Source of the DNA: an uncultured Actinomycetota bacterium | GTDB taxonomy: Bacteria > Actinomycetota > Actinomycetes > JAHEKZ01 | DNA length: 64,000 nucleotides | NCBI GenBank assembly: GCA_963829525.1 | Contig: CAWHIJ010000003.1 | Location: forward strand, 1,856,001-1,920,000 | Direction of reading: 5' to 3' | Shown: piece by piece, positions 1 to 64,000 of the stretch | Layout of the letters: each line of letters opens with the position of its first letter | How positions within the stretch are numbered: the stretch's first letter is position 1 | Position numbers and translations under genes: made by a program | Notes under the pieces: model-generated | Told to the model about the DNA's origin: nothing | Databases searched by the model: none | What the model saw: only the letters and a program-made list of their open reading frames with translations

Positions 1-756
1 CGAGTGCCCGACCATGCGTCGGACGACGACGCGGGGCTCGGCCACCACTGGCAGCATGGGGACCCCGGCCGCCGCGTAGTCATCGCGGAATTTCAAGGCC
101 AGTGCCCAGAAGTGCGGAGGTGTCCACCAGAACACCACACCGAACAGGATCCATGCCGGCCAAGCCAGGCTGCCGGTGACCGCTGCCCAACCGATGAGAA
201 CCGGCATGCAGCCGGCGATCCCGCCCCACACGATGTTGGACGCAGTACGTCGCTTGAGACCAAGCGTGTAGACGACTACGTAAAACACGATGGCGAAAAG
301 GGTGAGGCCAGTTGCCAACGGGTTGACCAGTGACATCACCCAGAGCGCGGCAACACCGAGAAGCAGCCCGAAGATCAAGGCCGCGCGTGGGCTGACCTTG
401 TGCGTAGCCAGTGGTCGATTGCCTGTGCGCGTCATCACCTCATCGATGTCACGATCGACAAAGCAGTTGAGGCTGTTGGCCGACCCGGCCGCCAGACTGC
501 CGCCCAGGAAAGTTGCCAGGACGAGGGTGAGCGACGGCACGCCCCCCGCGGCCAGGAACATCGTCGGAACCGTCGTCACCAAGAGCAACTCGATGATGCG
601 GGGTTTGGTGAGTGCAACGTAGGCACCGATGGTGGCCCAGACCTGCCGACCACGGCCAGGGGTCGCCGCTCCAGCGGCAGGGCCCTGGCCGACCGAGCCC
701 GCCGAGCCGACCGAGCCGACCGAGCCGACGGGGGAACCGGTATCGGCGACGGTCAC
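1..756 (-). CDS. ctaB: Heme o synthase (protoheme IX farnesyltransferase), 3' end runs off the window
   Basis: Manual minus-strand translation gives [19 protein letters not shown] and [32 protein letters not shown] start at 756 follows GAGG. Lies divergent from tkt, as is typical in actinobacteria. Absent from the ORF track because no stop falls in the window. Confidence 0.93.
688..729. repeat. 9-bp tandem repeat (GCCGACCGA, about 4.7 copies) encoding (SAR)n in the CtaB N-terminus
   Basis: GCCGACCGA GCCCGCCGA GCCGACCGA GCCGACCGA GCCGAC read directly. Confidence 0.8.
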
Positions 757-943
757 GTCCACCTCGGCTCGCTGATCGGATCGGCTCTAGGGGATCTGCA
801 CCTCAGGGCCGCTTTCGACTCGTCAGCGCGGAACTAATCCGAGGGTTTGGGCCCCGGATCGACCATCAGTCTATCCCGGTAGGCTGAGATGTCAGGTGGC
901 GCATCCCGCGTTGCCAACCACTCTCCCCCTCGCGAGCGGCCCC

Positions 944-3090
944 ATGACAGATGGCATGACAGATGCTGCCACTGACGCTATGAAGGACGGCAGGACACCC
1001 GACCTCTCCGCCGGTTGGGCCGAACTTGACCGTCGAGCAGTCGATACCTGTCGGGTCTTGGCCATGGACGCCGTTGAGCGTGTCGGAAATGGTCACCCAG
1101 GCACCGCGATGAGCCTGGCCCCTGCCGCCTACCTCCTCTTCCAGCGCCATCTCCGCCATGACCCCGCTGACCCGCACTGGGGCGGCCGCGACCGGTTCGT
1201 CCTTTCGATGGGGCACTCCAGTCTGACGCTCTACCTGCAGCTCTACCTCTCCGGCTACGGCCTCGAGCTCGACGACCTCAAGGCGCTCCGCACCTGGGGC
1301 AGCCGCACGCCGGCCCACCCCGAGTGGGGTCACACCGCCGGAGTTGAGACCACCACCGGCCCCCTTGGACAGGGCCTGGCCAATGGCGTTGGCATGGCTC
1401 TGGCGCAGCGCCGCGTGCGCGGGTTGCTCGATCCCGATGCAGCTTCGGGTTCTAGCCCCTTCGACTGGACAGTCTGGGTGTTCGCCAGCGACGGTGACAT
1501 GCAGGAGGGGATCAGCGCCGAAGCCTCGTCATTGGCTGGCACCCAGAGACTTGGAAATCTCGCGGTGGTCTGGGACGACAACCGGATATCGATCGAGGAC
1601 GACACCAAATCGCCTTCACCGAGGACGTCTGCGCCCGGTACCGCGCCTACGGCTGGGGCGTCATCGAGGTCGATCTGGCCCCGGATGGAGATATCGACGT
1701 CGTCGCCCTCGACGCGGCCTTCACCGAAGCCAGAGTCGATACCGAACGGCCGACGTTCATTCGACTCCGTTCGCAGATCGCCTGGCCGGCGCCACACGCG
1801 GCCAACACCGGCGCCGCCCACGGTGCAGCATTGGGCGCTGACGAAGTCGCCGCCACCAAGCGCGTTCTCGGGTTCGCCGACGACGCCACCTTCTCGGTAG
1901 CACCCGAGGTGCTGCAGCACGCCCGTCGCGTTGGCGACCGCGGTCGAGCGCTTCACCAGCGTTGGCGCGAGCAGTACAACGCCTGGGCGGCGTCGAACCC
2001 TCAGCGTGCTGCTCTGCGCGAGCGGCTGGAGAAGGGGCAGCTCCCCGACGATTGGCGGCTGCACCTCCCAAGCTTCGAACCCGGAACTGCCGTAGCCACC
2101 AGGTCGGCCTCCGGCAAGACGCTGGCCGCTCTCTCAGCGGTCCTCCCCGAACTCTGGGGCGGGTCAGCCGATCTCGGCAGCTCCAACAACACGACGATGC
2201 CCGGTGAGCCATCCGCCCTGCCGGTTGACCGACAGACCGCCGCCTGGCCGGGCGACCCCTACGGCCGGACGCTCCACTTCGGAGTTCGCGAGCACGCCAT
2301 GGGAGCGATTGCAAACGGCATCGCCCTCGAGGGCCATACCCGTCCCTACGTGGGAACCTTTCTCGTCTTCAGCGACTACATGCGCCCATCGGTCCGGATG
2401 GCAGCTCTGATGGGCATCTCCCCCATCTATGTCTGGTCTCACGACTCCATCGGAGTCGGCGAGGACGGCCCAACGCACCAACCCGTTGAACACGTCGCGG
2501 CGCTCCGCGCGATTCCGCAACTGTCCGTGGTCCGCCCGGGCGATGCCAACGAGACGGTGGCAGCGTGGGCCACGGCGCTCGAGAACAGGAATGGTCCAGT
2601 GGCACTGGTTCTGACCCGCCAGAACGTACCCGTGCTGGACGGCACCGCCGAGCTTGCGATCGATGGGACGGCGCGCGGCGGATACGTCCTGGTGGACCCG
2701 ACGCCGGACGGACAGACACAGAACCTGCCGGACGTAATCCTCATCGGCACTGGCTCCGAGGTGCAGCTTGCCGTCGCGGCAGCCGCGACGTTGTCCGAGG
2801 CCGGAGTCGCCGCCAGGGTCGTCTCGATGCCATGCCTGGAGTGGTTTGACCAACAGCCCATCGAGTACCGCGAATCCGTCCTTCCCCCGCAAGTTCGGGC
2901 CCGCGTTGCCGTAGAGGCCGGTCTGCCCCTCTCCTGGTGGCGCCTGGTCGGCGACCACGGCCGGGTGGTGGGGATCGATCACTACGGTGCCTCAGCCGAC
3001 CAGGTCACCCTCTTTCGCGAGTTCGGGATCACCGCTGACGCCGTCGTCCAGGCTGCCCGCGAGTCCCTCACCGCGGTCTCAGAAGGATGA
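944..3090 (+). CDS. tkt: Transketolase, one frameshift at about 1608 (probable sequencing indel)
   Basis: First ORF has GHPGTAMSLAP, RDRFVLSMGH, TTGPLGQG and SDGDMQEG. Second frame has FGVREHAM and HDSIGVGEDGPTHQP. The junction GACACCAAATCGCC lacks one base relative to D-T-x-I-A-F-T-E-D. Confidence 0.93.
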
Positions 3091-3097
3091 GCCTCTC

Positions 3098-4213
3098 GTG
3101 AGCGGGATCAATCGGCTTTCTGAGCAGGGAGTCTCGGTGTGGCTCGATGACCTGGGTCGTGACCGACTCACCTCAGGTGAGCTGGCACGGCTCGTGGGCG
3201 AAGGGGTGTGCGGGGTCACCACCAACCCGTCGATCTTCGCGGCGGCGGTGGCGAAGGGCAACGCGTATGCGCCGCAGCTTGCCTCGCTGAAAGGACTTGC
3301 CCCGGAGCTGGCCCTGCACGCGCTCATGACTGAAGACGTTCGTAACGCATGCGACGTGCTGGCTGAGACCTTCGAGCAGTCCCGCTCGGTTGACGGACGT
3401 GTCTCACTGGAGGTTGACCCTCGTCTGGCGTTGGACACAACAGCGACCATTGCTGCCGCGCGGCGCATCTGGGCCGACATCGACCGTGCCAACGTGATGG
3501 TGAAGATTCCGGCAACTCGTGCGGGGCTCCCCGCCATCACCGAGACGCTGGCCTCGGGCATCAGTGTGAACGTGACCTTGATCTTCGGGATCGACCGTTA
3601 CATCGAAGTGCAGGATGCCTGGATCGCCGGCCTTGAGTCCGCCCGGACCAACGGTCATGACCTCGCAGCCATTGGCTCAGTGGCTTCCTTCTTCGTCAGC
3701 AGACTCGACACCGCTGTCGACACTCGACTCGACGCCATGGCGGCCTCTGGCTCGCTGGACACCGTTGACCACCAACGACTTCGGGGCCGCGCCGCCGTCG
3801 CCAACGCGAGGAACGCCTACCGCGCATTTGTTCACCGGCTGACCGACGCGCGGTGGCTGGCCCTGGAGTCCGCCGGCGCGCAGCCACAACGTCCGCTGTG
3901 GGCATCGACGAGCACCAAAGACCCCACCTTCGCACCGACTCGCTACGTCGACGAGCTCGTCGCCCCCCAGACCGTCAACACGATGCCGTCGGCAACCCTG
4001 ACCGCCGTTGCGGCTGCGACCGCGGAGTATTCGACGGCGATCGGCCTCACCGATGATGACGCGCAGATCGATGCGTCACTGTTCGCTGACCTCGCTCAGG
4101 TGGGAGTCGAGTACGCGCAGGTTGTCGCTGACCTCGAGGAGGCGGGAATAGCGTCATTCAGCGATGCGTGGAAGAGGCTGCTCGATCTGGTGGCTTCCGC
4201 TCAGATGGCTTGA
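3098..4213 (+). CDS. tal: Transaldolase
   Basis: Motifs GVSVWLDDL, GVTTNPSIF, VKIPAT, NVTLIF, SFFVSRLD, RPLWASTSTKDP; follows tkt. Confidence 0.95.
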   Translation: MSGINRLSEQGVSVWLDDLGRDRLTSGELARLVGEGVCGVTTNPSIFAAAVAKGNAYAPQLASLKGLAPELALHALMTEDVRNACDVLAETFEQSRSVDGRVSLEVDPRLALDTTATIAAARRIWADIDRANVMVKIPATRAGLPAITETLASGISVNVTLIFGIDRYIEVQDAWIAGLESARTNGHDLAAIGSVASFFVSRLDTAVDTRLDAMAASGSLDTVDHQRLRGRAAVANARNAYRAFVHRLTDARWLALESAGAQPQRPLWASTSTKDPTFAPTRYVDELVAPQTVNTMPSATLTAVAAATAEYSTAIGLTDDDAQIDASLFADLAQVGVEYAQVVADLEEAGIASFSDAWKRLLDLVASAQMA

Positions 4214-4219
4214 GGCCGG

Positions 4220-4555
4220 CTAGACCTGACCACGCAGTTTGGCGAGCGCCTCGGCCAGGATCGCCTCACCATCGGCGTCCGAGCGCCGCTCCTTGACGTA
4301 GGCAAGGTGAGTCTTGTACGGCTCGTTCTTCGGGGCAGATGGCGGAGTTTCGCGGTCCTGGCCAGCCGGCATCCCGCAACGCGGGCAGTCCCAGGTGTCA
4401 GGAATGTCGGCCTCATCAGCAAAACTCGGGCGTGACTCGTGTGCGTTGGCACACCAGTAGCTGATGCGACGCCGAGGCGCGGGCTCACCGCGCTCAGCTT
4501 CCCCCATGGGGCCAGCACCGACCCGACTCCCGCGAATGGCGCTACCACCAGCCAT
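4220..4555 (-). CDS. rbpA: RNA polymerase-binding protein RbpA
   Basis: AIRGSRVGAGPMGEAERGE, WDCPRCG, YKTHLAYVKERR; adjacent to secG. Confidence 0.92.
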   Translation of the reverse strand: MAGGSAIRGSRVGAGPMGEAERGEPAPRRRISYWCANAHESRPSFADEADIPDTWDCPRCGMPAGQDRETPPSAPKNEPYKTHLAYVKERRSDADGEAILAEALAKLRGQV

Positions 4556-4605
4556 TGCTCACCGCCTCCAGTTACGTGTCATGTCCGATGGACCCTACAA
4601 ACGTG

Positions 4606-4848
4606 CTAGTTCGATCCGAGCAGCAGGCCAAGGCCAACGATGCAAGCGAACCAGATGATCCCAGCAGCGATGGTCATGCGGTCGAGGTTTCGTTCCACGA
4701 CGTTCGATCCTCCGAGTGAGGTCGACATGCCGCCTCCGAACATGTCAGAGAGGCCGCCACCCTTGCCCTTGTGGAGCAAGATGAGAGCGAGCAGGGCCAG
4801 GCTCATCAGGTTGACGATGACCGTGAGGCCAATCTCTATCGCTGACAC
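4606..4848 (-). CDS. secG: Preprotein translocase subunit SecG
   Basis: LLHKGKGGGLSDMFGGG...ERNLDR; two TM segments; downstream of tpiA. Confidence 0.95.
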   Translation of the reverse strand: MSAIEIGLTVIVNLMSLALLALILLHKGKGGGLSDMFGGGMSTSLGGSNVVERNLDRMTIAAGIIWFACIVGLGLLLGSN

Positions 4849-4927
4849 CGAGAATCTCCTCGAGAGGGTGACGGGGCGCTACAAGGATAGGCATGCCGAG
4901 CCCGAAGTGGTGGCCGGACCCCCCGAG

Positions 4928-5731
4928 TCACCCCGCAGAAGCCTGTGTGGACCCATAGCGAACGATGCCGACGAACTCCTCGGCAGACAAACTCGCACCG
5001 CCGATGAGCGCCCCATCGACGTCGGGCTGGGCCATGATTCCGGCTGCATTGTCCGCCTTCACCGAGCCGCCGTACAGGATCCGTACGCCGGCGGCCACGT
5101 CCTGCCCATACGTCTTCGCCACCCACGCGCGAAGAGCGCCGCAAACCTCTTGGGCATCCTCCGGTGTGGCGACCTCGCCGGTTCCGATCGCCCAGACAGG
5201 TTCGTAGGCGATCACCGCCGTTGCGACGTCGTCGACGCCGTCGAGTGACCCCCGTAGCTGTTCGACAACATGCGCAACCTGCTCATCGGCCTGCCGGACC
5301 TCGAGCGCCTCGCCCACGCAGATGATGGGGGTGATTTCATGCCGCCGCGCTGCCTGCGCCTTGGCGGCGACGGTCGCGTCGTCCTCGTGGTGGTACTGGC
5401 GACGCTCGGAGTGGCCAACGACTACGTAGTCGCATCCCAGTTTCGCGAGCATCGCCCCGGACACCTCGCCGGTGAAGGCGCCACTGTCGTGGACGGAGAT
5501 GTCCTGGGCCCCGTAACCGATGCTGACATGGTCGGCATCGATCAGTGTCTGCACCGACCTGATGTCGGTGAACGGCGGTAGGACTGCCACCTCGACCGCC
5601 TCGAGATCAGCGTCGCTGAGGCGGAACGAGAGATCTTGGACCAGGTGCATGGCCTCGAAGTGATTCAAGTTCATCTTCCAGTTGCCGGCCATCAACGGCC
5701 TACGGCCCGCGGGCTTACCCGACTTCGTCAT
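4928..5731 (-). CDS. tpiA: Triosephosphate isomerase
   Basis: [30 protein letters not shown]. Confidence 0.97.
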
Positions 5732-6957
5732 CAGGGCGCTCCACTCTCTCCGGTGGTCTGGTCGAGGACCGCGATGCCAGGAAGAACACGTCCCTCGAGA
5801 AACTCCAAGCTCGCGCCGCCACCGGTGGAGATGTGGCCGAAGGCTCGCTCGTCGAATCCAAGGGTCCGGACTGCGGCGGCAGAGTCACCTCCGCCGACCA
5901 CCGTGAAACCCGAGGAGTCGGTCAGTGCCTGGGCGACTGCACGCGTTCCCGCAGCAAACGTCGGGAACTCAAAGACCCCCATCGGTCCGTTCCAGAACAC
6001 CGTCTGCGCATCGGCTAAGGCATCGGCGAACTCCCGCTGTGCCGCAGGGCCGATATCGAGGCCCATTGCATTGTCCGGGATCGCCGACGCGGCCACGACG
6101 CTCGGCGTCGCGTCAGCAGCAAATCGGTCAGCCACCACGATATCGCTCGGCAGCACGATCTCGACACCCCGCCGCACCGCATCGGCGAGCAATCCGCGGA
6201 CAGTATCGATCTGGTCCTGCTCCAGCAGCGAAGTTCCTGTTGGGTACCCCTTCGCCGCGAGGAAGGTGTAGACCATGCCGCCACCTACGAGCATTCGATC
6301 AACGCGCTCAAGGAGATGGGCTATCACCGCAAGCTTGTCGCTGACTTTCGACCCGCCAAGCACGACGGCGTATGGCCGGCTCGGATCGTCAGTGAGCCGC
6401 GTGAGTACTTCCATCTCAGCTGCAACCAAGCGCCCCGCGTAGGAAGGGCGTCGAGTCGCGATATCGAAGACACTCGCTTGCTTTCGGTGCACAACACCGA
6501 ACCCATCACTGACAAAGACGTCGCACAGAGCTGCGTACTTCTCAGCTAACGCGGCTCGTTCGTCTTCGTCCTTGCTTGTCTCCCGAGCGTCGAACCGCAC
6601 GTTCTCCAGAACGAGGACGTTTCCCGTGGGCAGGGAGGCGACCGCACTTGCGGCTTCCGATCCAGATGACGCCGCAACAAAGCTCACGGGGAAATCGAGG
6701 AGCTGACCGAGGCGGTCAGCCACGGGCCTCAGCGACAGCTCGGCACGGACTTCGCCTTTGGGACGCCCGAGGTGGGCGGCCACAATCACCCGGGCTCCGG
6801 CCGAAGCAAGAAGATCAATCGTTGGCACGCTCGCCCGTATTCGTCCGTCGTCAGTGATACGGCCATCGTCCATCGGAACGTTTAGGTCAGAGCGCACAAG
6901 CACGCGTACATCCGACAAATCGCCTTGCTTCGCGAGCAGGGCGTCCAAAGAACGCAT
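5731..6957 (-). CDS. pgk: Phosphoglycerate kinase
   Basis: [46 protein letters not shown]. Confidence 0.97.
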
Positions 6958-6963
6958 GACCGG

Positions 6964-8013
<1,050 letters not shown>

Positions 8014-8994
8014 CTACAACCGGAGCATATCGGCGGTGACGTTCGCCTCCGTGCCTTCGATCCCAAGATCAGAAGCTCGCTTGTCCGCCATCGCCAGCAG
8101 CCGCCGGATTCGCCCGGCAATCGCGTCCTTGGTCAGCGGTGGATCGGCGAGGGCGCCGAGCTCTTCGAGGCTGGCCTGCTTGTGCTGCAGTCGCAGGTGC
8201 CCCGCGACTGACAGATGCTCGGGAACCTCATCCCCCAATATCTCCAATGCCCTTTCGACCCGCGCCCCCGCTGCGACGGCGGCTCTGGCCGACCGACGCA
8301 GATTGGCGTCGTCGAAGTTGGCGAGTCGATTCGCGGTAGCTCGCACCTCGCGTCGCATCCGCCGGTCTTCCCACGCCAGCACGCTGTCGTGGGCACCCAG
8401 TCGGGTCAGCATTGCCCCGATCGCATCACCGTCGCGAATCACCACGCGGTCGACCCCGCGCACCTCGCGCGCCTTCGAGGCAATCCCGAGCCGGCGGGCG
8501 GCGCCCACCAACGCCAATGCTGCTTCGGGGCCAGGGCAGGTGATTTCCATGGCTGAGGACCGGCCCGGCTCCGTGAGCGACCCATGCGCGAGGAAGGCGC
8601 CCCGCCAGGCCGATTCGGCGTCGCAGATCGCCCCGGACACCACCGGCGGGGGAAGTCCTCGCACCGGCCGTCCGCGACCGTCGACGAGACCGGTCTGGCG
8701 GGCCAACGCGTCACCGTCCTTGACGATGCGGACGACGTAGCGGGTGCCTTTGCGGAGACCGCCTGCCGCCAGCACCGCGAGGTCGCTGGAGTGGCCGTAG
8801 ACCTCGGAGATGTCTTTGCGAAGCCGACGAGCCGCCGCCCCGGTGTCGAGCTCTGCTTCGAGGATGATGTGCCCACTCACCAGGTGGAGTCCACCGGCAA
8901 AACGCAGCAGGGCCGAAACCTCGGCCTTACGGCAGCAGGGCTTGGTGACGGTCAGTCGAGCAAGCTCGTCCTTCACCTGGGCGGTCATGGCCAT
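8014..8994 (-). CDS. whiA: DNA-binding protein WhiA
   Basis: [57 protein letters not shown]. Confidence 0.96.
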
Positions 8995-9007
8995 GGGCGG
9001 CATCCTC

Positions 9008-9991
9008 TCACCCTGCCCCATTTTGTGGGGGCCGTGGGGCTGTTAACCACGGGCGGAGGGCTGCTGCCAGGGCATCTGGATCGTGCCTGGGCAACGTGGA
9101 CAGTTCTCTGACATTGCCCAGTGCGACCTCGGCCCCGAGCTGCGCGGCTGCCTTCTCAAGGGCATCGATGTCGGTGACCGATGAGGGGTCGGCGAGCACG
9201 ACATCGATTCCCAGCCCGGGAGCATGCCGCTCCAGCACCTGAAGGTACGACTCGGGAGCGAAGCCCGTGGTCTCACCTGCTTGGGGTTCGAGATTGAGTA
9301 CGACCATGCGTCGAGCAGCCGTCCGCCTCAGCGCCGCAGCCAGCCCAGGGACCAGAAGGTGCGGGATCACGCTGGTGAACCACGACCCGGGGCCGAGCAC
9401 CACCCAGTCGGCGTCCTCGATGGCTTCGACGGCCTGTGGGCAGGCCGGTGGTTCCTGTGGAAGCAACATGACGTCGACTATTCGACCCGTTGCCGTCGCG
9501 ACAGCCACCTGACCCCGCACCACCACAAGCGAGCCATCGTGGTGTTCGACACGGGCCTCGATCTCGAGCGGGACGGTGGTCATCGGAAGCACCCGGCCAG
9601 ATGACTTGAGCAGGCGGCCGACCCAGTCAAGTCCGTTCACCGGGTCGTCCGCGGCAAGCTCCCACAGCGCCACAATGAGCAAGTTGCCAACGCTATGACC
9701 GGCCAAGTCCCCGGGGCCAGCGAACCGGTGCTGGACAACTCGGCTCCATGTGCGTCCCCATTCGTCGTCCTCGCAGAGCGCAGCCAACGCCATACGCAAG
9801 TCACCTGGCGGTAGCACTCCGAGGTCTCGCCGGAGGCGTCCACTGGAGCCCCCGTCATCGGCGACGGTGACGACCGCAGTCACGTTGGGGGTGACTCGCC
9901 GCAGGGCAGACAGGGAGGCCGCCAAGCCGTGCCCTCCACCGAAGGCCACGACACAAGGCGCCCCGGTTCTCGCGGCCTTGAAGTCACTCAC
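9008..9991 (-). CDS. yvcK: UDP-GlcNAc-binding gluconeogenesis factor, YvcK/CuvA family
   Basis: [41 protein letters not shown] start overlaps the rapZ 3' end. Confidence 0.9.
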
Positions 9992-10946
9992 GGCCGAGAT
10001 CCCGGTGGACAACCCGGATGGAGACACTCTCAGAGGCGATCCGGCGACCGAGCTCGGCTGACAGGGCCACGCTGCGATGCTTGCCTCCCGTACATCCCAG
10101 CGCGACGGTGGCATAGCGCTTGTTCTCGGTGCGATAGCCCTCAAGCGCGATTCGGAGTGCCGCTTCGTAGGCGTTGAGGAACGGCACGGCGTCCGGCTGC
10201 CCGAGCACGTACTCGGCGACCATCGAATCCTCACCTGTGAGAGCTCGGAGGTCAGGTACCCAGTACGGGTTCGGCAAGAACCGGCAGTCGGCTACGAAGT
10301 CGGCATCCACTGGCAGCCCGTACTTGAAACCGAAAGACATGACGGTGATCTGGACGGGTCGAGCACCGCCGTGCCCCAGGGCGGTCTCGATCCTGGTACG
10401 CAGCTGGTGGACGTTCAATGGCGAGGTGTCGATCAGCAGATCGGCTGATTCCCTGAGCGTGCCCAGCAGAGCTCGCTCGGCGGCAATTCCCTCGACCACC
10501 CGACCGTCCCCCTGCAGCGGGTGTGGACGCCGCGAGGACTCAAATCGCCGAACGAGCGTGTCGTCGTCAGCTTCGAGGAAGACAAGGCGGGGCTCGATCC
10601 CGAACGCTTCCACGGCGCCAAGAGCCGCCTGGAGGTCGCCAAAGAACTCGCCGCCGCGGACGTCTGCCACCGCCGCGATGCGCAGCCCCCCGGAGTCTGC
10701 GGCGGAGTCGAAGTCAGCCCTTCCGGCGCGCCCCTGCCGGGCCAGCTCGACCATGCGCGGCAGCAGCGAGGGCGGCATATTGTCGACAACGAACCAGCCA
10801 AGGTCCTCAAGGGCGTTGGCCGCTGTGCTCCTTCCGGCCCCGGACATCCCGGTGAGTACCAGCACCTCTGGCTGGTCCACCGAGCTGCCGTTCGCCATCG
10901 TCGGGCTCTCCGGAGGAGTGAGTGGCGGCTTGCTGCTGTCAGGCAC
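9984..10946 (-). CDS. rapZ: RNase adapter RapZ/YvcJ family P-loop protein
   Basis: TGMSGAGRS, VVDNMP, RRPHPL, SFGFKYG, CTGGKHRSV. Start is uncertain; CACAAT-N6-GTG suggests a leaderless start at 10946. Confidence 0.92.
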   Translation of the reverse strand: MPDSSKPPLTPPESPTMANGSSVDQPEVLVLTGMSGAGRSTAANALEDLGWFVVDNMPPSLLPRMVELARQGRAGRADFDSAADSGGLRIAAVADVRGGEFFGDLQAALGAVEAFGIEPRLVFLEADDDTLVRRFESSRRPHPLQGDGRVVEGIAAERALLGTLRESADLLIDTSPLNVHQLRTRIETALGHGGARPVQITVMSFGFKYGLPVDADFVADCRFLPNPYWVPDLRALTGEDSMVAEYVLGQPDAVPFLNAYEAALRIALEGYRTENKRYATVALGCTGGKHRSVALSAELGRRIASESVSIRVVHRDLGRE

Positions 10947-10981
10947 GGGGACATTGTGTCGCACCTGTGGCTGAGCTGGGG

Positions 10982-12904
10982 CTAGTCGCTGACGATCTCG
11001 CCTGTCGAGGTGTCCACACGCTCGGCGGTGGGCTGCTCCGCAAGCGTCGCCACGATGATCTCGGCTAGTCGAGGCCCAATCCCGGAGACCTGCTGGAGGG
11101 TCTCGGCGTCGGCTGCCTTGATCTTGCGCAGCGACCCGAATCGGCGCAGTAGTGCGCGTTTGCGCTCCGGACCAAGTCCGGCGATGGCATCGAGGGCGCT
11201 GGTCGTGGTGGCCCGGCTGCGCTTCTGCCGTTGGTAGGCGATGGCGAATCGATGCGCCTCATCGCGGACTCGCTGCAGCAGGAAGAGCCCTTGAGAGCCG
11301 CGAGACAAGATCATCGGGGTCTCATCCCCGGCGACCCAGACTTCCTCCAACCTCTTGGCCAACCCCACCACAGTCACATCGGTGATTCCGAGCTCAGTGA
11401 CGGCGTCGGCCGCGGCAGCTGCCTGCGCCGGCCCACCATCGACCACGACCAGCTGAGGACGGTAGGCGAACCTCTTGGGGCGTCCGATCTCGTCGTCGGC
11501 TCCCCCCTCGTCCGTGCCCTCCACCAACCTCCGAAATCGCCGCCCGACAACCTCGGCCATAGCAGCCGGATCGTCACCGCCTGGGCTCTTTACCGAAAAG
11601 CGCCGATAGTCGCCCGTTCTCGGCATGCCGTCCTCGAAGACGACCATCGACGCGACCGGATCGGTACCGGCCAGGTGGGAGATGTCGAAGCACTCGATCC
11701 GCAGCGGCGCCTCAGGCAGTGCGAGCGCCTCTTGGAGCTCTTCGAGCGCGACCGCTCGGGCAGTGAGGTCGCCTGAGCGCTTCACCTTGTGTATGGCCAG
11801 CGCATGCGAGGCGTTCTGGGCCACTGTCTCCATGAGGGCACGCTTGTCTCCACGCATCGGTATCCGGACATCGACGTGCGAGCCCCGACGCTCAGAGAGC
11901 CAGGCGCTGACCAGCTGCGGATCCGTCGGTGCAACGCCTGTCAGAACTTCGCGAGGAATCGACTCGGGGACCAACTCGCCGTACAGATACGTGAGGAATT
12001 GCTCCATCAGCGCGGGGCCGTCGACGTCATCCAGCTTCTCGGTGACCGTTCCGCGCTGGCCTCGTATCCGTCCTCCGCGCACATGAAACACATGGAATGC
12101 GACCTCAAGCTCGTCTTCCACCATGGCGATGACGTCCGCATCGGTGTCGTCGGGGAGCACCACCGTGTTGCGCTCAAGAGCGCGCTCGAGGGCACGGATG
12201 TCATCACGTAGCCGGGCCGCGCGCTCGTACTCCTGAGCCTCCGACGCCTCCTTCATCAGGCGCTGCCGCTCTTTCATGAAGCGGCCGGTGTCACCGGCGA
12301 GAAAGGCGCAGAGATCGTCGACCAGGACGCGGTGGTCCTCTGCCGAGATTTGATCGACGCAAGGCGCCGTGCACTTGTCGATGTACCCGAGAAGGCAGGG
12401 GCGCCCCATCTGGCCGGCTCTCTTGAAGACACCAGCGCTGCATGACCTGATCGGGAAAACCCGAAGTAGTTGGTCGAGCGTCTCGCGAATCGCCCATGCG
12501 TGCGAATAAGGACCGAAGTAGCGCACACCCTTGCGCTTGGAGCCTCGCATCACCTGGGCCCGCGGGAAGGTCTCACCCACGCTGACGGCTAGGAATGGAT
12601 AGCTCTTGTCATCTCGGTACTTGACGTTGAACCGCGGGTCGAACTCCTTGATCCAGGAGTACTCGAGCTGAAGCGCCTCGACCTCGGTGGCAACCACCGT
12701 CCAGGTGACCGACGCCGCTCCCCACACCATTGATCGGGTGCGTGGGTGCAGAGCCTCGGGGTCCTGGAAGTACTGCCCGAGTCGGCTTCGCAGGCTCTTG
12801 GCCTTGCCGACATAGACAACGCGCCCCTCAGCGTCGAGGAACCGGTACACCCCTGGTCGGTCGGGGATGCTGCCCGGTGTCGGGCGGTAGAGCGTGGGAT
12901 CCAT
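10982..12904 (-). CDS. uvrC: Excinuclease ABC subunit C
   Basis: GIY-YIG PGVYRF..YVGKAKSLR, RIECFDISH, VDGG, RDEAHRFA, and a C-terminal HhH domain. Confidence 0.97.
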   Translation of the reverse strand: MDPTLYRPTPGSIPDRPGVYRFLDAEGRVVYVGKAKSLRSRLGQYFQDPEALHPRTRSMVWGAASVTWTVVATEVEALQLEYSWIKEFDPRFNVKYRDDKSYPFLAVSVGETFPRAQVMRGSKRKGVRYFGPYSHAWAIRETLDQLLRVFPIRSCSAGVFKRAGQMGRPCLLGYIDKCTAPCVDQISAEDHRVLVDDLCAFLAGDTGRFMKERQRLMKEASEAQEYERAARLRDDIRALERALERNTVVLPDDTDADVIAMVEDELEVAFHVFHVRGGRIRGQRGTVTEKLDDVDGPALMEQFLTYLYGELVPESIPREVLTGVAPTDPQLVSAWLSERRGSHVDVRIPMRGDKRALMETVAQNASHALAIHKVKRSGDLTARAVALEELQEALALPEAPLRIECFDISHLAGTDPVASMVVFEDGMPRTGDYRRFSVKSPGGDDPAAMAEVVGRRFRRLVEGTDEGGADDEIGRPKRFAYRPQLVVVDGGPAQAAAAADAVTELGITDVTVVGLAKRLEEVWVAGDETPMILSRGSQGLFLLQRVRDEAHRFAIAYQRQKRSRATTTSALDAIAGLGPERKRALLRRFGSLRKIKAADAETLQQVSGIGPRLAEIIVATLAEQPTAERVDTSTGEIVSD

Positions 12905-12912
12905 AAGACGCG

Positions 12913-13383
12913 CTAGGCGCGCACCACCGAGTTGCCGTCGACGGTCACGTCAATCGGAGGGAGAGGAGACGAGGCCGGCCCGGCAACTACCGAACCGTCC
13001 TCGACGGAGAACCTTGAGCCGTGACAGTTGCAGTTGATCGTGCCGTCTGCGACATCGGCGACCGGGCAGCCCTGGTGGGTGCAGATCGATGAGAAGGCAA
13101 CGAACTCTCCAGCCGTCGGTTGTGTGACCACCACCTGCGACTGGTCCAGGATGACTCCTCCACCCTCGGGTACGTCACTGGTTGCCACAAGCACCTCGGG
13201 CTGTCCGCCCCCACTCCCACCTGAGTCCGTCGTGGGGGCTGCAGGCGTTGGCGTGGGATCTGCCGCCGTAGTCGCGTCTGAGCCGCAAGCAGCGAGAGCG
13301 GGCCCGACAGAAACCACCGCTCCGACGATCGCGGCACCCCGCAGGACCGTCCGGCGATCGAAGGAGGGACTCGTCTCGTCCAT
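12913..13383 (-). CDS. Rieske 2Fe-2S protein, predicted Tat-exported lipoprotein
   Basis: CTHQGC and CNCHGSRF Rieske boxes; DRRTVLRG twin-arginine motif; LAAC lipobox. Confidence 0.88.
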   Translation of the reverse strand: MDETSPSFDRRTVLRGAAIVGAVVSVGPALAACGSDATTAADPTPTPAAPTTDSGGSGGGQPEVLVATSDVPEGGGVILDQSQVVVTQPTAGEFVAFSSICTHQGCPVADVADGTINCNCHGSRFSVEDGSVVAGPASSPLPPIDVTVDGNSVVRA

Positions 13384-13566
13384 TGCATGCTCCCGCTTCT
13401 TCAGGCCGTTGACCCACGCGGTTGTGCGCGTGGAGATTGCTCATGGTCACCCTACGTCCTTCGGGCGAAAAGCCCTGGCCCAAACTCTCTGAGACCGAAG
13501 ACCCTGGGCTTCTGCCTGGCAAAAGGACACCATGGTTGTAGGAATAGCAATCGCGGAGGTGACGCC

Positions 13567-13929
13567 ATGACCACCACCCAACAGACCCAGGATCATCAGA
13601 CTTCAGGCCCATGGGTTGTCCGCTCGTGGATCTCGGTGGCCCTGATCCCGGCCTTCTTCTTGGTCGCCGTCATGGCGGGCTACCTGATCTATGGGCTCTT
13701 CGGCTACACGGCCGAGCAGGCGGATGCCCCCGCCTGGGTCGAGTTGATCGTCGGAATCGTCGCGCTGGCGCTGTTCATCATCCCGTGCGTCGGAGCCGTC
13801 TTCTATGGCTGGCTCGCCAACAAGGCACACGACCGGAGGGGCCTGGTCCCCCTGGTGATCGGCGGAATCATAGGCCTCTGGATGACCGTGCTCAGCGTTG
13901 TCACGGTGATCTCGGCAATGCTCGACTGA
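13567..13929 (+). CDS. Hypothetical membrane protein (about 3 TM, 120 aa)
   Basis: GGAGG RBS before ATG 13567; three hydrophobic stretches; high-GC codon usage. Confidence 0.7.
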   Translation: MTTTQQTQDHQTSGPWVVRSWISVALIPAFFLVAVMAGYLIYGLFGYTAEQADAPAWVELIVGIVALALFIIPCVGAVFYGWLANKAHDRRGLVPLVIGGIIGLWMTVLSVVTVISAMLD

Positions 13930-13959
13930 CCTCATCAGGCCTCACCGACACCGCTGGGC

Positions 13960-16839
<2,880 letters not shown>

Positions 16840-16915
16840 GCGCCATCCTCGGTGTTCGATCAAATAGGGCTCGGGTCGTGCAGGCTCGGTCCTGATGCCA
16901 TCACGGGGTGCCGCC

Positions 16916-16937
16916 AGCCTAACCAGACCCACTGACA
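16916..16937 (-). promoter_or_regulatory. PafBC-type (RecA-NDp) DNA-damage promoter of uvrA
   Basis: Minus strand reads TGTCAG-TGGGTCTGGT-TAGGCT, matching TGTCRG-N10-TAnnnT. Confidence 0.8.
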
Positions 16938-16979
16938 GGTTCTTCCCGAAGCCGGGGCGCGGGCCGGTAGCGTCAGGGC

Positions 16980-17693
16980 ATGAGCCTCGCCGTCCCCCTC
17001 ACGCAGCTGACCGAGCTCGCCACCGTCGAGGCTTGCCTGACCGCCGACCTCGCCGGACGCGACACCGACTGGGCGTCCCGGCCGTCCGGCCTGCCCGGCT
17101 GGACTCGAGCCCATCTGGTGGCCCACCTGGCAGGGAACGCCTACGGCTTGATCAACCTCTGCGACTGGGCGGCTACCGGCGTCGAGACCCCGATGTACCC
17201 GTCACCAGAGGAACGAGCCAACGAAATTGAGCGGCGCGCCACCCTGCCGTGGCCCGACCTGGTCCAGGACGTCCACACCGGGGCCGAGGCGCTCACCGCT
17301 CGCCTGGCCACCTTGAGCGAGCCGATCAACGCCCGCACGGTCCGTCTCGGGTCAGGGGCAGCGGTCAGTTCTGCTGACCTGGCAGCCATTCGTATTCGCG
17401 AGGTCGAGATCCACCGTGTCGACCTCGCCGCCGAGTACCAGCCCGTCGACTGGGCAGAGCCGTTCACAATCCGAACCTTCGGTCAGCTCGCGCCCTTCTT
17501 CCTCAGCAAGCGTGAGGTACCCGCCCAGATGCTCCGGTCGGTCGACTCCGGTCGCTGCTGGGAGGTCGGCGCCTCCGGTCCGGACCTGCTCGGCACCGAG
17601 GCTGATCTGCTCGCATGGCTACTCGGACGACCACACGGGCCGCTCCGCACCTCTGACGACTCCCCATTCCCCGTCGCCCCCGCGTGGGTGTGA
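16980..17693 (+). CDS. Mycothiol-dependent maleylpyruvate isomerase family protein (DinB superfamily)
   Basis: [40 protein letters not shown]; conserved position beside uvrA. Confidence 0.85.
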
Positions 17694-17716
17694 CCCCGAC
17701 CCACCTGGAGGAAGCG

Positions 17717-18367
17717 ATGTCGTACACCGGAGATGTGGTCGTCGGCGGCCCGGCACAGGTGCGCGAGCTGCCAGCCCTCATCATCAGCAAGGTGGCCGTT
17801 GGCCCATACAACAACAACTGCTACGTACTGCGTTGTCGGCGTTCTGGGGCACAGATGCTGATTGACGCTGCTGACGAGCCTGAGGTCCTGACCGCCTTGG
17901 TGGGCGACGACGGCCTCGAGAGCATCGTGACCACTCACCGACACGCCGACCACTGGCAGGCGCTCACCGCCGTGGTGGACGCCACTCGAGCCACGACTAT
18001 CGCGCATCCACTGGACGCACCGGAGTTGCCTGTTGACACAGATGTCCTCGTCAAAGATGGCGGCACCGTTCGGGTCGGCGACGTCACACTTGGAGTGATC
18101 CACCTCCGCGGGCACACTCCGGGCAGCATCGCGCTGCTCTACGACGACCCAGAAGGGCCGCCGCACCTCTTCACCGGCGACAGTCTCTTCCCTGGGGGCG
18201 TTGGGAAGACGACATCGGAGACGTTCCCCCAGCTCATCGACGACGTCGAGAAGCGGATATTCGACCGGCTCCCTGACGAAACTTGGTTCTACCCAGGACA
18301 CGGCAACGACTCCACCCTCGGAGCCGAACGACCCCAGCTCGCAGAGTGGAAGCAACGCGGGTGGTAG
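17717..18367 (+). CDS. MBL-fold metallo-hydrolase
   Basis: THRHADH, GHTPGS, FTGDSLFPGG, YPGHG. Confidence 0.9.
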   Translation: MSYTGDVVVGGPAQVRELPALIISKVAVGPYNNNCYVLRCRRSGAQMLIDAADEPEVLTALVGDDGLESIVTTHRHADHWQALTAVVDATRATTIAHPLDAPELPVDTDVLVKDGGTVRVGDVTLGVIHLRGHTPGSIALLYDDPEGPPHLFTGDSLFPGGVGKTTSETFPQLIDDVEKRIFDRLPDETWFYPGHGNDSTLGAERPQLAEWKQRGW

Positions 18368-18491
18368 ACGGGCACTCGGTGTGCGTCAACCTGCCGCCGA
18401 GGGTTTGGGGGCGGCGTGGACCTGGTCGAAGGGTGTGCGGGCCTTCCGGAGGACGCGGGTGGCTTCGGTGGATTCTCCCCCGAGGTATGGG

Positions 18492-18686
18492 TCAGCCGAC
18501 GCGCTCCCAAACCACGATCGTGTTGCGGTCCTGGCTGTACACATGCGCCATTCGGTAGCCGTTGGCGGCCCGTTCATTGGCGGCCTTGGTGAAGTGCCGC
18601 ATGTTGACCGAGCCCTCATTGACCTCGATCTCGTAGGCCGGACCTCCGGCTTTGCCCCCGCTGAAACCACCGATTCCCAGAACCAC
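18492..18686 (-). CDS. Small hypothetical protein (64 aa), DUF4177-like architecture
   Basis: Strong AAGGAGG RBS before GTG 18686. Pattern YEIEV..ANERAANGYRMAHV..IVVWER resembles the DUF4177 LN..G..GW.LV..FER pattern. Confidence 0.6.
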   Translation of the reverse strand: MVLGIGGFSGGKAGGPAYEIEVNEGSVNMRHFTKAANERAANGYRMAHVYSQDRNTIVVWERVG

Positions 18687-18836
18687 AGTGCCTCCTTCGT
18701 GAAGGGCCGACAACGTTGCCGACCTCGCTCACCATCACCTAACTGACCGTTTCAAACATACAGCCGTCCGGCACTGTCCGAGGACGTCATGCAGACCCCA
18801 GATCGCAACCATCGCTTCCTCGCCACGACGACTCGC

Positions 18837-19841
18837 CTAGCGAGTCGGGTCGCTCTCAGAAGAAGGTGACTTGTGACCGTGGAGAGCTCCGCTGTGCGCG
18901 TGCGCCGAGGGGTCACGACTTGACTTGATGAGGCTGGCCACTGTCGTGATGGTGAGCGTGACGAGGATGAAGGCCAGCGATGCGACAGTTGGGATTTTCG
19001 GAACCTCAGGGATCACCTCGTGGAAGAAGGTGAGGATCAGCTTGATCCCGATGAACCCAAGAATGATCGACAGCCCAACGGCAAGGTAGATCAACTTGTC
19101 GAGCAGGTTGTGAAGGACGAAGAACAACGCCCTTAACCCAAGCAGGGCAAAGGCGTTTGCTGCGAAGACCAGGAATGGCACCTGGGTAACTCCGAAGGTC
19201 GCCGGAATCGAGTCGAGGGCGAAGAGCAGATCAGTGGACCCGATCGCTACCAGAACGAGTGCCATGGGTGTCCAGTACCGGATTCCGTCTTTCGTGACCC
19301 GAAGTTTGTTGCCGTGGTACTCGTCGGTGATGCTCAACCGCTTTCGCGCGTAGCGCAGTGCGGCGTTGTCGTCGAGCTCGGCATCCTCGTTGCGATGGCG
19401 GTAGAGCTGCACTGCTGTCCAGATCAGGAAGAGCCCAAAGATCACGAACGTGAACGCGAAGTACTTCAGAGCAGCTGCACCGACGGCGATGAAGATCGTC
19501 CGGAGGACGAGAGCCAGCGCGACGCCGATCAGAAGTGCCCGCTGCTGCAGGACGCTGGGAACCGCGAACTTGGCGAAGATGATCACGAAGATGAAGAGGT
19601 TGTCGACCGACAGGCTCTTCTCGACCAGCCAGGCCGCGTAGTACTGGGTGCCATAGGCCGCACCGGCCTGGGTCCACACGACCACACCGAAGGCAATCGC
19701 GACGCCCACGTAGAACAGTGACCAGAGCGTTGCCTCTCGCATTGAGACATCGTGGGGATTGCGTCCCACGACGAAGTCGACGACGAGCAGCAACAGAACG
19801 AGCGAGACCGTAACGGCCCACGCCCAGAGGGGTACGTCCAT
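18837..19841 (-). CDS. TerC/Alx family metal-homeostasis membrane protein (copy 2)
   Basis: EKSLSVDNLF, TDLLFALDSIPA, NAFALLGLRALFF, LGFIGIKL. Confidence 0.92.
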   Translation of the reverse strand: MDVPLWAWAVTVSLVLLLLVVDFVVGRNPHDVSMREATLWSLFYVGVAIAFGVVVWTQAGAAYGTQYYAAWLVEKSLSVDNLFIFVIIFAKFAVPSVLQQRALLIGVALALVLRTIFIAVGAAALKYFAFTFVIFGLFLIWTAVQLYRHRNEDAELDDNAALRYARKRLSITDEYHGNKLRVTKDGIRYWTPMALVLVAIGSTDLLFALDSIPATFGVTQVPFLVFAANAFALLGLRALFFVLHNLLDKLIYLAVGLSIILGFIGIKLILTFFHEVIPEVPKIPTVASLAFILVTLTITTVASLIKSSRDPSAHAHSGALHGHKSPSSESDPTR

Positions 19842-19883
19842 GCCTCACACCCTAGCAGGGACATACGAACTATGCTTCGTGGG

Positions 19884-20864
19884 TTAAGAGTTGCCGTCCC
19901 TGCGGCGAGTGTGCCTCAGGCTGGCGACAGCGGTGACCACCAAGACCGTCACGATGACAGCCAGGCTGACCGTCACCGGGATCTCCGGCGCCCATTCAAC
20001 TGGCTCGCCACCGTTGATGAAGGGGAGAGAGTTGGTGTGCAGCGCCTCGAGGATCAGCTTGATCCCGATGAACCCGAGCACGACAGCCAGCCCGATGCTG
20101 AGGAATACCAGCCGGTCGAGCAGGCCGCCCAGAAGGAAATAGAGCTGGCGGAGCCCCATCAACGCGAAAGCGTTGGCGGTGAAGACCAGGTATGGCTCCT
20201 GGGTGAGTCCGAAGATGGCTGGTATCGAGTCGAGGGCGAACAGCAGATCGGTGGTGCCGATTGCCACCATGACGATCAGCATGGGGGTGAAGAGCTTGCG
20301 TCCGTCGACCATCGTTCGAAAGCGATTGCCTTCGTAGATCTCGGTGGTGGGCAACGAGCCCTTGACCCACCCAATCACCCGGTTCTCTCGAAACTCTTCG
20401 CTCTCCTCCTCGTCGTGCGTTGCAAGGTGATATGCGGTGTAGATCAAGAATGCCCCGAAGAGGTAGAACACCCACGAAAAGCGCGTGATCGCCGCAGTGC
20501 CCAGTGCGATGAATCCCGCTCGCATGATCAGGGCAAGCGCGATCCCCACGAGCAGCACGAACTGCTGGCTCTGTCTGGGCACGCGAAATCGCGACATGAT
20601 GATGACGAAGACGAAGAGATTGTCGACTGAGAGCGAGTACTCCGTCAGCCAGCCGGCGTAGAACTGCCCCGCATACTTGCCCCCGAACTCAGCCGCGATG
20701 AAGAAACCGAACGCGATTGCGGCCGCAACATAGAAGGCGGTCCAGAGTGACGCTTCGCGCATCGTGACGGCGTGGGGTTTGCGCACTGCCAGGAAGAAGT
20801 CGAGCGTGAAGACAACGACTAGTCCCACGAGCGTTACCGCCCACAGAGTGCCGTCGATCTGCAC
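19884..20864 (-). CDS. TerC/Alx family metal-homeostasis membrane protein (copy 1)
   Basis: EYSLSVDNLFVF, TDLLFALDSIPAI, NAFALMGLRQLYF; GAAGGAG RBS. Confidence 0.92.
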   Translation of the reverse strand: MQIDGTLWAVTLVGLVVVFTLDFFLAVRKPHAVTMREASLWTAFYVAAAIAFGFFIAAEFGGKYAGQFYAGWLTEYSLSVDNLFVFVIIMSRFRVPRQSQQFVLLVGIALALIMRAGFIALGTAAITRFSWVFYLFGAFLIYTAYHLATHDEEESEEFRENRVIGWVKGSLPTTEIYEGNRFRTMVDGRKLFTPMLIVMVAIGTTDLLFALDSIPAIFGLTQEPYLVFTANAFALMGLRQLYFLLGGLLDRLVFLSIGLAVVLGFIGIKLILEALHTNSLPFINGGEPVEWAPEIPVTVSLAVIVTVLVVTAVASLRHTRRRDGNS

Positions 20865-20959
20865 TGCACTCCTTCAATGCCAGGGGTTCAACACCAGGGC
20901 GGGATTTCGAGGACGGATCCGGGGGCGCCAGCCAAATGCGGACGACACGCCATTCTGGC

Positions 20960-23074
20960 CTACCCCGGCACTCCGGCCTCACGCATCCCTCTGAGCTCCT
21001 TCTTGAGCTCGGAGATCTCGTCTCGGAGCCGGGCGGCAACCTCGAACTGCAGGTCAGCCGCTGCCGCCTGCATCTGGTCGGTGAGCTGGCCAATCAAGTC
21101 GGCGAGATCAGCACTGGGCAGGTTAGCCAGGTCCGCGGCATGACGCCCAATCTCGGACATCTTCGAACTGAGCCCTGGGACCGGCGCCTTCCCCCGGCTC
21201 TGCGCGCGACCAGATCCGCCGAGCAGTTCGGCGGTATCGGCGACTTCCCGCGCCAGCATCTCGGTGATGTCGCCGATCCGCTTTCGTAGCGGCTCGGGGT
21301 CGAGGCCATGCTCGGTGTTGTAGGCGATCTGTTTGGCACGGCGCCGATTGGTCTCGTCGATCGCATGCTGCATTGAAGGAGTGATCTTGTCTGCATACAT
21401 GTGCACCTGACCAGAGACGTTGCGGGCGGCTCGACCAATCGTCTGGATCAGTGACGTACCCGAACGAAGGAACCCCTCTTTGTCCGCGTCCAAGATGGCG
21501 ACGAGTGACACCTCCGGAAGGTCGAGCCCCTCACGCAGCAGGTTGATGCCCACGAGAACGTCGTACTCCCCCATTCGGAGCTCGCGCAGCAGCTCGACGC
21601 GGCGCAGCGTGTCAACCTCAGAGTGCAGGTAGCGAACCCGGACGCCGAGCTCGAGCAGGTAGTCGGTGAGATCCTCCGACATCTTCTTGGTGAGCGTGGT
21701 GACCAGGACCCGCTCATGGCGCTCTTCCCTAAGCCGAATCTCGTGGATGAGGTCGTCGATCTGGCCAGATGTCGGCTTGATGACGACCTCGGGGTCGATC
21801 AGACCGGTCGGTCGGATGATCTGCTCGACGACACCCTCACCGCGGCCAAGTTCGTAGGTGCCTGGCGTTGCTGAAAGGTAGACAGTCTGGCCGACCCGCT
21901 CGACGAACTCACCGAAGGTGAGTGGGCGGTTGTCCATCGCACTTGGGAGCCGGAAGCCGTGGTCGACGAGGGTGCGCTTACGGGACATGTCGCCCTCGTA
22001 CATGGCCCCGATCTGGGGCACAGTCACATGGGACTCGTCGATCACCAGCAGGAAGTCCTCTGGGAAGTAGTCGAGCAAGCAGTTCGGTGGAGTACCAGCC
22101 GCCCGGCCATCTAGGTGGCGTGAGTAGTTCTCGATGCCCGAGCACGATCCGACCTGCCGCATCATCTCGATGTCATACGTCGTCCGCATCCGCAGCCGTT
22201 GAGCTTCGAGGAGCTTGTTCTGCTGCTCGAGCTCGGCGAGCCGGTTTGCCAGATCGACCTCGATCTCGCCGATCGCCCGCTCCATGCTCTCCGGTCCAGC
22301 CGCGTAGTGTGAGGCAGGGAAGACGTACATCTCTTCGTCTTCGGTGATGACCTCACCGGTCAGCGGGTGCAGCGTCGACAGCGCCTCGATCTCGTCCCCG
22401 AAGAACTCGATCCGCACGGCGTGCAGCTCGTAGACCGGGATCACCTCAACGGTATCCCCCCTGACCCGGAAGGTTCCGCGAGTGAAAGCGATGTCGTTTC
22501 GGGTGTACTGGACGTCGACGAGGTGGCGCAGCAGGCTCTGCCGGTCAATCGAGTCGCCGACCCGAAGCTTGACCATGCGATCGACATATTCCTGCGGAGT
22601 TCCAAGGCCGTAGATGGCCGAAACGGTGGCGACCACGATTGTGTCGCGCCTGGTGAGAAGGCTGTTCGTCGCGGAGTAGCGGAGCCGCTCGACCTCGTCA
22701 TTGATGGCGGTGTCTTTTTCAATGTAGGTATCGGTCTGCGGGATGTAGGCCTCGGGCTGGTAGTAGTCGTAGTACGAGACGAAGTACTCGACGGCATTGT
22801 TCGGTAACAGCTCGCGGAACTCGTTGGCGAGCTGAGCAGCCAGTGTCTTGTTCGGTGCCATGACCAGCGTCGGGCGCTGCAGCCGCTCGATCAGCCACGC
22901 CGTGGTTGCCGACTTGCCGGTTCCGGTGGCTCCCAGCAGCACGACGTCTGGCTCACCGCCACGGATTCGACCCTCGAGCTCGTCGATCGCCTGCGGTTGA
23001 TCGCCACTGGGCACGAATTCAGAAATGACCTCGAAGGGGGCAACGGTTCTGGTGATGTCAGTAGTGGGGCGCAC
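20960..23074 (-). CDS. uvrB: Excinuclease ABC subunit B
   Basis: [48 protein letters not shown]. Confidence 0.98.
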
Positions 23075-23080
23075 ACGTCC

Positions 23081-23102
23081 ACGCTAGCCCCCGACACCGA
23101 CA
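23081..23102 (-). promoter_or_regulatory. PafBC-type (RecA-NDp) promoter of leaderless uvrB, embedded in the coaE 3' end
   Basis: Minus strand reads TGTCGG-TGTCGGGGGC-TAGCGT, followed 6 nt later by the GTG start. Confidence 0.82.
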
Positions 23103-23695
23103 GGTGGCTCCTCCCCGATGAGCTCGCGCCACAACCTGGCCACCTTGACTTGCAGATCTTCTAGGCTGCCGCCGTTGTCTACCACTCGATCGGCCATCGC
23201 GAGCCACTCGTCACGGCTTGGCTGGCTCGTCATCCTTGCCTCGATCTGAGCCTCGACCAGTCCACGCATCCGGAGCCGCTCGCGACGTATCTCATCGGGC
23301 GCATCGACGACCACGACGACTGGCTCGTGAAGGAATGGGCTGCGGCCGGGCAGCGGCACCTCGTAGACGAGGAGGGGAGCCCCCGTGTTGAGCGCGAGCC
23401 GCTCAGCGGCAGCCCTGTGGACCAGAGGGTGGATGATCCGCTCAAGCCGGGAAAGCTGGTCAGCATCGGCGAAGACCCTGTCAGCCAGCGCTGCTCGGTT
23501 CAGCGAACCGTCCGCAGAAAGGACACCAGCGCCGAACTCCTCAAGGACCCGCGCCCGGCCCGCGGTGCCCGGCGACACCACTTCACGTGCGAGCGCGTCG
23601 GCGTCAACGACGTGTGCGCCCCACTGCCTCAGGATTCGCCCGACCGACGACTTGCCAGAGCCAATCCCACCGGTGAGCACAACCTCCTGTGGCAT
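23084..23695 (-). CDS. coaE: Dephospho-CoA kinase
   Basis: LTGGIGSGKS, DADALAREVV, LERIIHP, ADRVVDN. Confidence 0.93.
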   Translation of the reverse strand: MPQEVVLTGGIGSGKSSVGRILRQWGAHVVDADALAREVVSPGTAGRARVLEEFGAGVLSADGSLNRAALADRVFADADQLSRLERIIHPLVHRAAAERLALNTGAPLLVYEVPLPGRSPFLHEPVVVVVDAPDEIRRERLRMRGLVEAQIEARMTSQPSRDEWLAMADRVVDNGGSLEDLQVKVARLWRELIGEEPPVGVGG

Positions 23696-23836
23696 TCCCT
23701 TGTCCTGCACCACGCCTGCCCGGCCTCCTCACATTGCCGCTCCAGCCAGATCGGGTCGACCGGCCAACGCCAGCCTAGGTCGCGATGGTCGTGCCAAGGG
23801 TCACGACAACCGCGGGCACCGCTACCGTGATCTACC

Positions 23837-24148
23837 GTGACCCAGGTCGACTCAGAGCGCACCTACGACGACCTCCCGGAGTCGGACGTCTCAACGGTGC
23901 TTCAGGTGCCTTTGCTCTGGGGCCAAAGCGGCACCATTACTGCAATTACTGCTCCCACTCCACAACGGGGCGCCCATCGGCGTTCCTCGGGCCGACATCG
24001 CCGGGCGGGGCCTTCAAATCACAGCGGCTCAGCAGACTGGCTCGATCATCCGATGACCCACACGGCGCGCGTAGGCCTCGCTTCGGCGGGGCTGGTCCTC
24101 ATCCTGTTCGCCGGCGCGCTGCTGGCCTTGGCGCTCTGGTTCCCCTGA
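23837..24148 (+). CDS. Hypothetical tail-anchored membrane protein (103 aa; alternative start at 24053 gives 31 aa)
   Basis: Disordered N-terminus with a GAHRR..GRHRR motif, then one C-terminal TM helix (VGLASAGLVLILFAGALLALALWFP). Confidence 0.5.
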   Translation: MTQVDSERTYDDLPESDVSTVLQVPLLWGQSGTITAITAPTPQRGAHRRSSGRHRRAGPSNHSGSADWLDHPMTHTARVGLASAGLVLILFAGALLALALWFP

Positions 24149-24179
24149 GGACCAGCCCTGCGACTGAAACGACTGATGA

Positions 24180-25763
24180 TCAGTAAGCGCCGCGGCGGCG
24201 AAGCACCGCGAGAATAGTCTTCAACATGATCGCAAGATCTAGGGCAAGTGACCAGTTCTCGACGTAGAGCAGGTCGAGTCGGACCGACTCGTCCCAAGAG
24301 AGGTCAGATCGCCCGGAGACCTGCCAGAGCCCGGTGATTCCCGGCTTGACGACCAGGCGCCTCCGCACCAATGAGGCATAGCGGTCCACCTCGGTCGGCA
24401 ATGGTGGTCGGGGGCCGACAAGCGACATGCGACCGAGCAAGACGTCGATGAACTGTGGGAGTTCATCGAGGCTGAAGCGACGGAGGTGGCGCCCGACGGG
24501 CGTGATTCGGGGATCAGCACGCATTTTGAACAGAGTGCCATCGCTGTCATTGAGATGTTCGATATCGGCGCGTTGCTCTTCAGCGTCGAGTCGCATGGTG
24601 CGGAACTTGTGAATGACAAATGGCTTGCCGTGTCGACCGACTCGAATCTGCCGGAACAGCACCGGTCCGCGGGACGTGAGGCCAATGGCGAGCGAGATGG
24701 CAATCAGCAAAGGAGCCAAGACAACGATGGCCATCAGAGCGAGCATCCGATCCATGCCACCCTTGACGATCCTTCGCACGCCGGTGAACTCAGGCTCCTC
24801 CACGTTCAGCAGGGGTAAGCCTGCGACGGGCCGGATGTGAATGCGCGGACCGGAGATGTCGGTGAGTCTTGGGGCCACCAGAAGCGTGACCCCGGATCCC
24901 TCCAGATCCCAGGACAGCCGCCGTAGGTCGTTCTGTGAAACGTCGGACCAAGCAGTCACTGCCACGGTGTCAGCGCCAACCTCTGCGAGCACCTCAAGCA
25001 CATGGTCGCTGTCCCCCATGACGGGGACATCTTCGACCGTGTCACTTCGGGGTCGGTCGATGCATACAGCTGCGATCTCAAGGCCAGCATGGGGCTCGCG
25101 CCGCATCGTCTGAATCAGCTCTGCAACTGATCGCTCCAACCCCACGACCACGACGCGCTGCATGCAGCGCCCATTGCGACGCAGGGAGTGGAGAATCTGG
25201 CGGGCTCCCCAGTGGACGATCAACGAGAGCACCATCGCAGTCGGAAGTCCGACGACCACTACGCCTCTGGTCAGTTCCACATTGAACGCGTACGCCAAGG
25301 TCCCGACAACTGCAAGGAAGACCACGCTGGTGTGGAAGAGGCGCTTGTACTCGTCGCTGCCGTTGCCGATGAACCGATGTTCGTAGGTGCGTCCCATCGC
25401 GAGGGCGGCGACCCATGCCGGTGGGAAGAGCACAACGACCCAGGTGCTGATCGGTGAGGGGAACGCCGTCACAGCGACCAATGCTGCGAGCAGGGCCGCC
25501 CAGGCATCTGCAAAGGCCACGATCAAGGGATAGCGCTTCAACCACTGTGGCTCTCCGCGGGTCACGGGGCCGTGCTGAGCGTAGTCACGCGGATCGGAAG
25601 CGGCTTCGGTTGTCGCACCATCTTGTCTGGCGCGCTCAGCAGAAGCGGGCAGGTGCGTCACAACCACGAGATCGTCTCTGGTCGACGGCATGGTTGTGCG
25701 TGAGTCCGCGCCGGTCGCAGGCTCGTCCGGCGTACCGGTTGCTCGATCTTCGATGTGTCGCAT
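24180..25763 (-). CDS. Polyprenyl-phosphate glycosylphosphotransferase (WcaJ/CpsE-type priming sugar transferase)
   Basis: N-terminal TM helices; KFRTM, DPRITPVG, LDELPQ, MSLVGPRP, KPGITGLWQVSGRS, DLLYVENWS. Confidence 0.93.
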   Translation of the reverse strand: MRHIEDRATGTPDEPATGADSRTTMPSTRDDLVVVTHLPASAERARQDGATTEAASDPRDYAQHGPVTRGEPQWLKRYPLIVAFADAWAALLAALVAVTAFPSPISTWVVVLFPPAWVAALAMGRTYEHRFIGNGSDEYKRLFHTSVVFLAVVGTLAYAFNVELTRGVVVVGLPTAMVLSLIVHWGARQILHSLRRNGRCMQRVVVVGLERSVAELIQTMRREPHAGLEIAAVCIDRPRSDTVEDVPVMGDSDHVLEVLAEVGADTVAVTAWSDVSQNDLRRLSWDLEGSGVTLLVAPRLTDISGPRIHIRPVAGLPLLNVEEPEFTGVRRIVKGGMDRMLALMAIVVLAPLLIAISLAIGLTSRGPVLFRQIRVGRHGKPFVIHKFRTMRLDAEEQRADIEHLNDSDGTLFKMRADPRITPVGRHLRRFSLDELPQFIDVLLGRMSLVGPRPPLPTEVDRYASLVRRRLVVKPGITGLWQVSGRSDLSWDESVRLDLLYVENWSLALDLAIMLKTILAVLRRRGAY

Positions 25764-26018
25764 GACCCCCCTCAGGTCGCAGTCAAGAGTCTGCCTTGCC
25801 CGGGGCAGGTTCGTGGGAAGTTCCACTAAGTTTCCTCAGTGATACCCACGCACGGCCCGCATCAATCACCACCTGTCTTGTCAGTTGCACTTTCCGTTAC
25901 TGCGGTGGACATTTCGCCCATCAAGGACGGAATCCCCCAAACGGAGCGGCTCGCAGCGTTCTACTAGCGTTGTCGACAATGAGCGTTGCTACCAGCTCTC
26001 CCGATCCGAGAGGACGAC

Positions 26019-27401
26019 GTGACCGACCAGCGTGACGAAGCCCGAGCCGCTCACCACACCCTGCACGGCGACGATCTCTCGTGGCTGCACCTGATGCTTG
26101 AGGGCGCACTGCCGGCCGAGTACCGACTTCCCGACGAATCCACTCCACCGTTTGCACCGACCTTGCGGGTCCCCGACGTCCAGCTGAATACAGGTGATCT
26201 ACTCGACCTTCTAGATCCGGAGGGCGTCGCCCTCGCCAGGATCGCCATCAGCGTCAGCGCGGACGGCTGGGCAGCTGGTCCGGTCACTGAACTCACCGGC
26301 TTCAGCATCGTCGACCACCTCGCGCTCCGTAGCAGCCCTGCCGCAACAGCTGCGAGTTGGCCGGCCGGACCGGTGTGGGCACTTTGGGCGGACGCTCCAG
26401 TGCCGTTTGCAGTGCGTGAGGCCGTCCGAAACTCAGCCCGAGCTGCAGGGGCAACGGTCGCCGAGATCGTCACACTTGCGACCGGACGCGAGACCAGCCG
26501 CTTGGCGAACGCGCCGGTGCGGCTGGCGACTGCGGCGGCTACCCGCGACGAGAAGGATCAGATCGTGCTCGTCCCCTGGCCAGATGGCGACCCTGTCTCG
26601 TGGGATGCCGAAGGCGTGCGTCTCCGGGCACACGTGGCAGCGGCCTATGGGGCCACTGAGCTGCTGCTTGTCGCAGGGGTGGCTCTGGAGCCAGGCGACG
26701 GGGCCATCCCGGTCCTGCTCCTCGATGTACCGCCAGACCGCGTCGCGATCCCCGACGAACTACTAGATCTCTGGGTCACCGAAGGCGTCCCGCTACCCGA
26801 TTGGGCGGCCGAGCCTTCCGTGGCCGCTGAGCTGCAGTTGCTGCACCGCCCCGGCACTCGTTCGGGTCTGACCGTCCTGTTGAGCGGGCTCTCCGGCTCT
26901 GGAAAGTCGACGGTCGCGCGTGCCCTGGCTGTGCGCCTCATGGAGCACGAGAGCCGCTCGGTCAGCCTCCTCGACGGAGACGTCGTACGACACCACCTCT
27001 CCAAAGGACTTGGCTTCAGTCGACCGGACCGCATCACGAACGTCCTCCGGATCGGGTTCGTCGCGGCGGAAATCACCAAGGCGGGCGGAGTCGCGGTCTG
27101 CTGTCCGATTGCCCCCTACGACCAGACGCGCAAGCAGGTGCGCGCGATGATCGAGGAGCACGGGACCTTCGTCCTGGTCCATGTTGCGACGCCGCTGGAG
27201 GAGTGCGAACGGCGGGATCGCAAGGGGCTCTATGCAAAGGCCCGACGCGGCGAGATCCCAGAGTTCACTGGCATCTCCGACCCTTACGACGTGCCGAGAG
27301 ATGCCGAGGTCGTCCTGGACACCACCGCACGCACCATTGATGCATGTGTCGAGGATGTCTACGACGCCCTGGTGCGAATCGGAGCAGTCACCCCAAGTTG
27401 A
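26019..27401 (+). CDS. cysC: Adenylyl-sulfate kinase with a degenerate N-terminal ATP-sulfurylase (Sat-like) domain
   Basis: C-terminal [39 protein letters not shown]. The N-terminal 290 aa keep Sat-like landmarks (LLDPEG..LA, AAAYGATE) without the QxRN/HxxH motifs. Confidence 0.88.
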   Translation: MTDQRDEARAAHHTLHGDDLSWLHLMLEGALPAEYRLPDESTPPFAPTLRVPDVQLNTGDLLDLLDPEGVALARIAISVSADGWAAGPVTELTGFSIVDHLALRSSPAATAASWPAGPVWALWADAPVPFAVREAVRNSARAAGATVAEIVTLATGRETSRLANAPVRLATAAATRDEKDQIVLVPWPDGDPVSWDAEGVRLRAHVAAAYGATELLLVAGVALEPGDGAIPVLLLDVPPDRVAIPDELLDLWVTEGVPLPDWAAEPSVAAELQLLHRPGTRSGLTVLLSGLSGSGKSTVARALAVRLMEHESRSVSLLDGDVVRHHLSKGLGFSRPDRITNVLRIGFVAAEITKAGGVAVCCPIAPYDQTRKQVRAMIEEHGTFVLVHVATPLEECERRDRKGLYAKARRGEIPEFTGISDPYDVPRDAEVVLDTTARTIDACVEDVYDALVRIGAVTPS

Positions 27402-27417
27402 GGTACAACACACGACC

Positions 27418-28674
27418 TCAGATGTCGGTGTCGACGACCATCCCGGCCGCGACGGTTGCCCCGGACGCCTCATCGATCAGGATGAACGATCCGGTCTGAC
27501 GGTTGCGCCGGTACTCGTCCACGAAGAGCGGCTGGGTGATCCGGAAGGTCAACCGGCCGATCTCGTTCAGACCCAACGACGTGGTCTTCTCGTCACGGTG
27601 CAGGTCGTTGATGTCGAGTCGGTACTGCAGGTCCTTGACGATGGTCTTTGCAGTCCGTGTCGTGTGCTTGATGATGTAGCGGTTGCCCTCTTGGATCCGG
27701 GTACCCTGCTGCATCCACACAATCATCGCGTCGAGGTCCTGGGTTGCATGCGGGTGGTTGTGCGGGCGGCAAAGCATGTCGCCTCGACTGATGTCGAGGT
27801 CGTCGGCAAGACGAACCGAGACCGACATGGGCGGGTGGGCTTCCTGCAGCTCCTGCCCGTAGAGGTCGATGCCGACGACACGTGTGGTGAGCCCGCTGGG
27901 CTGCACCATGACTTCGTCGCCGACCTTGATGGTGCCGCCTGCCACTGTTCCGGCGTAACCGCGGTAGTCATGAAAGGCGTCGGACTGGGGCCGGATGACG
28001 TACTGGACCGGGAAGCGCACATCGATCAGGTTCTGGTCCGAACCGATGTGGATGTTCTCCAGGTGGTGAAGCAGTGAACTCCCCTCGTACCAGGGCATGT
28101 TCTCTGAACGCGTGACGACGTTGTCGCCCTTGAGCGCTGATACCGGGATGATGGTGAGGTCGGGGATGTCGAGCTTGGCCGCAAAGGCTCGAAAATCGTC
28201 GGCGATCTTTTGGTAGACAGCTTCGTCGTAGTCAACGAGGTCCATCTTGTTGACCAGCATCACTACGTGCGGTACCCGCAGCAGCGAGGACAAGAAGGCG
28301 TGGCGCCGGCTCTGCTCGATGACGCCGTTGCGCGCATCCACCAAGATCATGGTGAGGTTGGCCGTCGACGCGCCCGTCACCATGTTTCGGGTGTACTGAA
28401 TGTGCCCAGGAGTGTCAGCGATGATGAACTTGCGCTTGGGCGTCGCGAAATAGCGGTAGGCCACGTCGATAGTGATGCCCTGCTCGCGTTCGGCACGCAG
28501 CCCGTCAGTCAGCAGTGCGAGGTTTGTGTACTCCGCGCCTTGGTCACGCGAGGTGCGCTCAACCGCCTCTAGCTGGTCCTCGAAGATCGACTTGCTGTCG
28601 TAGAGCAACCGACCGATCAGGGTGCTCTTGCCGTCGTCGACCGAGCCAGCAGTCGCCAGTCTCAGCAGCTCCAT
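27418..28674 (-). CDS. cysN: Sulfate adenylyltransferase subunit 1 (GTPase; no CysC fusion)
   Basis: GSVDDGKST, EREQGITIDVAYRYF, DTPGH, NKMD, TGSFILID. Confidence 0.96.
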   Translation of the reverse strand: MELLRLATAGSVDDGKSTLIGRLLYDSKSIFEDQLEAVERTSRDQGAEYTNLALLTDGLRAEREQGITIDVAYRYFATPKRKFIIADTPGHIQYTRNMVTGASTANLTMILVDARNGVIEQSRRHAFLSSLLRVPHVVMLVNKMDLVDYDEAVYQKIADDFRAFAAKLDIPDLTIIPVSALKGDNVVTRSENMPWYEGSSLLHHLENIHIGSDQNLIDVRFPVQYVIRPQSDAFHDYRGYAGTVAGGTIKVGDEVMVQPSGLTTRVVGIDLYGQELQEAHPPMSVSVRLADDLDISRGDMLCRPHNHPHATQDLDAMIVWMQQGTRIQEGNRYIIKHTTRTAKTIVKDLQYRLDINDLHRDEKTTSLGLNEIGRLTFRITQPLFVDEYRRNRQTGSFILIDEASGATVAAGMVVDTDI

Positions 28675-29588
28675 CAGAAATACCCCTCGCGCTTACGGTC
28701 TTCCATTGCGGCCTCGGAGGCCCGGTCGTCAGCTCTGGTCGCGCCACGCTCGGTGATCCGGCTGGCTGCAACGTCTTCGATGATCTTGTCCAACGTGTCC
28801 GCATCGGACTCAACGGCCGCCGTGCACGTCATGTCACCGACGGTCCGGTAACGCACCATGGTCTCGAAGACCTCCGCGCCCTCGTCGGCCGGAGTAACGT
28901 CGGTGACTGCCATCAGCATGTTGTCGCGCCAGAAGACTGGGCGCTTGTGCGCGTAGTAGATCGACGGAAGCTCCAGCTCTTCACGCTGGACGTACTGCCA
29001 GATGTCGAGCTCAGTCCAGTTCGACAGCGGGAAGATTCGGATGTGCTCACCCTTGCGATGACGCCCGTTGTAAAGGCTCCAGAGCTCGGGGCGCTGAGCC
29101 TTGGGATCCCACTGGCCGAACTCGTCGCGGAATGAGAAGACCCGCTCCTTCGCACGCGCCTTTTCCTCGTCGCGACGGGCACCCCCGAAGACAGCGTCGA
29201 ACTTGTTGTCGAGGATGCCTTTGAGCAGCGGAATGGTTTGAATGCTGTTTCGTGAGGCCCCCGGGCCCGTCGGGTCCACGACGAGCCCCTCAGCGATGGC
29301 GTCCTCCACCGACGCAACGATCAGCCTGGCACCGAGCTCGACGACGCGGCGGTCGCGATACTCGATCACCTCATCGAAGTTGTGGCCGGTGTCGACGTGC
29401 ATCAAAGGGAAAGGGATCTTGGCCGGCCAGAAGGCCTTCTCGGCCAACCGGAGCATGACGATCGAGTCCTTGCCCCCCGAGAAGAGGAGCCCCGGACGCT
29501 CGAACTCGGCCGCAACCTCCCGCATGATGTGGATGGACTCCGCCTCAAGCAGGTCCAGTTGCGACAACTGGTAGTCGATCGACGACAC
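28674..29588 (-). CDS. cysD: Sulfate adenylyltransferase subunit 2
   Basis: FSGGKDS, GGARRDEEKARAKER, FPLSNWTELD, MEDRKREGYF. Confidence 0.96.
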   Translation of the reverse strand: MSSIDYQLSQLDLLEAESIHIMREVAAEFERPGLLFSGGKDSIVMLRLAEKAFWPAKIPFPLMHVDTGHNFDEVIEYRDRRVVELGARLIVASVEDAIAEGLVVDPTGPGASRNSIQTIPLLKGILDNKFDAVFGGARRDEEKARAKERVFSFRDEFGQWDPKAQRPELWSLYNGRHRKGEHIRIFPLSNWTELDIWQYVQREELELPSIYYAHKRPVFWRDNMLMAVTDVTPADEGAEVFETMVRYRTVGDMTCTAAVESDADTLDKIIEDVAASRITERGATRADDRASEAAMEDRKREGYF

Positions 29589-29617
29589 GCTTTTCTCCTT
29601 GTTCCGTCGGTCGGCCG

Positions 29618-30457
29618 TCAGGCCAACGCGGCGAGTACGCCTTCTGCCAGCTCGGGTCGGCAGATCACCAGGTCAGGCAGCAGGGTGTTGGCCTGGTTGT
29701 AAACCATCGGACTGCCATCGATCCGGCTGCAGTGCAGTCCAGCCGCCCTGGCCACCGCCACAGGTGCGGCGCTGTCCCACTCGTACTGCCCTCCGGAGTG
29801 GACGTAGGCATCCCCCTCACCCAGGAGGACGGCCATGGCCTTAGCTCCAGCCGATCCCATCGGGACCAGTTCGCCCCCGAGTTCCTGCGCCACATGCTCT
29901 GCCTCCGCCGCCGGCCGCGTGCGGCTGACCATGAATCGCGGTCGGCCCGAACGGGACGGCGCCAGGACAGGTACATCGTAAGTGGCCAGAGTCAGATCTT
30001 TGGCAGGCAACGCGACAGCGCCTGCCGTGAGTTCGCCCACATTGCCGCTGCCTCCTGCACCCCGCTCCCACAGCGCCACATGGATCGCCCAGTCATCGCG
30101 CGGTGGCTCGGAGAACTCCCGGGTGCCGTCGAGCGGGTCGACGATCCAGACCCGGTCAGCATCCAAACGGGCGAGGTCGTCGACACCCTCCTCAGAGAGC
30201 ACCGCGTCATCAGGCCGGTACGCCTTGAGAGTGGCCGTGATGAGCGCGTGCCCAAGCCGGTCACCGGCGTCCTTGAGCGCCTTGGGGTCACTGCCGTCGA
30301 ATCGCTGGCGCAACTCGAGCAGAGCACGTCCAGCGGCCGTGGCAATAGCCGCCGCCAGGCGACCATCATCGGTCAGCGTTTCTTCGCTCAGCGCGTGCTC
30401 GTCTAGGACCTCAAAGTCGAGGTCGAACGAGGAGCCGGCGTCCTCAGGGTTGGTCAC
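29618..30457 (-). CDS. cysQ: 3'(2'),5'-bisphosphate nucleotidase
   Basis: LSEEG, WIVDPLDGTREF, MGSAGAK, YEWDSAAP; clustered with cysDN. Confidence 0.92.
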   Translation of the reverse strand: MTNPEDAGSSFDLDFEVLDEHALSEETLTDDGRLAAAIATAAGRALLELRQRFDGSDPKALKDAGDRLGHALITATLKAYRPDDAVLSEEGVDDLARLDADRVWIVDPLDGTREFSEPPRDDWAIHVALWERGAGGSGNVGELTAGAVALPAKDLTLATYDVPVLAPSRSGRPRFMVSRTRPAAEAEHVAQELGGELVPMGSAGAKAMAVLLGEGDAYVHSGGQYEWDSAAPVAVARAAGLHCSRIDGSPMVYNQANTLLPDLVICRPELAEGVLAALA

Positions 30458-30467
30458 GTGCGACCAC

Positions 30468-31997
30468 TCACTCGCCTGCGCCGGTCAGTTTCTCGCGCAG
30501 AGCCGCGAGGGCTTCGTCAGTGGCCAGCGACCCACCAACGGCCTCCGCCTCGGCCTCGTCGGGGGCCCCTTCGGCTACCGTCTCGGAGGAATAGGTGGAC
30601 GGCGTGCTGCCGACCTCGAGAGCCGCATCCTGGTCGGCCTTCTGAGCCTCACCCATCTGCTTTTTGTGCGCCTCGAAGCGAACCTGCGCCTCTGCGTACT
30701 GACGCTCCCACTCCTCGCGGGCGGACTCAAAGCCCGGCTTCCACTCGCCGGTGTCGGAGTCGAACCCGTCCGGATAGACGTAGTTGCCCTGGTCGTCGTA
30801 GGTCGCGGCCATCCCGTAGAGCGTCGGGTCGAACTCGATGGTCTCGGTGGCACCTTCGTTGGCCTGCTTCAGCGACAGGGAAATGCGACGGCGCTCCAGG
30901 TCAATGTCGATCACCTTGACGAAAATCTCGGTGCCGACCTGAACCACCTGTTCGGGGATCTCGACGTGGCGCTCGGCCAGCTCTGAGATGTGCACCAGGC
31001 CCTCGATGCCCTCCTGCACTCGGACGAATGCGCCGAACGGAACGAGCTTGGTGACGCGACCCGGAACAACCTGGTTGATCTGGTGGGTGCGGGCAAACTG
31101 CTGCCACGGGTCTTCCTGGGTGGACTTCAGCGAGAGCGATACCCGCTCGCGGTCCATGTCGACGTCGAGAACCTCGACGGTGACCTCCTGGCCCACCTCG
31201 ACGACCTCAGACGGATGGTCGATGTGCTTCCAGGAGAGCTCGGACACGTGGACAAGTCCGTCGACACCGCCGAGATCGACGAAGGCGCCGAAGTTGACGA
31301 TCGAGGAGACCACACCGCTGCGGACCTGGCCCTTCTGCAGCTGGGTGAGGAAGTCCTGACGAACTGCGGACTGGGTCTGCTCGAGCCAGGCACGACGGGA
31401 GAGCACCACGTTGTTGCGGTTCTTGTCGAGCTCGATGATCTTGGCTTCGATCTCTTGTCCCACATAGGGCTGGAGATCGCGGACGCGCCGCATTTCGACG
31501 AGCGAGGCCGGAAGGAAGCCACGCAGCCCGATGTCGAGGATGAGTCCGCCCTTGACGACCTCGATGACCGAGCCCTTGACGACGCCGTCCGCCTCTTTGA
31601 TCTGCTCGATGGTGCCCCACGCCCGCTCGTACTGAGCGCGCTTCTTGGAGAGAATCAGTCGGCCGTCCTTGTCCTCCTTCTGGAGAACGAGGGCCTCGAC
31701 GGCGTCACCGACCGAGACGACCTCGGACGGGTCGACGTCGTGCTTGATCGAGAGCTCGCGCGAGGGGATGACGCCCTCGGTCTTGTACCCGATGTCGAGC
31801 AGGACCTCGTCGCGGTCGACCTTGACGATCGTCCCCTCGACGATGTCACCGTCGTTGAAGTACTTGATGGTCTCGTCGATAGCGGCGAGGAACGCCTCTT
31901 CCGACCCGATGTCATTGACCGCGATCTGGAAGCCCGCGTCGGGCTTCTCTTCGATCGTTGCGGTGGGGGTGGGGGCTACCTCGGTGCTACTCGTCAT
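30468..31997 (-). CDS. rpsA: 30S ribosomal protein S1
   Basis: AVNDIGSEE.FLAAID, four S1 domains, C-terminal LAALREKL. Confidence 0.98.
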   Translation of the reverse strand: MTSSTEVAPTPTATIEEKPDAGFQIAVNDIGSEEAFLAAIDETIKYFNDGDIVEGTIVKVDRDEVLLDIGYKTEGVIPSRELSIKHDVDPSEVVSVGDAVEALVLQKEDKDGRLILSKKRAQYERAWGTIEQIKEADGVVKGSVIEVVKGGLILDIGLRGFLPASLVEMRRVRDLQPYVGQEIEAKIIELDKNRNNVVLSRRAWLEQTQSAVRQDFLTQLQKGQVRSGVVSSIVNFGAFVDLGGVDGLVHVSELSWKHIDHPSEVVEVGQEVTVEVLDVDMDRERVSLSLKSTQEDPWQQFARTHQINQVVPGRVTKLVPFGAFVRVQEGIEGLVHISELAERHVEIPEQVVQVGTEIFVKVIDIDLERRRISLSLKQANEGATETIEFDPTLYGMAATYDDQGNYVYPDGFDSDTGEWKPGFESAREEWERQYAEAQVRFEAHKKQMGEAQKADQDAALEVGSTPSTYSSETVAEGAPDEAEAEAVGGSLATDEALAALREKLTGAGE

Positions 31998-32167
31998 GGG
32001 TTAGGGGACTCCGTGCGGACAGTTAGTCGTGATCGTGCGCGCAGAGGGCCGATTTCGCGTGCCGAAACCCCCAATTTCGGGTGGAAACCGACATGGTGCG
32101 AGCGCGAGCCTGCTCCGTCCGAGGACGCGCGGGCCCACAGCGCTCCCGGCAGTCTACGGTGGCCGCC

Positions 32168-32992
32168 GTGACAGGGTCAATCGAGGGTGAGCCGCGCCGT
32201 GTACCGGTCGACGACGCAACCAGCCGCACAGCGACCCGTGCCTGGTGGGACGCCGAGGCCGATACCTACCAGCACGAGCACGAAGGATTTCTGGGAGCAA
32301 CCAGGTGGGTATGGGGGCCGGAGGGCTGGGACGAGGCCGATCTCGGCCTGATCTCGGCGCCACCGGGATCCAGAGTGCTCGAGCTGGGCTGTGGAGCCGC
32401 GGCGGGCTCCAGGTGGCTCCGCTCCCAGGGGGTTCAGGCGGTGGGCATGGACCTCTCCCACCGGATGCTCCAGCACAGCCGCCGCCTCGACCAGCAGACC
32501 CGGACGTCGGTGCCGGTCGTCGAGGCGAACGCGTCGGAGCTTCCCTTCGGTTCTGGAGTCTTCGACGTCGTCGCCACCGCGTACGGTGCGCTTCCCTTCC
32601 TCGCGGACGCCGGGCATCCGTTGAGCGAGGTCAGTCGGGTTCTCGTTCCCGGTGGCCGGGCCGTGCTGGCGGTCACCCACCCCATCCGGTGGGCGTTTCC
32701 CGACGACCCTGGCCCTGAGGGACTCACCGCCATCCGCTCCTACTTCGACAGGACGCCGTACTCCGAGATCGATGCCTCCGGTCGCGTCACCTACGTGGAG
32801 CATCACCGGACGGTCGGCGACTGGGTCGACCTGGTGGTTGCAGCTGGCCTGCAGCTGGACCGTCTCGTCGAGCCACCCTGGAACCCCGCCAACGCCTCGG
32901 TCTGGGGGGGTTGGAGCCCACTCCGCGGTGCGTTGTTGCCGGGAACCATGATCGTCGTCGCCCACAAGCCCGCCGATTCACGGGGGATGTGA
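32168..32992 (+). CDS. Class I SAM-dependent methyltransferase
   Basis: WWDAEAD.YQ.EH, VLELGCG, RVLVPGG, THPIRW; conserved position between polA and rpsA; leaderless start after TACGGT. Confidence 0.88.
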   Translation: MTGSIEGEPRRVPVDDATSRTATRAWWDAEADTYQHEHEGFLGATRWVWGPEGWDEADLGLISAPPGSRVLELGCGAAAGSRWLRSQGVQAVGMDLSHRMLQHSRRLDQQTRTSVPVVEANASELPFGSGVFDVVATAYGALPFLADAGHPLSEVSRVLVPGGRAVLAVTHPIRWAFPDDPGPEGLTAIRSYFDRTPYSEIDASGRVTYVEHHRTVGDWVDLVVAAGLQLDRLVEPPWNPANASVWGGWSPLRGALLPGTMIVVAHKPADSRGM

Positions 32993-33014
32993 CGCCCACC
33001 CAGGCCCGCCGCGC

Positions 33015-35675
33015 CTAGTGCGCGGCGTCGTGCCAGGTACGGCCGAACCCGACTGAGATGTCGAGGGCGACCGAGAGCGAGTAGGCGCCGCGCATCTCCT
33101 GCTCGACCAATGCGGCGACGGCGTCTTCTTCGCCTGCAGCAATCTCCAAGACGAGTTCATCGTGAACCTGGAGCAGCAGCCGGGAACCGAAGTGACCGGC
33201 ACGCAGCCGTCTCGCAACAGCCAACATGGCCACCTTCACGATGTCGGCCGCTGACCCCTGGATCGGAGCGTTGAGCGCCATACGCTCGGCCATTTCACGA
33301 CGCTGCCGGTTGTCGCTTGTCAGGTCAGGCAGATAGCGGCGGCGGCCGAGCAACGTCTCGGTGTACCCGGTGCGTCGAGCATCGTCAACGACAGACGCCA
33401 GGTAGTCGCGGACGCCGCCGAACCTCTCGAAATAGTCCTCCATCAGCACTTTGGCCTCTTCCGGGCCCACTCCGAGCTGCTGGCTCAGCCCGTAGGCCGA
33501 CAGCCCGTACGCCAGCCCGTACGACATCGCCTTGATCCGACTTCGCATCTCGGGGGTCACAGCACCAGGCGCAACGTCGAAAACGCGGGAGGCCATCGTG
33601 GTGTGGAGGTCCTCGCCTGAGTTGAACGCCCCGATCAACCCGTCGTCCTCGGACAGGTGCGCCATGATCCGCATCTCGACTTGGCTGTAGTCGGCGGTCA
33701 TGAGGGTGGCGTAACCCTCCCCGACACAGAAGGTGGAGCGGATTCGGCGACCCTCCTCGGTGCGGACCGGAATGTTCTGCAGATTGGGATCGGTCGATGA
33801 GAGTCGCCCCGTTGCAGCAACTGTCTGCATGAACGTGGTGTGGATGCGGCCGTCGGCGGCCACAGCACGCTGAAGGCCCTCCACGGTTACGAGCAGCTTG
33901 GACACATCCCGGTGACGCAGCAGGTGGGCCAGGAAGGGGTGCTCGGTCTGGGCGAACAGAGTGGTCAGCGCCTCCGCGTCGGTGGTGTAGCCCGTCTTGG
34001 TGCGTTTCGTCTTGGGCATGCCGAGCTCGTCGAAGAGCACCACCTGCAGCTGCTTGGGAGACCCGAGGTTCACCTCGTGCCCGATCTCGGAGTACGCAGA
34101 CTCAGCGGCGCGTTTGACCTCTGCGGCAAACTCGGCCCTCAGCGCGTCCAGCGCACCGCCATCGACAGCGATCCCGCTGTGCTCCATATGAACAAGCAGC
34201 TCGGTCAGAGGAAGCTCGACATCCTGGAGCAGCGACGCAGCACCGATCTGCTCGACCTCTGGCTCAAGGACCGTGGCCAGGTCCAGTGCGGCACTTGCAC
34301 GGGTGCCTAATGTCTGGGCCCGACTGTCGTCGGCATCGGTGTCAAAGCTCAGCTGGCCGTCGTCGGAGGTCTCGGTGAGGTCCCGGTGCAGCCACCGGAC
34401 GGACAGGTCGGCAAGGTCGTAGCTGCGCTGATCAGGGCGGAGCAGGTAGGCCGCGACTGCGGTGTCGAAGGCGGGGGGGCCGATAGGCATACCGGAAGCC
34501 AGGAGCCCCAGCATGGGTCCGTTCGCGTCGTGAATGACCAGCTCTGCGCGGCGCAGCCAGGTCGCCAGGGTGTCTCTGCTCCCTTCGTCGAGCGAATCGA
34601 CGACGACCGCGCCGACTGCGCCGTCGCTCGATGCCAGTCCGAGGGACTCGACCGAACCGCTGCCAGATCCCCAGGAGCCCCGCACGGTGAGACCGACACG
34701 ACCGCCGCCGTGTGCTTTCAACCACTCACCCAGCTCCGCCGAACGCAGGGTCTGCACCTCGACCTCAGGTACGTCATCAAGCGGCTCACTGGTGTTCTGC
34801 AGTGTCTGAGCGAGTCGGTCCCGCAAGATTCGAAACTCCAACGCATCAAAGACCTGATGCACCAGTTCGCGGTCCCAGTCGACCCGCAAGAGATCGTCGG
34901 GACGGCGATCGAGAGGAACCTCCTTGACCAGCTCGGTCAGCTGCCGGTTCGTGATCACCTGGGCCAGGTTCGCCCGCAGCGAGTCACCAACCTTCCCCTT
35001 CACTTCATCGGCTCGAGCCACCAAGGCGTCGAACGAGCCATACTCCTTGATCCATTTGGTGGCTGTCTTCTCTCCTACTCCGGGAATTCCCGGCAGGTTG
35101 TCGCTGGGGTCGCCGCGCAGCGCGGCAAAGTCGGGATACTGCGAAGGGGTAAGACCGTACTTCTCCTCGACGGCGGCTGGGGTCATGCGAGCCAAGTCCG
35201 AGACGCCTTTGCGGGGGTATAGCACCGTCACAGCGTCAGAGACCAGCTGGAACGTGTCACGGTCACCGGTGATGACTGATACCTCGAATCCTTCGCCTGC
35301 CGCCTGGGTGCTCAGGGTGGCGATGACGTCGTCTGCCTCGTAGCCATCAACCTCAATCACGGGGATTTGGAGGGCGGTCAGGACCTCCTTGATCAGGCTG
35401 ACCTGGCCTTTGAACTCGTCGGGGGTCTTCGCCCGGTTTGCCTTGTACGCCGGGTAGCGCTCGCTCCTGAACGTCACCCGTGAGACGTCGAATGCGACGG
35501 CTATGTGTGTCGGATTCTCATCCCGAAGGGCGTTGATGAGCATGGAGGTGAACCCGTAGACCGCGTTGGTCGGTTGCCCGGTGGCGGTCGAGAAGTTCTC
35601 AACCGGAAGTGCATAGAAGGCGCGATAGGCCAGCGAATGGCCATCAAGTAGCAGAAGCGACCGTGCAGCGGGCAT
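33015..35675 (-). CDS. polA: DNA polymerase I
   Basis: LLDGHSLAYRAF, EADDVIAT, RGDPSDN, TGRLSSTDPNLQNIP, DYSQVEMR, NAPIQG, LQVHDEL. Confidence 0.98.
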   Translation of the reverse strand: MPAARSLLLLDGHSLAYRAFYALPVENFSTATGQPTNAVYGFTSMLINALRDENPTHIAVAFDVSRVTFRSERYPAYKANRAKTPDEFKGQVSLIKEVLTALQIPVIEVDGYEADDVIATLSTQAAGEGFEVSVITGDRDTFQLVSDAVTVLYPRKGVSDLARMTPAAVEEKYGLTPSQYPDFAALRGDPSDNLPGIPGVGEKTATKWIKEYGSFDALVARADEVKGKVGDSLRANLAQVITNRQLTELVKEVPLDRRPDDLLRVDWDRELVHQVFDALEFRILRDRLAQTLQNTSEPLDDVPEVEVQTLRSAELGEWLKAHGGGRVGLTVRGSWGSGSGSVESLGLASSDGAVGAVVVDSLDEGSRDTLATWLRRAELVIHDANGPMLGLLASGMPIGPPAFDTAVAAYLLRPDQRSYDLADLSVRWLHRDLTETSDDGQLSFDTDADDSRAQTLGTRASAALDLATVLEPEVEQIGAASLLQDVELPLTELLVHMEHSGIAVDGGALDALRAEFAAEVKRAAESAYSEIGHEVNLGSPKQLQVVLFDELGMPKTKRTKTGYTTDAEALTTLFAQTEHPFLAHLLRHRDVSKLLVTVEGLQRAVAADGRIHTTFMQTVAATGRLSSTDPNLQNIPVRTEEGRRIRSTFCVGEGYATLMTADYSQVEMRIMAHLSEDDGLIGAFNSGEDLHTTMASRVFDVAPGAVTPEMRSRIKAMSYGLAYGLSAYGLSQQLGVGPEEAKVLMEDYFERFGGVRDYLASVVDDARRTGYTETLLGRRRYLPDLTSDNRQRREMAERMALNAPIQGSAADIVKVAMLAVARRLRAGHFGSRLLLQVHDELVLEIAAGEEDAVAALVEQEMRGAYSLSVALDISVGFGRTWHDAAH

Positions 35676-35681
35676 GGCCTG

Positions 35682-35703
35682 ATCGTAGGGTGACGCCGTG
35701 ACA
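35682..35703 (-). promoter_or_regulatory. PafBC-like promoter of leaderless polA
   Basis: Minus strand reads TGTCAC-GGCGTCACCC-TACGAT-N6-ATG, one mismatch to TGTCRG. Confidence 0.6.
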
Positions 35704-36081
35704 GCGGACCTGCCCCCAGTGCCCATTCACGAGCGCCTGGGCATCTCTGTGGTGAGCGCCACTGCAAAAGAGGTGATCGGAACGCTGCCGGTCGCCGGCA
35801 ACGAGCAGCCCTTCGGCTCGCTGCACGGCGGCGCGTCGGTGGTTCTCGCAGAGAGCTTGGCGTCCATCGGATCGGCACTCCACGCCGGTCCAGGGCACAG
35901 CGTCGTCGGCATCGAGGTCAATGCGACGCACCACCGCGCAGCACGGTCGGGTGAGGTAACCGGGCGGGCTCTTCCGCTCCACCTGGGTCGCCGGATCGCT
36001 ACGTGGCAGGTGGAGATACGCGACGAAGAGGAGAAGCTGACCTGCACGGCACGAGTGACCTGCCTGCTCACGCCCCCGTAG
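35698..36081 (+). CDS. PaaI/hotdog-fold thioesterase
   Basis: NEQPFGSLHGGASVVLAE, VGIEVNATH, HLGRR; divergent from polA. Confidence 0.9.
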   Translation: MTADLPPVPIHERLGISVVSATAKEVIGTLPVAGNEQPFGSLHGGASVVLAESLASIGSALHAGPGHSVVGIEVNATHHRAARSGEVTGRALPLHLGRRIATWQVEIRDEEEKLTCTARVTCLLTPP

Positions 36082-36093
36082 CGGTCCTCCAGT

Positions 36094-36633
36094 TCAAGAA
36101 CGCCTCAGCCGGCGACGTCGCTCCGCGCGGCCGAGCTCGCCGGCCAACCGCTTCTGCAGGGCAGAGGTGGCGATCGCCCGTCGCATGACCAGCGGGCTGA
36201 AGCCGAGCCTTGCGAAGAACCTGTTGCTCTCGCGCGCTCCTGGGAAGACTCCGACGGTCACATAATCCGCGCCAACGTCCGATGCGAACTCCGTGGCCGC
36301 CGAGACGATGGCACGTCCGACTCCACGGCGTCGCCGGTCGTCCCGAACGTGCATGAAGGAAATCTGCACCGACTCGACATCGCTGATCGGCGTAACGGGC
36401 AACCGGCTCAGCACCGCGAGCCCTACGACCACCTCGTCGATCTCGGCAACGATGACCCGGTGCGCCGGATCAGTCCGAAGCGACTCCAACCGGTCACGAA
36501 TCGCCACGGCCGACGCTGGAGGGCCGAACGGGCCGACCCGCCCGCCTTGGCCACGCAGCTCGTCCCAAAGCTCGACGATCGCCAACACGTCGTCTTCGGT
36601 CGCTTCGCGGGTGCGAACGGTCACTGCGGACAT
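36094..36633 (-). CDS. GNAT family N-acetyltransferase
   Basis: VRDDRRRRGVG acetyl-CoA motif A; NRFFARLGF. Confidence 0.85.
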   Translation of the reverse strand: MSAVTVRTREATEDDVLAIVELWDELRGQGGRVGPFGPPASAVAIRDRLESLRTDPAHRVIVAEIDEVVVGLAVLSRLPVTPISDVESVQISFMHVRDDRRRRGVGRAIVSAATEFASDVGADYVTVGVFPGARESNRFFARLGFSPLVMRRAIATSALQKRLAGELGRAERRRRLRRS

Positions 36634-36790
36634 GACGGCTTCAGGGCTCCTCGGATCGGTTCGCTGCTGATCGACGTCCCGGACGCCTCTGGCGGCTACG
36701 CTCCCCCGTGGCCTCCTTCAGCGTAGCCGCTCGAGCCGGAGCGCTGATCTATCTCACCGCTGTTGTCAGGTAACGCGTGAAGGAGGCGCC

Positions 36791-37543
36791 GTGCTGGGCC
36801 TGGGTACGCTTCTCAACGTCGTGGCCGTCGTTCTCGGTGGGACCGTCGGCACATTGTTGGGCGACCGGCTTCCCGCACGCGTGCGCGACGTGGTCACTGA
36901 CGGCCTCGGCCTGGTCACCCTGATGGTGGGTGGCCTGAATGCAGCTGCGGTTCTCGATCCGACCCTCGAGGACGAAGTCAGCCGCGGCGTGCCGATTCTC
37001 ATTGTGCTCGCCTCGGTCGTGATCGGCGGTGTGATCGGCGCCTCCCTCCGACTCGAGGCCCGGCTGGAGGGGCTCGGCGCCATCCTGCAACGTCGACTCG
37101 CAGGCGGGCAGGGCTCACCGGAGAGACGCCGTCGCTTCATCGAGGGCTACGTCACAGCATCGTTGGTGTTCTGCGTAGGCCCGCTGACAATTCTAGGTTC
37201 CCTGCAGGACGGGATCGGAGACGGAATCGAGCTGTTGGCCCTGAAGTCGGTGCTCGACGGCTTCGCCGCCCTCGCCTTCGCGGCTTCGCTCGGGTGGGGT
37301 GTCGTCGCGTCCGCTCTCACTGTTCTGGTGTTTCAGGGCGCGCTCACTCTGCTCGGGGCCGTGGTGGGTGAGGTGATGACCGATGGCCAGGTCGCGGCCC
37401 TGACGGCAACCGGCGGAGTGCTGCTCCTCGGTGTGGGGCTGCGTCTGCTCAGGATCAAGCAGTTGCCGGTTGGAGACCTGCTTCCAGCACTGCTCGTCGC
37501 CCCCTTGCTCACGGCCCTGCTCGGAACATTTCTCGATTCGTGA
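36791..37543 (+). CDS. DUF554 family membrane protein
   Basis: GTLLNVVAV..GG, FIEGYVTASLVFCVGPLTILGS, KSVLDG; AAGGAGG RBS. Confidence 0.88.
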   Translation: MLGLGTLLNVVAVVLGGTVGTLLGDRLPARVRDVVTDGLGLVTLMVGGLNAAAVLDPTLEDEVSRGVPILIVLASVVIGGVIGASLRLEARLEGLGAILQRRLAGGQGSPERRRRFIEGYVTASLVFCVGPLTILGSLQDGIGDGIELLALKSVLDGFAALAFAASLGWGVVASALTVLVFQGALTLLGAVVGEVMTDGQVAALTATGGVLLLGVGLRLLRIKQLPVGDLLPALLVAPLLTALLGTFLDS

Positions 37544-37652
37544 CCCCGAACAGGTGCCACTTCGGTCGTCCCGTGACTATGCTCCGCAGCGACCGATAGG
37601 CGCAGAGTGTCGTTCCTAACGGTCAGCCACACCACGCGAGGGAGTCCTGAGA

Positions 37653-38942
37653 GTGGTCCACTGGTCGGTCACGCGCATCATCGCCCTCGTTGTCGCCTGC
37701 GTCGGAATTCTCGGTGGAGCCGTAGCCGTCGCGAGTGCGGCGCAGGCCGCCGAGGATCAGCCGACCGGAACTATTCAAGGGTTTCTACGCGACCTCGCCG
37801 GAAACCCAGTAGCAGGCGTCGACGTAACCGCAACGGACGCTGAAGGCTTCTCCGGAGTCGGCACCAGCGACGAGGCAGGGCGATGGGAGATCGAGGTTCC
37901 TGGACCGGGCACCTACACCGTAGAACTTGATGAGGGGACCCTTCCCGACGGTGCGGCGCCGCCGACCATCAACCCCATCGAGGGCGTGGAGGTGACGGGG
38001 TCAACACGTACGGTGCTCTTCACCCTTGGCGCACGCGATCGCAACCTCACCAGCAAGTGGGACCAAGCGGCGCAGTTGAGTTTCGAAGGTTTGCGTTTCG
38101 GCCTCATCATCGCGCTTGCTGCCGTTGGGCTTTCACTCATCTACGGGACAACGGGGCTGACGAACTTCGCGCACGGCGAGATCATCACATTCGGCGCCAT
38201 CATCACGTGGTGGATGAATGTCACCCTGGGAATTCCCTTCGTCATCGCGGCGATCTTGGGCATCGTGTTGTCAGGGGCGTTCGGCTTCGTCAACGACCAG
38301 GCCTTGTGGAAACCTCTGCGTAAACGGCAGACCGGCCTGATCGCGATGATGATCGTCTCGATTGGTTTGGCCCTCGCCCTGCAGAACATCTTCTTGATCT
38401 TCTTCGGAGGCGCAAGTAGACCCTTCGGGGCTTTTGAGACCCAGGCTGGCATCGAGATGGGGCCGGTCAGCCTGACCCCCAAGGACATGGCGGCGATGAT
38501 CATCGCCGCCATCGTCCTCACCCTTGCTGGACTTGCCTTGCTCAAGACCCGGCTGGGCAAGGCAACAAGGGCGGTCTCCGACAATCCCGCGTTGGCGGCG
38601 TCGAGCGGCATCGATGTCGAGCGGGTGATCCTCGTCGTCTGGGTCGTCGGTGCAGCCCTGGCCGGACTCGGAGGCATCCTGCAAGGGCTCACCCAGCAAG
38701 TCTTCCCCCTGCTCGGAGCCCAGAGCCTGCTGCTCATCTTCGCGGCAGTCACGCTGGGCGGACTGGGGACGGCGTTCGGTGCTCTTGTCGGCAGCATCTT
38801 GGTCGGGCTCTTCATCAACCTCTCCACCTTGATCCCAGGAATGACCCCAGAACTGAAGAACGTCGGTGCCCTGCTACTGCTCATCGTTGTGCTCATGGTT
38901 CGGCCACAGGGAATCCTGGGTCGACGGAGCAGGGTCGGCTGA
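37653..38942 (+). CDS. Branched-chain amino acid ABC permease (LivH-like) with an extracellular N-terminal beta-sandwich domain
   Basis: GLSLIYGTTGLTNFAHGE, TRLGKATRAVSDN, RPQGILG. Preceded by a signal peptide and about 100 aa resembling a carboxypeptidase-regulatory-like domain. Confidence 0.88.
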   Translation: MVHWSVTRIIALVVACVGILGGAVAVASAAQAAEDQPTGTIQGFLRDLAGNPVAGVDVTATDAEGFSGVGTSDEAGRWEIEVPGPGTYTVELDEGTLPDGAAPPTINPIEGVEVTGSTRTVLFTLGARDRNLTSKWDQAAQLSFEGLRFGLIIALAAVGLSLIYGTTGLTNFAHGEIITFGAIITWWMNVTLGIPFVIAAILGIVLSGAFGFVNDQALWKPLRKRQTGLIAMMIVSIGLALALQNIFLIFFGGASRPFGAFETQAGIEMGPVSLTPKDMAAMIIAAIVLTLAGLALLKTRLGKATRAVSDNPALAASSGIDVERVILVVWVVGAALAGLGGILQGLTQQVFPLLGAQSLLLIFAAVTLGGLGTAFGALVGSILVGLFINLSTLIPGMTPELKNVGALLLLIVVLMVRPQGILGRRSRVG

Positions 38943-38952
38943 GGAGGCCACT

Positions 38953-39942
38953 ATGGACTGGCAATTCATCTTCACAGCGTCGGTCTCCTACGCACTCGGC
39001 GCCCTGACGGTGGCCTACTGCTTGGCCGCCATCGGGCTCAACCTGCAGTTCGGCTACACAGGTCTGCTCAACTTCGGCCAGGCGGCCTTTCTCGCTGCAG
39101 CTGGGTACGGCATGGCCGTCATGGTCACAACATTCGAGCTCTCCTTCTGGGTCGGCATCACTGTTGGCCTGATCGCGACGATCGTGCTGGCCCTCCTCCT
39201 CGGGCTTCCCACTCTGCGACTCCGCGCCGACTACCTTGCGATCGTGACGATTGCCGCTGCCGAGGTCGTCCGACTGATTGTGCGATCAGTGAAGTTCAAG
39301 GAGACTCTGGGCGGCTCCGACGGCTTGCAGCAGTTCGCCAACCGATTCTACGAGTTGAGCCCGCTCTCGGACACCTTCCGTATCGACTTCGGTCCGTTCC
39401 TGTTCAGCAACCAAGAACTCTGGGTCATGATCGTGGGTTGGTCCCTCGTCGCGTTGTTCTCACTCGTCACTTTCTTGCTGGCGCGCAGCCCCTGGGGCCG
39501 CATTCTCAAGGGCATCCGCGAGGACGAGGACGCGGTGCGCAGCCTTGGGAAGAACGTCTACTGGTACAAGATGCAAGCGCTGATTCTCGGTGCGTTGATG
39601 GCAGGCTTCGGTGGCTTCATCATCGGGATATTCTTCAACGCTGTTTCGCCGGACATCTACGCAACCGCACTTACCTTCGCCATCTACACGATCCTGATTT
39701 TGGGCGGTGCGGCCCGCGTCGCCGGACCCATTCTGGGTGCCATCCTCTTCGGTTTCCTCTTTCAATTCGTCAACGTCACGCTCAGTGAGGCCGTCAATGC
39801 TGACGTCATCACCTTCCTGGACTCGAGCCAGACCGCTCAGGTTCGGCTGGTTCTCGTCGGCATTGGCCTGATGTTGTTGATGATCTACCGTCCACAAGGA
39901 ATTCTCGGAGACCGGAGGGAGATCGCACTTGATGCCCGCTGA
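38953..39942 (+). CDS. Branched-chain amino acid ABC permease (LivM-like)
   Basis: GLNLQFGYTGLLNFGQ, LRLRADYLAIVT, SPWGRILKGIREDE. Confidence 0.92.
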   Translation: MDWQFIFTASVSYALGALTVAYCLAAIGLNLQFGYTGLLNFGQAAFLAAAGYGMAVMVTTFELSFWVGITVGLIATIVLALLLGLPTLRLRADYLAIVTIAAAEVVRLIVRSVKFKETLGGSDGLQQFANRFYELSPLSDTFRIDFGPFLFSNQELWVMIVGWSLVALFSLVTFLLARSPWGRILKGIREDEDAVRSLGKNVYWYKMQALILGALMAGFGGFIIGIFFNAVSPDIYATALTFAIYTILILGGAARVAGPILGAILFGFLFQFVNVTLSEAVNADVITFLDSSQTAQVRLVLVGIGLMLLMIYRPQGILGDRREIALDAR

Positions 39943-40897
39943 CACCGAGGGCGCTGCCGCCCTTGCCGCCGAGACGACTTCGCGTAAGGAGGCGGCCACG
40001 GCTGCGCTTGCCGACGTCGCGAGAGAACCTGGGGCCGCAAAGCCGGACCCTGTCTTGATAGCCGACGGCATTGTGCGCCGGTTCGGCGGCCTGACTGCTG
40101 TCAACGTCGACCACGTCGAGGTTCAGCGTGGAGCAATCACCGCGCTGATCGGACCGAACGGCGCCGGCAAGACGACCTTCTTCAACCTGCTGACCGGGTT
40201 CGACAAGCCCGACGAAGGCACGTGGTCGTTCAACGAGAATTCATTGAACGGTGTAGCTCCTTACAAGGTCGCTCGGATGGGAATGGTTCGTACCTTCCAG
40301 CTCACCAAGGTGCTCTCCAAGCTCACCGTCATCGAGAACATGCGTCTGGGCGCCACGGGACAACGAGGCGAAAGACTCTTCTTCGGGCTCATCCCGCCGC
40401 TTTGGCGCAGCCAGGAACGCTCTATTACCGAACGCGCCGACGACCTCCTCGCTCGCTTCAAGCTTGATGCGAAGCGACAGGACTTTGCCGGCTCGCTCTC
40501 AGGTGGTCAGCGCAAACTACTGGAGATGGCGCGGGCTCTCATGGTCGAGCCTGAGCTCGTCATGCTCGACGAGCCGATGGCTGGCGTGAACCCGGCCCTG
40601 ACCCAGTCACTGCTGGGGCACGTCAAAGACCTTCGCGAGCAGGGCATGACGGTGCTCTTCGTCGAGCACGACATGGACATGGTTCGCGATATCTCCGACT
40701 GGGTCATTGTCATGGCCCAAGGCGCCATCATCGCCGAGGGCCCGCCACTTGAAGTGATGTCCGATCAGCGCGTCATCGATGCCTACCTCGGAGCCCACCA
40801 CGACCTGTCTCTGGCCGAGGTCGCGGAGGAAGTCGGCATCGACGCCCCGGAACTCTTGGACACCGACGGACCCTCCAGCCCTAAGGACGCGTCGTGA
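39932..40897 (+). CDS. ABC ATP-binding protein (LivG-like)
   Basis: FGGLTAV, GPNGAGKTT, RTFQ, LSGGQ, LDEPMAG, VEHDM, AYLG. Confidence 0.92.
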   Translation: MPADTEGAAALAAETTSRKEAATAALADVAREPGAAKPDPVLIADGIVRRFGGLTAVNVDHVEVQRGAITALIGPNGAGKTTFFNLLTGFDKPDEGTWSFNENSLNGVAPYKVARMGMVRTFQLTKVLSKLTVIENMRLGATGQRGERLFFGLIPPLWRSQERSITERADDLLARFKLDAKRQDFAGSLSGGQRKLLEMARALMVEPELVMLDEPMAGVNPALTQSLLGHVKDLREQGMTVLFVEHDMDMVRDISDWVIVMAQGAIIAEGPPLEVMSDQRVIDAYLGAHHDLSLAEVAEEVGIDAPELLDTDGPSSPKDAS

Positions 40898-41730
40898 GCG
40901 ACCAGATCCCGTCTCCCGGCGAAAAGAACCGCGAAGAGGCGCAACTGCTCTCAGACCGAGACAGCAGCTCCGCCCCAATCGACCGGTCAGCCCACCTCGA
41001 GGGTGCCTCCGACTCACTGGTCGTCGCCGACGACCTCATCGCCGGTTACATACCTGGGGTGAACATCCTCAACGGGTGTGACCTGTATGCCAAGCGGGGC
41101 GAGCTCGTGGGCATCATCGGCCCGAACGGTGCGGGAAAGTCAACACTACTCAAGGCGCTCTTTGGCCTGGTGAACGTTCGCTCGGGAAGCGTGACCCTCG
41201 ACGGGCAGGACATCACCAACGTCAAGCCGAACAAGCTGGTCAGCCAGGGGATCGGCTTCGTCCCCCAGAACAACAACGTGTTTCCCAGCTTGACCATCGA
41301 GGAGAACCTACAGATGGGCGCCTTTCAGGCGCCCGGCAAGTTCAAAGAGCGCTTCGAGTTCGTCGCTTCACTCTTCCCTGCCCTGGCTGACCGTCGAAAG
41401 CAGCCAGCTGGCTCACTCTCGGGCGGCGAACGCCAGATGGTCGCCATGAGCCGAGCGCTCATGATGGACCCTTCAGTGATCTTGCTGGACGAGCCGTCGG
41501 CTGGCCTGTCCCCCGTGCTTCAAGACGACGTTTTCATCCGCACCAAGCAGATCAATGCGGCTGGAGTCACGGTCATCATGGTCGAGCAGAACGCCAGCCG
41601 ATGCTTGCAGATCTGTGACCGCGGCTACGTGCTTGACCAAGGTCGCAACGCCTACACGGGCAGCGGCACCTCGTTGCTCAAGGACCCGAAGGTGATTGAG
41701 CTCTACCTCGGTACCCTTGCCAAGACCTGA
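40894..41730 (+). CDS. ABC ATP-binding protein (LivF-like)
   Basis: GPNGAGKST, VPQNNNVF, LSGGERQM, LDEPSAGL, VEQNA, LYLG. Confidence 0.92.
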   Translation: MSDQIPSPGEKNREEAQLLSDRDSSSAPIDRSAHLEGASDSLVVADDLIAGYIPGVNILNGCDLYAKRGELVGIIGPNGAGKSTLLKALFGLVNVRSGSVTLDGQDITNVKPNKLVSQGIGFVPQNNNVFPSLTIEENLQMGAFQAPGKFKERFEFVASLFPALADRRKQPAGSLSGGERQMVAMSRALMMDPSVILLDEPSAGLSPVLQDDVFIRTKQINAAGVTVIMVEQNASRCLQICDRGYVLDQGRNAYTGSGTSLLKDPKVIELYLGTLAKT

Positions 41731-41746
41731 CCGAGCCGAGACATGA

Positions 41747-41778
41747 AGAAGGGGCCCGGCGTCAGCCGGGCCCCTTCT
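41747..41778. terminator. Hairpin terminator between convergent livF-like and substrate-binding protein genes
   Basis: AGAAGGGGCCCGGC-GTCA-GCCGGGCCCCTTCT, a perfect 14-bp stem. Confidence 0.85.
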
Positions 41779-41797
41779 GTCGTTCGCTACTCGGTCA

Positions 41798-43165
41798 CTA
41801 GCTGTTCGGACCGATGCCCTGCTTGACGAGCTCGTCGACCACCTTGGCCGACTCGTCGAAACCAATCAGAACAATCGCGTCCGGGTCGAGAGCCTTGACT
41901 TGGCTGACCTCAGCGCTGAAGGACTGCGCAGTGGGGTCGTAGAAGATCGCCTTTTCAACGCTGTCTGGCTCAGTCACCACCGTGCCGCCACCCTCTTCGA
42001 ACGGGATGTTGGTGTACTTCGCCAAGCCCTCACCATAGGCATCCTGCAGCGACAGGATGGCCACGTTAGTGCGACCGTCCTCAAGCATGAGGTTCGCCAG
42101 AATGCGGCCCTGCAGCACGTCCGCGGGAGCGGTACGGAAGAAGAGCCCGCCGTCCTTGGCCGTGGTCAGGTCCGGCGAGGTGTTTGCCGGCGAGATCTGC
42201 AGAATGCCGGCATCAGTCACCTGCTTCAGCGTGTTGAGGCTGACGCTGGACGAGGCGGCACCGACGATGGCGTCGACACCCTTGTTGATGTGGCTCGCGA
42301 TGGTCTGCGCACCCTTCTCGAAGTTCGAAGAGTCGCTGGAGTCACCTGGGATCCACACGATCGGCTTGCCGAGCACGCCGCCCTCGTCGTTGATCTCGCC
42401 GATAGCGAGCTCGACGGCAGCAACCTCGGGCGGGCCGAGCGAGGCAAGTGATCCGGTCAGTGGCAGGTAGCCACCAATCTGGAGCTGCCCGTCAGCACCG
42501 TCGTTCTTCGTGTCGGTCAGCGCAGGCGGCGTGCCCTCGGTCGGAGCGACTGTGTCGTCGATGTAGGTCAGCGCTTCGCCGGGGGCGTTGTAACCAGGGA
42601 CGGTGTTCTGCGCGTCGTACTGGTAGATACCGATCGACGCCGAAGTCGGGTCACCGAACGAGTCGAACTCGATGGGTCCGGAGACACCGTCATAGTCGAT
42701 GTCCTCGCCCTGCTTGATCAGGTCGTTGCAGTCAGCGAACGTCGTGCACTTGGTGCCGTTGGCCGACACTTCCTGCATCTGCGCTGCCATGTCGCGACCA
42801 GCGTCAGACTTCGCCTGCTGGGCGGCAAGAGCGGTGACGATCACCGCGTCGTAGGACTCTGGTGAGTACGAGTAGCCGATCTTCTTCAGGCTCGGGTCCA
42901 CCTCGTTGAGGCGCGCCTTGAGCGTGTCGTCGATCTGAGCGCCGGGGAGCGTCCCCTTCACTCCCTCAAGAGTGCCTGGGGCAAGCTCACCCAGAGGGCC
43001 GTTACCCAGGTTGCCGTCGACGAGGTAGAGCGGCGTACCAGACGCAGCAGGTTCGGTGGCGGTGTCCGTGGTGTTTCCACCGTCGTCGCTGCCACAGGCG
43101 GCGAGCACAATGCCCGCAGCTCCAGCGACGGCGACCAGACGCCAGGTGGCGTTTGCTCGAATCAT
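41798..43165 (-). CDS. ABC substrate-binding lipoprotein (LivJ/LivK-type, type I periplasmic binding fold), circularly permuted
   Basis: LAAC lipobox. The usual N-terminal motif (LQIGGYLPLTGSLASLG..INDEGGVLG) lies at aa 228 onward, while the usual C-terminal motifs (ESYDA, IDYDGVSGPIEFD..GD, IGIYQY) lie at aa 100-185. Confidence 0.9.
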   Translation of the reverse strand: MIRANATWRLVAVAGAAGIVLAACGSDDGGNTTDTATEPAASGTPLYLVDGNLGNGPLGELAPGTLEGVKGTLPGAQIDDTLKARLNEVDPSLKKIGYSYSPESYDAVIVTALAAQQAKSDAGRDMAAQMQEVSANGTKCTTFADCNDLIKQGEDIDYDGVSGPIEFDSFGDPTSASIGIYQYDAQNTVPGYNAPGEALTYIDDTVAPTEGTPPALTDTKNDGADGQLQIGGYLPLTGSLASLGPPEVAAVELAIGEINDEGGVLGKPIVWIPGDSSDSSNFEKGAQTIASHINKGVDAIVGAASSSVSLNTLKQVTDAGILQISPANTSPDLTTAKDGGLFFRTAPADVLQGRILANLMLEDGRTNVAILSLQDAYGEGLAKYTNIPFEEGGGTVVTEPDSVEKAIFYDPTAQSFSAEVSQVKALDPDAIVLIGFDESAKVVDELVKQGIGPNS

Positions 43166-43417
43166 TCATCACTCCTTGCCGATCGGGCTAGATAGCCCAG
43201 GGCCCGGCGCTGTGGCCGGATGATGATCGAAAACTAGCCCCCGAAGGCGGTCAGCGCAGCCCGAGAAGGGCGTCTTGGGCCCGGTCGTTGCGGCATCGTG
43301 ACCTGCAAGTGACGTTCTGTCACCTTTCGCCGTGGAATCTCACCCGGTCCAGGCTCAGAACGATCGGGGGCTCATCAGTAGACTTCCGTCGCCCCGCCGG
43401 GAGGCGGGCTGTGCATT

Positions 43418-43499
43418 GCCCCGGTGGCGGAATTGGCAGACGCGGCGGATTCAAAATCCGTTGCCGAAAGGCATGAGGGTTCGAGTCCCTCCCGGGGCA
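43418..43499 (+). tRNA. tRNA-Leu(CAA), CCA end not encoded
   Basis: GCCCCGG/CCGGGGC acceptor stem; D-arm GGCGGAATTGGCAGACGC; anticodon arm GCGGA-TTCAAAA-TCCGT; long variable arm TGCCGAAAGGCA; T-loop GGTTCGAGTCC. Confidence 0.96.
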
Positions 43500-43512
43500 C
43501 CCTCAGGCGGGG

Positions 43513-43905
43513 TCAGGGAGCCGCGATGCGGCCCAGCACCCCGTTGACGAAGCCGGGTGACTCGTCGGTTGACAGCTCCTTGGCCAGTTCGACGGCCTCA
43601 TCGATGGCCACCGCAGGGGCGATGTCCGGCCCCCAGCGCAACTCAAAGGTGGCCAGCCGCAGCAGCGCCCGGTCGACAGCTGGCATCCGGTCCAGGCTCC
43701 AGTCGATGGCGTTCGCCTCGATCAACGCATCAATCTCCTCGGCATGCTCAACGACCCCCGAGACGAGGGCCTCGGTGTAGGCGTTGCGGGCCGGGTCCCC
43801 GCGCCCTGCGCGCTCGGCCAGAACCACGCTGACCGGCTCGCCCCGCTGATCAGCCTCAAAGAGGATGTCCAGCGCTCGCTTACGTGCTTTGTGTCGGGCT
43901 CCCAC
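43513..43905 (-). CDS. nusB: Transcription antitermination factor NusB
   Basis: ARHKARKRALDILFEAD, RMPAVDRALLR, IDEAVELAK, FVNGVL. Confidence 0.96.
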   Translation of the reverse strand: MGARHKARKRALDILFEADQRGEPVSVVLAERAGRGDPARNAYTEALVSGVVEHAEEIDALIEANAIDWSLDRMPAVDRALLRLATFELRWGPDIAPAVAIDEAVELAKELSTDESPGFVNGVLGRIAAP

Positions 43906-43908
43906 GGG

Positions 43909-44466
43909 TCAGGCGCGACCGAGGTAGCTGCCGTCGCGGGTGTCCACCCGGATCCGCTCTCCCTGGGTGATGAACAGCGGCACGCCGACCTCGAAGCCTG
44001 TCTCCAGGGTGGCTGGCTTGGTTCCACCAGTCGAACGGTCACCCTGCAGGCCCGGCTCGGTGTAGGTGATCTCAAGCTCGACGGCGGCCGGCAGCTCGAC
44101 ATAAAGGGCAATGCCCTCGTGAATCGCCACCGTGGCGTTCTGGCCCTCGAGCATGAAGTGGGAAGCGTCCCCCACCGTTTGCGCGGGAACGTGCAGCTGG
44201 TCGTAGGAGGCGGTGTCCATAAAGACGAAGTCCTCGCCGTCCTGGTACAGATACTGCATCTCTCGCTTGTCGACGCTAGCGGTCTCGACCTTCACGCCAG
44301 CATTGAACGTCTTGTCGACGACCTTTCCGGACAGAACGTTCTTGAGCTTGGTGCGGACGAAGGCACCGCCCTTGCCGGGCTTCACGTGCTGGAACTCGAT
44401 GACCGTCCAAAGTCCGCCATCGATATTGAGGACAAGACCGTTCTTGAGGTCGTTTGTGGTGGCCAC
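43909..44466 (-). CDS. efp: Elongation factor P
   Basis: [40 protein letters not shown]. Confidence 0.98.
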
Positions 44467-44510
44467 AGCGCGTTCGTCTCCTCGATGAGGGTTCTGGCCG
44501 AGCGACGCGC

Positions 44511-45584
44511 TCAGCCGACGACCAGCAGGTCGCGAGTTGTCGTGGTGAGGGTCTCGACGCTGTCGGCATGGACGACGACGGTGTCCTCGATCCGCACCCC
44601 ACCACGACCGGGGAGGTAGATCCCCGGTTCGATGGTGACCGGCACGGACGAGAGAAGGTTATCGGGGGACGTGGCGCTCAGGAACGGCGCCTCATGGATC
44701 TGCAACCCCACTCCGTGGCCGAGACCATGGCCAAAGCACTCACCAAACCCGGCCTCGACGACGACGCTACGTGCGGCAGCATCAACTTCCGACGCTGGCC
44801 GGCCCACCGTCAGGGCATCGACTCCAGCTTGTTGAGCGCGGCCAACAGTCTCGTAGATCTCCAGCTGCCAGAGGTCAGCTGCTGATCCGATAACAACCGT
44901 TCTGGTCATGTCGGCGTGGTAGCCGCCAACCCTTGCACCGAAGTCCATCGTCACCAGTTCCCCCGGCTGCAGCCGTCGGTCGGTCGGTTGGTGATGCGGG
45001 ATCGCCCCGTTCGAGCCTGAAGCAACGATCGTCTCGAAGCCTGGCCCATCCGACCGGTCCCGCAGACCGTCATCGATCCAGCGGGCCACTTCGCGCTCTG
45101 ACACCCCAGCCCGCAGCCGGGGCAGAACTGAGGCAAAAGCTTCATCGCTGGCAGCACACGCGGCCCGAAGCAGATCGAGCTCGACGGCATCCTTGGTCAT
45201 CCGCAGGTGGTCGATGGCCGAGCCCAGCGGCGTCCACTCAAGTTCTGCAGGGAGATCGCGCCAGGCCGAGACCGGGAGCGACAGGTCCTCAAACCCTGCC
45301 GAGACGAACCCGCGCTCGAGGAGACTCCCCGCGAGGTCGCGGCGCCCAATCCGGGTGATGCGGGCTGGAACGTCCGGGCACTCCTGCGCCACCTGTAGCT
45401 CGTACCGGCTGTCGGTGGCCAACTCGGCGTCTCCGTCGGCCCTGACCAACAGCGCAGCAGCCGAACCGGTGAAGCCCGTGAGGTAGCGGATGTTGAGCAA
45501 CGAGGTGACGAGGGCTGAACCAACGCCCATTGACCCCAAGACTTCAGCCAGGCGCTGACGTCGACGTTCCTGCACTGCTGCCAT
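44511..45584 (-). CDS. pepQ: Xaa-Pro aminopeptidase (M24)
   Basis: [50 protein letters not shown]. Confidence 0.9.
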
Positions 45585-45625
45585 GAGGATCCTCGCAGTC
45601 GATGGGCCGGGGCTTCTGCGGAAGG

Positions 45626-46072
45626 TCAGGAAGGTTCGTGGGCAATCGCCTGCAGCGCCAGCAGGTAGGACGCGAGCCCGAAACCAGCGACGGTCCCGCT
45701 CGCAACTTCGGCGACAACCGAGTGACTTCGAAAGCTCTCCCTAGCCGCAGGGTTGGTGAGGTGCACCTCGATCAAGGGTGCCGTGCGCATCGCCGCTGCA
45801 TCCCGCAGCGCGTAGGAGTAGTGCGTGAACGCGGCCGGGTTGAGGACAACCGGTATCGACTCGGTTGCCGCCTCGTGCAGCCAGGCCACCAGCTCGGCCT
45901 CGTCGTCAGTTTGACGGGCCTCGACGTTCAAGCCCAATGACTCCCCCGCCTCCCGGCAGGCCCGTTCGATATCAGCCATGGTGGTACTGCCGTACACGTC
46001 CGGTTCGCGTGCGCCGAGCATGCCGAGATTGGGCCCGTTGAGCACCAGGACACGTCGGTTCGTCACGATCAC
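45626..46072 (-). CDS. aroQ: Type II 3-dehydroquinate dehydratase
   Basis: [38 protein letters not shown]. Confidence 0.95.
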
Positions 46073-47157
46073 TCCTCACCCGAGACTTCTGCATATGCCG
46101 CGGCAAGCAGCGCCGGGTCCGGGCCCTCGAGGCGACCAGGACGTGCGAGGCCGTCGAGCACCACGAAGCGGAGCCGGCTCCCCCGCGTCTTCTTGTCCAC
46201 CTGCATCGTCTCGTAGAGCCGACCCCACATGTCAGCGCGGTAGCGCGTCGGCAAGCCGAGGCTGGTGAGGATGCTCCGGTGGCGTTCGCAAAGATCAGTG
46301 TCGGTTCGGCCCGCGAGACGTCCCAGCTCAGCGGCGAACACCAGACCCACCGACACTGCCGCACCATGGCGCCACTGATAGCGCTCGTTCTTCTCGATCG
46401 CGTGTCCCAGTGTGTGACCGTAGTTGAGGTACTCCCTGTCGCCGGCCTCGCGCAGATCGCCCGCAACCACTCCGGCCTTCACCGCCACGGACCGGGCCAC
46501 CAGCTCAGCAGTCAGTCCCCCGTCCACATGCGCGGCCGCCGCTGGATCGGCCTCGATGATCTCCAAGATCCCCGGGTCGTGGGTGAACCCGACCTTCACC
46601 ACCTCGGCCAGACCCGCTCGGTAGTCGTTGTCCGGCAGCGTGCTCAAGGCACTGAGGTCGCACAGCACGCCGACCGGAGAGTGAAACGATCCGACGAGGT
46701 TCTTGCCCTCGGAGGTGTTGATCCCGGTCTTGCCACCGATGGCAGCGTCGACCATGCCGAGCATCGTCGTTGGGACGTGGACTACGGCAACTCCGCGCAG
46801 CCACGTCGCGGCAACGAACCCTCCCAGGTCGGTGGTCGCTCCCCCGCCCACGGCGACGATGGCGTCAGTCCTGGTGAACCCAGCCTGGCCAAGGACCGAC
46901 CAACAGAAAGCTGCGACCTCAGCAGTCTTGGCCTCTTCGGCGTCCGGCACCTCGATCAAGATCGCGGTTCTACCCTGGGTTTCGAGGTCGACCCGGATCG
47001 CCTCACCGGTCTCGGCAAGCGCCCGGGGGGTGATCACCGCAACCCGCTCAGCCTCGGCCGGCACCATGCCGCCCAGCTCTCCGAGTAGCTGCGAGCCCAC
47101 AAGCACCGGGTACGGCGCTGGACCACCGACAGTGATCCGGCGCGGCTCGGTGCTCAC
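46069..47157 (-). CDS. aroB: 3-dehydroquinate synthase
   Basis: [48 protein letters not shown]. Confidence 0.96.
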
Positions 47158-47678
47158 TGCTCGATCTCCTCCTTCAAGGCACCCACCACGGCATCGACGA
47201 CCTGCGCGGGAGTCCGTCCATCGGTGGACACCGTAACGGTCGCCACCTGGAGGTAGTAGGGACGACGTTCGTCGGCCAGCTGCTGCCAGCGCCCCCGCAC
47301 ATTGCCGACGAGCAGCGGACGCGAACGGTTCATCTGCAGGCGCTGCATCGCGGCAGCGAGCCCGACATCGAGATGCACCACTTGCTGCCCTGCCAGTGCC
47401 GTCCGGACCTCGTCGCTGAGGACCGCTCCACCGCCCAGAGCCAGGACGCCGCTGTGCTCGGCCAGGCCCCTCGCCACAGCATCGCGCTCCAAGGAACGAA
47501 AATGCTGCTCACCCTGCTGGACGAAGATGTCGGATACAGATGCGCCGGCGAGGATCTCAACGTCACGGTCGGTGTCACGAAACTCGACGCCCCACCGCGC
47601 AGCCAGCTGCTTGCCAACGGTCGACTTGCCCGATCCTGGCGGTCCAACAAGGACGACCCTTGGCCCCTTCCCGCTCAC
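47154..47678 (-). CDS. aroK: Shikimate kinase
   Basis: [32 protein letters not shown]. Confidence 0.94.
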
Positions 47679-47685
47679 AACCAGG

Positions 47686-48866
47686 TCACCGGATGCGGAG
47701 CAGGTCGAGGTAGCTTGCAACGTTGCGCGAGGTCTCAACGACGCTGTCACCGCCAAACTTCTCAAGCACCGCGTTTGAGAGGACCAGCGCCACCATCGCC
47801 TCGGCGACAACTGCGGCTGCCGGCACGGCGCAAACATCCGACCTCTGGTTGATCGCCTTCGCCGGCTCACCCGTCGCGACGTCGACGGTGTCAAGGGCGC
47901 GGGGAATGGTGGAGATCGGCTTCATGGCCGCCCTGACTCGAAGCACCTCACCGGTCGTCATGCCCCCTTCTGTACCCCCCGATCGTCCGGTTACGCGGCG
48001 CACACCGTCATCGCCGGGAACGATCTCGTCATGCGCCTGCGATCCGCGGCGCCGAGCGGTGTCAAAGCCGTCCCCAACCTCGACCCCCTTGATCGCCTGG
48101 ATGCCCATGAGACCGGCCGCCAGCTGTGCGTCGATGCGTCGGTCCCAGTGCACGTGACTGCCCAGCCCAGGCGGAAGCCCGTGGACGACGACTTCGACCA
48201 CCCCGCCAAGCGTGTCGCCGGCAAGGCGGGCCGCCTCTATCTCGGCCACCATGGCCGCGCTGGCATCGGGGTCGACACAGCGCACCGGATCGGCGTCGAT
48301 CGCCTCACGCTGCTCAGCGTCGAGGCACCAGACCTTCAGGCAGCTCGGCCGTCCCGATCGCGACGACATGACTGACCACCTCGGCGCCCACCGTCTGACG
48401 CAAGAAGGCCTGAGCAACGGTTCCCAGCGCCACACGCGCAGCGGTCTCACTGGCGCTGGCGCGCTCCAGCACCGGCCGGGCATCGTCGAGGTCGTACTTC
48501 TGCATGCCGACAAGGTCGGCATGGCCGGGCCGCGGACGCGTCAAGGGGGCGTTGCGCGCCTGAGCGGCAAGCACCTCGGGGTCGACCGGGTCGGCGGCCA
48601 TGACCGTCTCCCACTTGGGCCACTCGGAGTTTCCGACCTCGATCGCCACCGGGCCCCCCATGGTGACGCCGTGCCGCACTCCGCCGACGATCCGCACGGC
48701 GTCCTGCTCGAACTTCATCCGGGCGCCGCGGCCGTGTCCCGAGCCGGCGGCGCGCGAGCTGAACGTCAATGTCCCCCGTGGTAATGGCGACGCCTGCGGG
48801 AAAACCTTCCGCAATTGCCATCAGCACTGGACCGTGAGACTCACCGGCGGTCAACCAACGCAACAT
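47686..48866 (-). CDS. aroC: Chorismate synthase, two apparent frameshifts (about 48740 and 48322)
   Basis: [46 protein letters not shown] and [10 protein letters not shown] are spread over three frames. Confidence 0.9.
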
Positions 48867-48913
48867 GGCGCACAGTCTCCCAGACTCATCCGGCTGCCCC
48901 GGCCTGGGGAGCA

Positions 48914-48956
48914 CATGCGTGTGGCCCGCCATCAGTGATGGCGGGCCACACGCATG
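48914..48956. terminator. 43-bp palindrome between the pilus operon and aroC
   Basis: CATGCGTGTGGCCCGCCATCA-G-TGATGGCGGGCCACACGCATG, 21-bp perfect arms. Confidence 0.75.
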
Positions 48957-48973
48957 AACGTCGTTGTTCGTGG

Positions 48974-49719
48974 CTACAGCTTGAAGACCACCGTGTCCTT
49001 GGCCACCAGCTCGACTGGCGCATCCGAGCCGAAGACCACCGTGGCGGTGTCCTTGCCCGAGGGCAGCTCACCGACCCGAGTCAGCTTGAAGGGACCGGTC
49101 TTGCTGTTGGTGAACATGTCCTTGACTGTCGACCACGTAGCGCTTGCCGTTGACCTCGATGACCGCTGAGTCCTTGGCCGCGATCGACCGAGAGGAGGGT
49201 GACCTTGTACGACGTCACCGGATCTGCGGTGGGCGTTGGTGACGGCGACGGTGCAATGGAGACCGTCGGGGCAGGGTTCGGGACGGTCCCCGTCCCGGTG
49301 CCGGTGCCGGTGGTAGTACCCGTCCCAGTGGTGGTACCGCTAGTGGTGTCTGTGGCGGGGACATCGGTCGGCGCCGGCTCGGCAGCGACAATGACCTCTT
49401 CGGCCGGTAGTGGCGCGAAGGGGTTCCGGCCGACTGCGAAGTCATCCTTGACCGAAGCAGGCACGGTCTCGGTCTTGTCCTTGGTGGCCCCGCCCTTGGC
49501 GGAGCCATTATCCGTCGCGGTCGGAGCCGGGGCCCCGCTGATGATCCCAAGTTCCTCGTCCTCTGAGCTGCCGGAAAGAAACAGGAAGTAGACACCGAGA
49601 CCGACCACGAGCAGGGCAGCGAGCCCACCGACCACAAAGAGAATGCGCTTCTGCCCCCCCGAACCTCCGGAGGAATCCTCGAGCCCCTCGAGGGGCTCGC
49701 TGGCAAGAGTGTGTGACAT
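48974..49719 (-). CDS. Bitopic membrane protein following pilO (frameshifted near 49125-49190)
   Basis: GAGGAG RBS; TM helix, GRNPFAPL motif, T/G/P-rich linker. A beta-rich C-terminus ([23 protein letters not shown]) is reachable only through frame changes. Confidence 0.7.
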
Positions 49720-49731
49720 GGCGGGCTCCTC

Positions 49732-50391
49732 TTACGGTGCGGGCTCGGTGGACGGGGCTGTCGTGGTGCCTGGTGCAGGAACGACAGCTTCAGCGGCAGC
49801 AGGGACCAAGTAGATCCTGGCGTTCAGCGTGGCGGTCAGTTCCGGGTCTGCACCAGGTTCGGCGTCTGAGGTCTCGTCCGTCATCGCGAGCCCACCCACC
49901 AGGGTGTAGCGCTCGGTAGTCTCGAGCTCGTTGACGAACTTCTCGATTTCGAAGTAGGTACCGGTGACGACGATGTCCACGTTGACTGCCGCTAGCTCGT
50001 CAGGCGGAAGTGCGGCACCGGCAGCTACCTGGACCCCGCTCAATGACACCGGAGTGGCTGGAGTGAGCGAAGAAAGGCCGACGCCGGTTGCTCTGCCGAT
50101 GTCCTGCAGCTGACGGATGTAGGAAGGCAGCTCAGGCTCTCGAGGAATCTGCGTGCGTAGCGCGGCTAGCTCAGCCTGCTTCTCGGGAAGATCCTTGTTC
50201 TGCTGCTTGAGCATGTCGCGCTCCATGGCCAGCGCGCTGTTGTCATCCTGCTGAGCTGCAGTCTGGGTCTCCAGATCGGCCACCTCAGCACGCTTCGGCG
50301 AGATGAGCAGGAACCAACCGGCCACCAGGATCAGCACTGCCACCAGGGCTGCGCCGACTGTCCACTTACGTGTTTCGGTCATCTCACTCAC
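49732..50391 (-). CDS. pilO: Type IV pilus assembly protein PilO
   Basis: N-terminal TM AGWFLLISPK, coiled coil, IPREPELPSYIRQL, VTGTYFEIEKFVNELE; follows pilM-pilN. Confidence 0.85.
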   Translation of the reverse strand: MSEMTETRKWTVGAALVAVLILVAGWFLLISPKRAEVADLETQTAAQQDDNSALAMERDMLKQQNKDLPEKQAELAALRTQIPREPELPSYIRQLQDIGRATGVGLSSLTPATPVSLSGVQVAAGAALPPDELAAVNVDIVVTGTYFEIEKFVNELETTERYTLVGGLAMTDETSDAEPGADPELTATLNARIYLVPAAAEAVVPAPGTTTAPSTEPAP

Positions 50392-51082
50392 CTGTCGCGA
50401 TCTCGAGGTAACGGTCCGAGGCCGCTTCCTGACTCAGCTGGGTCGTCGACTCGACGTCGTAGAACTTGCCGACGGTGTCGGCCTCCTCCGAAGCGACCGC
50501 CGACGTCACTGTCGGCTCAATGAAGCCCTCTTGCCTGGCCAGTGTCTGCAACCAGGAAGCGATTGCGTCGAAGTTGTTGGACTTCCCGGTGAAGGTGATC
50601 GAGCCCATCGTCGGCACGCCGAGCGGAGTAGTAGGAACGGTAAGAGCCGTTACGCCGGTCGGGTCCAGTTGGGCGGCGGCAGCGTTGTTGACTGCCGTCA
50701 GGGTGGAAAGTCGCGTCGACTTCGGGATCGTCAGGCTGAGGTCGTTGAGGTAGAACGACCAGCGCACCTCGGGCGTCATGGCGGTGACCAGATCGTCCTG
50801 TGCAGCCTGCACTTCGGCAAGCACGAGGGGCACCTCTGCGTAGCTGGCGACCTCCGCCTGAAGGTCGCTTCCTTCAGCCTGAGCTGCCGACAGGTCCTCC
50901 TCGGCTCCTCCCACCTGGCCACTTGCCAGGAGGAAGATCATCACGACGAGTGCCATGACCGCGAGCACCATGAGCCCAAGCATGACCTGCAGCTTCTTGA
51001 GCTTGGCCGCTGCCGCAATCTCCGGCGGAAGCAGGTTGACCCGCGGCATCTGTGCCAGCCGGGTCGGCGTCAGTGTGGTCAT
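50384..51082 (-). CDS. pilN: Type IV pilus assembly protein PilN
   Basis: PRVNLLPPE PilM-binding motif, TM helix, coiled coil, RWSFYL, ITFTG. Confidence 0.88.
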   Translation of the reverse strand: MTTLTPTRLAQMPRVNLLPPEIAAAAKLKKLQVMLGLMVLAVMALVVMIFLLASGQVGGAEEDLSAAQAEGSDLQAEVASYAEVPLVLAEVQAAQDDLVTAMTPEVRWSFYLNDLSLTIPKSTRLSTLTAVNNAAAAQLDPTGVTALTVPTTPLGVPTMGSITFTGKSNNFDAIASWLQTLARQEGFIEPTVTSAVASEEADTVGKFYDVESTTQLSQEAASDRYLEIATGE

Positions 51083-52143
51083 GATGCGCCTCCGAGTGCG
51101 AGGCCAACGGGCACGGCAGCCAGCGGCTCGACGAACTCCATCTGTTCTGGACTCAGCCCGGTCTTGCCGATCACCAGCTCACCGAACGCCGATCCGCGCT
51201 CTACCTCGACGCGAGTCGAGTTGAAGAGCCGCTCGGACAGGCCGGCGAGGCGAGAGCCTCCACCGGTGACCACGATTCGCTCGATCGGCCTGGCTCCTGG
51301 CGACGCGGTGTAGTAGTCGAGGGAGCCACGCACCTGGTCGATGAACGCCTGGCCAGCGGCCTCCATGACCCGACCGGCCGCCTGTGCCTTTGGGTCCTCG
51401 TTGTTGGTCGACATCCCCATCTCGTGCTTGAGCGCCTCGGCCTCGGTCTGCTCTGACCCGGTGCGCTCGGCCAGTGCGTCAGTGACGTCGGCACCGCCCA
51501 TGAGCAGGATGCGGACAAAGCGCGGAGCGCCGCCCTCGTGGACCACGATGTTGGTGACGCGGGCTCCGACGTCGATAAGGGCCTCCATGGTGCTGCCCAT
51601 GCCGAGGTCGTCGCTGTCAGCGAGCGAGCGGAGCACCGCGAAGGCGGTGAGGTCGACCATCACGGGTTGCAGTCCAGCGTCAGTCACCGCCTGAAGTTGG
51701 GCCTCCACCATGTCCCGCTGCGCCGCAACGAGCAGCCCGCGGTAGGTGCGGGTACCGTCCTCGGTGGTCAGTTCTTCAAGCGGGTAGTAGTCCAGCAGCG
51801 CCTGGTCGACGGACATCGGGATGGTGTCCTGCACAACGAAGGGCAACGACTCCTTCAGTTCGTCGAGAGGCTGCCAGGGAAGGTCGACCTGACGAACGAT
51901 GACCTTCTGGTTCGCGACGCCAACGATCACGTTCTTGCTGCTGAACTTGGTGTGTGCCCAGAGTTGCTTGATCGCCTCGGCCACTGCGCGTGGCTGAACC
52001 ACCTCGCCGTCACGGACGGCCCCCTCAGGGAGGGCCACTTGACCGAACTTCTCGAGGGTGATGCCTGACTTGCCGAACGTGAGCTCGGCTGCTCGAACAC
52101 CGGACGTGCCGATGTCCAGGCCGATGGCTGTGCGTGCTGCCAC
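51079..52143 (-). CDS. pilM: Type IV pilus assembly protein PilM
   Basis: Actin-like motifs IGLDIGTSGVRA, GAVRDGEV, IDVGARVT, SLDYY, VTGGGSRLAGL. Confidence 0.93.
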   Translation of the reverse strand: MAARTAIGLDIGTSGVRAAELTFGKSGITLEKFGQVALPEGAVRDGEVVQPRAVAEAIKQLWAHTKFSSKNVIVGVANQKVIVRQVDLPWQPLDELKESLPFVVQDTIPMSVDQALLDYYPLEELTTEDGTRTYRGLLVAAQRDMVEAQLQAVTDAGLQPVMVDLTAFAVLRSLADSDDLGMGSTMEALIDVGARVTNIVVHEGGAPRFVRILLMGGADVTDALAERTGSEQTEAEALKHEMGMSTNNEDPKAQAAGRVMEAAGQAFIDQVRGSLDYYTASPGARPIERIVVTGGGSRLAGLSERLFNSTRVEVERGSAFGELVIGKTGLSPEQMEFVEPLAAVPVGLALGGAS

Positions 52144-52213
52144 GTCTCTCCCCTTCACACCGGCGGCCGCGTTCGGCCAGGTGGGTGAGTCCTTTCGGAC
52201 TATGTCAGCGGGA

Positions 52214-52241
52214 TGATCGGCGCATCGGGGGCCGCCCTTGA
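52214..52241 (-). promoter_or_regulatory. Sigma28 (WhiG/FliA-type) promoter of the pilMNO operon
   Basis: Minus strand reads (C)TCAA-N16-GCCGATCA. Confidence 0.78.
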
Positions 52242-52299
52242 GTGCTAACTCAGAATTGCTCTACGTCGACTACCGAATCCTGGCCGGCCCGTGGGCCGA

Positions 52300-53079
52300 T
52301 CAGGTGAGGGTGTCGAGGTACGTGTCCCACAGCTGGCCACCCCAGAGGATGGCCAGCAACGCACCGAGCAGCATGAAGGGGCCGAAAGGGATCTTGCTCT
52401 TGCGCCCGGCCTTGCGCACCAGCATCAGTGCGCCACCGATCAGGGCTCCCAGAAGGAATCCCAGGAATCCGCCGACGACGAGCACCCCCCAACCCAGCCA
52501 GCCAAGGGCAAGGCCGAGGACGCCGGCAAGCTTGACGTCACCGAAACCCATCCCGGACGGGTAGATGACCGCGAGCAGGAAGTAGAAGCCGAAGAGCGCA
52601 AGGGCCGCCAGCCAGGCCCGCAGATAGGCCGACCAGTCGCCGTCGATCGCGGCTGGCAGCAGGAAGAGCAGGCCCAGCACGACGTAGCTCGGCAGAGTAA
52701 GGACGTTGGGGAGTCTCTTGGTGTCCAGGTCGATGACGGCCAGTGCAAGACCCACGGAGGCCAGGTAGAGGTAGGGCGGCAGCTCCCAGCTCCAACCGAA
52801 GTGCCAGAGCACGACCAACCAGAGCGCTGCGTGGCCGAGCTCGACGAGCGGGTAGCGCACACTGATTGGCTCGCTGCAGTGCCGGCATCGCGCCCGCAGG
52901 AGCAGCCAGGAGACCACCGGGATGTTGTCGCGGGAGGCGATCTCGGTGCCGCATCGTGGGCACCGAGACCGCGGGGACACCACGGACTCGCCCTCGGGCA
53001 CTCGCGCAATGACGACATTCAGAAATGAACCAATGAGCAGCCCGACGATCCCGAGCAGGACAGCGAAGTAGGTCTCCAC
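52300..53079 (-). CDS. pilD: Prepilin peptidase
   Basis: GSFLNVVIARVP, PRSRCPRC, RCRHC, YPLVEL, GMGFGDVKL, IPFGPFM. Confidence 0.95.
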   Translation of the reverse strand: METYFAVLLGIVGLLIGSFLNVVIARVPEGESVVSPRSRCPRCGTEIASRDNIPVVSWLLLRARCRHCSEPISVRYPLVELGHAALWLVVLWHFGWSWELPPYLYLASVGLALAVIDLDTKRLPNVLTLPSYVVLGLLFLLPAAIDGDWSAYLRAWLAALALFGFYFLLAVIYPSGMGFGDVKLAGVLGLALGWLGWGVLVVGGFLGFLLGALIGGALMLVRKAGRKSKIPFGPFMLLGALLAILWGGQLWDTYLDTLT

Positions 53080-53129
53080 GAAGACGATCTAAGCCCGGTC
53101 GAACCCGAGAGACGGTGCGCGACGCGCCG

Positions 53130-54534
53130 TCAGCCGGTGTACTCCAGCCACAGCGTCGTGTTGACCACGCTGTAGACCGGCGCCTCGACCGACTGGTCGT
53201 AGGTGATCGTCATCCCCTGAACACTGTTGCTGCCGGCAGCAGCACAGGTGTTGTTGGCGATCAGCGCACCCTTCACCGTGGCGCTCGACGTCTGCAGGTC
53301 GATCTTGTCTCCGGCCATCATCAGGCCAGACTGAGCCGTGGAGTTGGCGCTGCCGTTGAGGTTGCCCTGGGCGATGAAGAGAACCCCACGCAGGTAGTTC
53401 TGGATGTCGAAGAGCTTCCAGTCGATGTTGCCGCCGAACTTGTTGCAGGTGGCGGCGTTGGTGTAGCCGGTGGGGGTCGTCGACTCGGCGAGCACAGTCA
53501 CCGTCTGGACGACCTGGCGAGTTGCCGTTCGCACCGATCTGCGCGTTGGCGCCATACACGTAGTAGACGCCCGGGTACGAGGTTCCGGTGTTCTGCAGCG
53601 TCCAGGTACCGGGGGTGGTGGCGTTGCCGGCTGTCCAGTACCAGCTGCGGTAGGGCGATGCCGACACCTGCGTACCTGTGCATGGACCACTCGCCGATGG
53701 CAGCTTCACGACGCCGGTATCGCAGAGGTCGTACCACTGACCCGTCACGGTGGCGTAGTCGGTGTAGACGGCACGCGGGTTGGCAACTGGAACACGCTCG
53801 GTCCCTTGGCCGGTCTTGCAGCCGCCGACGATTCCGCTACGCGCAAGCGTTGACCGTTCCGACCGCCGTGATGGCTCCCGAGACGTTCAGGCTGTTGTTG
53901 ATGCCGGTCACATTGGCGTTGGTGTGGATGTCGGCCGGCAGCCCGGCAATGGCGTTGATCGCCGACGCTTCCCGAGAAGTCGATGTTGCCGCCGGTGAGC
54001 AGCGCCTTGCCCGGGCGGTACGGCGCAAAGATGTACTCCGCCTTCAGCATCCGCTCCTTGGCGTCCACAGCCGTCCGGGACGGAGACCAACCCATGGAGA
54101 AGACGATCTGACGTCCGGGCACCTTGAAAGCCACGTACTGGCCTTGGCCGTTGCTTCGGGTACAGCTGGCCGGCAGAGCGTTCAGTGCGGCCCTGGCCCA
54201 GGCCTGTTCGGTCGCCGCGTGTGGCGAAGACCGAGGCTGCCGGCGTCGCGGGCCGGCAGGTGCTGGATGACTCGTAGGCGACGCTCGGCACCTGGTTGCG
54301 AGCTGACTGGATATTGCTCAGTTCACGGTCGATCCCCGCCTCGGATGCCGCCAACGACTGCTCGAACTTGACGTGGTCACTGCTGCTGCCGAGCGACCGG
54401 ATCGCGGTGGCGGTGATCACTGCGAGCAGGATCGCCATCATGGCGCTGATCCCGATGACCAAGATTAGGCCGATTCCCTCGTCTTGGTTGACCAGGTTGG
54501 AGAGAGTACGGGCGCGCCGATTGCTGGTGGTCAT
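53130..54534 (-). CDS. Large PilX/GspK-like minor pilin with a beta-rich C-terminal domain; about 5 apparent frameshifts
   Basis: Class III signal DEG|IGLILVIGI lacking Glu5, and SLAASEAGI (PilX N-terminal pattern). Coding-like segments continue over several frames to ...TLWLEYTG*. Confidence 0.7.
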
Positions 54535-54535
54535 G

Positions 54536-55135
54536 TCAGCCCACATTCCTGATGCGTTCGGTGAAGGTTGTAGTCCGGGACGCGGAGCCGGTATTCAGCA
54601 ACGCGTCGTAGGTCAAGGTGACCTTGACGAGCTTGGTGGCTGCTGCATTCGCCGCCGAGAGCGGCACCGGCAAGCACTGGGCATCGATGTCCGCAGATGC
54701 CAAGTAGCAGAACGCAAGTTGGTTGACCAAGGTTCGTGCCTGCGTCTGCACCTGACCGCCAGCCGTCGACCGGAGCGTGTTGTACTGCACCCCTGATCCG
54801 TTGTCGACCACGGCCCAGGTGATGATCTCGTCGGCCTGCGCGGTCGCGCTCCGGATGTAGTCGGAGTTGTAGTCGATCCAGAGCACCAAGTTGCTCTCGG
54901 TCGCGCCGGCGTCAACACCACGCGAACCGCGAATGTCACGGCCTAGCCGTTCGACGACGACCCGGGTGTCAGACAGACCGGTGGCCTCGTCCTCGGCGAT
55001 CCGCACCTGCTTGTTGCTCATCATGACGGCCACCGACACGATGGCCCCAAGGATGCTGACCAATACCATCGCAACCAACAGCTCGACCAGGGTCATCCCC
55101 TCGTCACTGCGCAGGCGCGTTCTGAATGGATGCAC
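54536..55135 (-). CDS. Minor pilin (PilW/PulJ-like)
   Basis: SDEG|MTLVELLVAM prepilin motif; RLGRDIR; C-terminal IRN. Confidence 0.85.
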   Translation of the reverse strand: MHPFRTRLRSDEGMTLVELLVAMVLVSILGAIVSVAVMMSNKQVRIAEDEATGLSDTRVVVERLGRDIRGSRGVDAGATESNLVLWIDYNSDYIRSATAQADEIITWAVVDNGSGVQYNTLRSTAGGQVQTQARTLVNQLAFCYLASADIDAQCLPVPLSAANAAATKLVKVTLTYDALLNTGSASRTTTFTERIRNVG

Positions 55136-55136
55136 G

Positions 55137-56781
55137 TCAGGCCACATTCACGTAGAGGAACGACTTAGAGCCTGGCTGCTCGTAGTCGAGCCGAATCTTC
55201 TGCCCAGCAGTTCCGGTCGTCCAGAGTCTCACCGACAGGTTCTGCGGCGAACCCTGGACCTTGTTGGCGACGGTGAACGATGAGCTCACGGTCATGGGCA
55301 CATTCACCCGAGCCCAGGTGTTGGCCGTCGCACAGCTGACCGTGGCCGAACCGATGTCCTTGCTCGTCCAGGTGCCTGGAGACTTCTCGTTGAAGGTGCC
55401 GATGGCGCCGTTGAGCGTGACATTGGCTCCCGTCGCCGGGCAGGAGACCATGACGCTCGCCGTAGCGGTAGCGGCCGCCACCGTCTTTGTCGACGCCGGG
55501 TTCCACCGCCACTCCGCCATCTGACTCGCTGTGCTCGACGTTGCCGTATCCGCCGGTGGTCAGCGACCGACCCGTGCCGTTCCCCAGCCTCGGTGGAGTA
55601 GTTGGCGCTCGCCGGCTGGTTGAGGCACGTGTTCTCGGTCATTGAGTTGACCAGCTGGCTGGTAGTGGCGCCGCTGGTCGCGGTGATCCCGTTCCGGAAT
55701 CCGAAGGGCGTTCCCACGCCTGCCGGCGTGGGCGGTGCACACGGTGCTGACGGCGCGGTGGACGGTACCGGTCGGAGCTGGGCGATGCACTTCCTCCGGT
55801 TGAGCCAGTGGTGACGGTGACCGTGAACGGGCCGACAGCAACAGCTGCTCCCGAGGCCGTGGGCTGAGCCGACGACAAGAAGTTGAAAGTCACGCTCGAC
55901 AGCCCCCAGCTCCGTCGAGGGAATGGCGCGGTGCGCCGTTACGCAGAAGGGCGGGTTGTTGTTCGGGTCCAGCTTTCCGGTATCAGGCTGGTTGTTGCCG
56001 AGCGCCGAGTCGGTGTTGCTCAGGGTGGTGTTCTCGCCGACATCGCGACTTCCGTCGCAGTCGGTGTCGACATAGTAGGTCCAGGTGCCGGCTGACGCGC
56101 TCAGGTTGAAGGTATCCCTCGCGCCACGGTTGACCACCTGGAACCCCCAGGTGAGTGTTGTACTGGGGTTCTGGGTCACCGTCGTCGCCGACGTCGGCGT
56201 CACGCCGTAGCTGGGTAGGGGGAGCCCCCGCGTGGTTTCGGTCAACAGAGTCGAGACCACTCGCTCATGTGATGACCCGTAGGAGCTCCAGGTAACCACC
56301 GTGGTGAGCCGCTTCTGGTACGGCTGCGACGCGCTGTCGTTGGTGACTCCTGCGGGAACAGTCACGTAGGTCTTGGTGGTGTACGACGATTCCGATCCGC
56401 GGTGGCCGGCTGGGCCACGACATGCGGGCTGATCGAGCCGGTCGTCTTCGCCCAGACGTTCTCCTGGCCGATTCCGTTCGGAACCGTGTACTTCGGCGTC
56501 GCGCCGCCGGTGATCGCCGTGTCGTTGACCTGGAGGTCAGACGTCACCATGGCCAGAGTCGCGTAGTTCACCCCGCGGGCATTCTCGACGATCTTGTTGA
56601 GGACGTCGACAGCTTGCTGGTTCTGACGGGCAAGGACGGACGCCCGAACGCCAGCAATTCCTGCGGCGGCCATGGCCGAGAAGATGATGGTGGAGATCGC
56701 CAGCGCGATCACCATTTCGATCAATGTGAAGCCGTCGCTCTGCTGCGTCTGACGCAGCCGCCCGCGCAGAAATGAGATCAC
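55137..56781 (-). CDS. Large pilin-like protein (about 550 aa) with Ig-like/adhesin C-terminal domains; 4 or more apparent frameshifts
   Basis: AAGGAG RBS; SDG|FTLIEMVIAL; KRLTTVVTW pilin-domain end; VNRGARDTF and YYVDTDCDGSRD segments. ORF pieces 56362-56859, 55304-56365, 55639-55893 and 55137-55520 abut. Confidence 0.7.
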
Positions 56782-56813
56782 AGCACGCTCCTTTGGTCCT
56801 CGCCCATGGCGCC

Positions 56814-56841
56814 CTATCGACTTCGTTGAGTGGTGTCTTGA
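56814..56841 (-). promoter_or_regulatory. Sigma28-type promoter of the minor pilin operon
   Basis: Minus strand reads (C)TCAA-N16-GTCGATAG. Confidence 0.7.
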
Positions 56842-56922
56842 GTGAGAGGGGGGGCGCAAGCCCCTGTTTCCGCCCTGGAATCACCCATGCGGCCTAGGTC
56901 GAGAAGCAACACGCCGGCAAAG

Positions 56923-56960
56923 CGAAGGACCCAGGCCGCCGGGGCGACCTGGGTCCTTCG
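56923..56960 (-). terminator. Terminator hairpin downstream of pilA
   Basis: CGAAGGACCCAGG...CCTGGGTCCTTCG 13-bp stem 15 nt after the pilA stop, followed by CTTT on the minus strand. Confidence 0.8.
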
Positions 56961-56975
56961 ATGATCGGTGAAGGG

Positions 56976-57401
56976 TCAGCAGCCGCCGGCGGCGAGACCG
57001 CCCTCTTCGCTGTTGTAGTGCCAGGTCTTGCTGATGCGAGTGTTGTTCGCTTCGATGCAGTACGCCTGTCCGTTGTTGACGAGCCCCGAAGTGACAGCGG
57101 TGTCAGGGTCGGAGATCTTGACGTCCGTGGTGTCACCGTTGGTCGAGGTGACAGTCACAACCTGGCCAGCCTGGCCGGTGGTGCCGTAGGCCTGCGTGTC
57201 AGTGAAGAACGACTCCAACTCGTTCGCCACGGCGCGCAGGTCAGACTTCATGCCGGACTCCGTCGCCTTGTTGCGCTGGTTCAGGAAGACCGGGATTGCG
57301 ATGGCGGCAAGAATGCCGATGATGATGATGACGACCAGGAGCTCGATGAGGGTGAAGCCGCCTTCACGCTCCTCCATGGCCTTGCGAATTCGAGCGAGCA
57401 T
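56976..57401 (-). CDS. pilA: Major type IV pilin
   Basis: MLARIRKAMEEREGG|FTLIELLVVIIIIGILAAIAIPVFLNQR; C-terminal Cys pair; GAAAGGGA RBS; own promoter and terminator. Confidence 0.93.
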   Translation of the reverse strand: MLARIRKAMEEREGGFTLIELLVVIIIIGILAAIAIPVFLNQRNKATESGMKSDLRAVANELESFFTDTQAYGTTGQAGQVVTVTSTNGDTTDVKISDPDTAVTSGLVNNGQAYCIEANNTRISKTWHYNSEEGGLAAGGC

Positions 57402-57481
57402 TGTTGTCCCTTTCCAACTGTCGGTGAGCCGTGCGGCGCTCGCCCTTGGGTGATCCGTCACGGACAAGTCCGCTCCGGAGT

Positions 57482-57563
57482 CAGCCGAGGTAGCTGGGCC
57501 GACCACTGAGGTCCCCTGGCTTTGCGACCCTGCCTTGCGACAGGTGTGCCGTTTCTGGCCGGT
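57482..57563 (-). ncRNA. c-di-GMP-I (GEMM-I) riboswitch in the pilA 5' UTR
   Basis: Minus strand reads AAACGGCACAC-CTGTC-GCAA-GGCAG-GGTCGCAAAGCCAGGGGACC-TCAG-TGGTCGGCCCAGCTACC. It shows GGCAmAC, a GNRA-capped P2, the GCAAAGC junction, P3 and the 3' RCC of class I. Confidence 0.85.
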
Positions 57564-57581
57564 TGGCTCTTTACGGATACT

Positions 57582-57609
57582 TCTTCGACCCAGCGATGGG
57601 GCACCTTTA
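57582..57609 (-). promoter_or_regulatory. Sigma28-type promoter of pilA, upstream of the riboswitch
   Basis: Minus strand reads (C)TAAA-N16-GTCGAAGA; the implied TSS lies just 5' of the aptamer. Confidence 0.75.
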
Positions 57610-57630
57610 GCACCCGAAGTCACGGGTTGG

Positions 57631-58851
57631 TTACTTGATGAGGTCGAAGATCTTGAAGATCGGCATGTACATCGCCACGATCATCGCCCCGACAATGCCA
57701 CCAAGGAACGCGATCATGAGCGGTTCGATCAGCGAGGTCAGCGCCTCTGTGGTGGCCTCGACCTCTTGGTCGTAGAACTCCGAGATCTTGTGCAACATCT
57801 CATCCAGTGCACCGGTGTCCTCACCGACCGACATCATCTGCACCACCATGGGTGGAAAGACCTTGTGATGGGCTAGCGGCGCCGTCAGCGACTCACCGTT
57901 GCGCACGCTCTCTTGGACGTCTCTCACCGCCTTGGCGACCACGCTGTTACCGGAGGTGTCCGCCACGATGTCCAGGCTCTGCAGGATTGGCACACCAGCA
58001 TGCAGCATCGTTCCGAAGTTGCGGGTGAATCGGCTGAGGGCGATCTTCTGGAAGAGACCGCCGAAGACCGGCATCTTCAGCTTCAACGGGTCGAGGAAGT
58101 TGCGCACCTGCTCCTTGTGCTTGACCCGCTTCCACACGATCATGAAGACGATCAGCCCGATGATGATGAACGGAAAGAACGTCTTCAGCAGGTGGCTCAT
58201 GTTCACCAGGATCTGGGTGGGCAACGGCAGCTTGGCCCCGAGACCTTCGAACATCTTGGCGAAGACCGGCACGATGAAGAGCAGCATTCCGGTCACGGCC
58301 AGCATGGCCATCACGAAGACCACCACGGGGTAGGTCATGGCACTCTTGATCTTGCCCTTCAGCTTGACCTCAGCCTCGTAGTTCTCAGCGATCTGCAACA
58401 GCACGCCGTCGAGGAAGCCACCGACCTCACCGGCTCTGACCATGTTGATCATCAGCGGTGGAAAGACCTCAGGATGCTGGGCCAGCGCCCCAGAGAGTGG
58501 ATTGCCGGTCTCGACGTCGTTGCGCACCTCGGCAAGAACCTTGGCGAGCGTCTTGTTCTCGGTTTGCTCCGAGAGGATGTTGAGCGCACGAAGGAGGGAG
58601 AGCCCAGAGTTGATCATCGTCGCGAACTGTCGAGACATGATCGACAGGTCCTTTAGCTTCACCTTGCCGCCGAAGCCGGGAATCTTCAGCTCGGTCTTCA
58701 TTCCGCTGCTGGCCTTGGAGATGCTGACCGTGGCGTAGCCCATGCTGCTCAGCTTCTGTGCAACAGCCGACTGCGACTCCGCTTCAAGCGTGCCCGAGAC
58801 GATCTTTCCGGTCTTGTCGCGGACCTGATACTGGAAGGTCGTGGTTCCCAT
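57631..58851 (-). CDS. pilC: Type IV pilus platform protein PilC (T2SS F family)
   Basis: SRQFATMINSGL, AGEVGGFLD, SAMTYP, VGEDTGALD, IEPLMI, AMYMPIF. Confidence 0.95.
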   Translation of the reverse strand: MGTTTFQYQVRDKTGKIVSGTLEAESQSAVAQKLSSMGYATVSISKASSGMKTELKIPGFGGKVKLKDLSIMSRQFATMINSGLSLLRALNILSEQTENKTLAKVLAEVRNDVETGNPLSGALAQHPEVFPPLMINMVRAGEVGGFLDGVLLQIAENYEAEVKLKGKIKSAMTYPVVVFVMAMLAVTGMLLFIVPVFAKMFEGLGAKLPLPTQILVNMSHLLKTFFPFIIIGLIVFMIVWKRVKHKEQVRNFLDPLKLKMPVFGGLFQKIALSRFTRNFGTMLHAGVPILQSLDIVADTSGNSVVAKAVRDVQESVRNGESLTAPLAHHKVFPPMVVQMMSVGEDTGALDEMLHKISEFYDQEVEATTEALTSLIEPLMIAFLGGIVGAMIVAMYMPIFKIFDLIK

Positions 58852-58865
58852 GTGTGACGCTCCCG

Positions 58866-60509
58866 TCAGCCTCGGCCGGTAAGCCGGTTGAAGTCTTCGA
58901 TGTGGTGGCACTTCTCAGTACCGGTCTCGTACGTGATGCGTCCCTTGTTGACGAGATCGGCCAGATGCTGGTCCATGGTCTGCATGCCGAACTTCGACCC
59001 GGCCTGCATCGCGCTGTAGATCTGGTGCGTCTTCCCTTCACGAATCAAGTTCCGGATGGCTGGAGTGGCCACCAAGATCTCGCAGGCCACTACCCGCCCT
59101 TTGCCGTCAGTCGTCCTGGCCAGGGTCTGGCAGACCACCCCTTGGAGCGACTGGGCGAGCTGAGCACGCACCTGCTGTTGCTGGTGGGGAGGGAACACGT
59201 CGATCACACGGTCGATGGTCTGTGCCGCGTCCTGGGTGTGCAGCGTCGCGTAGACGAGGTGACCGGTCTCTGCGGCGGTGAGGGCAACCCCGATCGTCTC
59301 GAGGTCGCGCATTTCACCGACCAGGATGATGTCGGGGTCCTGACGTAGCACGTGCTTCAGCGCGTTCTTGAAGGACTTGGTGTCCTCGCCGACCTCACGT
59401 TGGTTCACCAGACTCATCTGGTGGCGGTGCAAGAACTCGATCGGGTCCTCACACGTCATGATGTGCTCTTTGCGCTGACGGTTCGCCAGGTCGAGGAGCG
59501 ACGCCAGGGTGGTGGACTTGCCCGAACCGGTGGGGCCGGTGACGAGGACGAATCCACGTGGAAGAGCTGCGAAGTTGGCCACCTGAGTCGGAACGCCGAG
59601 GTCCTCGAGCTTCTTGATCTCGAAGGGGATGATGCGGAAGGCAGCGCCGACGGAGTCCCGCTGGCGGTACATGTTGACGCGGAAGCGCGCCCGTCCTGGC
59701 ACGGAGTAGGCGAAGTCCAGCTCGAGCTCCTGCTCGAAGTGCTCGCGCTGGCGCTGGGTGATGGCTGCATACATGACCCGCTGGATCACCGGGGGCGTCA
59801 GCACCGGGTACTGATCCATCTGGGAAAGCTCACCATTGACGCGGATCGCCGGACGGGCACCTGCGGTGATGTGCAGGTCCGATGCGCCCATCTCCAACAT
59901 GTGCAGCAGCAGTTCAACAAGGACGATCTCGTCGCCGGCCAGGCTCGGCTCGGTGGAGACGCGGGTGTAAGCCGACTCGTCCACCTCGGTGTCCGCCAGC
60001 TCCATGGGCTCTGGAGTGGCGTACTCCTGCACGTACTCAGCTTCTGGTGCCCGAAACTCGGTCAGCTCTTCAACCTGGGCACCTTCACCCGCACCGGCAG
60101 TCTCTGAGTCGTCCGGGGTCTTGCCCTGGTCGTCGTGGAAGGCCTGGTAGTCGAAGGTGGCCGGCTCCGGGTCGCTTTCTACGTCGACGGTCGCGGCCTC
60201 CTCTGCGGCGATCGTCAGCGACATCGGAAGTCCCGAAGATGCTTCCGGGACGGTCTCCTCCGGTGCCAGCAGGGATCCGGAGTCGAACGACGTGGGGTCG
60301 AACGACGTGGGCTCGAAACTGGGCACTGCATCACCCGCGGGGTCACCAGCGGGCTCCGTCACGGCTTCATCGGCTGGGTGGGCGGCTGGCTCAGCGGTCG
60401 TCGTGGGGGCCGGCGCCGGCGTGAAGAACTCCATGTCCGAACCGGGTGCGGGAGCGTCGGGGCGAGAGTCATCACCCTGCGGCGCACCGCTGAACTCTGT
60501 GGTCTCCAC
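58866..60509 (-). CDS. pilT: Retraction ATPase PilT with an acidic disordered N-terminal extension of about 190 aa
   Basis: ASDLHI, GPTGSGKSTT, EDPIEF, LRQDPD, AAETGH, TLHT, and the AIRNLIRE PilT signature; AGGAGG RBS upstream of GTG 60509. Confidence 0.93.
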   Translation of the reverse strand: METTEFSGAPQGDDSRPDAPAPGSDMEFFTPAPAPTTTAEPAAHPADEAVTEPAGDPAGDAVPSFEPTSFDPTSFDSGSLLAPEETVPEASSGLPMSLTIAAEEAATVDVESDPEPATFDYQAFHDDQGKTPDDSETAGAGEGAQVEELTEFRAPEAEYVQEYATPEPMELADTEVDESAYTRVSTEPSLAGDEIVLVELLLHMLEMGASDLHITAGARPAIRVNGELSQMDQYPVLTPPVIQRVMYAAITQRQREHFEQELELDFAYSVPGRARFRVNMYRQRDSVGAAFRIIPFEIKKLEDLGVPTQVANFAALPRGFVLVTGPTGSGKSTTLASLLDLANRQRKEHIMTCEDPIEFLHRHQMSLVNQREVGEDTKSFKNALKHVLRQDPDIILVGEMRDLETIGVALTAAETGHLVYATLHTQDAAQTIDRVIDVFPPHQQQQVRAQLAQSLQGVVCQTLARTTDGKGRVVACEILVATPAIRNLIREGKTHQIYSAMQAGSKFGMQTMDQHLADLVNKGRITYETGTEKCHHIEDFNRLTGRG

Positions 60510-60574
60510 GTCGAGCTGCCTCCTTGGGCGTACACCACGAGCACCACCATCGGCGGTGGTACCCCTGTAGCGGT

Positions 60575-60602
60575 CTTTCGGCGTCTAGAGGTCACCCCTT
60601 GA
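60575..60602 (-). promoter_or_regulatory. Sigma28-type promoter of pilT-pilC
   Basis: Minus strand reads (C)TCAA-N16-GCCGAAAG. Confidence 0.75.
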
Positions 60603-60675
60603 GCCGACTCCCGGAGAACTAGTCATCGGAAGTGCACGACAGGCGTCCAATCGACCATCGGGCGTCCCACCGGGC

Positions 60676-62343
60676 CTAGACGACGACGCGCAGGATCTCG
60701 TCGATCGTGGTGACCCCGCTGGCGACTTTGAGCATCCCGTCGTCGCGCAGGGTGCGCATGCCTTCGGCCCGCGCCGTCTCGGAGATGACCGTCGCCGAGG
60801 CGTGCTCGACCGCGTGGCGCTCAACGGCCTCCGAGACCGCCATCACTTCGTGCAGAGCCAGGCGACCTCGATAGCCGGTCTTCGAACATGCGGTGCACCC
60901 GACCGCCCGGTAGAGGGTAGGAAGCTCTTGCCCGTCCACCCAGGGAAAGCGAGCCTGCACCAGTGCGTCGGGTGTCGGTTGGTATGCCTCCTTGCACTTC
61001 GAGCAGAGCCGGCGAGCCAGACGCTGGGCCAGGACGCAGTCCAGGGCCGACCCCACCAGAAATGGCTCGAGCCCCATCTCGGTGAGCCGGGTGACGGCCG
61101 ACGGGGCGTCGTTGGTGTGCAGGGTCGAGAGAACGAGGTGACCGGTCAGGGCCGCTTCCACTGCGATCTGGGCGGTCTCGTGGTCGCGGATCTCACCGAT
61201 CAGAACGATGTCGGGGTCACAGCGAAGGATCGACCGCAGCGCCGCGGCGAAGGTGAGGCCAGCCTTGGTATTGGTCTGCACCTGGTTGATGCCAGGAAGC
61301 CGGTACTCGACCGGGTCCTCAACGGTGATGACATTGACCTCGGGGCGGGCGATCTGGTTGAGCGTCGCGTAGAGCGTCGTGGACTTTCCCGAACCGGTCG
61401 GTCCAGTCACCAAAATCATGCCGTATGGCTTGGAGAAGCTCCGGGCAAAGACTTCGCTGTTGAACTCCGAGAACCCCAGGTCTGACAAGGCCATTTGTGC
61501 ATTGGAGTTGTCCAGGATTCGCATGACGACCTTCTCGCCCCAGACAGTAGGGAGCGTCGCAACGCGAAGGTCGATCTTCTTTCCTTGGTGATTGACCGAG
61601 AGTCGTCCGTCCTGGGGAACGCGTCGCTCGGCGATGTTGATGTCCGACATGATCTTCAGGCGGCTGATGACCCCAGACTGGATGTTCTTCGGTGACTTCA
61701 TCACCTCATGCAGCACGCCATCGATCCGGTACCGCACGACCAGGGAGTGCTCGTTCGGCTCGAGGTGGATGTCGGAGGCTCGGTCCTGGATCGCCTGGGT
61801 GATGAGCAAGTTGACGAACTTGACGATCGGGGCGTCCTCGACCACCTCCTTCAGCCCAGCGAGGTCCTCCTCGTCCTCGTCACCGTGCATGACGGCGGTG
61901 AGGTCGTCGAGGTCGGAGTCGGCGCGGAAGTACCTGTCGATGGCGCCCAGGACGTCGGCTCGTGTGGCGACGACTGGTCGGACCTCGAGGCCGGTGATCG
62001 AGCGGATGTCGTCGATCGCGAAGACGTTCGCCGGATCGGCCATGGCGACCAGCAGCTTGCCCTCATCGTCGATCCGCAGGGGCAGGGCGGAGTGCTTGCG
62101 GCAGATGGCTCCCGAGACCCTGGCGATGATGCTTCCGTCGACGGGGTAGTCGCCCAGGTCGACGAACTCAAGACCGATCTGTTGGGCGAGCGCGGCTACG
62201 AGCTGCGACTCGGTCAGAACGCCCTGGTCGACGAGGACCCGGCCGAGAGCCTTGCCCTGTTCCTTGTGCTCGCGAAACGCAGCGAAGAGCTGGTCCTCGG
62301 TGACCAGACCGTCCTGCAACAGGATGTCGCCCAGCTGCTTCAC
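60676..62343 (-). CDS. pilB: Extension ATPase PilB (GspE/PulE family) with an MshEN-like N-terminus
   Basis: KQLGDILL..G...QL and KALGRVLV..G...QL tandem motifs; ASDIHLEP, GPTGSGKSTT, tetracysteine motif, GYRGR. Confidence 0.95.
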   Translation of the reverse strand: MKQLGDILLQDGLVTEDQLFAAFREHKEQGKALGRVLVDQGVLTESQLVAALAQQIGLEFVDLGDYPVDGSIIARVSGAICRKHSALPLRIDDEGKLLVAMADPANVFAIDDIRSITGLEVRPVVATRADVLGAIDRYFRADSDLDDLTAVMHGDEDEEDLAGLKEVVEDAPIVKFVNLLITQAIQDRASDIHLEPNEHSLVVRYRIDGVLHEVMKSPKNIQSGVISRLKIMSDINIAERRVPQDGRLSVNHQGKKIDLRVATLPTVWGEKVVMRILDNSNAQMALSDLGFSEFNSEVFARSFSKPYGMILVTGPTGSGKSTTLYATLNQIARPEVNVITVEDPVEYRLPGINQVQTNTKAGLTFAAALRSILRCDPDIVLIGEIRDHETAQIAVEAALTGHLVLSTLHTNDAPSAVTRLTEMGLEPFLVGSALDCVLAQRLARRLCSKCKEAYQPTPDALVQARFPWVDGQELPTLYRAVGCTACSKTGYRGRLALHEVMAVSEAVERHAVEHASATVISETARAEGMRTLRDDGMLKVASGVTTIDEILRVVV

Positions 62344-62408
62344 GCCAACGCCCTCCACCCTCGGCCGCCCCACAGGGGTTTGTCCCCCGGGCCCCGATGT
62401 CTTGCACT

Positions 62409-62435
62409 AGATCGGCCGATCATGAGCGGGCTTGA
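62409..62435 (-). promoter_or_regulatory. Sigma28-type promoter of pilB
   Basis: Minus strand reads (C)TCAA-N15-GCCGATCT. Confidence 0.72.
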
Positions 62436-62459
62436 GCGAACCGGCTTCCAGGAGGCCAT

Positions 62460-62771
62460 TTAGCCGCCGACCAGGGTGCGAGCAACCGCCCAAAAGGCGC
62501 CGACCCGAGGGTCGCCGGCGGCAAGCTCGTGACCCGAACCGTCGGCGAAGCCCAGGTAGACCCCACTCCGCGCAGGCTCCGGCGCCGCAGCCGGAGGAGC
62601 GTGGTCGGGCGCGGGAGCAGCCTCGAGCAGGTATTCGCTTCCCTGCTGCGGAGGCACCCCCGGCGCGGCTGAGGTCTGGGTTGGCGGGGCTTGGATCGTC
62701 GGCGTCGGCCGGCCCGCGGCGTGTCGTCCCTTCGGTGGTGCTTCGGGCGAGCGGCGGGAGAGCCAGCGCAT
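62460..62771 (-). CDS. Small hypothetical protein (103 aa)
   Basis: Fills the gap between the GTPase and pilB on the same strand; Pro-rich N-terminus and compact C-terminus VYLGFADG..LAAGDPR..F. Confidence 0.55.
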   Translation of the reverse strand: MRWLSRRSPEAPPKGRHAAGRPTPTIQAPPTQTSAAPGVPPQQGSEYLLEAAPAPDHAPPAAAPEPARSGVYLGFADGSGHELAAGDPRVGAFWAVARTLVGG

Positions 62772-62788
62772 GAATGATCCGTCCGGCG

Positions 62789-63364
62789 TCAGACGCCCGC
62801 GGTTGCCGTTTCGACCTCGTCCAAGACCGAGTACAGCAGCGCAAGCAGAACCGCCTTGACCGACTCCTTGTCGGTGGCGTCACATGGCACGAGCGCAACA
62901 GAGCTGTCGACGCCCAGCGTCTGACGGATCCGGGCCTCCTCCACTTCGTCGACGCCGGTCGTGCGGTTCAGAGCCACGACGAACGGGACGCGCGCCATCC
63001 GACGGAAGGCGTCGAGGATGCCGACCGCCTCGGCGAGCGAGTCCGGCCGGTTGGCATCGAGAAGCAGGACGTAGCCGAGCATGCCCTCGCCGAGGATCTC
63101 CCACATGAAGTCGAAGCGCTCTTGACCAGGTGTACCGAACAAATAGAGGACGAGCTCGCGGTCGATGGTGATACGGCCGAAGTCCATCGCCACGGTGGTC
63201 TCGTTCTTGCGTGACCGCGTGCTGTCGGAGATCCCACGCTCGGTCGAGAGCACAGTGATCTCGCTGATCGTGCGGATCAGCGTGGTCTTGCCGGCGGCGA
63301 ACGGTCCGGTGATCACCACCTTGACGGCCTGCCCACCGTGTCGACGGCGTTGTTTGGTTGCCAT
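62789..63364 (-). CDS. Small Ras-like GTPase, MglA/CvnD family
   Basis: G1 GPFAAGKTT, TTVAMDFG, LFGTPGQERFDFMW, VVALN, CDA. Confidence 0.88.
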   Translation of the reverse strand: MATKQRRRHGGQAVKVVITGPFAAGKTTLIRTISEITVLSTERGISDSTRSRKNETTVAMDFGRITIDRELVLYLFGTPGQERFDFMWEILGEGMLGYVLLLDANRPDSLAEAVGILDAFRRMARVPFVVALNRTTGVDEVEEARIRQTLGVDSSVALVPCDATDKESVKAVLLALLYSVLDEVETATAGV

Positions 63365-63365
63365 G

Positions 63366-64000
63366 TCAGAGCCCCCGGACGCCGGCGATGAGGCGCAGCA
63401 TGAGGCTGCGGTTGACGGTGGGATCACGTTCGATGGCGCTGTCGCCGGCCGGAGCAGCGGCTGTGGCCACGCCTGCAGCACCGCCTGCTCCCCCGACCGA
63501 ACCTCCCGAGAGGGGCGCGGGCATGCCGGGCCCTCCTCCGACCGAAGTGGCGGCCGTCCCCGTTCCGGCAACGACTGGCGATGCGAATCCGGGGGCGCGA
63601 CCCGGTTCTGGATGGTCGACATCACGCGGAGGAAGGAAAGGCTCAGGGCGCGGTGGGACGACCTTGGCCGGGTCGTGCGCGCCCGGCAGCAGACCCGGGT
63701 CGGCTGTGGCAGCTGCCGGAGCGGGAACCGAGACGGGTGGGGCCGGTTGCGGCATCGGTACGGTCGGCGCAGTCGGAGGCGAGCGGGCCGCCGGCCGTTG
63801 CCGGAATGGTCGCGTCAGGAATGACCAGCCCCTGTGGCTGACCAGGGAAGGCACCATTGCCCGGTGGCCCCCTGAGGGGCGGCCGACTCAGCTGGCGGTG
63901 TGGCTGCGGCTGCTTCCAGCGGCGCCAGCAGTTGCTGCCGGCGCATGACGAGCGAGACGTGGTCGGGGCTTTCCTCGTCCCGCAGGACGAGCAGACCTCG
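63366..64000 (-). CDS. Partner protein upstream of the GTPase (possibly DUF4388/PATAN-type); 5' part outside the window, apparent frameshift near 63820-63870
   Basis: The frame from 64000 reads RGLLVLRDEESPDHVSLVMRRQQLLAPLE, then shifts into the Pro/Ala-rich ORF ending DPTVNRSLMLRLIAGVRGL*, 1 nt before the GTPase ATG. Confidence 0.55.

What the first reader, a model, noticed from the sequence alone, without database searches (positions are those of the whole stretch)
41798..43165. Natural circular permutation of an ABC substrate-binding lipoprotein
Seen: after the lipobox Cys24 and a short tether, aa 45-187 (PLYLVDGN..KGTLPG..ESYDA..IDYDGVSGPIEFD..GDP..IGIYQY) are what normally form the C-terminal third of LivJ-type proteins. 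A linker of about 35 aa follows. The usual N-terminus (DGQLQIGGYLPLTG..GAASS..SPANTS..FFRTAP..DAYGEGL..PDAIVLIG) comes next and ends at QGIGPNS*, the point where PLYLVDGN normally continues. The ORF is uninterrupted and has no duplicated segment. Inference: a true permutant that moves the membrane tether to the other lobe of the fold.
Basis: partly seen in the sequence, partly recalled or inferred. Interest (0 to 1): 0.72.

Follow-up and report, generated by a model that had tools for sequence, protein, structure and literature searches.

The report
Circularly permuted LivJ-type binding lipoprotein
The nutrient-binding lipoprotein of this actinobacterial ABC importer really has its last third moved to the front of the chain, and relatives still show the normal, tandem-fused and re-cut forms that explain how such a swap arises.

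Summary
ORF 41798-43165 (-) encodes a 455-aa lipoprotein. Residues 43-187 match the C-terminal third of normal-order relatives at 58-63% identity. Residues 207-454 match their N-terminal two thirds at 51-56%. These are two non-collinear BLASTP alignments meeting exactly at the predicted junction.

It is not an assembly error. 87 of 318 fetched relatives share the swapped order. So do 16 of 19 other genomes of the same family at full length, plus two partial or split copies.

AlphaFold2 predicts a compact fold (pLDDT 88.8). Its secondary-structure order is a rotation of that of the normal-order relative.

Normal and swapped genes occupy the same locus, efp-nusB > gene > < livFGMH. Natural tandem fusions exist. 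Two cut sites occur. A single origin of all swapped forms is rejected (AU p 0.0003).

Most likely origin: in-situ duplication, fusion and trimming.

A permuted type I binding protein is already published (TpMglB-2, PMC4990184), so this is a new variant of a known kind. Six literature searches found no LivJ-type case. This scan has reported look-alike permuted proteins on other DNA. The ligand is unknown.

The parts
41798..43165 (-). Whole gene of the permuted binding lipoprotein (455 aa plus stop at 41798-41800)
   Evidence: ORF list and translation. 100% match in the window's own genome, which holds only one other, distant relative (33% identity).
43097..43165 (-). Signal peptide, aa 1-23
   Evidence: Hydrophobic N-terminus. 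12 of 18 residues are identical to the signal peptide of normal-order P0049. pLDDT is below 50 in the model.
43094..43105 (-). Lipobox L-A-A-C; Cys24 is the predicted lipidated residue
   Evidence: The sequence shows it directly. C24 is invariant in 66 of 66 permuted sequences and in 60 of 60 normal-order sequences. That it is a lipobox is pattern knowledge.
43040..43093 (-). Flexible tether, aa 25-42
   Evidence: pLDDT is below 50 for aa 1-40. The composition is low in complexity.
42605..43039 (-). Segment B, aa 43-187: the part that is the C-terminal third in normal-order relatives
   Evidence: BLASTP: query 43-187 to P0049 275-417, 63% identity, E 6e-54. To P0094 it is 58%. Conserved D50-G51-N52, Y105-D106 and C140/C146 match D282-G283-N284, Y335-D336 and C370/C376 of the normal-order alignment.
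42488..42604 (-). Connector, aa 188-226. aa 188-205 correspond to the normal C-terminal tail strand; aa 206-226 are the new link back to strand 1
   Evidence: The AF2 model is confident here (block means 90-97), with strand 200-205. That strand matches the terminal strand 425-430 of the P0049 model. BLASTP extends from segment A into aa 207-226, aligned to the tether of P0049. Similarity of the short pieces is mostly not significant.
41801..42487 (-). Segment A, aa 227-455: the part that is the N-terminal two thirds in normal-order relatives
   Evidence: Pfam PF13458, aa 228-451 to HMM 2-215, 104.7 bits against a cut-off of 31.7. BLASTP 56% to P0049 35-273. VIA-align: model 226-455 to Atu2422 chain 1-243, Z 19.1, rmsd 2.2, 220 aligned.
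37653..41730 (+). Convergent livH-livM-livG-livF-type ABC importer genes (37653-38942, 38866-39942, 39929-40897, 40894-41730)
   Evidence: ORFs. Best NCBIfam matches are LivH/UrtB, LivM, LivG and LivF, all below the equivalog cut-offs. The convergent arrangement recurs in 32 of 37 permuted loci and 33 of 41 normal-order loci.
43417..43502 (+). tRNA-Leu(CAA) between nusB and the binding-protein gene, on the opposite strand
   Evidence: ARAGORN and Rfam RF00005, 57.9 bits. I infer from it that the binding-protein gene has its own promoter in 43166-43416.
43513..44466 (-). nusB (43513-43905) and efp (43909-44466) upstream on the same strand: the synteny marker
   Evidence: ORFs. tblastn finds both upstream of 30 of 37 permuted loci and 9 of 41 normal-order loci. 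The gene names come from my reading of the translations and from the conserved order.

Best explanation
The gene encodes the working substrate-binding lipoprotein of the adjacent LivHMGF-type (HAAT family) ABC importer of an uncultured actinobacterium. Related records are titled Candidatus Nanopelagicales or Actinomycetes.

The protein keeps the two-lobed Venus-flytrap fold of LivJ-type proteins, but the chain is circularly permuted. After the lipidated Cys24 and a roughly 20-residue tether it starts with the last strand of lobe 2. It then runs through what is normally the C-terminal third (B). It crosses back to strand 1 of lobe 1 through an ordered connector of about 20 residues, and ends after the helix that normally precedes its own first strand.

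Inferred consequences:
- The lipid tether hangs from lobe 2 instead of lobe 1.
- There are four inter-lobe crossings instead of three.
- The binding-site residues are unchanged, so ligand capture and docking on LivH/LivM should proceed as in normal-order relatives.

Most likely origin: the normal-order gene at this locus duplicated in tandem and fused (signal peptide-A-B-A-B). An in-frame deletion then removed the first A and a truncation removed the last B. The original signal peptide and lipobox were kept.

The same kind of switch happened several times in this protein family, at two preferred cut sites.
For: SHOWN
- Swapped-order alignments at 51-63% identity that meet at one point.
- Collinear alignment of aa 46-453 to residues 276-664 of the natural tandem fusion P0122 (45% identity, E 1e-100).
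- No internal repeat.
- In one BLASTP alignment, 49 of the 120 listed homologues cover at least 90% of the query, down to 50% identity. Some lie on contigs of 2.27 and 0.98 Mb.
- Architecture count over all 318 fetched proteins: 215 A-B, 87 B-A, 3 A-B-A-B, 3 A-B-A, 10 partial or other.
- Same family: 16 of 19 other genomes hold a full-length collinear copy, 2 hold a partial or split copy in B-A order, and 1 (88% complete) holds none. In all 11 genomes of other families where both halves matched, they lie in A-B order.
- The AF2 model has pLDDT 88.8 and pTM 0.86; only aa 1-40 are disordered.
- Element order in the model: part A is E-H-E-H-E-H-E-E-H-E-H-E-H-E-H in both models. Part B is E-H-E-H-H-H-E-H-E-E-E in P0049, and the same plus one short extra helix in this protein, but placed first.
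- Sequential structure aligners match only aa 226-455, to the N-terminal 220-240 residues of LivJ-type structures.
- The same conserved residues occur in both forms.
- The genome holds only this copy plus one 33%-identical relative.
- The locus efp-nusB > gene > < livFGMH is shared by permuted loci and by 9 normal-order loci.
- The tandem fusions P0123 and P0173 have diverged copies. Copy 1 groups with copy 1 and copy 2 with copy 2.
- There are two cut sites.
- AU tests: all 22 B-A rows as one clade is rejected (lnL 250 lower, p 0.0003). The 15 site-1 rows as one clade is rejected (lnL 250 lower, p 8e-66). The 7 site-2 rows as one clade is not rejected.

INFERRED
- Lipidation, ligand binding, docking, the lobe assignment, and the order of the duplication and trimming steps.
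Against: - No experiment and no solved structure exists. The fold is a prediction, and no permutation-aware superposition was possible.
- Similarity of the connector to the normal C-terminal tail and N-terminal tether is weak. Of 40 short-segment comparisons only one clearly beats shuffles (P0092 against the P0069 tail, 0 of 2000). For this protein the best is 33 of 2000, which does not survive 40 tests.
- The two copies in tandem fusion P0122 are almost identical and sit on an 8-kb metagenome contig, so an assembly artefact cannot be excluded for that one.
- No tandem intermediate was found within this protein's own lineage or locus.
- The trees are quick searches. One constrained tree was 18 lnL units better than the free one, so counts of changes (9-10) are unreliable. 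Changes cannot be told apart as gains or reversions.
- The cut-site groups were defined after a first tree had been seen.
- No NCBIfam equivalog is reached (83.8 bits against 477 for LivJ/K), so the ligand is unknown.
Confidence: 0.85

Rival explanations
1. Assembly or annotation artefact: two pieces of a normal gene were joined in the wrong order in this assembly.
For: None found. Metagenome-derived genomes can contain misjoins.
Against: - The same order appears in 16 full-length copies among 19 other genomes of the family, in 37 of 80 public genome loci, and in 87 of 318 protein clusters.
- Contigs from three separate DNA studies lie on the gene without any joint. One identical 568-base contig (42425-42992) spans the whole connector.
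- The frame is open and conserved.
Confidence: 0.01
2. The chain order is real, but the protein does not work as a monomeric flytrap. It could be a decaying relic, or it could complete its fold only by swapping segments with a second chain.
For: No binding or structural data exist. One relative (G010) has the gene split by a frame change and a TGA.
Against: - Intact copies are 58-96% identical across a family.
- The same conserved residues occur as in normal-order proteins.
- The monomer model is confident, pTM 0.86.
- It is the only close binding protein beside an intact importer in a 97% complete genome.
Confidence: 0.05
3. The permutation arose by gene fission and re-fusion in reverse order (or another rearrangement), not through a tandem-fused duplicate.
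For: No tandem intermediate was seen in this protein's own lineage. Connector homology to tail plus tether is weak for this protein.
Against: - Tandem fusions exist in at least two other lineages of the family, and one is old.
- The permuted protein aligns collinearly across a fusion junction.
- The ancestral signal peptide and lipobox are retained at the front. An internal deletion explains this directly; a fission-fusion route would need the signal to be re-acquired.
- The model's strand 200-205 sits where the normal C-terminal tail strand sits.
Confidence: 0.12
4. All permuted forms descend from one ancient event and were spread by transfer; the apparent multiple origins are tree error.
For: - Most permuted proteins share the same cut site 1.
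- The quick trees are poorly resolved (21 of 55 branches open).
- The free search missed a better tree.
Against: - The AU test rejects one clade for all B-A rows (p 0.0003) and for site-1 rows (p 8e-66).
- A second cut site about 25 residues away exists.
- Starred branches force at least 3 or 5 changes.
Confidence: 0.05

Closest known systems
TpMglB-2 (Tp0684) of Treponema pallidum, proposed 'Type Ic / Cluster Bc' binding proteins (Brautigam et al. 2016, PMC4990184; passages read)
   Same: - A natural circular permutation of a type I / cluster B ABC binding protein that is a membrane-tethered lipoprotein.
- The fold and ligand-induced closure are retained there.
- The permutation needs a fourth inter-lobe crossing there; I infer the same here.
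- The authors also raised tethering as a possible reason.
   Different: - It belongs to a different subfamily (glucose/galactose-binding, not LivJ/HAAT type).
- The cut is different: there the first three strands of the N lobe moved to the C-terminus; here the last third moved to the N-terminus, with the cut inside lobe 2.
- There the moved part had little sequence similarity and the authors could not settle its origin. Here both parts are 51-63% identical to normal-order proteins at the same locus, tandem fusions survive, and the switch recurs.
- I did not test sequence relatedness to Tp0684.
Normal-order LivJ/LivK-type Leu/Ile/Val-binding proteins and relatives (Pfam Peripla_BP_6; e.g. 1z15, 3ipc/3ip5 Atu2422, 4gnr, 4n0q)
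   Same: - The family signature is present.
- Structure match of part A at Z 17-19.
- The close relative P0049 aligns collinearly to them (4gnr 7-310, 3ipc 8-318).
- The same kind of importer genes sit next door.
   Different: - The chain order is rotated.
- None of the 60 listed PDB sequences of the 139 matched matches the permuted profile collinearly.
- No Foldseek or VIA match covers more than about 230-270 columns.
- The score is far below the LivJ/K subfamily cut-off (83.8 against 477), so substrate identity with LivJ is not claimed.
Permutation by duplication, as proposed for DNA methyltransferases, saposin/swaposin and others (recalled from the general literature, not read here)
   Same: Duplicate, fuse, then lose the outer ends. 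Here all three states (A-B, A-B-A-B, B-A) exist in one family.
   Different: - A signal peptide and lipobox had to be kept, so the first loss must be an internal in-frame deletion rather than a new start.
- Two cut sites and several independent switches occur.
Engineered circularly permuted periplasmic binding proteins for biosensors (search listings only)
   Same: They show that binding proteins of this fold tolerate new termini.
   Different: They are man-made. None of the listings concerned a natural LivJ-type permutant.

Membership tests
LivJ-type / HAAT-family substrate-binding protein (Pfam Peripla_BP_6, type I / cluster B) | Significant match to the family profile | tested here: met
   PF13458 at 104.7 bits against a cut-off of 31.7. 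Only HMM positions 2-215 of 343 are covered, by aa 228-451.
LivJ-type / HAAT-family substrate-binding protein (Pfam Peripla_BP_6, type I / cluster B) | Presence of the C-terminal third of the fold | tested here: met
   It is present but placed first. aa 43-187 are 63% identical to residues 275-417 of P0049, and P0049 itself aligns collinearly to solved LivJ-type chains.
LivJ-type / HAAT-family substrate-binding protein (Pfam Peripla_BP_6, type I / cluster B) | Normal N-to-C order of the fold's elements | tested here: not met
   BLASTP alignments are non-collinear. The element order in the AF2 models is rotated. This is the finding itself: the protein is a homologue with changed topology.
LivJ-type / HAAT-family substrate-binding protein (Pfam Peripla_BP_6, type I / cluster B) | Two-lobed alpha/beta flytrap fold | tested here: inconclusive
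   The AF2 model is confident. Part A superposes on LivJ-type structures at Z 19.1. Part B could not be superposed with sequential aligners, and there is no experimental structure.
LivJ-type / HAAT-family substrate-binding protein (Pfam Peripla_BP_6, type I / cluster B) | Encoded beside LivH/LivM permeases and LivG/LivF ATPases | tested here: met
   Convergent livHMGF-type genes end 68 bases from the gene's stop. This is conserved in 32 of 37 permuted loci.
LivJ-type / HAAT-family substrate-binding protein (Pfam Peripla_BP_6, type I / cluster B) | Binds branched-chain or other amino acids | not testable with these tools
   Only sub-threshold matches to the LivJ/K and urea-binding models. Conserved pocket-like residues are shared with normal-order relatives.
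Natural circular permutant (general definition) | Two segments homologous to a relative in swapped order, together covering the fold | tested here: met
Natural circular permutant (general definition) | Collinear alignment to a tandem duplicate of the normal form | tested here: met
   aa 46-453 align in one piece to residues 276-664 of the natural tandem fusion P0122.
Natural circular permutant (general definition) | No residual duplication in the permuted chain | tested here: met
   Self-BLASTP gives only the identity hit.
TpMglB-2-like 'Type Ic / Cluster Bc' | The first three N-lobe strands are moved to the C-terminus (the cut described in PMC4990184) | tested here: not met
   Here the cut lies between the helix ending ..QGIGPNS and the strand ..LYLVDGN. 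This is equivalent to about residue 220 of LivJ.
TpMglB-2-like 'Type Ic / Cluster Bc' | Sequence membership in the MglB glucose/galactose-binding family | not tested
   No MglB-type chain appears among the 60 listed PDB matches, but the lists are cut and no direct comparison was run.

The most novel reading that the evidence does not exclude
This actinobacterial LivJ-type family is a living evolutionary series. A two-lobed receptor has been re-cut at least three times independently, at two preferred points, through long-lived tandem-fused intermediates. In one whole bacterial family the re-cut form has replaced the normal gene at the same locus.

The boldest reading is that the re-cut is adaptive. 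Hanging the lipid tether from lobe 2 and adding a fourth hinge strand would change opening-closing dynamics or docking geometry on the permease. This would explain why tethered binding proteins, and kinase sensor domains such as P0190, keep arriving at the same cut.
Probability: 0.2. Interest if true: 0.75.

Novelty: new variant of a known kind. Interest (0 to 1): 0.55.

Why it matters
Natural circular permutations with close, unpermuted orthologues at the same locus are rare. Rarer still are cases where the fused intermediates survive and the event has recurred.

This family would let the duplicate-fuse-trim model be tested on real proteins rather than inferred. It would also allow a direct test of whether chain connectivity and tether position matter for a Venus-flytrap receptor working with an ABC importer. 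One would compare ligand affinity, closure kinetics and transport for orthologous A-B and B-A proteins.

It also gives biosensor engineers two naturally proven new-terminus sites in a LivJ-type scaffold.

For annotation, it explains why domain models cover only half of these proteins.

Tried and rejected
- Promoter and terminator scan of 41600-43600: nothing found (0 promoters against 0.2 expected; 0 terminators against 1.2 expected).
- Rfam on 41000-44500: only the tRNA.
- hhalign of the permuted against the normal-order alignment returned only the A-part match, so it added nothing on order.
- Foldseek and VIA-align are sequential. They align only aa 226-455, so they could neither confirm nor deny the placement of part B.
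- Connector homology tests against normal C-tails and N-tethers: 40 comparisons, almost all no better than shuffles.
- NCBIfam: no family cut-off reached for the binding protein or the permeases.
- Sequencing runs: 20 runs listed, 4 laid. Only short contigs were obtained and none spans the whole gene. Contigs from an RNA library lie on the gene at 90-99% identity, which does not show transcription. Habitat labels were not used.
- Earlier notes near this place in the same genome: none.
- Complex prediction with LivH/LivM was not run, because adjacency alone did not justify the job.
- Counts of changes on the quick trees (9, 10) were not used as numbers of events, because a better tree was missed by the free search.
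Full report
WHAT IS THERE

The ORF at 41798-43165 on the minus strand is open for 455 codons. It starts with a hydrophobic signal peptide and an L-A-A-C lipobox (Cys24). Pfam's Peripla_BP_6 model matches only residues 228-451, and these map to the first 215 of its 343 positions. Against solved structures, the same residues match the N-terminal halves of LivJ-type chains. Residues 98-120 and 148-189 give weak extra matches to positions 283-303 and 299-340 of such chains.

THE DECISIVE TEST

It gives two strong alignments in swapped order.
- With P0049 (431 aa): query 207-454 to subject 35-273 (56% identity, E 2e-83), and query 43-187 to subject 275-417 (63%, E 6e-54).
- With P0094 (423 aa; a source names it Thalassiella azotivora): 51% and 58%.

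The chain ends with ..QGIGPNS and its mature part begins ..PLYLVDGN. In the normal-order proteins these motifs are neighbours. The signal peptide also matches that of the normal-order proteins. Self-comparison finds no repeat.

NOT AN ARTEFACT

- Of the 120 best homologues listed, 49 cover at least 90% of the query in one alignment, at 50-90% identity. Some lie on contigs of 2.27 Mb and 0.98 Mb.
The result was 215 A-B (normal), 87 B-A (permuted), 3 A-B-A-B, 3 A-B-A and 10 partial or other.
- The window's genome is 2.96 Mb in 3 contigs and 97% complete. It holds only this copy and one 33%-identical relative.
- Among 19 other genomes of the same family, 16 have a full-length collinear copy (42-96% identity). 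One has a partial copy, one has a copy split by a frame change with a TGA, and one (88% complete) has none.
- Both halves were matched in 11 genomes of other families of the class, and in all 11 they lie in normal order. Four of these (G025, G033, G042, G048) are unpublished genomes. The statement holds for the remaining 7 of 7.
- Contigs from three DNA studies lie on the gene without joints. One identical contig spans the whole connector.

FOLD

With an alignment of 66 permuted sequences, AlphaFold2 gives pLDDT 88.8 and pTM 0.86. Only residues 1-40 are disordered. A model of normal-order P0049, built from 60 sequences, gives pLDDT 87.7 and pTM 0.83.

The order of secondary-structure elements is a rotation:
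- Part A has the same 15 elements in both models.
- Part B has the same elements, plus one short extra helix here, but comes first in this protein.
- The strand at 200-205 corresponds to the terminal strand 425-430 of P0049.
- The truly new connection is therefore about residues 206-226. It is predicted with confidence (block means 90-97). The equivalent N-terminal tether of P0049 is disordered there.

Foldseek and VIA-align are sequential aligners. They match only residues 226-455, to the first 220-240 residues of LivJ-type structures (best: Atu2422, Z 19.1, rmsd 2.2, 220 aligned). No listed PDB chain matches the permuted profile collinearly (60 of 139 matches shown).

I had no coordinates, so the lobe assignment rests on mapping. 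The cut corresponds to about LivJ residue 220. That position is inside the C-domain by LivJ's published domain limits, which I recall and did not compute.

FUNCTION

The conserved positions of the permuted alignment are D50-G51-N52, Y105-D106, C140, C146, S306, S325, T329, D375, Y377-G378 and Y409. They correspond one-to-one to conserved positions of the normal-order alignment: D282-G283-N284, Y335-D336, C370, C376, S132, S151, T155, D201, Y203-G204 and Y228. Several lie in motifs that in LivJ carry ligand contacts (recalled). I therefore infer an unchanged binding site.

Four convergent genes encode LivH-, LivM-, LivG- and LivF-like subunits. No NCBIfam equivalog cut-off is met, so I do not name a substrate.

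A tRNA-Leu(CAA) on the other strand separates the gene from nusB. The gene must therefore have its own promoter, but the consensus scan found none.

ORIGIN

Same locus. In 80 public genome loci I located the neighbours by tblastn.
- 37 loci are permuted, 41 are normal-order and 2 are partial.
- livFGMH lies convergent downstream of 32 of 37 permuted and 33 of 41 normal-order genes.
- efp-nusB lies upstream on the same strand of 30 of 37 permuted genes and 9 of 41 normal-order genes.
- Contig ends lower all of these counts.
- Normal and permuted genes thus occupy the same place, so the switch happened in situ.

Tandem fusions. A search among longer proteins found natural fusions with one signal peptide followed by A-B-A-B.
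- P0122 (826 aa): this protein aligns to it collinearly across the copy junction (412 columns, 45% identity). Its two copies are nearly identical, so an artefact is not excluded.
- P0123 and P0173 (812 and 813 aa; P0123 is on a 3.7-Mb contig): their copies have diverged, and they group copy 1 with copy 1 and copy 2 with copy 2. That fusion is old and stable.
- P0219 has five units.

Connector. The retained ancestral signal peptide argues for an internal deletion of the first A rather than a new start. Direct similarity of the connector to the normal tail and tether is weak for this protein (best 33 of 2000 shuffles). It is clear only for P0092 against the P0069 tail (0 of 2000) among 40 comparisons.

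RECURRENCE

Two cut sites exist.
- Site 1, as here.
- Site 2, about 25 residues further on. It keeps the ..YGVDGN.GNALGE.. strand at the C-terminus and starts at G.L.G.KGT.P.

Trees were built from segments re-ordered to A-then-B.
- FastTree, 146 rows: 96 A-B, 44 B-A and 6 tandem copies. Rows with short matches, and most near-duplicates, were left out. Permuted proteins do not form one group. At least 5 changes are forced by well-supported branches.
- IQ-TREE quick, 58 rows: at least 3 changes are forced.

AU tests:
- All 22 permuted rows as one clade: rejected (lnL 250 lower, p 0.0003).
- The 15 site-1 rows as one clade: rejected (lnL 250 lower, p 8e-66).
- The 7 site-2 rows as one clade: not rejected. 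That tree was 18 units better than the free search (p 0.78). This also warns that the quick trees are imperfect.
- The four rows representing the permuted groups seen at the efp-nusB locus (P0001, P0032, P0058, P0092) already form one side of a branch, with support 75. One event for this lineage is compatible with the data but not shown.

The tests cannot tell gains from reversions. The cut-site groups were defined after the first tree had been seen, although from sequence features alone.

KNOWN OR NEW

I ran six full-text searches. They found one natural permuted ABC binding protein: TpMglB-2 of Treponema pallidum (PMC4990184; passages read). Its authors proposed a 'Type Ic / Cluster Bc' class and noted a fourth hinge crossing and a possible link with tethering.

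That protein is a sugar binder with a different cut, and its origin could not be settled. I found no report of a natural LivJ-type permutant. PMC8694067 only lists permutation as a general mechanism. Other hits concern engineered sensors (listings only). Subscription journals are not covered by the library.

This scan has already reported look-alike permuted actinobacterial proteins, and archaeal LivJ-type cases, on other DNA. I saw those notes after my own analysis and they agree with it.

VERDICT

This is a real, functional-looking circular permutant and a member of a large permuted lineage. It is a new variant of a known kind of rearrangement. It is attractive as a natural series for testing how permutations arise and whether tether position matters.

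Noticed in passing
window 43417-43502 (+): A tRNA-Leu(CAA) sits between nusB and the binding-protein gene on the opposite strand. The binding-protein gene is therefore not co-transcribed with efp-nusB.
   Followed up: partly
window 37770-37928 (+), aa 40-92 of the LivH-like permease: The permease carries an N-terminal extension of about 140 residues with a CarboxypepD_reg-like domain (35.0 bits against a cut-off of 32.3). It lies ahead of the BPD_transp_2 domain, which starts at aa 144.
   Followed up: no
window 39929-40897 and 40894-41730 (+): The LivG-like and LivF-like ATPases have N-terminal extensions of about 40 and 50 residues before the profile matches begin. The true start codons are uncertain.
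   Followed up: no
protein P0190 (777 aa): A Ser/Thr protein kinase domain (aa 14-257) is followed by a permuted (cut site 2) LivJ-type domain at about aa 382-754. The permuted module therefore also serves as a kinase sensor domain.
   Followed up: partly
proteins P0125-P0165 (about 846 aa), e.g. P0153: These are fusions of a sugar-type SBP_bac_1 domain (aa 65-356) with a normal-order LivJ-type domain (aa 468-776) in one chain. Some are named Ilumatobacteraceae by a source.
   Followed up: partly
protein P0219 (1943 aa): Five LivJ-type units lie in tandem in one chain.
   Followed up: partly
G010:C5:74167-75521: In one genome of the same genus the permuted gene is read in two overlapping pieces (aa 1-192 with one TGA, and aa 186-455). 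This is either a frameshifted pseudogene or a sequencing error.
   Followed up: no
G004:C4:170194-171525 and G011:C48:9413-10747: Two genomes of the same genus hold only a 42-46% identical permuted protein, instead of the 70-96% identical one seen in the others. This may be a different permuted lineage or locus.
   Followed up: no
window 42728-42748 (-), Cys140 and Cys146: Two cysteines six residues apart are invariant in all 66 permuted sequences. They are conserved in the normal-order alignment too (C370, C376). This suggests a disulfide in the extracytoplasmic protein.
   Followed up: no
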